Source: Eledone cirrhosa (taxonomy: Eukaryota). From it: DNA of 64,000 bases. The notes below the pieces were generated by a model. That model saw nothing but the letters and a program-made list of their open reading frames with translations. It was not told the DNA's origin and did not search any database. Location: positions 1,612,001 to 1,676,000 of the forward strand of contig OZ024761.1 of assembly GCA_964016885.1 (NCBI GenBank). Direction: 5' to 3'. Numbering within the stretch: position 1 is the stretch's first letter; every line of letters begins with the position of its first letter. The translations under genes were made by a program, and so were the position numbers. Of the stretch, positions 1-64,000 are shown in pieces.

Positions 1-1110
1 ACTCGTTTTGAAACACGAAAGCATCAAAAGATCATATTCCATTACAAAAGATGCACAAAGATACAGTAATGGACTACAAATTTCAGAAGTCCCATTTACT
101 GCTGAAATGGAAAACACAGAAAAAGCAAAGCAGGTAAAAGTAACTGCAAAGAAAGAACTGCTACAGAAACTGGCTAAGAAATGGCAAGAAAAGCCTCTGT
201 ATGGAAAATACCCAGAGCGAGCTAACAATCCTGATGTTGACAAAACTTTAACCCATCAGTGGTTGGCATCCTCTGGACTGAAATCGGAGACTGAAGGACT
301 GAAAATATCAGCACAAGATCAGTGTCTGCCAACAAAAAATTACCAAGCCAACATAATAAAAAATGGATGCAGCCCATTATGCCGTGTATGCAAAAAACAA
401 CCAGAGACCATTGACCATATAATTTCAATGTGCAGTCCTATAGCTCCAACCGAATACCTAAACAGGCATGACAGAGCTGCACAATACATACATTGGATAA
501 TGTGTAAGCATTTTGACCTGCCCCATCAAAAGAATTGGTGGGAGCATCAACCACCTCCCATACTTGAAAAAGATCACATCTCAATCCTGTGAAACTTTAG
601 CATCCAAGCAGACCGAAAAATAAATGCAAATAGACTTGATATAATATTGAAGGACTTTAAAAAGAGGGTATGCCTGCTAATTGATATGTCTGTTCCAATA
701 GACAAGAATGTATCTATAAAACATTTGAAAAATTGAGCAAGTATAAGGACCTGGAGATAGAAATTGGAAAAATGTGGAAATTGAGAACTAAAATAATACC
801 AGTGGTTGTAGGCGCTCTGGGAATGATACCTAAGGGGTCTATTGATTACTTATCGCAAATCCCAGGAAACCCGCGTATAGGAGAAATACAAAAGATAGTA
901 CTAATGGGAACTGCCCATATACTAAGGAAGATTCTGTCAATATAAGTACATCACAAGTCTAAACACTAAAGATGCATGTGTGAGTATGTATGTTCTTTCT
1001 TGAACATGGCGGACCTTGTTGTCTCTTGAGGTCACTGGTTGTGACTTGGTGATAACTCGTATGAACATAAAGCAAGATAAATGCAACTGTAATAATAATA
1101 ATAATAATAA
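1..1110 (+). mobile_element. 3' part of an R4/Dong-type non-LTR retrotransposon (CCHC knuckle + restriction-like endonuclease), inactivated
   Basis: ORFs 8-592 and 733-945 give WL..SGLKSETEG, CRVC..ETIDHIISMC, RHD, a D..ID..P.D-type RLE region and KY.DL.IEI..MW...IIPVVVGALG. There is a TGA at a Trp position (590-592) and a frameshift. The element ends in (TAA)n at about 1090-1110. Confidence 0.9.
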
Positions 1111-1112
1111 TG

Positions 1113-1975
1113 GTTTCTTTAATAGCCACACAGGGTTTCCATTAAGAGGTCAATAAAGATGGTACAGGGTGGTACAGTGTGTGTTTTCTGTATAAGAGAA
1201 AGGTTTATAATAAAGTCTAAAAAAATAAACATTTAAAAAAATCAAACATAACAAATTCTCCCAAAGTGGGAATACCTCCAAAGGTATCCAAGAAAGCCCA
1301 CAAAAAAAGCCATGGTAACTTTGATTGCTAAGGCAAGTGCCCTCTCCCAGTTGTTCTCCAATTTACAGACACATACTCAGTGCAAGCCCATTCACTTAGA
1401 CTATGCTCACCTCTCTCACCCACCTTTCAACAAACTGGTTGGAAGGTAGCATTTCCCTTTCCACCTTGATTTTTCTTTTCAGGTGAAACCTGAAAAAGTT
1501 AATCATAGCTTCGTCAAAGAGGAAAGTGCTTTCCTTCAATCCTTTCAAACGTGTCCATCATACAACCTCTTTTGCCATTGACAGCAGGCAGATAAAATTT
1601 GCCTGGCCTTCCCCTCTAAAAAGAGATGACATTGTGATCTTCACAATGGACTCAGTAGATAGTTGAATCCATCCCACATGTGACAAGTCAGCAATACCTG
1701 GACACTTGATGAGTGCATGCAGGATGGGTTCATCACCATGCACACATCACAGGCAGGCCCAGCTGTAGAGTTTATCTCGAACTAGCAAGCCCCCCCCCCC
1801 CCCCCCGGTAGCACTGCCAGACTAGAGATTTCTCAAAGTTATCCATGGGCCTGTGTTATCTCATCCCAGTGTTTGTCCATTTGAAGGTCCAGACCAAACC
1901 AGATACCAAGTATTTCAACCACCCTGTCTCTCCAGTGCCCGATGATGTCATTGGACGGCATGGACCTGCCTTCTG
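1113..1975 (-). mobile_element. Decayed, internally deleted Tx1/L1-like LINE 3' fragment
   Basis: The minus strand reads VEILGIWFG.DLQMDKHW (RT thumb-like, about 1865-1920) and C..C..DEPILHALIKCP...AKEVVxWTRLKG (CCHC-like C-terminus). Confidence 0.65.
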
Positions 1976-1981
1976 AAGCTA

Positions 1982-2335
1982 CGAGATTTTGATATTATTT
2001 ATTTTGAGAACAAAACCTTAACATCAGTATGAGTGGCCAGTTACGGCCGGTTTGAACAGAAAGGGGTGAGAGAATCCTGGCCGGATACAGCCAGATTAAA
2101 TGCTAAGGGGTTAATCTCACCAGGATTAATTTTAAGAGCAAGGTCTTTAACCCTTAACCATTTACATTACTCTATATTTACTATTGTGTTTTTGTGGTAA
2201 AGGCTTTATCTCACATAATATCGAAACTACAAGATTTCGATATCATTTATTTTGAGAATAATACCTTAACATCAGTATGAATGGCTAGTTACAACCAGTT
2301 TGAACAGAAAGAGGTGAGAGAATCCTGGCCGGATA
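1982..2335 (+). mobile_element. Two partial copies of a piggyBac-like MITE
   Basis: Both match 27745-27946. One ends aaatgctaaggggttaa and the other starts ttaacccttaaccattt. Confidence 0.7.
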
Positions 2336-2534
2336 TCATCATCATCATCATCATCTTCGTTTAACGTCCATCTTCCACACTAGTATGGGTTAGATGGGCC
2401 ACATATGGTTTGTTTAAAGTCCTAAAAGGTTAAAGAGATTATACAGTGATTTAGAGATTGATCACTGAAAGTTGTATTATTATTGCTTGTTAAGGTTCAC
2501 AACAACCAGGATTCTGCAGAAGTAGCTAAATGTA

Positions 2535-2997
2535 AAGGGCAGCATCTTTAGAGCATCAGACAACATAGAGTTACGCCTACGTTCCGTTCTGAGTTCAAAT
2601 TCCGCAAAGGTTAACTTTGCCTTTCATCCTTAGAGGGGTCAATAAACCAAAGTACCAGTAATGCATTGGTGGTAGTGGTGTGGTGGTGGTGGTGTGACAG
2701 CTCACACTTATGCAGGTTTAGCTGGCCTCCTCCAAGGTATATCTGGTTGGAGGTGTCTTGGGTGATTTAATGACAGGGACCCCAATCCTATCATCTCATT
2801 TCTACAGTTGAGTAAACTCGAGCAACATGAAATAAAGTGTCTTGCTCAAGGAAACAGCACATCACCCGGTCCGAGAATTGAACTCACAACCTTTCGATTG
2901 CAAGCCCAATGCTCTAACCACTAAGCCATACGCTTGCATTGGGGTTAATTTAATCGAGGCAAAAAAATTGTTGGCCTTGTGCCTAAATCAGAAACCA
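2535..2997 (+). mobile_element. tRNA-derived SINE family A, interrupted by a minus-strand family B SINE (about 2670-2934)
   Basis: Box B-like gagttcaaattcc and body ctttgcctttcatcc...aaagtaccag. The nested copy has a tggcttagtggttagagc tRNA head and is flanked by a tgcattgg duplication. Confidence 0.8.
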
Positions 2998-3643
2998 TTA
3001 TTATTTTGTTTATAAAAAAATGGAAATAAATGTTGTTTGTGTGACTGGCTGTGTGTCATGACAATTGAGGAAAGATGGAAATAGAGAAAGAGTGTGTAAA
3101 AGGAACATAGAACGTTTTAAAATACCTCTCCCTGCTCTCTCTTTAGGATATCCTGGTTTACCTGTCCGTAGTTCTGTTTCTGATTGGCTTAGATACCTGA
3201 GGCATTAGCATTTAAATTTATATTTATTATTGTAATTTCCAGCAAAAGGCTTTACTTCACATACAATTGAATCTATGAAATTTAATGTTTTTTTTTATTT
3301 TGAGAACAATACCTTAACGTACTATGAATGAGCCATTATGGCTAGTGGTGAAAGAATTCATGTCAGATATTACCTTGTTTACAAAACAAAATTGTCTGTA
3401 TTTAATAACGTGAGTTTAGTCTGTTTGGTTTACAGTTGTGAGTTTGATTCTAAAGTGGACGTGTAGGCACCACAGAAAAAAAACACCCAGCACTCACTGT
3501 AAAGTGGATGTGTAGGCGCCACAGAAAAAAAGCACCCAGCACTCACTGTAAATGGGGTTGGTGTTAGGAAGGGCATCCAGCTGTAGAAATCAAGCCCGAA
3601 TCAGTTCCCGTCCCACCCTTGCAAGCAGGGAAAAGCGGAGAAA

Positions 3644-3889
3644 ATGATGAATTTCTTTAAGAACCAGAGGCTCAGTATCGAACTAGACCCAAATAGAAAG
3701 GTAGTTAACTTCCTAGACACTACCCTAAACCTGAACACTGAGCAATACTACCCCTACCACAAGCCCAACGAGAAACTGGTATATGTTAACGCCAAGTCAA
3801 ACTACCCTAGATCCATAATTAAGGCTGTAGTGAAGAGTGTCTTGGACAGGATCTCCAGCCTGTCCGCAAATAAGGAGATCTTCATATAA
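3644..3889 (+). mobile_element. Penelope-like (Naiad-type) RT fragment
   Basis: VVNFLDTTLNL...PYHKPNE.L.YVN.KSNYP.SIIK....RIS.LS is homologous to the ORFs at 9987-11351 and 33736-35088. Confidence 0.85.
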
Positions 3890-4302
3890 TCCGAGGCGCC
3901 ATGATGGGGATAGCACACCGGAAACCCTGACCCATGGTATCCGGGAGGGAGGGAACCCTAACAATACAGGCAGAGTGGAAACAACTAAACACTATGGGCC
4001 CGACACCACCACATTGGGGAGGGGGACGCGTATGCATAACCATGGGAGGAAACCCAATACGAGTAGCGGTCTCAGGGGTGATACTAACCACCCCGGCCCC
4101 GACGCCCCAACCGCAAAACACGAAGAGGGACTGATGGAGGACCATCCCATTGTAGAACTCCCAGCGTGGGCAACAACAGATAAGGGCCGGGAAGTTAGCG
4201 AAACACATAGCGCCCAAAGGAGAAGCAGCAACGCAGGAACCGCTAGCAACCCAACAACTCCGCAACAGCCCACGGCACGCTCAACCCACCCACATATATA
4301 TT

Positions 4303-4345
<43 letters not shown>

Positions 4346-4856
4346 TATATATATATATATATGCATATATATATATATGTGTGTACATGATTAAATGTAA
4401 TTCTATAAAAGAAATTATTTAGACCAGAAATAAAAAAAGGAATGAGCAATCCCCCTCCCCCCTTCACCCCACTTTCACCCTCAACCCTGCACCCAGTCTC
4501 AAGGATTTACTTAACTTTTTATATAGAAATGTTGGTGTAACTTTAAACAATGTAGGGTTGAAAACAACCAAAAAATAACAACACCACCACCACCTTCACC
4601 ACTAACAACATCAACGCCGACACCACCATCACCACTAACAACAATAGCAACGCCAACGCCACTCTCACCACCGCCATCATCATCATCAACAACAACAACA
4701 ACACCTCCACCACCATCAACAACAACAACAACACCAACTGTGGTATAAGAACAGTTGTGAACAAGATATAAAACTCATAATTAATGTGGAATGTACAAGA
4801 ATAGTTTTATGACTCTGAAGACTTTTCCCAGGACAGGACAACCACCCATTGCAGGT

Positions 4857-5402
4857 TTAACACTTTAGCATTTAAACCAGTTATATACAATCAGAATTCT
4901 CTCACCTCTTTCTTGTTCAAACTGGCTGTAACCGGCTGCTCATACTGATTTTAAGGTATTCTTCTCAAAATGAATAATTGTTTCTACTTTTTGCACAAGG
5001 CCAGCAATTACCTCAGTGCATTACTGGTACTTTCTTTTATCAACCCCGTAAGGATGAAAGGCAAAGTGAACCTCAGCGGGATTTGCTGTAACAGGTTGCT
5101 CATACTGATTTTAAGGTATTCTTCTCAAAATGAATAATTGTTTCTACTTTTGCCACAAGGCCAGCAATTATCTCAGTGCATTACTAGTACTTTATTTTAT
5201 CAACCCCATAAGGATGAAAGGCAAAGTTAACCTCGACGGGATTTGAGCTCAGACCGTAAAGGGTCGTAACTCTATGCTACAAAAGCATGGTGTCCAACCC
5301 TAATAATATCAAAATCTCATAGATTCGATATTATGTGAGGTAAAGTGTTTACCTTGAAAATACAATAGTAACTATAGAGTAATGTAAATGTTATAGGGTT
5401 AA
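4857..5402 (-). mobile_element. piggyBac-like MITE with TTAA TSD, carrying two SINE-A insertions
   Basis: Termini ttaa-cactttagcattt ... aaatgttataggg-ttaa. SINE-A pieces lie at about 4975-5085 and 5135-5300. Confidence 0.7.
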
Positions 5403-6452
5403 TGTCTGTCTCAAGCCTTCCCCCAGGACATCAGTCCATTCCAGGGTTAATGTCTGTCCCAAGCCGTCTCCCTGGACAGAACACCAGTCCATTTCAGGGT
5501 TAAAGTCTGTCCCATGCTTTCTCTGTGGACAGAACGCCAGTCCATTGCAGGGTTAAAGTCTGTCCCAAGCCCTTCTCCTGGATATGACATCAGTCCATTG
5601 CAGGGTTAAAGTCTGTCCCAAGCCCTACCCCTGGACAGGACCCCAGTCCATTACAAGGTAAAGTCTGTCCCAAGCCCTACCCCTGAACATGACATCAGTC
5701 CATTGCAGGGTTAATGTCTGTCCCAAGCCCTACCCCTAGACAGGACCCCAGTCCATTACAAGGTAAAGTCTGTCCCAAGCCCTAGCCCTGGACATGACAT
5801 CAGTCCATTGCAGGGTTAATGTCTGTCCCAAGCCCTACCCCTAGACAGGACCCCAGTCCATTACAAGGTAAAGTCTGTCCCAAGCCCTACCCCTGAACAT
5901 GACATCAGTCCATTGCAGGGTTAAAGTCTGTCCCAAGCCCTACCCCTGGACAGGACCCCAGTCCATTACAAGGTAAAGTCTGTCCCAAGCCCTACCCCTG
6001 AACATGACATCAGTCCATTGCAGGGTTAATGTCTGTCCCAAGCCCTACCCCTAGACAGGACCCCAGTCCATTACAAGGTAAAGTCTGTCCCAAGCCCTAG
6101 CCCTGGACATGACATCAGTCCATTGCAGGGTTAATGTCTGTCCCAAGCCCTACCCCTAGACAGGACCCCAGTCCATTACAAGGTAAAGTCTGTCCCAAGC
6201 CCTAGCCCTGGACATGACATCAGTCCATTACAGGGTTAAAGTCTGTCCCAAGCCCTACCCCTGGACAGGACCCAAGTCCATTACAAGGTAAAGTCTGTCC
6301 CAAGCCCTACCCCTGGACATGACATCAGTCCATTACAAGGTAAAGTCTGTCCCAAGCCCTAGCCCTGGACATGACATCAGTCCATTACAAGGTAAAGTCT
6401 GTCCCAAGCCCTACCCCTGGAAATGACATCAGTCCATTGCAGGATTAAAGTC
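5398..6452. repeat. Minisatellite of about 20 monomers of 52-53 bp, mostly in a 105-bp A/B dimer
   Basis: cagtccattgcagggttaaagtctgtcccaagccctacccctggacaggaccc alternates with a ...ttacaaggtaaag...gacatgacat variant. Unit starts are at 5591, 5644 and 5696. Confidence 0.95.
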
Positions 6453-6618
6453 TTTAAATCCTTCAACCAATGACCTCCACCCATCCCAATCCACACCCTC
6501 TCCTATCACCAGAAAAGAAAAGATATAAATACCACTATTTACTTGGGCAGCCAGCTCCCTGACGATTTCTCACGAATGAAACAGTTCTAGTACTGTAGAA
6601 GCTCTTCTATATTAAAAC

Positions 6619-7042
<424 letters not shown>

Positions 7043-7136
7043 TATATATATATATATACTATCCAGTGAACCTTCAACCGTCAAGGTTGTTTGTTTTTCT
7101 ACGGGTATGTCAACATTTATAAAACAAATTTTGTAT

Positions 7137-7196
7137 TTTATCTGATGAAAGAGCACCAAAAATGACATGGTTGCCCTTGAAATATATATAAAATAA
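7137..7196 (+). ncRNA. Type I hammerhead ribozyme motif
   Basis: tttat-CTGATGA-aagagca..tgccctt-GAAAT-ATAT-ATA-aata. Confidence 0.65.
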
Positions 7197-7253
7197 TTAT
7201 GGTTTTATAAATATAGTTTCCATTTATTAATATATTGTATATATATATATATA

Positions 7254-8088
7254 TAAACAATTAAGTTAAAAATGTACATCTACATATGCATACTGAAATA
7301 CTAGTGTGTATATGAATACACACACGTATACATATGCAGATGTAACAAGTCTTTCACTGGTTGCTTTACTGTGAGCAACCCAGCTATTCTGTATGTAAAC
7401 ATACAGACAAACCGGTTTTTAGAGTCATACTGGTTTTCGAGGAAACACCTTCCCTCTATTCTCCAGAAAGCCAGACAAGGAATATTGAACTAGTTTCGTT
7501 GTTGTTACAACTCATCAGCAATATTTACCTATCTACCGGCCTTTCTGGAGAATTGTAAAAGCACATATCGTTATATGCTTTTTCTATGAAAATTAGTAGT
7601 GGGCAGACTAATTTGCATAGAGTGTGAGTACGCACCGGTTCAGCGGAGACGATAAAAACAAATAACGAAACGAAATTAAATTTCGTTTCGTTTGTAACTC
7701 ACTTTTGTATGACTGACGCTTAAACAATTAAGTTAAAAATGTACATCTACATATGCATACTGAAATACTAGTGTGTATATGAATACACACACGTATACAT
7801 ATGTAGATGTAACAAGTCTTTCACTGGTTGCTTTACTGTGAGCAACCCACCTATTCTGTATGTAAACATACAGACAAATCATTTCGTTATTTGTTTTTAT
7901 CGTCTCCGCTGAACCAGTGAAAGACTTGTTACATCTGCATATGTATACGTGTGTGTATTCATATACACACTAGTATTTCAGTATGCATATGTAGATATAC
8001 ATTTTTAACTTAATTGTTTAAGCGTCAGTCATACAAAAGTGAGTTACAAACGAAACGAAATTTAATTTCGTTTCGTTATTTGTTTTTA
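7254..8088 (-). mobile_element. Retrozyme-like family 1: 467-bp non-coding hammerhead unit as 1.3 tandem copies (-) plus an inverted, deleted arm (+)
   Basis: 7254-7410 is repeated at 7721-7877 (period 467). Hammerhead at 7481-7525 (-), octamer at 7611-7618 (-). Near-identical to 38139-38590. Confidence 0.85.
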
Positions 8089-8278
8089 TATATATATATA
8101 TATACAACTATATCATCATCATCATCATCATCATCATCGTTTAACGTCCATGTTCCACGCTTGCATAGGTTTGGACGGGAGTTTTCCCCACTTGAGGCAA
8201 GAGTGGTTGTCTTGCTCGCATAGGACTGTCTGGCGGGTTTTCTACAGCTGGATGCCCTTCATAACATCAACCACATTT

Positions 8279-8381
<103 letters not shown>

Positions 8382-8387
8382 GTATCA

Positions 8388-8738
8388 CGATAAATTAACG
8401 GAGCCATAGACTCTTTATTCCCTGTCAATAATGTGCTCAAAGGAAAAGGAATCCTGAACTCTTTAAAATACAATATGTTGAAAAGGTAACCCACTAGAGA
8501 GAGAAAGTGTGCCATCAATAAAACAGGGAAAACCACCAGTGTATGGAATCTACACTCTATGGAAGGCAGGGTAAACACACAATAATTAAAAATATAAATT
8601 AAAATGTATATACCCACGTCTAGAGGTGCGTATATACATTTTAATTTATATTTTTAATAATTGTGTGTCTACCCTGCCTTCCATAGAGCATAGATTCCAT
8701 ACACTGGTGGTTTTCCCTATTTTATTTATGGCACACTT
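8388..8738 (-). mobile_element. Short palindromic insertion in (TA)n
   Basis: 8503-8617 is inverted at 8625-8738, with a unique extension at 8388-8502. Confidence 0.65.
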
Positions 8739-8804
8739 ATACACATATGTATATATATATATATTTAAATATATATATATATATATACACACACATATAT
8801 ATGT

Positions 8805-8843
<39 letters not shown>

Positions 8844-9579
8844 GAAAGATTTGAATGGATACAGTTTAGTTGAAAGGAATTTATTGACACGTGTTTCTAT
8901 AACAGTTACGTAACCTAAAACAGCTGCTATCTACAAACTTTTAGTTATGCAGACATTCAATATTTCAATGTTATTATTTACTGTCATTTCATCAGAATAA
9001 TATTACTGAGGACCTATTTAGTTTTTATAGAGAATATTAGGAGGGAGGGGTGAAGTTGTTAGAAGAATAGTTGAAGGAGTGGTTTTTCGATAGCAGTGAG
9101 AATTCTTGGTGGCAGTGAGTAATTAGATTCCCATCTGTTGTTTTGACATTTTTTATAGAATATATTATTGGTTATTTTTCTAAATCTATAGAAGGATTAG
9201 AGATAGTAAAGATATGCGTGGTTGGTTTTGTGTTTGCACTTAATTAACATTCAGACTTAAATTTTTCTTTCAAGTGTACGTATCCTTTCACCCACGCATT
9301 CACACACAAATATATTTGCACACCTCTACAAAATACATATACTCACAATTTACATATTCATACTTACATATATATACACATGCATACACATATATATACA
9401 CACATGTATTCATGTACATACAATGTGTATACATTTTCATACTTAACTTATCTTTATATACACATGTATAGACACACACATATATACATACTTACTCTAG
9501 GCCATGTGTACACACATACACATACATACACATCCATATACACATATATACATACATATACATATATATATACATATAG

Positions 9580-9685
<106 letters not shown>

Positions 9686-9986
9686 CATATACATATATAT
9701 ATACACATATATATAAGCACTTTAATACATGAATACACTTACATCTAACTATACACATCAAACATATATATATATATTTACTTATTTATATACATTTTCA
9801 CATATATATACATACTTATGGACGTTTTTAGACACATTCATTATCGCATATTTGCACCTATTCTCATCAGCATATCTTTCCATTATTAGTGTGGTAATTT
9901 AAGGTTATTAATATATGTTGAGAAGAGATTGTTTTTATATTTTTCTAACTAGATTAAGGTTTATATAGTTGGGGGATGTCCCTCTT

Positions 9987-11351
9987 TTATGTAATATTCG
10001 GCTTGTAGTGGGAAAAAAGGGTTTTAGTTCTGTGACGGCAGAATAATGTTCGTTCAATTCTGTTATTCAGCAGTTTCTTCTTGTGTGTGATTATGTAATA
10101 AATCTCAAGATTACACAATTTGCAGAAATTTTGGCTCCTGGAAAAGCTTTGGGTTTTAGCTAATTTCTCCCATTTTAGGGTAAACTTTTGATCGCTATCC
10201 CTGAGCGTCCAAGCTTTTTCTGCTAAAGTTGTTACATTTCTTTGGCTCTGGTGTTTTATTGAGTAAGAATGCCTATACAATCGAGATTTAAACGATGTTG
10301 CCGTTGATCCCACGTAATACCACTCGTTGCCTCCGGATTTAATGGTACACTTATAAATAATATTTTTTTCCAGGCAGTTATTGCCGAGGGGGCAGTTGTC
10401 AGGATAGGTGCAGTTACAGTTGTGTACGTTGGGTTTTCTCTGGAGTAGTATTGCGGACGAACTTAGGTGTGGTTTATTTATGTTCTGTAGTGTATTGTCT
10501 ACTGTTTTTTTTGTGTTCTTTGTACTTAAGTTCTTAGTGTTTTCGTTTAACCTTCTAGTATTGATCTTTTTTATGTGTTGTTCAAGGTTTAACGCTGTAG
10601 AGTATGACAGTCTTATAGTGGTAGGGTTTAGGATTTTGTGGTATTTGTGTGATGTGGGAAAATGTCTTTTAATTATTTTAAAGAAGAGTACTGGTAAATT
10701 TGTACTAATGGAACTATTGTATTCGGGGTTATACCATAAGTACTCTTTGCATCGCTTTCTATTAGTTTTGTTTGTTGGTTTACTGGTGTGCATACTATGG
10801 TAGTAAGTGTGGTTTGGTGTTGTGTTATTATATCTACCTATGTGGGATTTATTTTGGGTGTTTTGATTGTTCCCATCTATGTACTCTATTTTGTTGAGGT
10901 AGCCTGCTTTACTAAGGGCGTTATCGTAGTACTCGGCGTGTTCCTTAAATACTTGTATGTTAGAAGATAGACCCGAGATTCTAAGGGAAATATTTTTAGG
11001 GATAGATTTAATTATAGAGATGGGGTGGTTAGACCCAACATTTACGTATTTGAGATTTTCATTCAATTTATGAAACGGTTTAATTAAACCAGAGTTTAAA
11101 TTGAGTGTGACATCCAGGAAGTTAACTACTTTAAGGTTGTATTCATATGTTATAGTTAGTCCTATTTCGAGTAGTAGTTTTCTTATATCTTTGCGTAGTT
11201 TTTCTAGTTTTTGGTTATTAAGGTTTTTAGCTAGGAGGAGAACATCGTCGCGGTATATTCCGCCGTGGAGATTGCTGAATTTTTCCTGGAGTCTAAAGGC
11301 GATAAATAACCCCACAATATCAGTTATTTCCGCCGAATCGTTAGAGCCCAT
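9987..11351 (-). CDS. Penelope-like RT (C-terminal part) + CNC/CPL/C linker + GIY-YIG endonuclease, truncated
   Basis: MGSNDSAEITDIVG, GGIYRDD, VNFLDVTLNL, WYNP, CNC..CPL..CL, IIYKC..YVGST..FKSR and CKLCNLE. Confidence 0.9.
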   Translation of the reverse strand: MGSNDSAEITDIVGLFIAFRLQEKFSNLHGGIYRDDVLLLAKNLNNQKLEKLRKDIRKLLLEIGLTITYEYNLKVVNFLDVTLNLNSGLIKPFHKLNENLKYVNVGSNHPISIIKSIPKNISLRISGLSSNIQVFKEHAEYYDNALSKAGYLNKIEYIDGNNQNTQNKSHIGRYNNTTPNHTYYHSMHTSKPTNKTNRKRCKEYLWYNPEYNSSISTNLPVLFFKIIKRHFPTSHKYHKILNPTTIRLSYSTALNLEQHIKKINTRRLNENTKNLSTKNTKKTVDNTLQNINKPHLSSSAILLQRKPNVHNCNCTYPDNCPLGNNCLEKNIIYKCTIKSGGNEWYYVGSTATSFKSRLYRHSYSIKHQSQRNVTTLAEKAWTLRDSDQKFTLKWEKLAKTQSFSRSQNFCKLCNLEIYYIITHKKKLLNNRIERTLFCRHRTKTLFSHYKPNIT

Positions 11352-11417
11352 TGTTATGTCAAAGTTAGAGGGTCTATCTTTAAAAAACTATAAAAACTAA
11401 ATAGGTCCTCAGTAATA

Positions 11418-11537
11418 TTATTCTGATGAAATGACAGTAAATAATAACATTGAAATATTGAATGTCTGCATAACTAAAAGTTTGTAGATAGCAGCTGTTT
11501 TAGGTTATGTAACTGTTATAGAAACACGTGTCAATAT
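11418..11537 (+). ncRNA. Type I hammerhead with long stem II insertion (mirror copy at about 8880-9000, minus)
   Basis: tatt-CTGATGA-a-atgacagt...actgttat-a-GAAAC-ACGT-GTC-aata. Confidence 0.75.
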
Positions 11538-12129
11538 ATTCCTTTCAACTAAACTGTATCCATTCAAATCTTTCTATTTTTCTCCGGATTACTTTTGGAA
11601 CTACAACTGGAACCGTCGAGCAAACTCTACGTGAGCTGATAATCTACTGTGTGTAATATTTATATTACAACACAACGGAAAATACTGTATATATATATAT
11701 ATATATATATATACATACACACACACATATATATCTGACACCATCCACCACCTTCACCACCACCACTACTACCACCGCCACCATCACTAGCACTATCCAC
11801 CACCACTAGCACCATCCACCACCACCACCATCGCCACCAGCAGTCACCATCCACCATCACCACTATCACCATCACTGACACCATCCACCACCTCCACCAC
11901 TACCACCACCACCACCATCACCAGCGTAAAGCAAACAATTATTATTATTATTATATAAAAACTGAACTGGACTGGGAAAAGTCAACAGTTGACATGATTT
12001 TGATTTTGTATCAGTACTGCCGGTAATTTATATATATGTGTGTATGTGAGTGGTGTGTGTGTTTGTATGCATGAGTGTTGGTGTGTGAGTGTGTGTGTGC
12101 GTGTCGTGTCAATAAGTTTTTTTTTTATG

Positions 12130-15100
12130 ACCATGCTGTAAAATCGAGGGGTAGAGAGGGCCCTTGCGTCTAGTAAGACATCCTCTCTAGTGCTGCTGGC
12201 ACAAATGAAAGCACCCAGTCCATGCTGTAAAGTGGGGCTGGTGTTAGGAAGGGCATCCAACCAGTGTATCAATGCCAAAGCGCTTGGCAGCACAGCAACA
12301 AATAGATAGGAACAACAACAAAATATGAAGACGTCGCATCTCAGAGTTGCAACACTTAATGTTGGCACTCTCAGAGGTAGAACTGCTGAAATAGTGGAGA
12401 TGCTGGAGAGAAGGCATGTGGATGTGTGCTGCGTGCAAGAGGTGAGATGGAGAGGTGCCTCTGCAAGACTAGTCGTAGGCAAACATCTTAGCTATAAGCT
12501 ATTCTGGGTAGGTAAGGATGATGGGTTAGGGGGAGTAGGCATTTTCCTGGCTGAGAGATGGATCAATAAGACAATAGAGGTAGTTCGAGTTAGTAATCGA
12601 ATAATTAAGCTTAGATTAGTTGTAGGCAGGAGACTACTGACAATCATCTCTGCCTATGCTCCCCAACGGGCCTAAGCAAAGATGAGAAAGACTGCTTTTA
12701 CAAACAACTGCAATGACAGAGGACGGAGACATCGTTATGCTAGCAGGGGACTTCAATGGTCATGTTGTACAGCTCCAGGATGGATACACTGGGGTACATG
12801 GTGGGCACGGTTACAGCTCAAGAAATGAAAGAGTGAGACTTCTTGAATTTTGTGATGCAACTACACTGACTATTTGCAACACACACTTCCATAAACCTGC
12901 CAATCACCTAATAACCTACAAATCTGGCGAGCACATAAGCCAGATTGACTTCTTACTAGTTAGGCAGCGGGACAGGCAGATAGTGTCTAATACCAAGGTT
13001 AGTCGTTAGTGATATCTCAGTAAGCAAGAGATGGAATGAAACATGCAGGAAGGTGTGGAGAAGAAAGGTCTGGAAGCTAAAAGACCTTTCACTAAAATAC
13101 AAATTTAGGAAAGCCCGTCAAGATGTATATGATGAAAAAGAAGACGATTTAGAGACTATGACATAGATAATAACTGGAATTTCTTACGTGACAACTTACT
13201 GCAGGCTACTGAGATGAAACTTGTGGCTGGAGCAGAGCTCCAACCAGACAGAGAGTGACCTGGTGGTGGAACAGCACAGTAGATAAGGCCATTAGAGACA
13301 AAAGACTAGCATGGAAGGCTTGGAAAAAGGGTGGGAGTAGGGAAGAATATACAGCCACTAAGAGAGAAGCTAGGCGTCAGGTGTACTTAGCACGCAGGGA
13401 GGCTGCGAGTAGGAGGTTTGCCAATGTTCTGCGACGGGAAGATCAGAGGCGTGTGGTGTTCCACATTGCAAGGCAGTGTGTCAATGCAAATCAGGATGTT
13501 GTTGGAGATAAATGTGTCTGGAATGACGCCGGTGTACTTAGTGTCACGAATGATCAGAAAAAGGAGGCCTGGAAATGTCATTATGAGAGACTGATGAATG
13601 TGGAGAACGAATGGGAGAGAGAGAAATTACCCTCCGACAGAGGGACCAGCTATTGAGATTGACGAATATAGGGTCCAAGAGGCGATTAATGAAATGACAA
13701 ATGGTAAGGTTGCTAGACCATCGGGAATAGTTGCTGAGATGCTGAAGGCATCAGGGGACGTAGGCACTAAACTGGTTGCATGCATCATCAATCAGGCTAT
13801 ATATGGTGGTGTCATACCCAAAGACTGGTGCAGCAGTATTCTCATAAATTGCTACAAAAGTAAAGGGGATGCTCTGGAGAGGAGCAATTATAGGGGCATA
13901 AAGCTGATGGATCAGGTTATGAAAGTGGCAGGAAGGATATTACCACAACTAATTAGAGAAAGGGTCAAACTAGATGAGATGCAGTTTGATTTATTGCCTG
14001 GGAAGAGTACAACAGATGCCCTCTTCTTGGTGAGACAATTGCAAGAGAGGTTCTTAGAGAAAAATAAGCCACTATACTTAGCCTTTGTTGACCTAGAGAG
14101 GGCCTTTGATAGGGTACCCCGATCTGTCATCTGGTGGTCCCTAAGGAAACTAGGTGTTGAGGAATGGCTTGTGAGGACAGTGCAAACTTTGTACAGAGGT
14201 ACTCTCAGTAAAGTCAGGGTAGGAATGGAGTTTAGTGAGGAATTCCAGATACAAGTAGGAGTGTATCAAGGTTTGGTCCTCAGCCCGCTCTCGTTCATTA
14301 TAGTCCTCCAAGCCAATACAGAGGAGTTTAAGACTGGCTGTCCATGGGAACTTCTCTATGCTGACGATCTGGTTCTTATAGTAGAATCAGTAGAGGAGCT
14401 AGAGAATAAATTCTGGCTATGGAAACAGCAGTTGGAAGCAAGAGGACTGAGAGTGAACCTAGCTAAGACAAAAGTGTTGATGAGTAGAAAAGAGGAGAAA
14501 ACTCTGATTCCGTCAGGGAAATGGCCATGTTCGATATGCAGAAAAGGAACTGGCATAAATTTTATAAAATGCACACAAAGCAGATCCTGGGTACACAAGA
14601 GATGTAGCGGGATAGCAGGCAAACTAACAGGTAGGGAGAAATATGTATGCAGTAGATGTACAGGGAAATTAGACAGTAGAAGTCGCATTGATAGACACAT
14701 TTTTCAAATGCAGGAGGGTGCCCATAGAAGTGGTGGATAGCTTCCGGTACCTAGGAGATCAGATTAGCATGGGAGGGTGTTGTTCCGAGGCCATAGTATC
14801 TAGAATAAGGACGGGTTGGAAGAAGTTTAGGGAGCTGTTTCCTCTGTTGACGAAGAAGGGTTTCTCCCTGCATACGAAAGGCCGGTTATATGATGCCTGT
14901 GTGAGGAGCGCGATGCTGCATGGTAGTGAGACATGGGCAACAACTGCAGAGGATATGCGACGGCTGGAGAGAAATGAGGCAAGCATGCTCCGTTGGATGT
15001 GCAGTGTAAATGTGCGTGAACAACCCAGCATGAATGTGTTGAGAGAGAAACTGTGTCTGAGAGGGATAGAATGTAGTGTACGGGAGAGGAGACTGAGGTG

Positions 15101-15356
15101 GTATGGACATATGATGCACATGGAGGATGACCGATGGGTGAAGAAGTGCCAGGAAATGCCAGTTGAAGGAAGACATGGTAGAGGTAGACCACGAAAAACA
15201 TGGGCGGAGGTGATGAGAACATACCTCAGATCGTTGAAGCCCACGGTGGCGATGACGAAGGACCGTGACGAGTGGAGAGATGCTGTGCTGAATAAGACCC
15301 GTCCCACCCTTGCAAGCAGGGAAGAGCGGACGTAAAATGATGATGATGATGATGAT
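12130..15356 (+). mobile_element. Near full-length RTE-clade LINE (APE + RT + PHD-like finger), frameshifted
   Basis: TLNVGTL..QEVRW, GDFNGH, SQIDF, YRGIKL, FVDLERAFD, YADD, FRYLG and RRLRWYGH motifs, ending in an (atg)n tail. Confidence 0.95.
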
Positions 15357-15586
15357 ATATATATATATATACATATACTCACACATATATATGTTAATTT
15401 ATATATATATATACACACACATATATATGTATATTTATCTATAACTATCTACCTACCAACCTACCTATCTTTCCTGAGACATTTTTCGATTGTTTTCATG
15501 TTACACCCTTTTTACTCGATTATATGTAAACTCCCCCTTTGTATTTGTCCCTTCTTTTTATGCCTTTATGGTAAATAAAGAAATCT

Positions 15587-16095
15587 ATCTTTCCTGAGAC
15601 ATTCTAACCACATGTCTGTAGTATCGGAGCTGTGATCTCTCAATTCAGAGATCTTTCCTGAGACATTCTAACCACATGTCTGTAGTATGAGAGCTGTGAT
15701 CTCTCAATTCAGAGATCTTTCCTCAGACATTCTAACCACATGTCTGTAGTATGAGAGCTGTGATCTCTCAATTCAGAGATCTTTCCTCAGACATTCTAAC
15801 CACATGTCTGTAGTATGAGAGCTGTGATCTCTCAATTCAGAGATCTTTCCTCAGACATTCTAACCACATGTCTGTAGTATGAGAGCTGTGATCTCTCAAT
15901 TCAGAGATCTTTCCTCAGACATTCTAACCACATGTCTGTAGTATGAGAGCTGTGATCTCTCAATTCAGAGATCTTTCCTCAGACATTCTAACCACATGTC
16001 TGTAGTATGAGAGCTGTGATCTCTCAATTCAGAGATCTTTCCTCAGACATTCTAACTACATGTCTGTAGTATGAGAGCTGTGATCTCTCAATTTG
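15587..16095. repeat. 64-bp minisatellite x8 derived from an RTE coding segment
   Basis: Units start at 15587, 15651, 15715 ... 16035. The minus strand reads IERSQLSYYRHVVRMSEER. Confidence 0.9.
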
Positions 16096-16577
16096 GAGAA
16101 GTAGCGGACATATTCTTCTAATAAACATATTTAACCTGTATTCAATACATGTGTGGAAGTGGTGTCGGACTGAGTCTCCGCCACCACCAACTAACTTACC
16201 CTCCACCTGGCTGACAGGATGGAGAATGCATTACTCTGGATGATCAGCAAGGAAGATGTGCTGAAATAGCCTTTCTACCTTGTGGGGCTCACACCTGCAA
16301 GCAGCCAACTGTGCTCTGAGAGCAGTTGAGTAGGGATTTGGTCTATGAGGGCCCGAGAACCTTGAAGGTCTTCACTGTTACAGGCTCACCCACAAACCAG
16401 CAAAGAATGCAGGTTCTATAGCTCACAGCTAAAACAGAAGAGTGTATAACCTTGATAACCGCTAAACAGTGAGAAATGTGTCGGTTATTCTGGATAGGAG
16501 GCTATAGTCACTCCCTTATATTCATAGCGAAAGTCCTTCAAAATGTTTTCAAATAGGCATACAGTATATTATTAAAT

Positions 16578-16772
16578 AGGGCGGTGGATTGGCAGTATTG
16601 GTAGAGGGTCAGACGCCATGCCTTCCAGCATAGAGTTACGTCTCTTTACGATCTAAGTTCAAATCCCGCCGAGGTGAACTTTGCCTTTCATCCTTACAAG
16701 GTCGATAAAATAAAGTACCAGTAATACACTGGGGTAATTGCTGGCCTTGTGCCAAAAGTAGAAACAATTATT
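16578..16772 (+). mobile_element. tRNA-derived SINE family A, full length
   Basis: ggggcggtggattggcagtattggtag...gttcaaatcccgcc...ggccttgtgccaaaagtagaaac. The same element occurs at 62111-62300. Confidence 0.85.
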
Positions 16773-17695
16773 AAATATACAATATGCACATTCACATATA
16801 CATAGCTATTTCAGAGCTCCAACACACACACATATATCGGCATTTTTTCTCTCTCCGATAATGGAAATATGTCTTCCACAGACTGGCAGAAATAAGTTAT
16901 TCCATTGGAATAAAATCTTTATCATCAATTAAAATAAACTGTGGTGGAGGGATGAAGAATGAAAAATGAAATTTTAATATTAAAAAAAAAATATATAAAA
17001 GAATGAAGCTATTTGTCAAATGATTTTGAAGGAAATGATTTGTAAAAATGACATCAGGGTATAGAAATAAATGTAACACATCTGAGTGATGTGATGATTG
17101 TTAAAATATATATCCACAGAGGTAGCACAAACTGTAATATTGAACACACTGTTATTGTTGTAGTTGATTAAACAAAAAAAAAAAAATAACATGCATTCTT
17201 CAATTTGATTTTCCAGGCATGAAAATATCCTCGTTGCAATGAAATAAATGATCTTGTTTGGGAATGGGTGTTTGTTATGTTAAAATAGAACAGATCTTTG
17301 TGAATTCTTAGCTCCAATATCATCACAAGTGCAGAAACCCAAATACTGGATTTTACCAACCTTCCACGGGTCCGGATAAATTTTCAATCACATATATTTT
17401 TATTGTTTGACCCGAATTACTTGGTCGTTTCTTTGGCTATGCGGATGTTTGTTTAACCATCGTCTCAGTGTGTTTGGCCTTTAACGTATGTTGTAGCTCT
17501 GGTTCATCTGAATCATCGAGCGCTTGCCACACATCTCGGAAGTTGTTTTTCGTTAATTCCTAAGCCGAAATACGATTCTCGCTAATTTATATTTGTATAT
17601 ACATATATATAGAAAAAAAGATGAAATCGAAAATGCAACTGGAGTCTTATTAAAAAAAATATATATATATTTATTTGGTTCCTTTACCGGTTTCG

Positions 17696-17828
17696 CAGTT
17701 CTTCTGCTTTTCAAGAGTATAGTTGAGATGGAGGGTCTGTGGTTTTTCTCACATCTCACATCTCACAGATGTGAGAAAAACCACAGACCCTCCATCTCAG
17801 CTCTACTTTTGAAAAGCAGAAGAACTGT
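17696..17828. repeat. About 60-bp-arm inverted repeat
   Basis: cagttcttctgc...tctcacatct / agatgtgaga...gcagaagaactg. Confidence 0.85.
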
Positions 17829-17852
17829 ATGACTGAATATATACATATATGT

Positions 17853-18198
17853 ATGGCACATGGCTTAGTGGTTAGAGCATTGGCCTTGCAATCGAAAGGT
17901 TGTGAGTTCAATTCTCAGACTGGGTGATGTGTTGTTTCCTTGAGCAAGACACTTTATTTCACATTGCTCCTGTTTACTCTGCTGTAGAAATGAGATGATA
18001 GGGACTGGGGTCCATATCATTCCACTGCAAAGTGGTCGTGGAGGTGCCACGGCAAAAAAAGCACCCAGCACTCACTGTAAATGAGGTTGGTGTTAGGAAG
18101 GGCATCCAGCTGTAGAAATCAAGCCAGAATCAGTTCCCGTCCCACTCTTGCAAGCAGGCAAAAAGCGGTCGTAAAATGAAATGATGATGATGATGATG
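17853..18198 (+). mobile_element. SINE family B: tRNA head + CORE-like segment + RTE-derived body and tail
   Basis: tggcttagtggttagagc..gagttcaattc head, ttgagcaagacacttta, aggaagggcatccagc, and a 3' end matching RTE 15297-15356. Confidence 0.85.
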
Positions 18199-18265
18199 AT
18201 ATATATATACACACATATATATTTATATTTATATATATATATATATACACACACATATATATGTA

Positions 18266-18311
<46 letters not shown>

Positions 18312-18330
18312 TATATATGTATATATATAT

Positions 18331-21096
18331 GTAGGAGGTGAGTTTTATTGTAGTACAATAAAGCAATGCAGATATCGGATAAGAAGCACTCTACAGTTTG
18401 TGGGACTGGAGTATGCATAATATGAGATCAAAAGATGGTTAAAGGAGTTCCATATATTTTATTATGCGCATTTCAAAAACAAACATCATCAAGCAATAAT
18501 ATTTGTGTTTTCATCAGATAAAACAGGAGAACATGATATGAAGGCTAAAAAACACTTGTTGATAGTGCAGTTTTAAATCAACATATGAAAAGTGGTTTTA
18601 GATTGATGTGTGATATTGGGAAAAATATTTTATTTAGAGAGGGGGGGGGGAAAGGATGAAAAGGGAAGGAGATGAGAGGGAGAGATGGGTGATAGAGAGA
18701 AAGAGATAGTTTTTATAACTGAGAGGAGATATATTTTTTACATAGAGGGGTTGAAAACCGTTGGAAGATACTGTATAAATTAAAAATTTTGAAAATTAAC
18801 GAAGGGAGGATATGTGCGAGGAAAAAATATTTTATTTAGGGAGGGGGGGGGGGGGGGAAAGGATGAAAAAAAGGGGGGAGGAGATGAGAGTGAAGGTGGA
18901 GAGGGAGAGATGGGTGATAGAGAGAAAGAGATAGTTTTTATAACTGAGAAAAAGATATATTGTTTTAATATAGAGAGGTTGGGAACCGTTGGAAGATAAT
19001 GTATAAATTAAAGGAATTTGAAAATTAACGAAGGGAAATTATGTATGAAGATAGAGAGAAAAAAATAATAATTGTGGGTGAATATTCTAACGTCAAAAGA
19101 AGAAATGTATGTATTGTGGCAATTTCAAAATTAGCGAAGAGAAAAATTGTTAAGGTTTGTGTGTAGAAGGATTTGAGAAAAATAATGTGAAGTTAAAGTT
19201 TGTATATTGAATTGATATGTATTAATAATGAGTTCGTTGATGGGGAGAAAAAAATAATAATAAATTAAGGATGAAATTGAGATTAAAAAGATTTATGATA
19301 GAGAGAAAAAATAATAATGATTGCGGATGAATATTCAAAATGTCAAAAACAAATGTTATTATTTTACGAGAAGATAGAATGAGGGTAATGAGTAAACGAG
19401 TGTTATAGAGTGTATAATGCCCTTTAAAGTAAGGTAGATGGGTATATTTTAAAGAGGTGTATGTATATGTGCCTTTGAGAAAAGATTCTAAATTGATAAA
19501 GAATTGAATATTAACTGTATACTTTGTGAAAAGTTCTATGGAATTTATGCAGGCAGATAGAAAACAAATCTGAGCGTCTATTTATTATAGAATCTAGGTT
19601 AGAGATAATGGTAAATTTTTCATTTAGGCAGAGATTACAGATTTTAGATAGAGAGCTGTTCAAGTATGAAGATGCAGAAGAAATCTTTTTCCAAAAGATG
19701 TTATATTTAATGTTTTTGTCTTTTAAGGACCATATGATTCATCTTTCAAATACAAACTTAAAAGAACTAACACTGCTCTCTCAGAACTCATATGGTCCTT
19801 AAAAGACAAAAACATTAAATATAACATTTTTTGGAAAAAGATTTCTTCTGCATCCTCATACTTGAACAGCTCTCTATCTAAAATCTGTAATCTCTGCCTA
19901 AATGAAAAATTTACCATTATCTCTAACCTAGATTCTATAATAAATAGACGCTCAGATTTGTTTTCTATCTGCCTGCATAAATTCCATAGAACTTTTCACA
20001 AAGTATACAGTTAATATTCAATTCTTTATCAATTTAGAATCTTTTCTCAAAGGCACATATACATACACCTCTTTAAAATATACCCATCTACCTTACTTTA
20101 AAGGGCATTATACACTCTATAACACTCGTTTACTCATTACCCTCATTCTATCTTCTCGTAAAATAATAACATTTGTTTTTGACATTTTGAATATTCATCC
20201 GCAATCATTATTATTTTTTCTCTCTATCATAAATCTTTTTAATCTCAATTTCATCCTTAATTTATTATTATTTTTTTCTCCCCATCAACGAACTCATTAT
20301 TAATACATATCAATTCAATATACAAACTTTAACTTCACATTATTTTTCTCAAATCCTTCTACACACAAACCTTAACAATTTTTCTCTTCGCTAATTTTGA
20401 AATTGCCACAATACATACATTTCTTCTTTTGACGTTAGAATATTCACCCACAATTATTATTTTTTTCTCTCTATCTTCATACATAATTTCCCTTCGTTAA
20501 TTTTCAAATTCCTTTAATTTATACATTATCTTCCAACGGTTCCCAACCTCTCTATATTAAAACAATATATCTTTTTCTCAGTTATAAAAACTATCTCTTT
20601 CTCTCTATCACCCATCTCTCCCTCTCCACCTTCACTCTCATCTCCTCCCCCCTTCTTTTCATCCTCCCCCCCCCCTCCCTAAATAAAATATTTTTTCCTC
20701 GCACATATCCTCCCTTCGTTAATTTTCAAAATTTTTAATTTATACAGTATCTTCCAACGGTTTTCAACCCCTCTATGTAAAAAATATATCTCCTCTCAGT
20801 TATAAAAACTATCTCTTTCTCTCTATCACCCATCTCTCCCTCTCATCTCCTTCCCTTTTCATCCTTCCCCCCCCCTCTCTAAATAAAATATTTTTCCCAA
20901 TATCACACATCAATCTAAAACCACTTTTCATATGTTGATTTAAAACTGCACTATCAACAAGTGTTTTTTAGCCTTCATATCATGTTCTCCTGTTTTATCT
21001 GATGAAAACACAAATATTATTGCTTGATGATGTTTGTTTTTGAAATGCGCATAATAAAATATATGGAACTCCTTTAACCATCTTTTGATCTCATAT

Positions 21097-21100
<4 letters not shown>
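18331..21100. mobile_element. Penelope-like 3' end as a 2.7-kb near-perfect palindrome (about 1.32-kb arms)
   Basis: 18416-19737 is inverted at about 19788-21100. The + arm encodes TALSELIWSLKDK...CNLCLNEK...[13 protein letters not shown] (GIY-YIG end). Hammerheads at 20993-21059 (+) and about 18457-18523 (-). Confidence 0.92.
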
Positions 21101-21129
<29 letters not shown>

Positions 21130-21132
<3 letters not shown>

Positions 21133-21927
21133 GAAAAATTGAACAGGGACAGAACAGAGAGGCAGTACGATAAATGTTTATTAAATTCACGCTCAGGAGA
21201 GTGGGGGGTAGGTGGGGGACGACGTTTCGGGCATAAGCCCTTCTTCAGGTGAGAAGTGTGTGGGAACAGAGTTCAAAAGGTGTGTAGGGGAGTGGTGGAG
21301 AGACATATAGCGAAAGGAAACGGTGCGAATGAAAAATTAACAAATAAAGACAAAAAATATAATAAATAAAAATAAAGCATGATCAAAATACAAGGAAAGA
21401 GAAAATTTAAAAATAAAGGCATAAACTGAAATTAAAAGGGGGGTAAACAGGTGGTGGAAGGGTGTGGGGTGAGTAGGGGTGGTGGCGGGTGGAGTGGGGA
21501 GAGGGAGACGGGGTGTGAAGCGGGGTGGAGTGAACGAAGGGGTGAGTGCGAAGGATAGGCAGAGACGGGGAAGGGAAAAAGAAACAGAAAAACGTAGGGA
21601 GGGGGGGGAGTAAACACCGGAAAATTAAAGACAAAAAATCATAAAGGTAATAACACAGGCGATCGTGAACAAAAAATCATAGAAATACAATTGTAAGAAC
21701 ACAGGCAAAGAATCTTATACGGAAAAAAAAGGGGTACGGTAACAAAATCAAACAGAGGTAATGCGTGGAAGGAAAGACAAAGGTGGGAAGGTGTGTAAAG
21801 TTCGGAGAAAGGTCACGGCGGATTAGATCGGGGTTGAGCCGGTTGTTAAGTTAAGTTCCAAGGATGGAAGCCGTGTGAGCGTGTGTTATATATAATGAAA
21901 AATTGAACAGGGACAGAACAGAGAGGC
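21130..21927 (-). mobile_element. Penelope-like 3' end of a different type, with minimal hammerhead and direct terminal repeat
   Basis: The minus strand at 21221-21248 reads CTGAAGA-agggc-ttat-gccc-GAAACGTC. A 34-bp direct repeat occurs at 21130-21164 and 21894-21927. Confidence 0.65.
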
Positions 21928-22121
21928 TATGGAAGAAAAATTAACTTTACCTTGCATTGAATAGTCATGCTTCTAAATTATAGTAATTACTCCAGCAAAA
22001 TAGTTTATAAATAGTAGATAAATAAATTATAATAATAATAACAACAATATATTTATATAGATATACTATATAGATATACTATCAACAACAATACTAACAA
22101 TGGTTGTTGTTATCATTGTTG

Positions 22122-22196
<75 letters not shown>

Positions 22197-22622
22197 ACTT
22201 GGATGAGAAGAAGAGTTAAATGTATCTTTAAGTCAGTGGTGGTGGTCGTCGTGTCAGGGTCGGCTATATCAGAGCTAAGAAGCTGGTCTATTGGTTTACT
22301 CTATGTGTTAACTTTCTCACTGTATACCTCTAAAAATATGACAACAATATGTAAAAAAAAAATAAATATAACTAATCTGGCTGGTTGGCTGGCTGTTTGG
22401 TTGGTTGGCTGGCTGTTTGGTCGGCTGATTGACTGACTAATTATTCTCTCTCTCACACACACACACACTTGTACATCCAGCTTTATGTACAGACACGCAT
22501 ATACATACACACATGCTTACACACACTTGTAAATCCAGCTTTATATACAACAGACACACACATATATACATATTTGCATTGAAAAGTAAAACTTATGTTA
22601 ACCTATATACATATATATATAT

Positions 22623-23716
22623 GTAGGAGGTGAGTTTTATTGTAGCACAATAAAGCAATGCAAATATCGGGTAAGTAGCACTCAACAATTTATTGGACTG
22701 GAGTATATATAAGAAATTAAAAGATGGTTAAAAAAGTTCCATGTATGGTTCCATTATGCGCATTTCAAAAACAAATATCATCCAGGCACGATATTTGCGT
22801 TCTCATCAGATAAAATAGGGAGACATGATATGAAGCTTAAAAAAGACACTTGTGAGCGTAGTGTCTAAACAACATATGATAAATAAATTTAAAAGGATAT
22901 AGGAGTTTGGAAAAAAGGAAAGGAAGGGGAGAAGGGTAAGGAAAATGAAGAAAGGAAAAAGAAAAAAGAAGGAAAGGATAACGGAGGAAGATTATAAGAA
23001 GGAGGAAGGAGAGAGAAAGAGAGAGGAGAGAAAAGAGAGAGAGATAAACATTTAAACTGAGAAACGCTGTCTCACACAGAGAAATGACTGAAAAAACGGT
23101 TGTAAAATTTATAAATAAATTAAATAAATTAATAAGATTTTAAATTTAAAAGTTAATGAGGTTTATGCTTATGATTACATTTAAACTCTAAATAAATCAC
23201 TATTTAAACCCTAAATAAATAGTATACTTAATCTCTATATCTGTAATCATAAGCATCATCATCCATAAACCTCATTAACTTTTAAATTTAAAATCTTATT
23301 AATTTATTTAATTTATTTATAAATTTTACAACCGTTTTTTCAGTCATTTCTCTGTGTGAGACAGCGTTTCTCAGTTTAAATGTTTATCTCTCTCTCTTTT
23401 CTCTCCTCTCTCTTTCTCTCTCCTTCCTCCTTCTTATAATCTTCCTCCGTTATCCTTTCCTTCTTTTTTCTTTTTCCTTTCTTCATTTTCCTTACCCTTC
23501 TCCCCTTCCTTTCCTTTTTTCCAAACTCCTATATCCTTTTAAATTTATTTATCATATGTTGTTTAGACACTACGCTCACAAGTGTCTTTTTTAAGCTTCA
23601 TATCATGTCTCCCTATTTTATCTGATGAGAACGCAAATATCATCCCTGGATGATATTTGTTTTTGAAATGCGCATAATAAAATACATGGAACTTTTTTAA
23701 CCATCTTTTAATTTCT
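22623..23716. mobile_element. Penelope-type palindrome (about 455-bp arms), sister family of 18331-21100
   Basis: Same gtaggaggtgagttttattg tail. 22710-23168 is inverted at about 23264-23716. Hammerhead at 23615-23684. Confidence 0.88.
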
Positions 23717-23954
23717 TCTTACATATATATATATAGATATATATTATCATCATCATCATCGTGTATTTTATATGTTTGCATGCATGGCATAGACAAGTTG
23801 CCATGTTATGAAACAAATCAAATCAGGAGACCACATCTTGCTCATACAGATCTGCATTTCGTTTTTCGTTTCTGCAGCTGGATTCCCTTCCTAATACCAT
23901 CTAGTGAACTGGGGGCTTTTTATTGCGGCACTAAAACAACCATCTAACAGGGTT

Positions 23955-24303
23955 GACTGGGTGCTTTTTTTTGTCATGTCGCCACCATGACCACCTTACA
24001 GAATGAACAGGGCACTTTTTGTTGTGTCACCACCATGACCACCTTACAGAGTGAACAGGGCATTGTTTGTCGTGTCACCCGCACAACCCTTTTACAGAGT
24101 GAACAGGGCACTTTTTGTCATGTCACCAGCACAACAACTTTACAGAGTGAACAGGGCATTTTTTTGTCATGCCACCAGCATGACCACCTTACCAAGTGAA
24201 CAGGGTACTTTTTGTCATATCACCAACACGACCACCTTACCAAGTGAACCGGGCACTTTTTGTTGTGTCACCAACATGACCACCTTACAGAGTGAACAGG
24301 GCC
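23955..24303. repeat. About 48-bp tandem repeat x7 inside the RTE/SINE tail
   Basis: gggcactttttgt..tgtcaccagcatgaccaccttacagagtgaaca recurs at about 48-bp spacing. Confidence 0.85.
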
Positions 24304-25364
24304 CTTTTATAGCTAGCAGTGGTAGTAGCTCCCTAAACTTTTTCCATCATGTTCTCTCTCAGGCTATATTACTTTTAGAACACCTACCTCTAATGTTAAT
24401 CTGATCACCCAGGTAGCAGAAGCTGTCAACTATTTCTACAGAGCCTTTTGAGCATATAATGGAGCTTGTTTCCTATGTGCTCGTGCTGCTTACTGCTCAT
24501 GTGGATCAACCACATATAAAACCTTCATTCTTTGCTAGCCTGCCTGAGATCCCACTACATCTCTTGTGTACCCATAGTTTGTATTTAGGACATAGGATGG
24601 AATTACTCCCCACCCTTTTCCTGCACACTGAGCAGGGCCATTTCCCTCAAGGGATTTGCGCCGTGTTTTCCTTTCAACTTACTAGGACTTTAGTCTTTGC
24701 CAAGTTGACTTAAAGACTTTTTGCTTCCAAGCTATGCTTTCAGGTTTAGAATTTCTTCTCTAATTCTTCTATAAATTTGTCTACGAGGACTAGATCATCA
24801 GCATAAAAAGTTCCAATGGGGAGCCAATCTTAAATTCTTCTATTTATCTTCTATTTATCTGAACCCTCTCCTATTTATTATCCTGCAGGAGGATAATAAA
24901 TAGGAGAGGGTTCAGAAAAGAGCCCTCATGGACCCCAACTTGCATACTAAATTCCTTAGTATAATATTTGCTGACTAATCTCTGTACATGGCTTGTACTG
25001 CTTTCACAAACCACTCATCTACCCCTTGTTTTCTAAGAGCCCACCAGATTATAGGCAGGGGACTCTGTCAAAAGTTTTCTCCTGGCCAACAAATGGTACT
25101 TCTCCTGCAGTTTTGTCACAAAGATAAGAGCATCAGTGGTACTTTTACCTGGCACAAATCCAAACTGCATCTCATTCAGGCTAACTTAGTCGCTAATCAG
25201 CTGTGCAATGACTCCTTTCGTGATCTTCGTGACCTGGGCCATCAACTTGATGCCTGAATATTTTCCTTTCTCTAGTGCACCCCCTTTCCCCTTGTAACAG
25301 TTAACAATGATGCTGCTATGCTAGTCACTGGGTATGACATCATTTGGTATTGATTTATGATAAG

Positions 25365-26058
<694 letters not shown>

Positions 26059-26689
26059 TGTGTCCTACCATCCCAGATACTTTCACCATCTCAGCAACTA
26101 CTTTTGATTGTCCAGCTAATTTGCTTGTCTTCATACCCTTAATTGCTTTACTTACTTCACTGATACTGACTAGAATGGCTGGTCCCTCTGTTGGGTCAAT
26201 TTCAGACAGGCAATCTTTCTCCCCTGTATTCTACTCTTTTATCAGTCTCTCATAATGGCAGTGGATTTAAGCGATGATGATGATGATGATGATGGTCTTT
26301 GGTCCTCACATTACAAAACATGCTGGTCTCAGACCGTGATAATCTGTCGAGCCCATGCCAAGGACTGTTTGATGCTGTATCAAAAGGAGTTAACAAAGAT
26401 TCTGACATAAAATAATATAAAAGCTCTTTAAAATAAACAGCATTGTATCATAGAACCAGGGGTGATTTCAGATAGTTTGGAGCTTAACAAACATTAACCC
26501 TAACTAATGTACTTCATATTATAAAAAGAGAAGTGGTTTCAGGAAGTTTAGCATCAAAGGGGTTGAATCTGTTGGTCCTTTCTTTACAGCTACTCGAATA
26601 TACCCAGAGTTATTCCTCCTACATCTCAAAATTTATTTTAACAATTGTTTCTACTTTTGGCATAAGACCAGGAATTATCACCATTGTAA

Positions 26690-27740
26690 CAGCATTGAGA
26701 CCCATTATTAAGCACCCCAGAAACCTTCTATGAGATACAGCCTTGTGGGATGACACATATAACTACATAGATGTAAGCTCTAAATAACATTGAGGCTCCT
26801 ATCATTAAAATACCCAAGAAACCTTCTATAAGATATAACCTCATAGATCAGCTAAACATGTATAAGTGAGTCATAACAATTACATAATAGGACTTTAGCC
26901 CCTATCATTACAATACTTGAGTACTCCTGTGAGATCCAACCTCATAGGTCAGCTAAACATGTAGAGGTGTAAGCTGTAACTACTACATGGCAGAACCGTG
27001 ACCCCTATTATTAAAAGACCCAAGAAACCTGAGAGGTAATCCTACAGGAGGCTAGCCAAACCTATATAGGTGTGAGCTGCTGAAGCTCCAATCATTAAAA
27101 CACCCAAGAAACCTTTTATAAGAAACAGCTTTGTGTGATGCCAGTTAAACCTTGCATAAGTGGAAACTGTAACAGCATTGAAGCCTCTATAATTAAAACT
27201 CCCAAGAAACCCTCTATGAGATGTAACATGATAGGACTGGAGCCCTCATCATTAAAACACAAGAAATCTATGAGATTCAACCCCATAGGAGACCAACTAA
27301 ACCTACATAGGCGTGAGCTGTAACAACATGATAGTACTGGGAGCCCTATCATTAAAATACTCAAGAAACCTCCTGTGAGATACAACCTTGTATCTCACAG
27401 GAGGTTCCTTGTGGAATACCAGCTAAACCTACACAGGAGTGAGCTGTAACATTGGTGACCCTATTATGAAAGCACCTGAGAAACCTTCTGAGATGCAACC
27501 ACATAGGAGGCCAGCTAAACCTACATAGGGGTGAGTTGTAACAACATGGGGTCTCCATCATTAAGGCACCTGAGAAAGCTTCTGAGATGCAACCACATTG
27601 GAGGCCAGCTAAACCTACATAGGTGTGAGCTGTAACAACAGTGGAGCCCCTATCATGAAACCACCCAAGAAACCTTCTATAAGATGCAACCTCGTAGGAG
27701 ACCAGCTAAACCTACACAGAGGAGAGCTGTAAGAACATCA
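26690..27740. repeat. Old degenerate minisatellite of about 90-100 bp, roughly 11 copies
   Basis: Recurrent cccctatcattaaaacacccaagaaacct...ccagctaaacctacataggtgtgagctgtaac. Confidence 0.8.
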
Positions 27741-27744
27741 TTGA

Positions 27745-27946
27745 CCCTTTAGCATTTACATTATTCTATAATAACTATTGTATTTTCACAGTAAAGGCTT
27801 CACCTCACATATCAAATCTATGATATTTTGATATTATTTATTTTGAGAACACCTTAACATCAGTATAAGAGGCCAGTTACAGCCGGTTATAACAGAAAGA
27901 GGTGAGAGAATTCTGGCTGGACATGGTCAGTTTAAATGCTAAAGGG
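27745..27946 (+). mobile_element. Complete about 200-bp piggyBac-like MITE
   Basis: TIR ccctttagcattta / taaatgctaaaggg, flanked by ttga / ttaa. Confidence 0.85.
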
Positions 27947-29107
27947 TTAAACTATTCATAGGAGTAAATATCATTAGAAATAATAATAGTGACAATAAAA
28001 TGACTTTCGTTTTCCTGATTTTTTGTAATTTAATTAATTAGAAAGATTTAAGAGAGTGATTACTTAATTAAGTGAAAACATATTGGTGAGAGATAACAAG
28101 CAATTCTTAATTACGGTAGATGACCATTAACAGGAATGAAACGGTTTATAGGAATATCAATTTTTTTTTCTTGTTTAATAACAAAGGGAGGTAATTAAGG
28201 GTTGTTTTATTATTATTGTAGTAGTGTTATAAATTAATCTTTATAGAGTATATAAAATATTATTGGTTATACAATTGATCTTTTAAACTTGTATGGAGGG
28301 AGTTAAACACATTTTTTAAATTATTATATTATAACTAGATAGTTTTTATATAGCTAGTATATGTATATATAATATAAGGTATACATATATGTATACCAAC
28401 TTCCTGTGTAAACTCATAAAATTAAGCAACCTAACGGTTTACCAACAACTTAATAACAGTTAATACAAATTCTAGAAAAGATAATTTGTAGATAAAAAAT
28501 GCATCAGATAATATACCTACAATAACAACATGGCCAGTAATTCGGTGGAATCTACATTTAACAAACAAACACCTATTGACTATAAACGACTCAAAATAAT
28601 CCCATGGTTAATAGCTGTGAGATACAAACAACATATACACATGCATACGAACTACAACACAAAAACACTTGAATGAAAATCACCTATCCAACTCTAGCAC
28701 GTGTTTTGCATTACACCTCACATAACAAATACCTACATTATCACCACATGCCTCTCTAACAAATTGCACGCCATCTTAAACATGTCTAACAATTATAACA
28801 TGCTTTAACACCCCACACAAAATATGTTTATTTCAACTGCATTATAACTCTTTCCTCATACATGCCTTATTGACTGTATTGACGCCCGAATTGTACATCA
28901 ATTTTCCTTGCTTGTAACTTTTTTGCCTGTACTTTTTGTTTATACCTCTTACACTTTCAACCAGTGCTGCCTGTAATTGTGTTCTCTCAAGCATAACATC
29001 CTTTTAACTCCTGACTCTCCACATGATGCCTATGACACTACAAACAATTATGTACCCTAAATGTTCTGAATGACTAGAATTTTAGCCACATGCTTCGACA
29101 TTCCCTC

Positions 29108-29154
29108 TGCTCCGATGATTCCAGACTTCCCTCTGGAAGAAACAATTGTCAGCA
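29108..29154 (+). ncRNA. Compact type I hammerhead with CCGAUGA core, in a decayed Penelope-like 3' end
   Basis: tgct-CCGATGA-ttccag-acttccct-ctggaa-GAAAC-AATT-GTC-agca. Confidence 0.7.
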
Positions 29155-29164
29155 AATAAATGTT

Positions 29165-31142
29165 TATAACAAAATACTGGTGTGTATGAATATAGCAAGA
29201 CACTAGGTTGTGTGTATAAAGTTAATTAACAAGTTGAATGTAGAATAGAATTGTTGACATGTCCATGGGTAGATGAAAGAATGAAGTAAAGTTTTTTGTT
29301 ACCGTTTTGAAGTTAGCTCGCTCGCAAGAGACCATGTTAGGGTTGCCAGGCGAACGCGCCTGGCCGAAGGGCCAGGCAGTAAAAGAGAGTGAGATCGCCC
29401 TGACCCATCCCTTTTATATGGGCCCAGGACGGAAGTGACAAAAAGGGTTCTGCCACCATAACGGGAAGTAACTCCAGCTACTTACTGTCTAGAGAGCGGT
29501 GATGTGATTGTCATAACAAGGGAGGCAACTCTTGCTACATTATCCCCCGCCAGATTTTTAAAATATAAAAATCGAATGAACCATGTATGGAGTAAGATGG
29601 CGAGCATGTAACACCAAAGTCCAGGCATGAAAATTACGAAAAAAATAATGTTTGCAATAAAAGAAAAATATCAAGGTAGCCAACCGCTCTTGGCCAGAGA
29701 ACGACTGGACATCTATCTATCCATCACCCAAAGATACAATGTAATAAAACTAAAAGAAGAGGTCAAAGTTCAAATGTTCAAAATACAATTCACCGGTGTG
29801 CAATCACATGACAGCAGGAAAGAAAGTGTGTCCTCCAGAGAATGTATGCAGGTGGTCTCTAGACTGTGGTACTACGTGAAATTCGGTGGGATTTTCTCAC
29901 AGGAAGAGTGCTGCAAAAATAAATTCTCTGGCTTGTTCTGCTGGTTTTGGTAGTTCATGAAGCTGTGTTGTTGTTGTCTCGCGGAGTGAGTGCATTCGAT
30001 GTTCTTTAAATTCACAGTACAAAGTTTCCCAGAAAAAAATGAGTTGCGCAAAGTGCTAGAAATAACAGCCAAAGTTGATGGTCGATGTTGAGAATGCGTT
30101 GACCTGGAAGGGTCAAGAGGCCATCGACCAAAGAAATAAGCATTCTGAATAAATGCGCAGTTTTCAACGGCAAATTTACGTGGTCAATTTTTAAACCGGC
30201 AAATAGGAGAATATAGTTTAAGGCTGGAGAATCCTTGGCAAGAAACATTATCTATAGTGTGTGTTATCTCAGTGAGTCGAGATGTGTGCTCCCCACACGT
30301 GCTGAAACAAGGTTAAAGTCAAGTTGAAAAAAAAAATATTTCTATTGCGCGAGAATGATAGTGCAACAGGTCGTTGGCAGCCATTTTGAAAAATTTGTGT
30401 GTGAACATGATAATATGATGAAAAAGAAAGAAAGGCTTAACTTGGTATAACAAATATGGCGAGTTCAATTTTTTTGTGAACGATGAAAAAAGCTTGGTGG
30501 AAAGAATAAGCAATAGTTGAGATTCAGCAAAAATAAATGTTCATGTTGAAATGTGTAAAAAAAATCAAATTTCTTTTTTTTTTTTTAAAGTGTTCGTTGT
30601 AAGAAGAAACGAAAAACATATATATACATCCAGTGAAATGCGACACATAGTTGATGTACGACACGTGCGTGAAAGGAAACATTTTCTTTTTTCCATACTC
30701 ACACAACACCAGAACCTGTTATTTTTTTTTTTTTTTTCGGGGTCTCCACTTATAACAAAATACTGGTGTGTATGAATATAGCAAGACACTAGGTTGTGTG
30801 TATAAAGTTTAATTAACAAGTTGAAGTTATGTAGAATAGAATAGTTGACATGTCCATGGGTAGATGAAAGAATGAAGTAAAGTTATTTGTTACCGTTTTG
30901 AAGTTAGCTCGCAAGAGACCATGTTAGGGTTGCCAGGCGAACGCGCTTGGCCGAAGACGCCTGGCCGAAGGGCCAGGCAGGTAGAAGAGAGTGAGATCGC
31001 CCTGACATATCCCAATTTATAGAGTCCCAGGACGGAAGTGACAAAAAGGGTTCTGCCACCCCAACGGGAAGTAACTCCACCTACTTCCTGTCTAGAGAGC
31101 GGTGATGTGATTGTCATAACAAGGGAGGCAACTCTTGCTACA
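29165..31142 (-). mobile_element. Non-autonomous Gypsy-type LTR element (about 2 kb)
   Basis: LTRs at 29165-29539 and 30751-31142 (TGTAGC...GTTATA on minus). TSD TGTT at 29161-64 and 31143-46. PBS tggagaccccga at 30737-48 (tRNA-Trp-like). PPT ggcggggga at about 29543-51. Confidence 0.88.
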
Positions 31143-31309
31143 TGTTCTAAACTAAAATTTGATCGTTTTAACACTTTGTATCTCGGCTCTGTAAAACACT
31201 TGAAAATTTGCATTGAGCCTCTTGTCATACCAGTAACTGGCTAGTACTTAGTACTACCCTACATATTTATAGTTGTATTAAACATATATAGATATAAATA
31301 TCCTTATTA

Positions 31310-31379
<70 letters not shown>

Positions 31380-31459
31380 AATAAAGATTCAGCGAGAATC
31401 GCATTTCGGCGGGTAGGAAAAGCGAAGCGAAACGCAAAAATCATAAATATATATATATA

Positions 31460-32303
31460 TTAAAGAGTTAAACGAGATTCAATGAGTTTTACAGTAGATT
31501 GGAAGCACTTGTTCAATAACATGCCGGAACATTGATATACATAACATAATATTATAATTATTAACTTTGATCCATACCATTATTTCTTTATTTCTCTATT
31601 TTTATCTTCCTATCTAAGGTTTAAATTTTAGTTTAATATCCAACCCATACATTTTTATGGAACTTATTTCTAACTGTGAATTTTTCATGTGTTTTTGATT
31701 ATTATTTATTCCGAACTATGAATAATTAATGCATTTACACCCCGTTATATATAGGTATATATTTAACTTTAGCATGCCTCAATCTATTATATTTCTTTCG
31801 TTATCATTTACCTAAAATATACTGGCTCATTAATAAATATTTATATACATAATCGTTAATTAAATATTTCTAACAATAAGTACTTCATAAGATTTACATA
31901 CCATATATGTTGACAATTGATTATCTTCGGTAAACTTTATATTTAGGAAAATATTCAACAGTGTAAACTTTCCTTGCTTTTCTTATGTATATATATTTAA
32001 CTATAACACGTTTCGAACCTTATTATATAAAATTATAACCGTTATCATTTACCTAAAGTATACTGTATCAATAATACCTAATTTATATCAATAATACCTA
32101 ATTTATATGCATATAAACCTCCATGTATCATTCTATACATAATTTTTAGTTCAATTTATTGATTATCATTTATTTTTAACTATGAATAATCAATGCATTT
32201 ACACCCTTTTTATATATACGTATATATTTAACTTTAGCATGCCTAAATATATTATTTTATTTTTATTTTCGTTATCATTTACCTAAAATATACAGGCTCA
32301 TTA

Positions 32304-32334
<31 letters not shown>

Positions 32335-33027
32335 ATAGTTATTTAAATATTTCTAACAATAAATACTTCATAAGATTTACATACCATATATGTTGACAAT
32401 GAATATTTCCGGTAAAGCTTACATTTAGAAAAATATTCGACAGTGTAAACTTTTTTTTCCGCTGGCCAGCTAAATCCTTTAAAAGTTATCCTCATAAAAT
32501 TCCGAAGTTTAGAAATGTTAAAACACTTATTGAATTTACAAAACTAATAAATAACCTGCAATTTAAAAAAAAACAAAAAAACCTAAAACCTTGATTCTTC
32601 ACCCTAAAATAGCATAAATTAAATATTTTCAAACTTAACCGTTTAACTTTCTGAAAATCTCCTTCTACATATATTATCACTTATCTTCCCTCTCTCTATA
32701 TATACTATCTCAGTGGCTCTCATTGACCGCTTTCCCTGATAAATTGTAGTATCACACATTTTAAAATCTCTATAACTGTTACATTAAGCAATGTTTTTCT
32801 TACTCACACATTCTCTATTGAATTTATTACGTTTTCGCATTTTCTCATTATTAGGGTATAAATGCTAAACTTTCTCTTAGGTTAATCACTACCTTGATTA
32901 AATCTTAACCATTTAACATCTCAGGGTATGTCATGTATCATTATATTTTGTCTAATGAGGACGTATCTGAAATATGTATAATAAAATGTAATAGATAAAA
33001 AGAACATCTATTTTATTAATATTTGTA

Positions 33028-33035
<8 letters not shown>
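31460..33035 (+). mobile_element. Non-coding 3' UTR copy of the Penelope family at 38600-43812
   Basis: An inverted tail tip (ttttacagtagattggaagcact) is joined to a forward 3' UTR. A degenerate hammerhead lies at about 32945-32990. Confidence 0.75.
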
Positions 33036-33107
<72 letters not shown>

Positions 33108-33323
33108 AAAAGGAGAAATAGGACGAAGGTAAACAGTTACAAAAGGATTTAATCCACGTATTAACAATTGTTTCATCATTAATACCTACCACGACCTTAT
33201 ACGGAAGGAATTACATAAAAAATATAAGAAAACCAATAACCAAGCACTACTTAACATCAACAAACAAGCACACCATATCGTCAAAAGTCTAGAACTTGAA
33301 GATAGAACTGAGCCCATGACAAC

Positions 33324-35088
33324 TTGCACCCCACCTTCAATCTTAAAGACCACAAATTAGATTTCCTAGATAAACCCACAATTAGATTAATATGCCCTTC
33401 TAAGTCAGACATAGGTAAAATTAGCAAGTATATTTTAGATAGAATAATAATACAATTAAGGAATAAACTAGTTATTAAACTTTGGGACAATACTAGCGAC
33501 ACAATTAAATGGTTTAATAGTATAGATAATAAAAATACCTCTAACTTTATACAATTCGACATTAATGGCTATTACTCCTCCATATCACCCGATACTCTAA
33601 ACAAGGCACTAGCATTTGCGAAAGCCAACTCTGACTTAACCGACGACGAAATAAACATTATCCTAGCAGCTAGAAAGAAATTTTGAAAATAACTTTTGGG
33701 TACGTAAGGATAGAATAGATAACTTTGACATAACTATGGGTGCTAATGACTCAGCACAAGTTACGGATATTGTTGGTATATACATAGCCCACACCTTACA
33801 TAATAAATTTAGTTACCTTCAAGGCGGAATATATAGAGATAACGCTCTCCTATTAGTTAAAAACATGAATAAACAAAACATAGAGCGAACCCGTAAGAGC
33901 ATTAGAAGAACCCTAGATAGCCTTAGCCTTAAAATCACCTACGAATATAGTACCAAAGTAGTTAACTTCCTAGATGCCACCTTCAACCTCAACACCCAAA
34001 TTATCACACCCTTTCACAAAAACAATGAGAACCTCACCTACATCCACACTAGCTCTAACCACCCACTATCTATTATAAGCTCCGTGCCACATAGTATATC
34101 ACTTAGAATATCCCGCCTCTCACCTAACCAACAAATATTTGATCAACACGCTGAATATTACAAACTAGAATACATAGACCGACACAACCATAAAACACAT
34201 AACCATAGACACGCCAAACGCCCCACAAACACCCGCACACACGCACCTAGACCCCCTAATACTAACCACACCACAAATACAACAGCAACATCAAAGCAAA
34301 ACAGAACACGGAGTAGATCTTACATTTGGTATAATCCTATTTTTAACTCTTCTATTAGCTCTAACTTACCTTCCACATTCTACAAAATTATAAAAAAACA
34401 CTTTCCAAATTCACATAAATATAGTAGTATACTTAATACCAAAACAATTAGACTATCTTATTCCACTGCACCAAACCTAGACGCACACATTAAGATGCTC
34501 AACGCCAAAAAACTCCGTAACAACAACACCCCAATCACTCAACACAATAATACACCTAATACACAACCACCCACTAACAAACAGTATGCACAAAACACAC
34601 TCACACACACATCCCAGCCCACCTATAACTCCACCACTGCCCATAACAGAAATTGTAATTGCCACCTTCCAGAGACTTGTCCATTGAATAACGAATGTTT
34701 GCATTCAAACCTAGTGTACAGGTGCTCGGTTGAGTCGGACAACCAAACCTGGCACTACATAGGCAGCACTGCAAACACCTTCAAAACTCGTTGGTACACG
34801 CATCGTTACGCAATAAAGCACCCCCAACACCGTTACGTAACGACTCTCGCCGACAAAATTTTGCATTTAAAAGGGAGTAACCGACAATACACCCTTAAAT
34901 GGACCAAACTCTCACATGCTCCTCCATACCGGAGTGGGATGAAAACGTGCCCGTTGTGTAATAATGAGCTCTTCCATATCCTAAGCTCAGGCCACCAACT
35001 ACTCAACAACAAAATTGAAAGGTCAATATTTTGCCAGCATAAACTAAAAGCGAAGTTCTCACACTTCAAACCTTCAACTAAATCTTAA
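33324..35088 (+). pseudogene. Penelope-like RT + GIY-YIG, frameshifted at about 33686, with catalytic YRDD changed to YRDN
   Basis: LKDHK..RLICPSKSDIG, FIQFDI..YYSSI, MGANDSAQVTD, CNC..CPL..CL and LVYRC..YIGST..FKTR. Confidence 0.9.
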
Positions 35089-35473
35089 CACTACCTCTCT
35101 TCCTTTTCTAGCCTAAATAACAATTCTACACTCCTAAAAATAGACTATATATGAAATTTAATACTTTCTTCCTTCATCTATTCTCTGGTAAAACTTTCGC
35201 CTGTCCACTACCAACTGCCACTTAAAATTCTATCTTCCTTCTCTCTCCCACTACTCATCACAACTTTTAGCACACAACCCTCCTCCCCCTCCCTTCTTGT
35301 AACTTAACTATATTCTATACAAATCCTCTCACACCACCCTATCTCTTTCTCTTTCTCTACCTACCTCTGTCCCTTTTCTCTCTCTCTCTCCCTCTCTTTT
35401 GCCCTTCTCTCTCTCTGTTCCTCTATCTTACTCTACTACCCCTTATTTCATTTCCTAAGGTCATTTCAACTTT

Positions 35474-35574
35474 GTATTTTGAAAATTCGGATGCCACAGT
35501 ATCTTTCTTGATTGCCTATTATTACATAGTGTAGCAATAATGGACTGAAATTCTGATGAAACAATTGTTAATAC
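35474..35574 (+). ncRNA. Type I hammerhead, U3-A8 core variant, long stem II
   Basis: gtatt-TTGAAAA-t-tcgga...tctga-t-GAAAC-AATT-GTT-aatac. Confidence 0.6.
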
Positions 35575-35763
35575 GTGGATTAAATCCTTTTGTAACTGTT
35601 TACCTTCGTCCTATTTCTCTTTTTTGATTACACTCCTCGTTTGTTCGTGTTTCCACTACAGAATTCCTACCAACCTGTCGAGTCACCTTAACGTATGTTG
35701 ATAACTTTCCTCACAACTTGTTCTACCAAGTTTTGGAATATTCCTATTTACTGAATATATATA

Positions 35764-36281
35764 TATATACATAATAAAGCTGACGGCCGTATGTATGTAA
35801 CAAACTTTTCGCCAAACGGCTGGACCAAAAGATACCAAATTTGCACCATAGATGTAACTTTTTCCAAGTAAGAAAGTGAAGGTATTTTTGTCTTCTAAAT
35901 TTCGTTAAAAGATTAAAGATATTATATCGTTTATTTAAATATTCACTTATTTAAAATGTTCAAATCTCAAAACTTCCGGTTATACGACATTCCCCTCTCT
36001 TTCTTAGTCTGTCTTTTTAGATAGATACATAGCTATAACGTCGCGCCCTTATAATATGTGTCTGTATGTATGGCTGTCTGCATTAGATACATAGCTATAA
36101 CGACGCACGCTTATAATAGCTGTCTGTCTTCACGAACCAAAGTATCGTCTTCCCGTTTTCCTTCGGTTGCAACGTTTTTCAAAATATTTACTTCTGCGTT
36201 CACAAATTGATATTTTTTAGTTTCAGAAGATCCCGTTAAGGGTGAAAGCAGCGATTCTTTGCTTAAACTTTAATCTGTTAT

Positions 36282-36336
<55 letters not shown>

Positions 36337-37017
36337 TATATATTCGTGTACAGATATTTTTGCATACACAAAAACAAAATATAAACAAACGTATTTATTT
36401 CACGAAAGCACAGACGGCTTATTGTCATTGTTACTGCCGATATGCCACCCAAAAAGTCCCAGCCTGGCCGCAAGATCAGATTTTCCAGAAGAAAAAATGT
36501 TACTAGATCAACAGAGAGACTAAGCTTCGCGATTACCATAACAAAGCTCAGAGTCAAACCCTAAAAGTGGCTCGCCTTCATCTGGGAAAACCATGCTTCT
36601 CCCATGGTCAATTGTATGTAGGATGCTCTAAGGTGAGCTCGCCAAACGATCTCTTCATCTTTGCTCCCGAGGGCCGAACAAAATATATTGTATGCTCTGA
36701 GGCTCTAGCAATGTAATTTATGTATTTTCTGTTACTTGGAATTTCCATTATGGTTGTACAAATTATTGTAAAGTTTGTTAAAAAATGTGTTCTCTGTTCA
36801 GCCTTTATTGTTGTAACTATCAATTTTCTTTAACGTACTGGCTGATGAACTGGGGATTCCTAAAAACTATTCAAACCCAACATCAGAGCACATTAACCCC
36901 CACTCTCGCTGACTTGTGAGGGCGTTCGGTATCTTTGCACTGGAGTGAAAGGGGGGAATCCTGAAAAGATAAAATGCCGGTATACCAAGCCGGGTGCCAG
37001 CCGGACGGACCAGCTAG
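35764..37017 (+). mobile_element. Non-autonomous Helitron (internal deletion)
   Basis: Pif1 C-terminus LSFAIT..NKAQSQTL..PCFSHGQLYVGCSKV at about 36515-36715. GC hairpin plus CTAG end at 37014-17. Termini match 62339-63663. Confidence 0.9.
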
Positions 37018-37277
37018 TATATATATACAGAGAGAGAGAGAGAGAGTACCCATGCTGGAGTGTAACTGTGCAACATATAATCAGTGTTGTCATGTGTTGA
37101 AGATTAATCAGAGGTTAGATTATGCTACAATGGAATCAATCTTACTGTATTTCTGTGAATTATTGTCAGTGACAGAACCTATCACCAAAGCTTTTCATGG
37201 TTGCTACACCTTCAACAATGAGTTTGTGAGTTCAAATCCTGGTGCATCTTGTTCTTGAGCATTATTTCACATTGCTC

Positions 37278-38078
37278 AGGGCAGTGGATTGGCAGTATCA
37301 GTAGTTACGTCCCTTTACGATCTGAGTTCAAATCCCGCCGAGGTTGACTTTGCCTTTCATCCTTACGGGGTCGATAAAATAAAGTACCAGTAATGCACTG
37401 GGTAATTGCTGGCCTTGTGCCTAAAGTAGAAACAATTAAAAACATCAACCCTCTTGAGTGTAGTAAAAACAAAATTCTCCATGCTACAAATCATGGCGTC
37501 CGACCCTCTACCAATACTTTTAATCCATTGCCATCGTATTTAAATAAGGATTTCTACTATAGGCACAAGGCCAGAAATTTTGGGCATGGGTAAAGTCGAT
37601 TAAATCGACTCCAGTGCATTACTGGTACTTTATTTTATCGACTCTGTAAGGATGAAAGGCAAAGCTAACCTTGGTGAGATTTGAACTCATATCGTAAAGG
37701 GATGTAACTCAATGTTGCAAAGCATGGCGATCGACCCTTTACCAATACTGTCAATCCACCGGTGTTGCATTTAAATAATAGTTTCTTATATAGGCAAAAG
37801 GCCAACAATTTTGAGGGAGGGGAAAGTCGATTAAATTTACCCTAGTGCATTACTGGTACTTTATTTTATTGACCCTGTAAGAATGAAAGCAAAGTTAACC
37901 TCAGCAGGATTTGAACTCAGATCGTAAAGGGACGTAACTTTATGCTGCCAAACATAGCGACTGACCCTCTACCAATACTGCCAATCCACCGGTGTTATAT
38001 TTGAATAATTGTTTCTACTTTTGGCACAAGGCCAGCAATTATTCCAGTGTATTACTGGTACTTTATTTTATTGACCCC
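37278..38078. mobile_element. Cluster of SINE-A copies (one +, three -)
   Basis: Repeated gagttcaaatcccgccgaggtt.actttgcctttcatcc..aaaataaagtaccag. Confidence 0.85.
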
Positions 38079-38138
38079 TGTGTGTCAATGTGTCGATATA
38101 TTGGTGTGTGTCGATGTGTGTATGTCAATGTGAGTACG

Positions 38139-38590
38139 TTTAAGCGTCAGTCATACAAAAGTGAGTTACAAACGAAACGAAATTTAATTTCGTTTCGTTA
38201 TTTGTTTTTATCGTCTCCGCTGAACCGGTGCGTACTCACACTCTATGCAAATTAGTCTGCCCACTACTAATTTTCATAGAAAAAGCATATAACGATATGT
38301 GCTTTTACAATTCTCCAGAAGGGCCGGTAGATAGGTAAATATTGCTGATGAGTTGTAACAACAACGAAACTAGTTCAATATTCCTTGTCTGGCTTTCTGG
38401 AGAATAGAGGGAAGGTGTTTCCTCGAAAACCAGTATGACTCTAAAAACCGGTTTGTCTGTGTGTTTACATACAGAATAGCTGGGTTGCTCACAGTAAAGC
38501 AACCAGTGAAAGACTTGTTACATCTACATATGTATACGTGTGTGTATTCATATGCACACTAGTATTTCAGTATGCATACGTAGATGTACA
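38139..38590 (+). mobile_element. Retrozyme-like family 1 monomer
   Basis: Reverse complement of 7270-7722, with octamer at 38245-52 and hammerhead at 38338-38382. Confidence 0.85.
38338..38382 (+). ncRNA. Canonical minimal type I hammerhead
   Basis: aatattg-CTGATGA-gttgt-aaca-acaac-GAAAC-TA-GTT-caatatt, enclosed by the stem ttctccagaag / tttctggagaa. Confidence 0.9.
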
Positions 38591-38599
38591 ATATATATA

Positions 38600-41500
38600 T
38601 ATTAAAGTGTTAAACGATATTCAATGATTATGTCAAAGAATGAGTTTTACAGTAGATTGGAAGCACTCTACTGGAAAATAATTTTCCGGAGTTATTAATA
38701 TTAAAATATAAATATTAATAAAATAGATGTTCTTTTGATCAATTACATTTTATTATACACATTTCAGATGTACAACAGTACATCTGAAATATAACAGCCA
38801 GTACATCTGAATCATAACAGCCAGTGATAGCCACTGGAAAAGGATTTATAAAGAGGTAAAGATAAAGGGTGGGGTGGGGGTTATATATGCAGAAGGAGAT
38901 TTTTTCCGAAAGTTAAACGGTTAAATTTGAAAATATTTAATTTATAATATTAGGGTGAAGACTCCAGATTTCAGGATTATTTGCTGGTTATTTATATATT
39001 ATTTTTATAAATTCGATAAGTGTGTTATCATTTCTAAACTTCTGAATTTTATGAGGGTAACATTTAAAGGATTTAGCTGGCAGATAAAGAATGAAATATT
39101 ATACTGTTGATTATTTACCTAAATTTAAACTTTAACAAAGATATCAACATATTAGGTATGTAAAGCTTTTGAAGTACTTATTGTTATAAATATTTAAATA
39201 ACTATTATGTATATAGGTATATATTAATGAGCCAGTATGTTTAAGGTAAATAATAACGACGAAGATAAAAATAAAATAAGATAATAGATTGAAGCATGTT
39301 AAGGATAAATATACACCTATGTATAACTGGGTGTAAATGTACTAATTATTCTTCAACCAAGATATCAACATATTATTAGATATAGGGAGGTATATATATA
39401 TAGATATATATTAGGTATTATTAGTGTAGTATACTTTAGGTAAATGATAACAGTTATAATTTTATAAAGTAGAGTTCAACGTGTTACATTTAAATACATA
39501 TATATATAAGAAAAACAATAACGAGTGCATGGATAATTCAGAGTTCAAAATAATGTCTATAATAATTTTTAGTTTGGATATTTTCTCTGTATTTGAAACA
39601 TATATATAGAAATGTGGTAGGTATATTTTAAAATATTGAAAAATATATAAAATATAATATTAAACTAGATACATATTATAATACATTATATTATAAATAA
39701 GAGATCAAAAGCGCAGCAAAAATTCACATTTATATATAAGTTTGAATCTGTCTTAAATTTTAGATTTTATAGTGCAGTAAATATATTTAAAATAAATATA
39801 TGCATATACTATATTATATTATACTACAAATAAGAGATCAAAAACTCATTAAAAATTCACAGTTATAGATAAGTTTCATAAAAATTTATGGATTGGGTAT
39901 TAAACTAAAATTTAAAAGAGATCAAAAATGTATTAAAAATTCACAGTTATATATAAATTCCGTAAATATGTAAGGATTAGGTATTATACTAAATTATAAG
40001 CATAGATAGGAAGATAGATAGAGAAATAAAGAAATAAAGAAATGATGGTATTGATCAAAGTTAACAAAATAATGTTGTGTGTATCAATGTTTAGGCATGT
40101 TATTGAACAAGTGTCACTCATTCGAGCGTTGTTTCTTCTATAGATAGCTATAAAATAAATCAATATTAAAGGCCATTAATGTTTTTCACTGTTGATTATA
40201 TATTCCTGGTAACCAAGTTATTATTGGTTTGGTGTTATTGCTTCTTTTTTTTTCTCGTTTTATGTGAGGCTAAAAAAGTGGACGTAGCTTTATGGAGGCA
40301 ACTAGAGAATAATTCACTTTTTTGTTAATTAGGGTCTCATAGTTATTAATAATCAACAGGGTCTCCATTGTACAGAGCGGGCAGTTATTTGATATACTAG
40401 AGTTGCGGTAAATTCGACAGTTCCGAAGTTTTGTCCAAAGAATGGAGTATTTTCAATTCTTCTCTTTTAATGACCATATGAGTTGTGATAAAGACGTGGA
40501 TGATTTCCTCTTAGAGTTCGAGAATAAGCATTTATGGTTCGCAAAACGAGCTTTGAATATGGACGAGGTCGAACTAATGTAGTTGTATGTTTTGTGATCA
40601 GTTTTTACGGTGAATTTATAAACCAAATTACTATCTAAACAATTATTTTGCAAAGGGCAATTAGTTTTATTTCTACAATTACATTTTGGTTTAGTATCAT
40701 TTATGTTAACTCTATTATTATGATCATTATGTTGGTTTGGTTTTAGGATTTTGGCGTTTAATTTGGCAATGTTTTGGGCCATGTTACTGGTTGTAGAATT
40801 TGAATATTTAATGGTATGTCTATTAAAAATTGAATGGTATTTATGTTGAGTAGGGAAAGAGGTGTCAAGAGCTTTGAAGAATAATTTTGCAATTGGTGTT
40901 TTAACTGCGACCGAAGCAGGGGGTGCAAACCATATGACTGGTTTAGATCTAGTTCGTATTCTCGATTTATTTTGCGTATGTGTGTTTGAATTATAATTAT
41001 TAGAGTTTCTCTTATATATGTTATTATTAGGAATAATACTTGGATTATTATTATCTACATATTCTATATTATTCATATATCCTGCTCTTGTTGTAGTATT
41101 CAGCGTTTTTATCAAATATATCTTTATTAGCTGATATTTTATTAATACGTTTTTGCACACTATTTACTATAGCTTTTTTTACAGATCTAGCGTGATTTGA
41201 ATAGTTACTAACATAATTTAAGTTTTCATTAGGCTTATGAAAAGGGTAATAGAAGCCAGTGTTTAAGTTAAAGGTAACGTCAAGGAAATTAACTATTTTG
41301 GTACCGTTTTCTACTTCTAATTTAAGGTCGTACGTTTTAAAGAATTCTATTATACTTTTCTTAACTCTATTTAGTTCTATATTGTTGTGTTTGACCACCG
41401 TAAATAAAATGTCGTCCCGGCAGTTTTCTATTTATCATGTTTAATATGAAAATTCCCAGAAGGTCTGTGATTTGCGCGGAATCAGATACCCCCATAGTGA

Positions 41501-43812
41501 TATCAAAGTTTCTATCTCTATATGAGCGTGTCCAAAATTCGTTATTGAAGTTAATGAGAGTTCTTCTGGCTGTTAAAATTACATCTATTTCATTTGTGGT
41601 TAGATCAGTATGCTTATAAGCATATGAGAGGGCCTTATTTAGAAGTTTAGGTGTTATAGAAGAATAGTAGCTAGTAATATCCATCTTGATGAATTTATAG
41701 TTTTTCTTATCTTCAATATTCGTGTACCATTCAATGACCTCGTTTGTATCTTTCCATAAGCTGAAACTAGATCTCAATTTAAGAGTGGGTAATATTCTAT
41801 CTATTATGTTTTTACTGATTACTCCTATATCCGATTTCGATGGAGCAATCAGTCTAACTGGCATGTCTTCCTTAAAGTTTATTTTATGATCCTTCAGGTT
41901 AATCCTCGGCTGTCTAGGTAAGAATGGCTCAGTTCTTCCTTGTATTCCTAAATTGGTAATTAGTTTATAGGCTTCTTCATTAATTTCAGTAAGATCCTCA
42001 GCCGGGGCTTTTTTGTAATTTTCCCTAAGTTCTTTCAAAATCAGGTCGTTATATTCATCTTTGCTTATCCCATATAAATTATTAGTTTTGTCCGATTTAA
42101 CCTATACTTTGTTAACATTTATTGGCCTTTAAAATTAATGGCCTTTAATATTGCTTTATTTTATAGCTATCGATAGAAGAAACAACGCTCGAATGAGTGA
42201 CACTTGTCCAATAACATGCCTAAACATTCATACACACATTTTGTTAACTTTGATCAATACCATCATTTCTTTATTTCTTTATTTCTCTATCTATCTTCCT
42301 ATCTATGCTTATAATTTAGTATAATACCTAATCCTTACATATTTACGGAATTTATATATAACTGAATTTTTAATACATTTTTGATCTCTTTTAAATTTTA
42401 GTTTAATACCCAATCCATAAATTTTTATGAAACTTATCTATAACTGTGAATTTTTAATGAGTTTTTGATCTCTTATTTATAGTATAATATAATATAGTAT
42501 ATGCATATATTTCTTTTAAATATATTTACTGCACTATAAAATTTAAAATTTAAGACAGATTCAAACTTATATATAAATGTGAATTTTTGCTGCGCTTTTG
42601 ATCTCTTATTTATAATATAATGTATTATAATATGTATCTAGTTTAATATTATATTTTATATATTTTTCAATATTTTAAAATATACCTACCACATTTCTAT
42701 ATATATGTTTCAAATATAGAGAAAATATCCAAACTAAAAATTATTATAGACATTATTTTGAACTCTGAATTATCCATGCACTCGTTATTGTTTTTCTTAT
42801 ATATATATGTATTTAAATGTAACACGTTGAACTCTACTTTATAAAATTATAACTGTTATCATTTACCTAAAGTATACTACACTAATAATACCTAATATAT
42901 ATCTATATATATATACCTCCCTATATCTAATAATATGTTGATATCTTGGTTGAAGAATAATTAGTACATTTACACCCAGTTATACATAGGTGTATATTTA
43001 TCCTTAACATGCTTCAATCTATTATCTTATTTTATTTTTATCTTCGTCGTTATTATTTACCTTAAACATACTGGCTCATTAATATATACCTATATACATA
43101 ATAGTTATTTAAATATTTATAACAATAAGTACTTCAAAAGCTTTACATACCTAATATGTTGATATCTTTGTTAAAGTTTAAATTTAGGTAAATAATCAAC
43201 AGTATAATATTTCATTCTTTATCTGCCAGCTAAATCCTTTAAATGTTACCCTCATAAAATTCAGAAGTTTAGAAATGATAACACACTTATCGAATTTATA
43301 AAAATAATATATAAATAACCAGCAAATAATCCTGAAATCTGGAGTCTTCACCCTAATATTATAAATTAAATATTTTCAAATTTAACCGTTTAACTTTCGG
43401 AAAAAATCTCCTTCTGCATATATCACCCACCCCCCCTTCTTTCCCTCTTTATAAATCCTTTTCCAGTGGCTATCACTGGCTGTTATGATTCATGAGATGT
43501 TTTCCTAGATATATCGTAGCATCATACATTTTAAAACCTTTAGAACAGTTACAGTAAGAAACGTTTTTTCTGACTCACACATTCTCTAATGAATTTATTA
43601 CGTTTTCGCATTTTCTCATAATTGGGCTATATATGTAAAATTTTCTCTTGGGTTAATCACTACCTTGATTAAATCTTAACCATTTAAAATCTCAGCGTAT
43701 GTCATGTATCATTATATTTTGTCTGATGAGGACGTACTGTTGTACATCCGAAATATGTATAATAAAATGTAATTGATCAAAAGAACAACTATTTTATTAA
43801 TATATATATTTT
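38600..43812 (-). mobile_element. Penelope-like element with about 1.5-kb inverted arms around a frameshifted RT-EN (about 40250-42120)
   Basis: 38700-40180 is inverted at 42135-43812. ORF pieces read LKDHK, FIKMDI..YYSSI, MGVSDSAQITD, VNFLDVTFNL, WFAPP and CNCRNK..CPL. Hammerhead at 43714-43770. Confidence 0.92.
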
Positions 43813-43842
43813 AATATATATATATGTATATATATATATATA

Positions 43843-44956
43843 AACAATATATTTAGAAACACACAGATACATGCGGACACACACATATACATGAATGCAT
43901 CCACACCCAACCGTGAGTTAATGGTGCCAACCTCACCGATGTTGCTCAATGAATGACTGGGACAGACCAATCCGGTTGAATTAGACTGAACCAGTATCAG
44001 AGTTAAAAATACATTATGAAGAGAGAAGAAACATTTAGATATAATTAGTAATAAAATATATCATACCTAAACTGCTCCTAGATTCCTCGACTACGTAGTT
44101 TCATGGCATAAACAAAAACAATACATCTTAAAGATATAGAGTCCTTGCGAGGTCTGCCGACTTATCAAGAGGATACCTCATTTTACTAGCTTCAAGAACG
44201 CGTCTACACGACGTGAGAAAGAATCCCAAAAGGCGGAGGGGGAGATAGTCACGCGATATAACGGTCGAGAAACAGAGCTAAGCCTCTTATAACCCCGAAG
44301 AAAATACCACGGAGGCGGAGGGGGTATTTATATCGAAGCCGTAGAAGAGGTGGTGAAGGGAGCGAGGTATTTTAACTCTGATACTGGTTCAGTCTAATTC
44401 AACCGGATTGGTCTGTCCCAGTCATTCATTGAGCAACATCGGTGAGGTTGGCACCATTAACTCACGGTTGGGTGTGGATGCATTCATGTATATGTGTGTG
44501 TCCGCATGTATCTGTGTGTTTCTAAATATATTGTTCATAACTCCCTCTGGTCGAGTGATCTTTGAAGTGTGGTGACTGCTGGAAAGCTGCCATTACTCAT
44601 ACTTCTCGCCTCCTTCACCACCTCTTCTACGGCTTCGATATAAATACCCCCTCCGCCTCCGTGGTATTTTCTTCGGGGTTATAAGAGGCTTAGCTCTGTT
44701 TCTCGACCGTTATATCGCGTGACTATCTCCCCCTCCGCCTTTTGGGATTCTTTCTCACGTCGTGTAGACGCGTTCTTGAAGCTAGTAAAATGAGGTATCC
44801 TCTTGATAAGTCGGCAGACCTCGCAAGGACTCTGTATCTTTATGATGTATTGTTTTTGTTTATGCCACGAAACTACGTAGTCGAGGAATCTAGGAGCGGT
44901 TTAGGTATGATACATTTTATTACTAATTATATCTAAATGTTTCTTCTCTCTTCATA

Positions 44957-44958
<2 letters not shown>
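43843..44958 (+). mobile_element. Retrozyme-like family 3: 592-bp non-coding unit (44367-44958) preceded by an inverted, circularly permuted copy
   Basis: The + arm reads A-C-B and the - arm reads B-A across the end-to-start junction. Hammerheads at 44798-44887 (+) and 44084-44173 (-). Confidence 0.8.
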
Positions 44959-44989
<31 letters not shown>

Positions 44990-45701
44990 AGTATGTATGT
45001 ATGAATGTGTATATCTATGTATGTATATATGTATATATACCAATTATTTTTTTATATGAATATTGATTGTTTGTTCCTGTATCTCATATCTGTTATTTTG
45101 CCTGAGAAAATATCTCTATGTGTCCTTAAACAGTACACACATATTTATTTTTTCATATCCAATTGAGTTCTTCGCATGAGGCTTGAACTCTTGTCAGAGT
45201 TTAATGACCTGCGTGTATATTATTTTTCACGGTAGCCTCCTCTTCCCATTTGAGGACAGTGTGAGATTTTCTTTAGAACTGCTGCACTTACAACCTAGCA
45301 GCTCTAGCATTGATGGGGATTATCGCTAGATATTGATGTTGATTTAGTTATTAATATTAATATTATTGGGCATCCACTGAAGATTTATAAGTGCCCACTT
45401 GCATAGGAATCTATTGATCTTACACAGCTTCTACATAACTTGGTATAATTTCACCCACCATGTAGAAATCTTATTATGAAACGATCGTTTGGGGAATGAG
45501 ATCTTTAATATATCTCATAAAATAATACAGCCAATTATCCCCACAATACAATATAGTTAGCACCCCAAACGCTTAATTGGGAATATACTCAGGTATTTCC
45601 TAATGTTTGTTGAGTGAGTTGGAAATTGGCCGGAGTATCGTTAATAGCTTTCTCTGTTTATGTATGTATATATATATCTTCTATATATACAAAACTGAGG
45701 A

Positions 45702-45791
<90 letters not shown>

Positions 45792-45799
45792 TCTGTGAG

Positions 45800-46331
45800 T
45801 TTGAACGTTTGAAAGTATATACTTTCCTTATGCATATTAACGGCTGAGCAGCCTAATATCGTTTCATTTTTTCCATTTATCGTTTTCGGTGCTCCCGGCC
45901 GACTAACTCACTCGATATGCAAATTAGGCTGCTCAGCCGTTAATATGCATAAGGAAAGTATATACTTTCAGACGTTCAATCATCTGGCAGGAAGGTATAC
46001 GATGCTGACGATAGCTAATAAGCTTGAAACTAGTACATCGTTCCTTTGTCAGTGTTGAACAAAAGGGCAACGATGGTTGCTAAACACTGTACGGCTTTAT
46101 TCGGGCTTTTTGTTTACAAACAAACCGAGCATTATAATAAATGTTCGGTGAATCCATACGTACATATATATATGTGTGCATTTCTCACACTTAGTACGGC
46201 TGTTACTTAAATATAAGTATGTATACGTACATTCATATATGTATACAGACGTACAGTAGTATGTATATATATACATACATGCACACACATATATATATGG
46301 AAAAAATCAAACGAAATTTCATTTCTCACTC

Positions 46332-46332
<1 letters not shown>
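45800..46332 (+). mobile_element. Retrozyme-like family 2 copy with inverted fragments
   Basis: Octamer at 45917-24. Hammerhead at 45999-46041: acgatg-CTGACGA-tagctaataagctt-GAAAC-TA-GTA-catcgt. Confidence 0.85.
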
Positions 46333-46374
<42 letters not shown>

Positions 46375-47426
46375 TGACAAACAATGTTTTCAGTAAAGAC
46401 CAGGAGTGGTGAAGGATTACCACTATAAATTGTTTCCTTTTATTTATAGTTTTTAAAAGTGTGTGTATGTGTGGACTTGTATGTGTATATTTGTGTATGC
46501 ATATGTGTGTATATATATGTATGCATGTATGTGTCTGTGTGTGTTACAAACACACACACAGACACATACATATATATACACACATGTATACACACAGAGA
46601 CAAAAACACACACATAGATACACATACAAGCCCACACTCACACAGACACATACACACACTGTATATAATGTATGTATGTATCTGTGTTTGTGTCTCTGTG
46701 TGTCTGTTTGTATTGTGTGTGTTTGTGTCTCTGTGTGTCTGTTTGTATTGTGTGTGTTTGTGTCTCTGTGTGTGTATGCTGTGAGTGTCTGTTTGTGTGT
46801 GTGCCTATGTGTTTGTGAGTGGGTGTATGAGTGTTTATTCATGTGTGTGTGTGTGTGTGTGTGAGTGTAGAGATGAGAATGTGAGAGAGAGAAAGTGACA
46901 TACAGTAGAGGGAATAGAGAGAGGAAGGAGAGAGAGAGAGAGGGGGAGTGAAGGAAAGAGAAACAGAGTAGAGAGAGAGAGAAGTAAAGGGAGTAGAGAA
47001 AGAGAGAGTTGATTTTATCTCAATGTTACCGGCCTATGATTAAAGACATTCTAACCATGACAATCCTGTCTTTCTCCTATGTAAAGGGAATGCAGGAACA
47101 CATTATTCAGCATGTCCTTTCTGCGAATCGCCCTTATCTATGGTGTTGTCCAAGGGATGCTCTACCCACTAAACCATGCGCCTGGATGAGAGCAGAGTCC
47201 TGGTAAAACAGCAGTCTTAGGAAATAGTGTTAAAGTGTGAAGGAAAGGTGTGATCTGTCTGTGACGTCATCAACTGTTGAAAGAGTCCAGCTAGTCTATG
47301 AAGCAATAGAGGGAGTGGTCACCCCCCCCTCCTTTCATACACATACATACATATGTATGTATGTATATATATATATACATATATGCTCACACAGAAACAT
47401 ACATACATATACGCATATACACATAT

Positions 47427-47484
<58 letters not shown>

Positions 47485-47528
47485 AGAAACATAGATACCT
47501 GCATACATATATATATATACATACACAT

Positions 47529-47730
47529 ATAAAAGTTTTAATATAGATGAGATTCTACAGGACTAGAACTGTTTCATTCTTTAGAAATCATCAAGATTCC
47601 TGATGATTTCTAAAGAATGAAACAGTTCTAGTCCTGTAGAATCTCATCTATATTAAAACTTTTATACTCTGCAATGTATTGAGTACCTTACTTACTGTGG
47701 TTACCTCCGATTCAACCCGGAATAACGTAC
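47529..47730 (+). mobile_element. Mini-palindrome made of a hammerhead-containing pseudo-LTR
   Basis: 47529-47593 is inverted at 47601-47665. CTGATGA-tttct-aa-agaat-GAAAC..GTC is present. A related copy lies at about 6555-6620. Confidence 0.75.
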
Positions 47731-47841
47731 ATACACATATATATATATATTTGTGTGTATGTGTATGCGTATATATATATATATATGTATATATATGTAT
47801 ATATATGTATATATGTATGTATATATATATGTATATGTATG

Positions 47842-47874
<33 letters not shown>

Positions 47875-47953
47875 GTATATATATATATATGTATATATAT
47901 GTATATATATGTATATATATATGTATATTTATATGTAAATGTATATATATATG

Positions 47954-47990
<37 letters not shown>

Positions 47991-48018
47991 GTATATATAT
48001 ATGTATATATATGTATGT

Positions 48019-48052
<34 letters not shown>

Positions 48053-48063
48053 GTATATATATG

Positions 48064-48102
<39 letters not shown>

Positions 48103-48113
48103 GTATATATATG

Positions 48114-48145
<32 letters not shown>

Positions 48146-48149
48146 TATG

Positions 48150-48180
<31 letters not shown>

Positions 48181-48191
48181 GTATATATATG

Positions 48192-48242
<51 letters not shown>

Positions 48243-48244
48243 GT

Positions 48245-48285
<41 letters not shown>

Positions 48286-48320
48286 TATGTATATATATGT
48301 ATATATGTATATATATATGT

Positions 48321-48467
48321 GTCAGTAATTGTCACAAGTGTAGTGTTTGTACCAGAGTTTTCAAGTCGCTGGCTGGACTAAAAAGTCACTCGTTCAGCGC
48401 ATCGGTAGGAGTTCTCCTACATGGATATAAAGTAGTGGCCGTACTCGAAAACGAGTTGGCAGCCGCC
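48321..48467 (+). mobile_element. Extreme 3' end of an RTE-like LINE with C2H2-like remnant
   Basis: [19 protein letters not shown] followed by a short UTR running into (TA)n. Confidence 0.55.
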
Positions 48468-48488
48468 ATATATATATGTATATGTATG

Positions 48489-48528
<40 letters not shown>

Positions 48529-48733
48529 TATATATGTATATATATGTATATATATGTATATATATATGTATATTTATATGTAAATGTATATATATATGTA
48601 TATATATGTATATATATATGTATGTATATATATATGTATATATATATGTATGTATATATATGTATATATATATGTATATATATATATGTATGTATATATA
48701 TGTATATATATATATGTATGTATATATATGTAT

Positions 48734-48774
<41 letters not shown>

Positions 48775-48793
48775 TGTATGTATATATATGTAT

Positions 48794-48834
<41 letters not shown>

Positions 48835-48867
48835 TGTATGTATATATATGTATATAAATATATATGT

Positions 48868-48908
<41 letters not shown>

Positions 48909-48924
48909 TGTATGTATATATATG

Positions 48925-48956
<32 letters not shown>

Positions 48957-48960
48957 TGTA

Positions 48961-48996
<36 letters not shown>

Positions 48997-49012
48997 CATA
49001 TATATACATACA

Positions 49013-49053
<41 letters not shown>

Positions 49054-49106
49054 ATATATATACACATATATATATATATACATATATATATGTATGTATA
49101 TATATG

Positions 49107-49139
<33 letters not shown>

Positions 49140-49174
49140 GTATGTATATATATGTCTATATATATATGTATATA

Positions 49175-49791
<617 letters not shown>

Positions 49792-49802
49792 TACATATAT
49801 AC

Positions 49803-49876
<74 letters not shown>

Positions 49877-49918
49877 CTATATATATATATGTATATGTAT
49901 ATATATATATATGTATAA

Positions 49919-49972
<54 letters not shown>

Positions 49973-49977
49973 GTATA

Positions 49978-50047
<70 letters not shown>

Positions 50048-50244
50048 CATATATATATGTATGTATATATATGTATATACATGTATATGTATGTATGTAT
50101 ATATATGTATACAGATATGTATGTATGTGTGTATATGTAAACATATATGTATGTATGTATATATATGTATATATATGTATATATACATATATATGTCTGT
50201 GTGTGTGAGGGAGAGTGCATGTGGTTCATATATAATTAATCAAA

Positions 50245-50292
<48 letters not shown>

Positions 50293-50609
50293 TCCCTATA
50301 CAAATATCAGATATTAAATAAATATTAAAATAAACATTAAATAAATAACTATATATAGAAATAAATAAATTAACTTTAAATTAAATTGAATTGAAATATT
50401 TAAAATATATTAAAATATATTAATATATATTAAAAGAACAAATGTAAGTATTTAGAAAGTGAGGACATATTGGTTGTTATAGATGTGTGTGGGGGAGGGA
50501 AAAGTTGTTGAATTTTGAAATGAAGTAGGGTTTCCGTGTTTGGGCCTTAGAACATTCCAGGCTGTCAGATGTCACACTTCACAAGCTAACTATACTTCGA
50601 TGTTTTCCA

Positions 50610-50700
50610 ATGGCAGCCTCTGTCACATTTCTCTCATTCTCTTTGTTGTTGTTGTTGTTGTTCTCCTCCATGATGGTGGTACAAGTAGCGGCCCAGCAGA
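50610..50700 (+). CDS. Host gene exon 1: signal peptide
   Basis: MAASVTFLSFSLLLLLLFSSMMVVQVAAQQ followed by a GTGAGT donor at 50701, phase 1. Confidence 0.75.
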
Positions 50701-50778
50701 GTGAGTCCTCGCATTTCTATCGTCCTTCTTTTTCTTCTTCTTCTTATTCTTATTCTTCTTATTCTTTGTTTCCATTTT

Positions 50779-51484
<706 letters not shown>

Positions 51485-51696
51485 TATATGTATATATATT
51501 TATTAAAATAACAGATTAAAATTTAAGCAAAGAATTGCTGCTTTCACCTTTAACGGGATCTTCTGAAAGCAGCAATTTTTTTCTTAAACTTTAATCTGTT
51601 ATTTTAATAAATATTTGCTCTAGGGTTCTTATATATTTGATATATATTTATCCTTATCAAGCCCTCTTTGGATTTTAGTCTTCACATTTATTATTA

Positions 51697-51730
51697 TTAC
51701 TGATGAAGGACTAGCGTCCGAAACATTAAG
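51697..51730 (+). ncRNA. Minimal hammerhead motif
   Basis: CTGATGA-a-ggac-tagc-gtcc-GAAACATTAAG. Stems I and III are weak. Confidence 0.6.
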
Positions 51731-51978
51731 ACCCTCTTCCTGCTATTTCAAGCGTTAACCTAATATATACTTTCCATATACTGTACCAATTGTGTTGTTA
51801 TTTTTGTTTACCTTTTATATACATATATATATATTTCTTCTGCCAGTTGTGACAGAAAGATAGTATCAACAATGAAAAGACTACTGGAAAGACCAATGGA
51901 AATACTGTTTCCTTGGTCTGATCTGATTATCAGCTCCTTTCCTTTTTATACTTTTTCTTATTATGTTTTGGTCTACAG

Positions 51979-52128
51979 CTACCTGTCCACGGGATATTCG
52001 GAAGTTTGGTCCAAAATTGAAGTATGAATGCCATTGCAAAGATATATCTGCATGTTCATTCACTGGAGAAGCTTATTGTAAAGTCCCTGAGTGCCAACGA
52101 GGGTTTGATCAGTGGAACTGTCAACAAA
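51979..52128 (+). CDS. Host gene exon 2: Cys-rich EGF/laminin-like module
   Basis: ctacag acceptor, GTAAGT donor, 150 nt, phase 1-1. Reads TCPRDIRKFGPKLKYECHCKDISACSFTGEAYCKVPECQRGFDQWNCQQ. Confidence 0.85.
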
Positions 52129-52467
52129 GTAAGTCAATTTCTCAATTCTTTATTTTTATTCATATTCGTATTTTATTGTTTCATGTGTATGTATAATATG
52201 TATAATACATATATATCATCATCATCATCATCATCATCATTTTACGTCCGCTTTTCCCTGCTTGCAAGGGTGGGACGGGTCTTATTTAGCATATATATAT
52301 ATATAAAATAACAAAGAAAGTGTGGTAAGGAACCAGGTGGACCATAATACACCAGAGTACTCGATACTTAGGGTAGTAGAGTGGGTAATAAGAAAAGAGT
52401 GAGGACCCCTACGGCTAGATCTGAACTGACTCTTTTCCTATATATATATATATAAATATATATATAT

Positions 52468-53485
52468 CATCATCATCATCATCTTCGTTTAACGTCCATT
52501 TTCCACGCTAGCATGGGTTAGACGGGAGTTGTCCCACTTGAGGCAAGGTTGGTCGGGTGACCGTGTCTCGCTCATATAGGACTATTTGGCAGGTTTTCTA
52601 TGGCTGGATGCCCTTCCTAACACCAACCACATTTAAAGTGTGGAACTGGGAACTTTTTACCGTGTTACCTACACGGCCACATTACAGCGTGGACTGTGTG
52701 TTTTTTTTTCTTGTGACACCTACACGATCTCGATCTCATTATCTCATTTATTTGGACTGGATGTTGTGGTACCGACTTTACAGAGAGAGGGTGGTGTTGG
52801 TGGGAGTGGGACGATAGGGTAGGTGTAGTGGATTGGGGTGTATATTTAGTTAAGAGGTGCCTACTGACTGTAGGTTTCGCTTTGTACATAGGCAAGGCGG
52901 GTCTTCTGTATTACTGCATAGCACCAAAGATCTCGGTCCAGTGCCATTGTCTTAGAGAGGTGCAAGTGTGTAAGGTTGGAATTTATCAGATCGTCCCAGG
53001 TTTTTCTGGGTCTACCTACTCCGTAACTACCATCAATTTTGATCGTCCTACACTTTTTTATACAGCTGTCGTCTTTCATGCGCATCACATGACCATACCA
53101 ATGTAGTCTTCTCTCAAGTAAACAGCATCTGATCCCTCTTATTCCTAATTTCTCACTTAGTTCATTTATGCTTTGCCGTTCACGTATATTACTATTACAC
53201 ATCCAACGGAGCATGCATGCTTCGTTCCTTTCCAGTCTGTGCAGGTCCTCTGCACGTAATGCCCAGGTCTCACTGCCATCTAGCATTGCTGTTCGTATAC
53301 AGGCATCACTCAATCTGCCTTTCATTTTTAGAGAGAAACCTTTTGTGGCCAATAGCGGTATAAGCTCTCTGAACTTTTTCCATCCTGTTCTGACTCTGGC
53401 TACTGTACTTTCAGAACACCCTCCACCACTGCTGATTTCGTCTCCCGGGTAACGGAAAGTGTCTACTATTTCTATAGAACCATCT
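52468..53485 (-). mobile_element. 5'-truncated RTE LINE, same family as 57865-61410
   Basis: KGFSLKMKGRL..GSETW..RRLHWYGHV, with the same 3' UTR. Confidence 0.92.
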
Positions 53486-53844
53486 ATAGAAATGAGGAAG
53501 AGGCTAACAGAGAGAGAGAGACTGCTAGAAAGGGTAAAGATACAAAGAACGGTATTTCCGTTGGAAAGGTACAGGAAAAAAGAGTGTTCTATGTAGGCTA
53601 CAGAGCTTATTAGTTATGTAATAAACAATATAAGATAATTATTTCATTTACCAGTGGTTTCTTGAAGGCAGATGATGTGTCTGTCTTCAGTCGTCAAAAT
53701 GAATAAAAAACAAGGTGTTTTTATTAGATATGGATTTGAAAACCTATACATATTTATATATATGCCTCAACTGGGACAACTGCTGTCTAACCCATGCTAG
53801 CGTGGAAAATGGACGTTAAACGAAGATGATGATGATGATGATGA

Positions 53845-53926
<82 letters not shown>

Positions 53927-54257
53927 TGTGATGGCAATGAATTTGTTTTGCAAGGTTTTTTTTATATGAAACCGTGTGTCAAAACAAATATTGTTATACT
54001 TGGGGAGGGTCATATTGTTATAATAATATTGCCAGAAATAATAACAGAACACACTCACTGTTCGCTTCTGTATCTTTTATATCTCCATAGTTAATTTATC
54101 TGTCAATCAATGTTTTTTCATTGATTGACCAACAACGGTTAAACATACAGATGTCATCATCTTCATCATCATCGTTTAATGGCCATCTTCCACGCTAGCA
54201 TGGGTTAGACGGTTTTGTTCCATTTAATGCGGGAATGGTCGGGAGGCCGTGCCTCGC

Positions 54258-54545
54258 TAGCACGGAAGCATTTCTATGTTGGTATGTGGTTATGTGCACA
54301 TGTGTATGTGTGTGTATGTGCACACGTGTACATAGCACGGAAGCATTTCTATGTTTGTATGTGGTTATGTGCACATGTGTATGTGTGTGTATGTGCACAC
54401 GTGTACATAGCACGGAAGCATTTCTATATTTGTATGTGGTTATGTGCACATGTGTATATGTGTGTATGTGCACACGTGTACATAGCACGGAAGCATTTCT
54501 ATGTTGGTATGTGGTTATGTGCACATGTGTATGTGTGTGTATGTG
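54258..54545. repeat. 75-bp tandem repeat x4
   Basis: tagcacggaagcatttctatg... starts at 54258, 54333, 54408 and 54483. Confidence 0.92.
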
Positions 54546-54599
54546 CATGTGTATGCTGATCATATGATACTTCTAATTATTATTATTCATCTTCTTCAG

Positions 54600-54731
54600 T
54601 AATATATACAGATGTGAAAAAGATGTTTGATGGCAGGCGTTCTTCCGCCCAATGTCTCAAACTACCATTCAAGATGGTATTTCCCCGGCAATATCGAATC
54701 CAAAGCTTGGAGTTCAGATGTTATTCCAGTA
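54600..54731 (+). CDS. Host gene exon 3 (candidate)
   Basis: cttcttcag acceptor, GTAAGT donor, 132 nt, phase 1-1, open frame IIYTDVKKMFDGRRSSAQCLKLPFKMVFPRQYRIQSLEFRCYSS. Confidence 0.75.
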
Positions 54732-54769
54732 GTAAGTAATCTATTATTATTGTTGTTTTTTACTACTTT

Positions 54770-56058
54770 CAATCATCAGACAGTGGCCATACTGGGGCAC
54801 AATCATTAGACAGTGGCCATACTGGAGCACTACACTCTTTTACTGCTTTCAGTCAATAGACGGTGGCCATACTGGGGCACTACACTCTTTTACTGCTTTC
54901 AGTTATTAGACAGTGGCCATACTAGGGCACAATCATTAGAGAGTGGCCATACTGGGGCACAATCATTAGACAGTGACCATATTGGAGCACTACACTATTT
55001 TACTGGTTTCAATCATTAGACAGTGGCCATACTGGGGCACTATGCTCTTTTACTGGTTTCAATCATTAGGCAGTGGCCATACTGGGGCACTATGCTCTTT
55101 TACTGGTTTCAATCATAAGACAGTGGCCATACTGGGGCACTATGCTCTTTTACTGGTTTCAATCATTAGGCAGTGGCCATACTGGGGCACTATGCTCTTT
55201 TACTGGTTTCAATCATTAGGCAGTGGCCATACTGGGGCACTATGCTCTTTTACTGGTTTCAATCATAAGACAGTGGCCATACTGGGGCACTATGCTCTTT
55301 TACTGGTTTCAATCATAAGACAGTGGCCATACTGGGGCACTATGCTCTTTTACTGGTTTCAATCATAAGACAGTGGCCATACTGGGGCACTATGCTCTTT
55401 TACTGGTTTCAATCATAAGACAGTGGCCATACTGGGGCACTATGCTCTTTTACTGGTTTCAATCATAAGACAGTGGCCATACTGGGGCACTATGCTCTTT
55501 TACTGGTTTCAATCATTAGGCAGTGGCCATACTGGGGCACTATGCTCTTTTACTGGTTTCAATCATAAGACAGTGGCCATACTGGGGCACTATGCTCTTT
55601 TACTGGTTTCAATCATAAGACAGTGGCCATACTGGGGCACTATGCTCTTTTACTGGTTTCAATCATAAGACAGTGGCCATACTGGGGCACTATGCTCTTT
55701 TACTGGTTTCAATCATTAGACAGTGGCCATACTGGGGCACTATGCTCTTTTACTGGTTTCAATCATTAGGCAGTGGCCATACTGGGGCACTATGCTCTTT
55801 TACTGGTTTCAATCATAAGACAGTGGCCATACTGGGGCACTATGCTCTTTTACTGGTTTCAATCATTAGGCAGTGGCCATACTGGGGCACTATGCTCTTT
55901 TACTGGTTTCAATCATAAGACAGTGGCCATACTGGGGCACTATGCTCTTTTACTGGTTTCAATCATTAGGCAGTGGCCATACTGGGGCACTATGCTCTTT
56001 TACTGGTTTCAATCATAAGACAGTGGCCATACTGGGGCACAATCATTAGACAGTGACC
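54770..56058. repeat. Highly homogeneous 50-bp minisatellite (about 25 units)
   Basis: cagtggccatactggggcactatgctcttttactggtttcaatcat(a/t)ag(a/g). Confidence 0.97.
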
Positions 56059-56171
56059 GTAGGATATTCAAATAAATTTAAGGTAAAAGACTAATTGTCA
56101 GCGATATCTTTTGCATTTGTATTTATATTCTATATCCATACCTGCATTGTTCTGGCATTCTAACTCCAAAC

Positions 56172-56270
<99 letters not shown>

Positions 56271-56672
56271 CATTGGTTAAGTTTAACTACTGGGAAAGTG
56301 AAACTAATTTTTATGACAAGTGAATGTATTTGTTTGTTTTTTTTTACACTGAAAATTACGATACAGTTTGTTTATTTACAACAGGTCTCTATAGTGATAT
56401 GGTGTTAATTAGTATTGCGTGTGTGATTATTTTCTCATATATATATGTGTGGGTGTGTATATGTGTGTCTGTATGTATATATATATATGTGTGTTTGTAT
56501 ATATATATATGTGTTTGTGTCATCATCATCGTTTAGATGTTTTTGTAATATCTTGCCAAAGTTGGCACCAACTTTCTGTCCCCCAAAGAAATTAAGGCCG
56601 GGTCATAAGAAGGACAGAGAATGATTGATGATGATGATGATATATATATATGTAACTGTATATTTGTGTGGT

Positions 56673-57394
56673 TGTAACGATAAGTGGATGGATATAACTG
56701 TTGGTATGGTGGTTTCAATGTAAAGAAAAATACCAGGATTGTGTTGTTACAAAGTTTATTTTATTATAACAATATTCAATTTGAATATTGGATGATAAAA
56801 TCAATAACACAAAATATTCGTACAATAATTTGGTGGCTCTTCGAGCCACGTAAATACAAGTATCACAGAATAAGATTATAATATAATTTGTATAGCATCC
56901 GAAAGATACAACGTGAATAATCAGAAATGGTGCGCGTGAAGATGCAAACAGTGTGAACTTACTATGAATGCATGTGTGCGTATCAGTATATTTGCTTGTT
57001 TTAGTAGTAGGAGTCAGCGATCAGCCAGGCAGGTGAGAATAAGTGACAGACTGGTATTTCGTGACGAGAGCTTGTAAATGCCACTTGTCTTGTCTGTATA
57101 TCACTTCTTTTCTGTTGGGGCGTAAACAACCCCTGTATTTATAAGAGTTGAAGTTAGAAGGATAGATATATCCTCTGAACTTTGGTTAGAGTCTCCCAAG
57201 AGATTAGTTTGCCAAGAGTAAACAACTCAGAAAGATGGATATATCCTCTGACCTATTTTCTGTCAGGCGTAAACACCTCTGACCTGTGTTTAGCATCCCC
57301 CAGGGGGTTAGTATCTTGAGCGTAAACAACTTACTACGACTTGTCCCAGAGGCGGGAAAGCTCAGATTCGGTTTCGAATCTTCGCCGCCGTTAT
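56673..57394 (-). mobile_element. Possible solo LTR
   Basis: tgtaacg...cgttata termini, TATAAATA on minus at about 57137-44 and AATAAA on minus at about 56755-65. Confidence 0.3.
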
Positions 57395-57748
57395 ATATAT
57401 ATAACGAAGGAGGTGTGGTAAGGAACCAGAAGGACCATAATGCACCAGAGTACTCAATATATAAATATATATATATCAGTGGCAAAGGGTAACCTGGAAA
57501 GCAGGGTATGCAGTCCAATCGCCATGGCGGAAAGTATGAAAGTTGGCCTAGTTTCATACACAATCCTTAGAATTTGCTGTTTAGATTTCACTTTCAACGC
57601 TTGACCGGCTCCACCCACTCCCTCATTGCTCTACAGGCAAGTTCAGCCATCCCCACCTCCCACCCACTGCCATGATAGACTTAATTGTGTTTACCAGGAA
57701 TTTTTGACCAATCCTCTTGACAACTACAATCTTCCCATATAAGGAAGT

Positions 57749-57844
57749 ACCCCTTGAAAAGTTCGGCTATTTATTTACCAGGCTAAAAATTCTAATTTAG
57801 TTCAGAAATAGCCGTCGAAACGGCTTGAGCTCTACCGTCGGGGT
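57749..57844 (+). ncRNA. Type I hammerhead, U3-A8 core variant, with well-formed stems
   Basis: acccc-TTGAAAA-gtt-cggctattt...aaatagccg-tc-GAAACGG..CCGTC-ggggt. Confidence 0.75.
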
Positions 57845-57864
57845 CATACATTTTCCTATATATA

Positions 57865-60800
57865 TCATCATCATCATCATCATCATCATCATCTTCGTTT
57901 AACGTCCATTTTCCACGCTAGCATGGGTTAGACGGGAGTTGAGGCAAGGCTGGTCGGGTGACCGTGTCTCGCTCATATAGAACTATCTGGCAGGTTTTCT
58001 ACGGCTGGATGCCCTTCCTAACACCAACCACATTTACAGTGTGGAACTGGGAACTTTTTACCGTGTTACCTACACGGCCACATTACAGCGTGGGCTGTGT
58101 GTTTTGTTTTTTTTTGCCGTGACACCTACACGAACTCGATCTCATTTTCTCATGCTGTTGGTGGGAGTGGGAGGATAGTGTAGGGGTAGTAGATTGGGGT
58201 GTATATTTGGTTAAGAGGTGCCTACTGACTGTAGGTTTCGCTTTGTACATAGGCAAGGTGGGTCTTCTGTATTACTGCATAGCACCAAAGATCTCGGTCC
58301 AGAGACATTGTCTTAGAGAGATGTAAGTGTGTAAGCTCGGAATTTATCAGATCATCCCAGGTTTTTCTGGGTCTACCTACTCCGTAACTACCATCAATTT
58401 TGATCGCCCTGCACTTTTTTTATACAACTGTCGTCTTTCATGCGCATCACATGGCCATACCAATGTAGTCTTCTCTCAAGTAAACAGCATCTGATCCCTC
58501 TTATTCCTAATTTCTCACTTAGTTCATATATGCTTTGCCGTTCACGTATATTACTATTACACATCCAACGGAGCATGCATGCTTCATTCCTTTCCAGCAT
58601 ACGCAGGTCCTCTGCACGTAATGCCCATGCCTCACTGCCATGTAGCATTGCTGTTCGTATACAGGCATCATACAATCTGCCTTTCATTTTTAGAGAGAAA
58701 CCTTTTGTGGCCAACAGCGGTATAAGCTCTCTGAACTTTTTCCATCCCGTTCTGATTCTGGCTACTGTACTTTCAGAACACCCTCCACCACTGTTGATTT
58801 TGTCACCCAGGTAACGGAAAGTGTCTACTATTTCTATAGAACCATCTGGTCAATGGAAGGAGCTACTATCCATTGGACACTTGCTACTTATTGCACCTGA
58901 GCATTGGCCACATATAAAGTCTACGTTCTTAGATAGTTTACCTGTGATCCCACTACATCTTTTATGTACCCATACTTTGCATTTGGGACATAAAATGGAA
59001 TTTCTGCCTACTCCTTTCCTACAGACTGAGCATGGCCATTTCCCTGAGGGCACCTGTGCCCTATTTTTCTTTCTACAAACTAGAACTTTAGTCTTAGACA
59101 AGTTAACTTTAAGGCCTTTTGATTCTAGGCCATGCTTCCATGTTTCGAATTTCTTCTCTAGTTCAGCCATTGATTCAACTATGAGCGTAAGATCATCTGC
59201 GTATAGGAGTTCCCATGGGCAGCCGGTCTTGAACTCCTCTGTTATAGCCTGAAGGGCAATAATAAATAAGAGGGGGCTAAGGACAGAGCCTTGATGAACG
59301 CCAACTTTTACACTAAATTCTTCACAATATTCATTGTTAATTCTAACCTTACTGACTGTTTCATTATACATAGCTTGTATAGCTCTCACCAGCCATTCAT
59401 CTACACCTAGTTTTCTAAGAGCCCACCAGATAATGGAGAGGGGGACTCTGTCAAAAGCTTTCTCCAGGTCTACAAAAGCTAAGTAGAGAGGTTTACTTTT
59501 AGCTAGGTACTTCTCTTGTAGTTGTCGTACAAGGAAAAGAGCGTCTGTGGTACTTTTACCTGACACAAACCCGAGCTGCATTTCATCTAGATCAATTCGC
59601 TCTCTGATTAGTTGCGCTATAACTCTTTCTGTGACCTTCATGACCTGGTCAACTAACTTAATGCCTCTATAGTTTCCCCTATCTAGAGCATCCCCTTTAC
59701 CCTTGTAGCAGTTAATGATGATGCTGCTACGCCAGTCTTTCGGTATGACCCCATTCTGTATTACTTGGTTAACTATACGGGTGACCATAGTGTGTCCCAC
59801 CATACCAGATGCCTTCAACATCTCAGCAACTACCTCCGAAGGCCCAGCTGCCTTGCCTGTCTTCATATATTTGATTGCCTTACTTATTATACTACCTTTA
59901 ACTTGCACCGCTGGTCCTTCTATTGGATCGATTTGGGGCAGACTATCTTTTTCCCATTTATTCTCCTCATTTAATAGTCTCTCGTAGTGACACTTCCAGG
60001 CTTATCAGTATCAGTGAGCGCAAGTACACCATTATCATTACGGACACACTTCTTCCCGACAATATCACGGTTTTCCTTGACACATTGTCTAGCAATCCTG
60101 AACACCTCACGTTTTTGGTCCTCACGTTGCAGAACATGCTTGAACTTTCTATCCTCTTCTACCCTTTTTGCAAGGTACACTTGTCTCCTAGCTTCTCTCC
60201 TGGCCACTTGATAGTGCTCTCTACTTCCCCCATCCTGCCATCCTTTCCAAGCCTGCTTTTTGGCCTTGATTGTCTCTTCCACCTCACTGTTCCACCACCA
60301 AGTTACTCTGCTCCTGCCAATAGGTCTGCTCCAGCCACAGATTTCATCCGTTGCTTTCAGCAGGTTTTCTTTCAAGAATTGCCACTGTTCCTCTCTATTG
60401 CACGTCTCTAATTGCTCTTCCTTATTGTCAAGGGCAACAAATAATAAGCTTTTAAATTTGTCACTGGCTATGGGGTCCTTCAACATCCATATTCTTCTCC
60501 TCAAGGTAGGCCTCCTCTGTCGTCGAGTACGTCTATTTATGACTATGAGGTCACTAACTACAAGGCTATGTTGGGAGATGCATTCTTCATGGGGGAGGGA
60601 TTTAGTGTTTACAACAGACACTTTGTCCCGTCTTCTAGTAAAGATATAATCTATCTGGCTGGCGTGTTCCCCTGATCTATAGGTGATCAAGTGGTTTTCA
60701 CGTTTTTTGAAGTTTGTGTTACAGATAGTTAGGTTATTGGCGTCACAGAATTCCAGGATTCTGAAGCCTTCCTCATTTCTATTTTCAACTCCATAGCCTC

Positions 60801-61410
60801 CATGGATTCCATCATAGCCATCACTATGTTGTCCAACGTGACTGTTTAGATCGCTAGCAATAATTAAGTAGTCACTGTCGGTTATTTGGGAGGTAGTGTG
60901 CATTAGCATCTAATAGGTAGACCAGATTGGGGTGCATAAGCAGATATTATTGTCACAGTAATTCTATTTAGAACTAGTCTTAATTCAATTATTCTGTCAT
61001 TCACTCTATTTACGTCAATTACCTTATCTACCCATTTTTCAGCTAACATAATTCCTACACTACCCTGTCCGTTGTCATTTCCCACCCAGAAAAGTTTATA
61101 GCATCGTTTTTTACCCACGATGAATCTGGCAGAGCCCCCTCTCCACCTAGCCTCTTGAATACAACAAACATCAACTTCTTTATGTTCAAGCATCTCTACA
61201 ACCTCATTTGAGCGTCCTTTCAATTTTCGTACGTTCATGGTACCAACTCTGAAGTTGGGAGGGTGGGATGGATGGGTTGGAGGGGCAGGGAGGGGTGTGG
61301 GAGACGAGATTTTGTTGGTCATCTGCGTCTGAAATAAAGAGGGGTCCTTGTATTCTCGTCTTGCAGCAGGAGGTGAATTTGTCTTTATCTGTGACATTGT
61401 CATTGAGTGC
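57865..61410 (-). mobile_element. Near full-length RTE-clade LINE (APE + RT + PHD-like finger), frameshifted
   Basis: ORFs at 60903-61421, 59971-60909, 58850-59908 (FVDLEKAFD, GVHQGSVLSP, YADD) and 58394-58714, with an (atg)n tail. Confidence 0.95.
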
Positions 61411-62300
<890 letters not shown>

Positions 62301-62338
62301 ATATATATATATTATATATTTATTATATATATATATTA

Positions 62339-63663
62339 CTAGCTGGCCTTTCCGGCTGGTGCCCGGCTAAGTATACCGGCATTTTATCTTTTCAGGAAAG
62401 ATACCGCATGCCCTCTCAAGTAAGCGAGGGGAGGGGGCGGTTAATGTGCTCTGGTGTTGGGTTTCAATAGTTTTTAAGATTCCCCACTTCAGCAGCCAGT
62501 ACGTTAAAGAAAATTGATAGTTACAACAATAAAGGCTGAACAGAGAACACATTTTTTAACAAACAATAATTTGTACAACCATATTGGAATTCCAAGTAAC
62601 AGAAAATATTTAAATTACATTGTTAGAGCCTCAGAGTATAAAATATTTTTTGTTCAGCCCTCCGGAGCAAAGATGAAGAGATTGTTTGGTGAGCTCACCC
62701 TAGAGCATCCTACATACAATTGACCATGGGAGAATCACTGATTTCATAGCTCGTCTCGCAGAGAAGCTCTGTAGACGTTGACCTCTGGACACTCCTGTTA
62801 GGAGTAGATAAGCTGTAGTGACTTAGAGGCCTACCACCAATCTCCAGGACTCTGTTTTCAAGACAAATGAGCGCCTCATTGAAAACGACATTGTATGTTA
62901 GGTTTGGATTGTGTCTGCGTGTGTGGTGGAGGATGTCCTCAGCTAGACTTTCGCGGTGGTTGTTCCACATTGCGAGAGGGTCGGCGAGATCGCAGTTGTG
63001 CAGCATAATAGCAAAAGGTTTTCGCAGCTGAGAAGGGACTTTAGCTATTTAGCAGGGTGAGGTGTCAATGGCTGTCATCATGTAACATACCACGCATCTG
63101 GCAAGCCTAACAGTAAGTGGAACATTGATGGCCATTGATGGTTCTCAGATCTTGGAAAGACTGTGGTCCTCTAACCTCGAACAGTAACAATGACGATAAG
63201 CCGTCTGTGCTTTCATGAAATAAATAGGTTTTTGTTTTTGTGTATGCAAAAATATCTGTACACGAATATATATATTAAAATAACAGATTAAAGTTTAAGC
63301 AAAGAATCGCTGCTTTCACGGGATCTTCTGAAACTAAAAATATAAATTTGTGAACGCAGAAGTAAATATTTCGAAAAACGTTATCTAATGCAGACAGCTA
63401 GACATACAGACTAAGAAAAAGAGGGGAATGTTGTGTGACGTCATAAGAAAAGTGAGGAATGACGTATAACCGGAAGTGTTGACGTTTGAAATTTTAAAGA
63501 AGTGAATATTTAAATAATGTCTTTAATCATTCAGTAGACAAAAATACCCTCACTTTTTTACTTGGAAAAAGTTACATCTATGGTGCAAATTTGGTGCTGT
63601 TTGGTCTAGCCGTTTGGCGGAAAGTTTGTTACCTACATACGGCCATCAGCTTTATAGTATAGA
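62339..63663 (-). mobile_element. Non-autonomous Helitron
   Basis: 5' TC and 3' hairpin + CTAG, inserted at A|T. Rep-Hel remnants LLLFEVRGPQSFQDLRTING and LR..FAIML.NC..DPL.MW. Confidence 0.92.
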
Positions 63664-63730
63664 TATATATATATTATATATCTATTATATATATATATTA
63701 TATATGTATATTATATATATATATTATATA

Positions 63731-63803
<73 letters not shown>

Positions 63804-63818
63804 CACTTCTCATTTCAG

Positions 63819-63968
63819 AGACAGTTTCGGTATTTTTTGGCAAATCTAAGGAACCCTTTTGTAAATCAATATGTACAACCAGACCTTTGAGCTGTTCAGG
63901 GGATGTAAACTCTTGGTCTATTTCTATAAAAGGAGAGGGTGCCTGTATCGAAACATTATCATTATCAG
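63819..63968 (+). CDS. Host gene exon 4 (candidate)
   Basis: cttctcatttcag acceptor, 150 nt, phase 1-1, open frame KTVSVFFGKSKEPFCKSICTTRPLSCSGDVNSWSISIKGEGACIETLSLSG. The GTCTGT donor is weak. Confidence 0.6.
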
Positions 63969-64000
63969 GTCTGTTGATCTTTATTCATTCAAACTTTAGT

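Follow-up and report, generated by a model that had tools for sequence, protein, structure and literature searches.

The window analysed here is a stretch of 64,000 nucleotides of Eledone cirrhosa DNA (contig OZ024761.1), and in it a short repeat, which we call family 1, occurs in two places, accompanied by two copies of a related repeat (family 2) and by a 5'-truncated coding Penelope-like element (Table 1). Positions in the family 1 unit are numbered from u1, which is window position 38139, over a unit length of 467. The initial annotation had described two near-identical, non-coding tandem copies with a period of 467. The two copies, 7273-7725 on the minus strand and 38138-38590 on the plus strand, are indeed 98.9% identical over 453 nt, the bases that overlap at a period of 467 agree at 155 of 157 positions, and the coding capacity is negligible, with no stop-free frame in the unit above 70 codons, or above 33 when counted from an ATG. 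What did not hold is the tandem status of these copies, as each has one hammerhead and neither is a dimer. The minus-strand copy is present but it is not a plain copy: 7254-8089 is a single insertion made of two inverted arms. The copy at 38138-38590 has an atypical end that lies about 14-19 nt short of the usual short end. Two annotated sequence words were found in their places, ATGCAAAT starting at 38245, 93 nt before stem I of the hammerhead, and the GAAACGAAAT/ATTTCGTTTC hairpin, which together with a T5 forms the end of the arm that stops at 8089. The fold predicted for the unit RNA is far stronger than those of shuffled sequences (z -11.3).

Table 1. Family 1, family 2 and Penelope-like features in the window
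Feature	Position	Strand	Details
Family 1 insertion, long arm	7254..7878	-	u314 to short end u4, 1.3 units, into (TA)n
Hammerhead of the long arm	about 7481-7525	-
Motif of the long arm	7608-7619	-
Inverted arm of the same insertion	7879..8089	+	u52-u92 piece, then u363 to long end u73, into (TA)n
5'-truncated Hydra-type Penelope-like element, inverted end	8844..11574	-	candidate RT source
Family 1 single-arm copy	38138..38590	+	453 nt, u467-u452
69-nt tail between two preferred 3' ends	38143..38211	+	u5-u73
Hairpin in the 69-nt tail	38171-38199	+
T5 in the 69-nt tail	38205-38209	+
12-mer TATGCAAATTAG	38244..38255	+	host Pol III proximal motif match; 5' strand of predicted RNA hairpin; A>G hot spot
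Inverted partner of the 12-mer motif	38267..38278	+	3' strand of predicted hairpin
TATA-like box	38285..38292	+	41 nt after motif start
Predicted long stem around the hammerhead	about 38310..38405	+	fold z -4.4
Type I hammerhead	38338..38382	+	predicted cut between 38375 and 38376 (GUU); helix III is palindromic ACUAGU
Family 2 copy	45854..46330	+	same motif, hammerhead core at 46005; right end approximate
Family 2 copy	61417..61993	+	432-bp unit, motif 61604, hammerhead core at 61693

Copy number, related families and the hammerhead

Genome-wide, 5,039 exact matches to a 39-nt core of family 1 were counted in 3.0 Gb and the reversed control gave none. When the motif and the hammerhead core were searched together at a spacing of 70-100 nt, 24,558 matches were obtained against 0 in the control, and among the first 100 such matches listed, 97 belonged to family 1 or to the related 432-bp family 2. 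Family 1 units are 467-469 bp long and lie head to tail, in arrays that reach 31 units. Family 2 has a 432-bp unit with longer subfamilies to about 500 bp and at least 16,614 exact motif matches, and its hammerhead has a GUA cut site and a U-U mismatch at the base of stem II. There is also a diverged 469-bp subfamily of family 1 (L259, L245, L284, and L178) that is about 87% identical, with a nearly unchanged tail, and whose hammerhead combines a GUC cut site with a compensated stem II; falling below the 88% cut-off beyond the tail, it entered the multi-copy A>G count only and none of the other locus analyses. The 31-unit array (L176-L177, G000:C1:5.738-5.752 Mb) contains a (TA)n junction of its own that breaks the run of units; at L109 and L084 there are an array in which units with and without a 13-bp duplication alternate and an arm with a 3-unit periodic A/G pattern. 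At three other loci (L173-L175, G000:C1 near 5.90, 10.12, and 11.89 Mb) single degenerate 12-mer sites are followed, at a distance of about 90-110 nt, by a hammerhead-like core; L173 resembles L175, and these sites are possibly relics of older families. In the window itself, hammerhead-like cores beside (TA)n occur at seven further places (7142+, 18517-, 20999+, 22809-, 23622+, 43723+, and 51700+), several of them as inverted pairs, and these are probably the ends of other Penelope-like families.

The hammerhead of family 1 has the parts that had been claimed for it, a stem I of 7 bp together with CTGATGA and GAAAC-TA-GTT, and its stem II has 5 bp. Cleavage is predicted after 38375, and the ribozyme is enclosed, as claimed, by a longer predicted stem. 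The label minimal is not appropriate, because this hammerhead, of type I with a short helix III, is the canonical form under the definitions in the available text of PMC4209133. The Rfam model HH9 matches both window copies at 38.6 bits (E 3e-6), which is below its gathering score of 52. Helix III consists of one C-G pair over a 2-nt loop and cannot close in a monomer, and therefore activity likely needs two ribozymes paired via ACUAGU. Activity through the pairing of two ribozymes is described for metazoan hammerheads (PMC4209133), and the amphibian hammerheads, in which helix III is weak, need dimers (PMC2220036, PMC6765202). The covariation check between family 1 and family 2, made on 7 sequences from the two families, showed both sides altered in 6 of the 17 hammerhead pairs, with 95% of the cells paired. 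Within family 1, the pair types that recur in at least 4 insertions comprise 7 compensatory changes, 21 one-sided changes that still pair, and 17 that are broken, and the variants include a swap of U-A to A-U in stem II and a GUC cut site. It counts against cleavage that in the lowest-energy fold of the monomer a part of the catalytic core is base-paired, and GUU is a weak cut site for a hammerhead. It has also been reported that 8 of 9 Xenopus dimers did not cleave (bioRxiv 10.64898/2026.07.22.740005) and that in the only Penelope-like element studied in vitro insertion was independent of hammerhead cleavage (PMC11167929).

Insertion ends, target and the coding Penelope-like element

Insertion ends were mapped at 121 loci, of which similarity or core searches supplied 61 and the long-end pattern 60; 9 of the 121 ran past the fetched stretch, leaving 112 for architecture. 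At 70 of these 112 loci there are two inverted arms with their 3' ends outward, one ending near u4 (the short end) and the other near u73 (the long end). Two long ends were seen at 1 locus and two short ends at 0, while 36 loci are single arms with one such end and 5 are irregular. A TA-rich flank is present at 181 of 182 ends; for the 60 loci picked by the long-end pattern, TA at that end is a consequence of the selection. Exact junctions with (TA)n number 2,060 for the long end and 686 for the short end genome-wide, and family 2 has the same two 3' ends, at homologous words, also into (TA)n. We had considered the long end as a simple Pol III terminator but this was dropped, because family 2 ends about 8 templated nt beyond its T6. 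The 187 5' ends are scattered, and among them there was no pile-up at the predicted cut site (9 compared to 8.4 expected) and no enrichment at the predicted transcription start. Small clusters of 5' ends at u190-191 (7 of 187) and u352-354 (7 of 187) possibly mark pause sites of the reverse transcriptase or an RNA 5' end.

Penelope-like elements are known to form tandems with an inverted 5'-truncated arm and a tail on one side only (PMC8557442), the tail of an anole element is flanked by two internal start sites of reverse transcription (PMC11167929), and (TA)n microsatellites are targeted by the Hydra (PMC8557442), Neptune, and Naiad Penelope-like elements. The inverted arms, the one-sided tail, and the (TA)n ends of family 1 match this pattern and thus indicate that it is very probably inserted in the Penelope manner. 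The initial annotation had gone further and named the neighbouring Penelope-like reverse transcriptase as the driver. The mode of mobilization is supported, but the choice of this neighbour is not, since architecture and target are alike and the tail is unlike. The neighbour, at 8844-11574, is young, all 150 scored matches being 99-100% identical and many of them lying within a 785-codon frame; the Hydra-clade motifs RWK, DKT, and CxCX5C are present in it, and its family shows two 3' ends into (TA)n. That family (L211-L217) has a tandem unit of about 3.6 kb, a hammerhead core of its own, and a tail of about 113 nt, compared to 69 nt in family 1. Between the tails of family 1 and of this element no likeness was found (score 25 against a shuffle mean of 25.5), and a search for a partner by tail similarity among three elements of the window, this one included, gave no match. 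A Pfam search with 5 ORFs of the window returned no informative family, and a homolog search returned 53 proteins, mostly unnamed.

A>G changes in the motif and the template of insertion

The variation in the 12-mer motif is nearly all A>G on the sense strand. For the 24-mer around the motif, 5,072 exact units were counted genome-wide; allowing A>G at its five As raised this to 6,796 whereas allowing T>C at its five Ts raised it only to 5,091, so that A>G added 1,724 units and T>C added 19. About a quarter of the genomic units thus carry A>G in the motif. The commonest A>G site in the sample is u116, which is in a UAG context and is changed in a minority of units on 5-6 backgrounds; UAG is a context preferred by ADAR. 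Over the whole unit there was no excess of A>G over T>C (37 compared to 30, and 58 compared to 55 in a larger set), which shows that the signal is local. A hint of 7 to 2 among private variants that are borne by the template became 4 to 3 once loci were added and was given up. For G>A over C>T an excess of 48 to 24 grew weaker after re-polarisation, at 40 to 24 (p 0.10), and the later counts were 63 and 45; at u262 and u264, outside CpG, G>A recurs in single units of several unrelated insertions. In family 2 far fewer units carry A>G, 446 of 17,060, a count that has no T>C control alongside it.

How these changes are distributed within an insertion bears on the template. Among the 76 insertions with at least 2 motif copies, A>G was present in all copies in 9 and in only some copies in 1, and in that one the change is at a junction. 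In 8 of the 9 uniformly changed insertions the change is on both arms, and in one it extends across 20 units. Likewise, in 56 of 66 two-arm insertions the arms differ at no more than 1 polymorphic site, compared to 4% of random pairs. The simplest reading of A>G changes shared by all copies, and of a haplotype shared by both arms, is that one edited unit-length RNA was copied repeatedly, and as the 5' ends are not concentrated at the cut site, a circle is favoured over a linear cut monomer. From these patterns we regard a circular template as likely. It does not account for every insertion, because 11 of 94 are mixed at 2 or more polymorphic sites and some arrays have a 2- or 3-unit periodicity, which points to later local duplication; arrays therefore also expand locally, and not all insertions come from one monomer. 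By inspection, none of the 11 mixed insertions had a clear haplotype switch at the cut site. Edited patterns that are common to related insertions (L238/L271 and L243/L260) could have been inherited from edited source loci.

The main alternative treats family 1 as a non-autonomous Penelope-like element whose template was a long linear multimer, transcribed from a homogeneous array and left uncut, in which case the hammerhead would be a passenger and a circle would be needless. The end architecture would be identical, homogeneous arrays of 18-31 units do exist, some insertions are mixed as just described, and for the anole element the main substrate in vitro was unprocessed RNA (PMC11167929). 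However, if each unit of a multimer were edited independently, about 27 insertions with mixed motif copies and 0.5 uniform ones would be expected, which is the reverse of the 1 and 9 observed. The linear multimer can be kept only if the changes were inherited from arrays that were already edited, and such arrays would themselves need repeated copying of a single unit. Moreover, compensatory changes are kept in the hammerhead. We therefore consider copying from linear multimers unlikely and copying from a circle the better account.

The promoter-like motif, the proposed cycle and known systems

The initial annotation read ATGCAAAT as an octamer like that of newt satellite 2, whose promoter is of the octamer/PSE type, and proposed that the element promotes itself. 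A self-contained promoter is plausible, but of another kind than in the newt: ATGCAAAT is contained in the 12-mer TATGCAAATTAG, which corresponds to the proximal element of host Pol III genes and not to a distal octamer enhancer. Upstream of three distinct U6 loci, of U6atac, of RNase MRP, and of both true tRNA-Sec genes, the 12-mer occurs at -77 to -80 and is accompanied by a TATA box near -31. Out of 24 U6 loci that were fetched 14 could be placed, 7 with the 12-mer and 7 without, the latter being retrocopies or array members that have another repeat in that position; in U6atac it is present at 1 of 4 loci. It was missing at that position from 7 U1 loci, 5 U2 loci, the RNase P gene, and a 7SK candidate, and U1 and U2 have a TCAGT-type word in its place. 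Small RNA gene promoters of this genome therefore appear in two classes, 12-mer plus TATA (U6, U6atac, MRP, and tRNA-Sec) and TCAGT-type word plus TATA (U1, U2, RNase P, and the 7SK candidate), as seen in the upstream regions of L066-L081, L031-L040, L122, L123, L218-L220, and L285. U1, U2, and U6 also have in common a TTACCTCCCTT-like distal word, which lies at -257 to -288. The two classes would be useful for the choice of guide-RNA promoters in this lineage. Promoterless copies of U6 and U6atac (L124, L125, L131, and L132) start right after (TA)n or (TG)n tracts, which suggests that Pol III RNAs may have been retroposed into the same targets as family 1.

With a weight matrix made from five host genes, the best score in the unit was at u106 and was equalled in 1 of 1,000 shuffles. 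Despite its resemblance to a host Pol III promoter, the unit departs from one in spacing, as the distance from motif to TATA is 41 in family 1 and 42 in family 2 compared to 46-48 in all seven host genes. The distal TTACCTCCCTT element of U1, U2, and U6 was missing from family 1. The absence of T4 from the stretch after the predicted start did not reach significance (p 0.18 and 0.08), and in one subfamily of family 2 a T4 does occur there. Local alignment of the element with the DNA upstream of U2 had been tried and was no better than with shuffles. The intact motif is in the majority on every well-sampled background even though about a quarter of units are changed by A>G, and hence source copies likely need it intact. 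On balance, we lean towards a working internal promoter.

The opposing view, which keeps the same mobilization, is that the element has no working promoter of its own and is transcribed by read-through, the 12-mer being an RNA hairpin, a protein-binding site, or a site used by Pol II. The deviant spacing and the missing distal element would fit this, as would a predicted hairpin in which the motif forms one strand; a 2020 review stated that retrozymes seem promoterless (PMC7761336), and newt satellite 2 is reported as a Pol II transcript (PMC2220036, PMC6765202). Against it, the 12-mer is identical in families 1 and 2, which are otherwise of patchy similarity, whereas the partner strand of the hairpin differs between them, and the 12-mer equals the host motif and persists in spite of its frequent loss by A>G. 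We consider this combined reading improbable. A third view would deny family 1 an RNA cycle and make it either a terminal repeat (pLTR) that became detached from a coding Penelope-like element or a satellite that spread by DNA-level events. It is largely refuted and very improbable, for although Xenopus retrozymes resemble pLTRs (bioRxiv 10.64898/2026.07.22.740005) and arrays do expand locally, the head-to-tail joins of units are seamless, any Penelope protein match is present at only 5 of 121 loci and at no fixed position, the shared flanks of single-arm loci are diverged 469-bp subfamily units where examined, and the strand-specific A>G changes together with at least 2,060 dispersed fixed-end junctions require an RNA step.

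The non-coding unit, its covarying type I hammerhead, and the 5,039 cores bear out the annotation of family 1 as a retrozyme, and an RNA intermediate and Penelope-type mobilization are likewise supported; it is almost certainly an animal non-LTR retrozyme, a known class. Taking the evidence together, it is probably a young, protein-free, high-copy retrozyme with its own U6-like promoter, which would be cut by the hammerhead and copied as a circle into (TA)n by a Penelope-type reverse transcriptase and endonuclease. The cycle that we infer from the observed sequence features, each of its enzymatic steps included, would be as follows. Transcription would start roughly 30 nt past the TATA-like box and read through the T-runs into the next unit, whereupon two hammerheads would pair through ACUAGU and then cut the transcript into unit-length RNA, and a host ligase would close this to a 467-nt circle. 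ADAR may edit the RNA hairpin that the promoter motif forms. After nicking (TA)n, a Penelope-type protein would begin reverse transcription inside the RNA, at one or the other end of the tail, and copying would go around the unit more than once so that both arms come from the same RNA; some arrays would enlarge further by local duplication. The stricter version, a self-promoting circular-RNA retroelement whose U6-type promoter lies in the circle and is damaged by editing, with one edited circle copied into both arms by a Penelope-type enzyme, we put forward only tentatively, as somewhat short of probable. If it is true, about a quarter of new units would be born with a damaged promoter, and the genome would provide direct evidence for the circle-template, Penelope-driven model of animal retrozymes. 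There is a hint in this that a mobile element may be held in check by RNA editing, which would damage its promoter in transit.

Circular templates and Penelope-type mobilization have been proposed for animal retrozymes (PMC7229834; bioRxiv 10.64898/2026.07.22.740005), and for those of vertebrates a Penelope origin was argued from co-occurrence and pLTR similarity (bioRxiv 10.64898/2026.07.22.740005). As far as the available texts go, the inserting enzyme, the circle as template, and transcription are steps that the literature has only proposed, and family 1 offers genomic read-outs in its Penelope-type ends, its marks identical across both arms, and its host-type promoter motif. It resembles the animal non-LTR retrozymes of coral, mussel, and axolotl (PMC7229834) and those of vertebrates (bioRxiv 10.64898/2026.07.22.740005) in being a short, non-coding tandem unit with one type I hammerhead each, in its thousands of copies, in its highly self-paired RNA, and in the Penelope-like elements alongside. 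It differs in size, 467 bp compared to the 170-400 nt reported for invertebrate retrozymes, and in that circles were demonstrated for those retrozymes whereas the circle of family 1 is putative. Its ends of tail and inverted arm, its editing scars, and its internal U6-like motif are unreported in the available texts of PMC7229834 and bioRxiv 10.64898/2026.07.22.740005, and a word search of the former, as available, found no cephalopod retrozyme. In the literature searched, outside which most subscription journals lay, no description was found of family 1, of retrozyme ends of the tail type, or of editing scars in copies.

The endonuclease-bearing Penelope-like elements of the Hydra clade (PMC8557442) share with family 1 the partial tandems, the inverted 5'-truncated arm, the tail at one end, the (TA)n target, and a hammerhead upstream of the 3' ends, but family 1 has no ORF and its tail is longer, 69 nt compared to 30-40 nt; it also has no sequence similarity to the still longer tail of the local coding element. 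Newt satellite 2 and the Schistosoma alpha repeats combine, like family 1, a hammerhead repeat with an internal promoter, which is snRNA-type in the former and Pol III in the latter (PMC2220036, PMC6765202); newt satellite 2 is reported to use Pol II, whereas the family 1 motif is of the host Pol III class and not of the U1/U2 class. The class to which family 1 belongs is itself known, and the copies of this family, with their Penelope-type ends, uniform A>G marks, and motif of the host Pol III type, make three steps of the retrozyme cycle testable.
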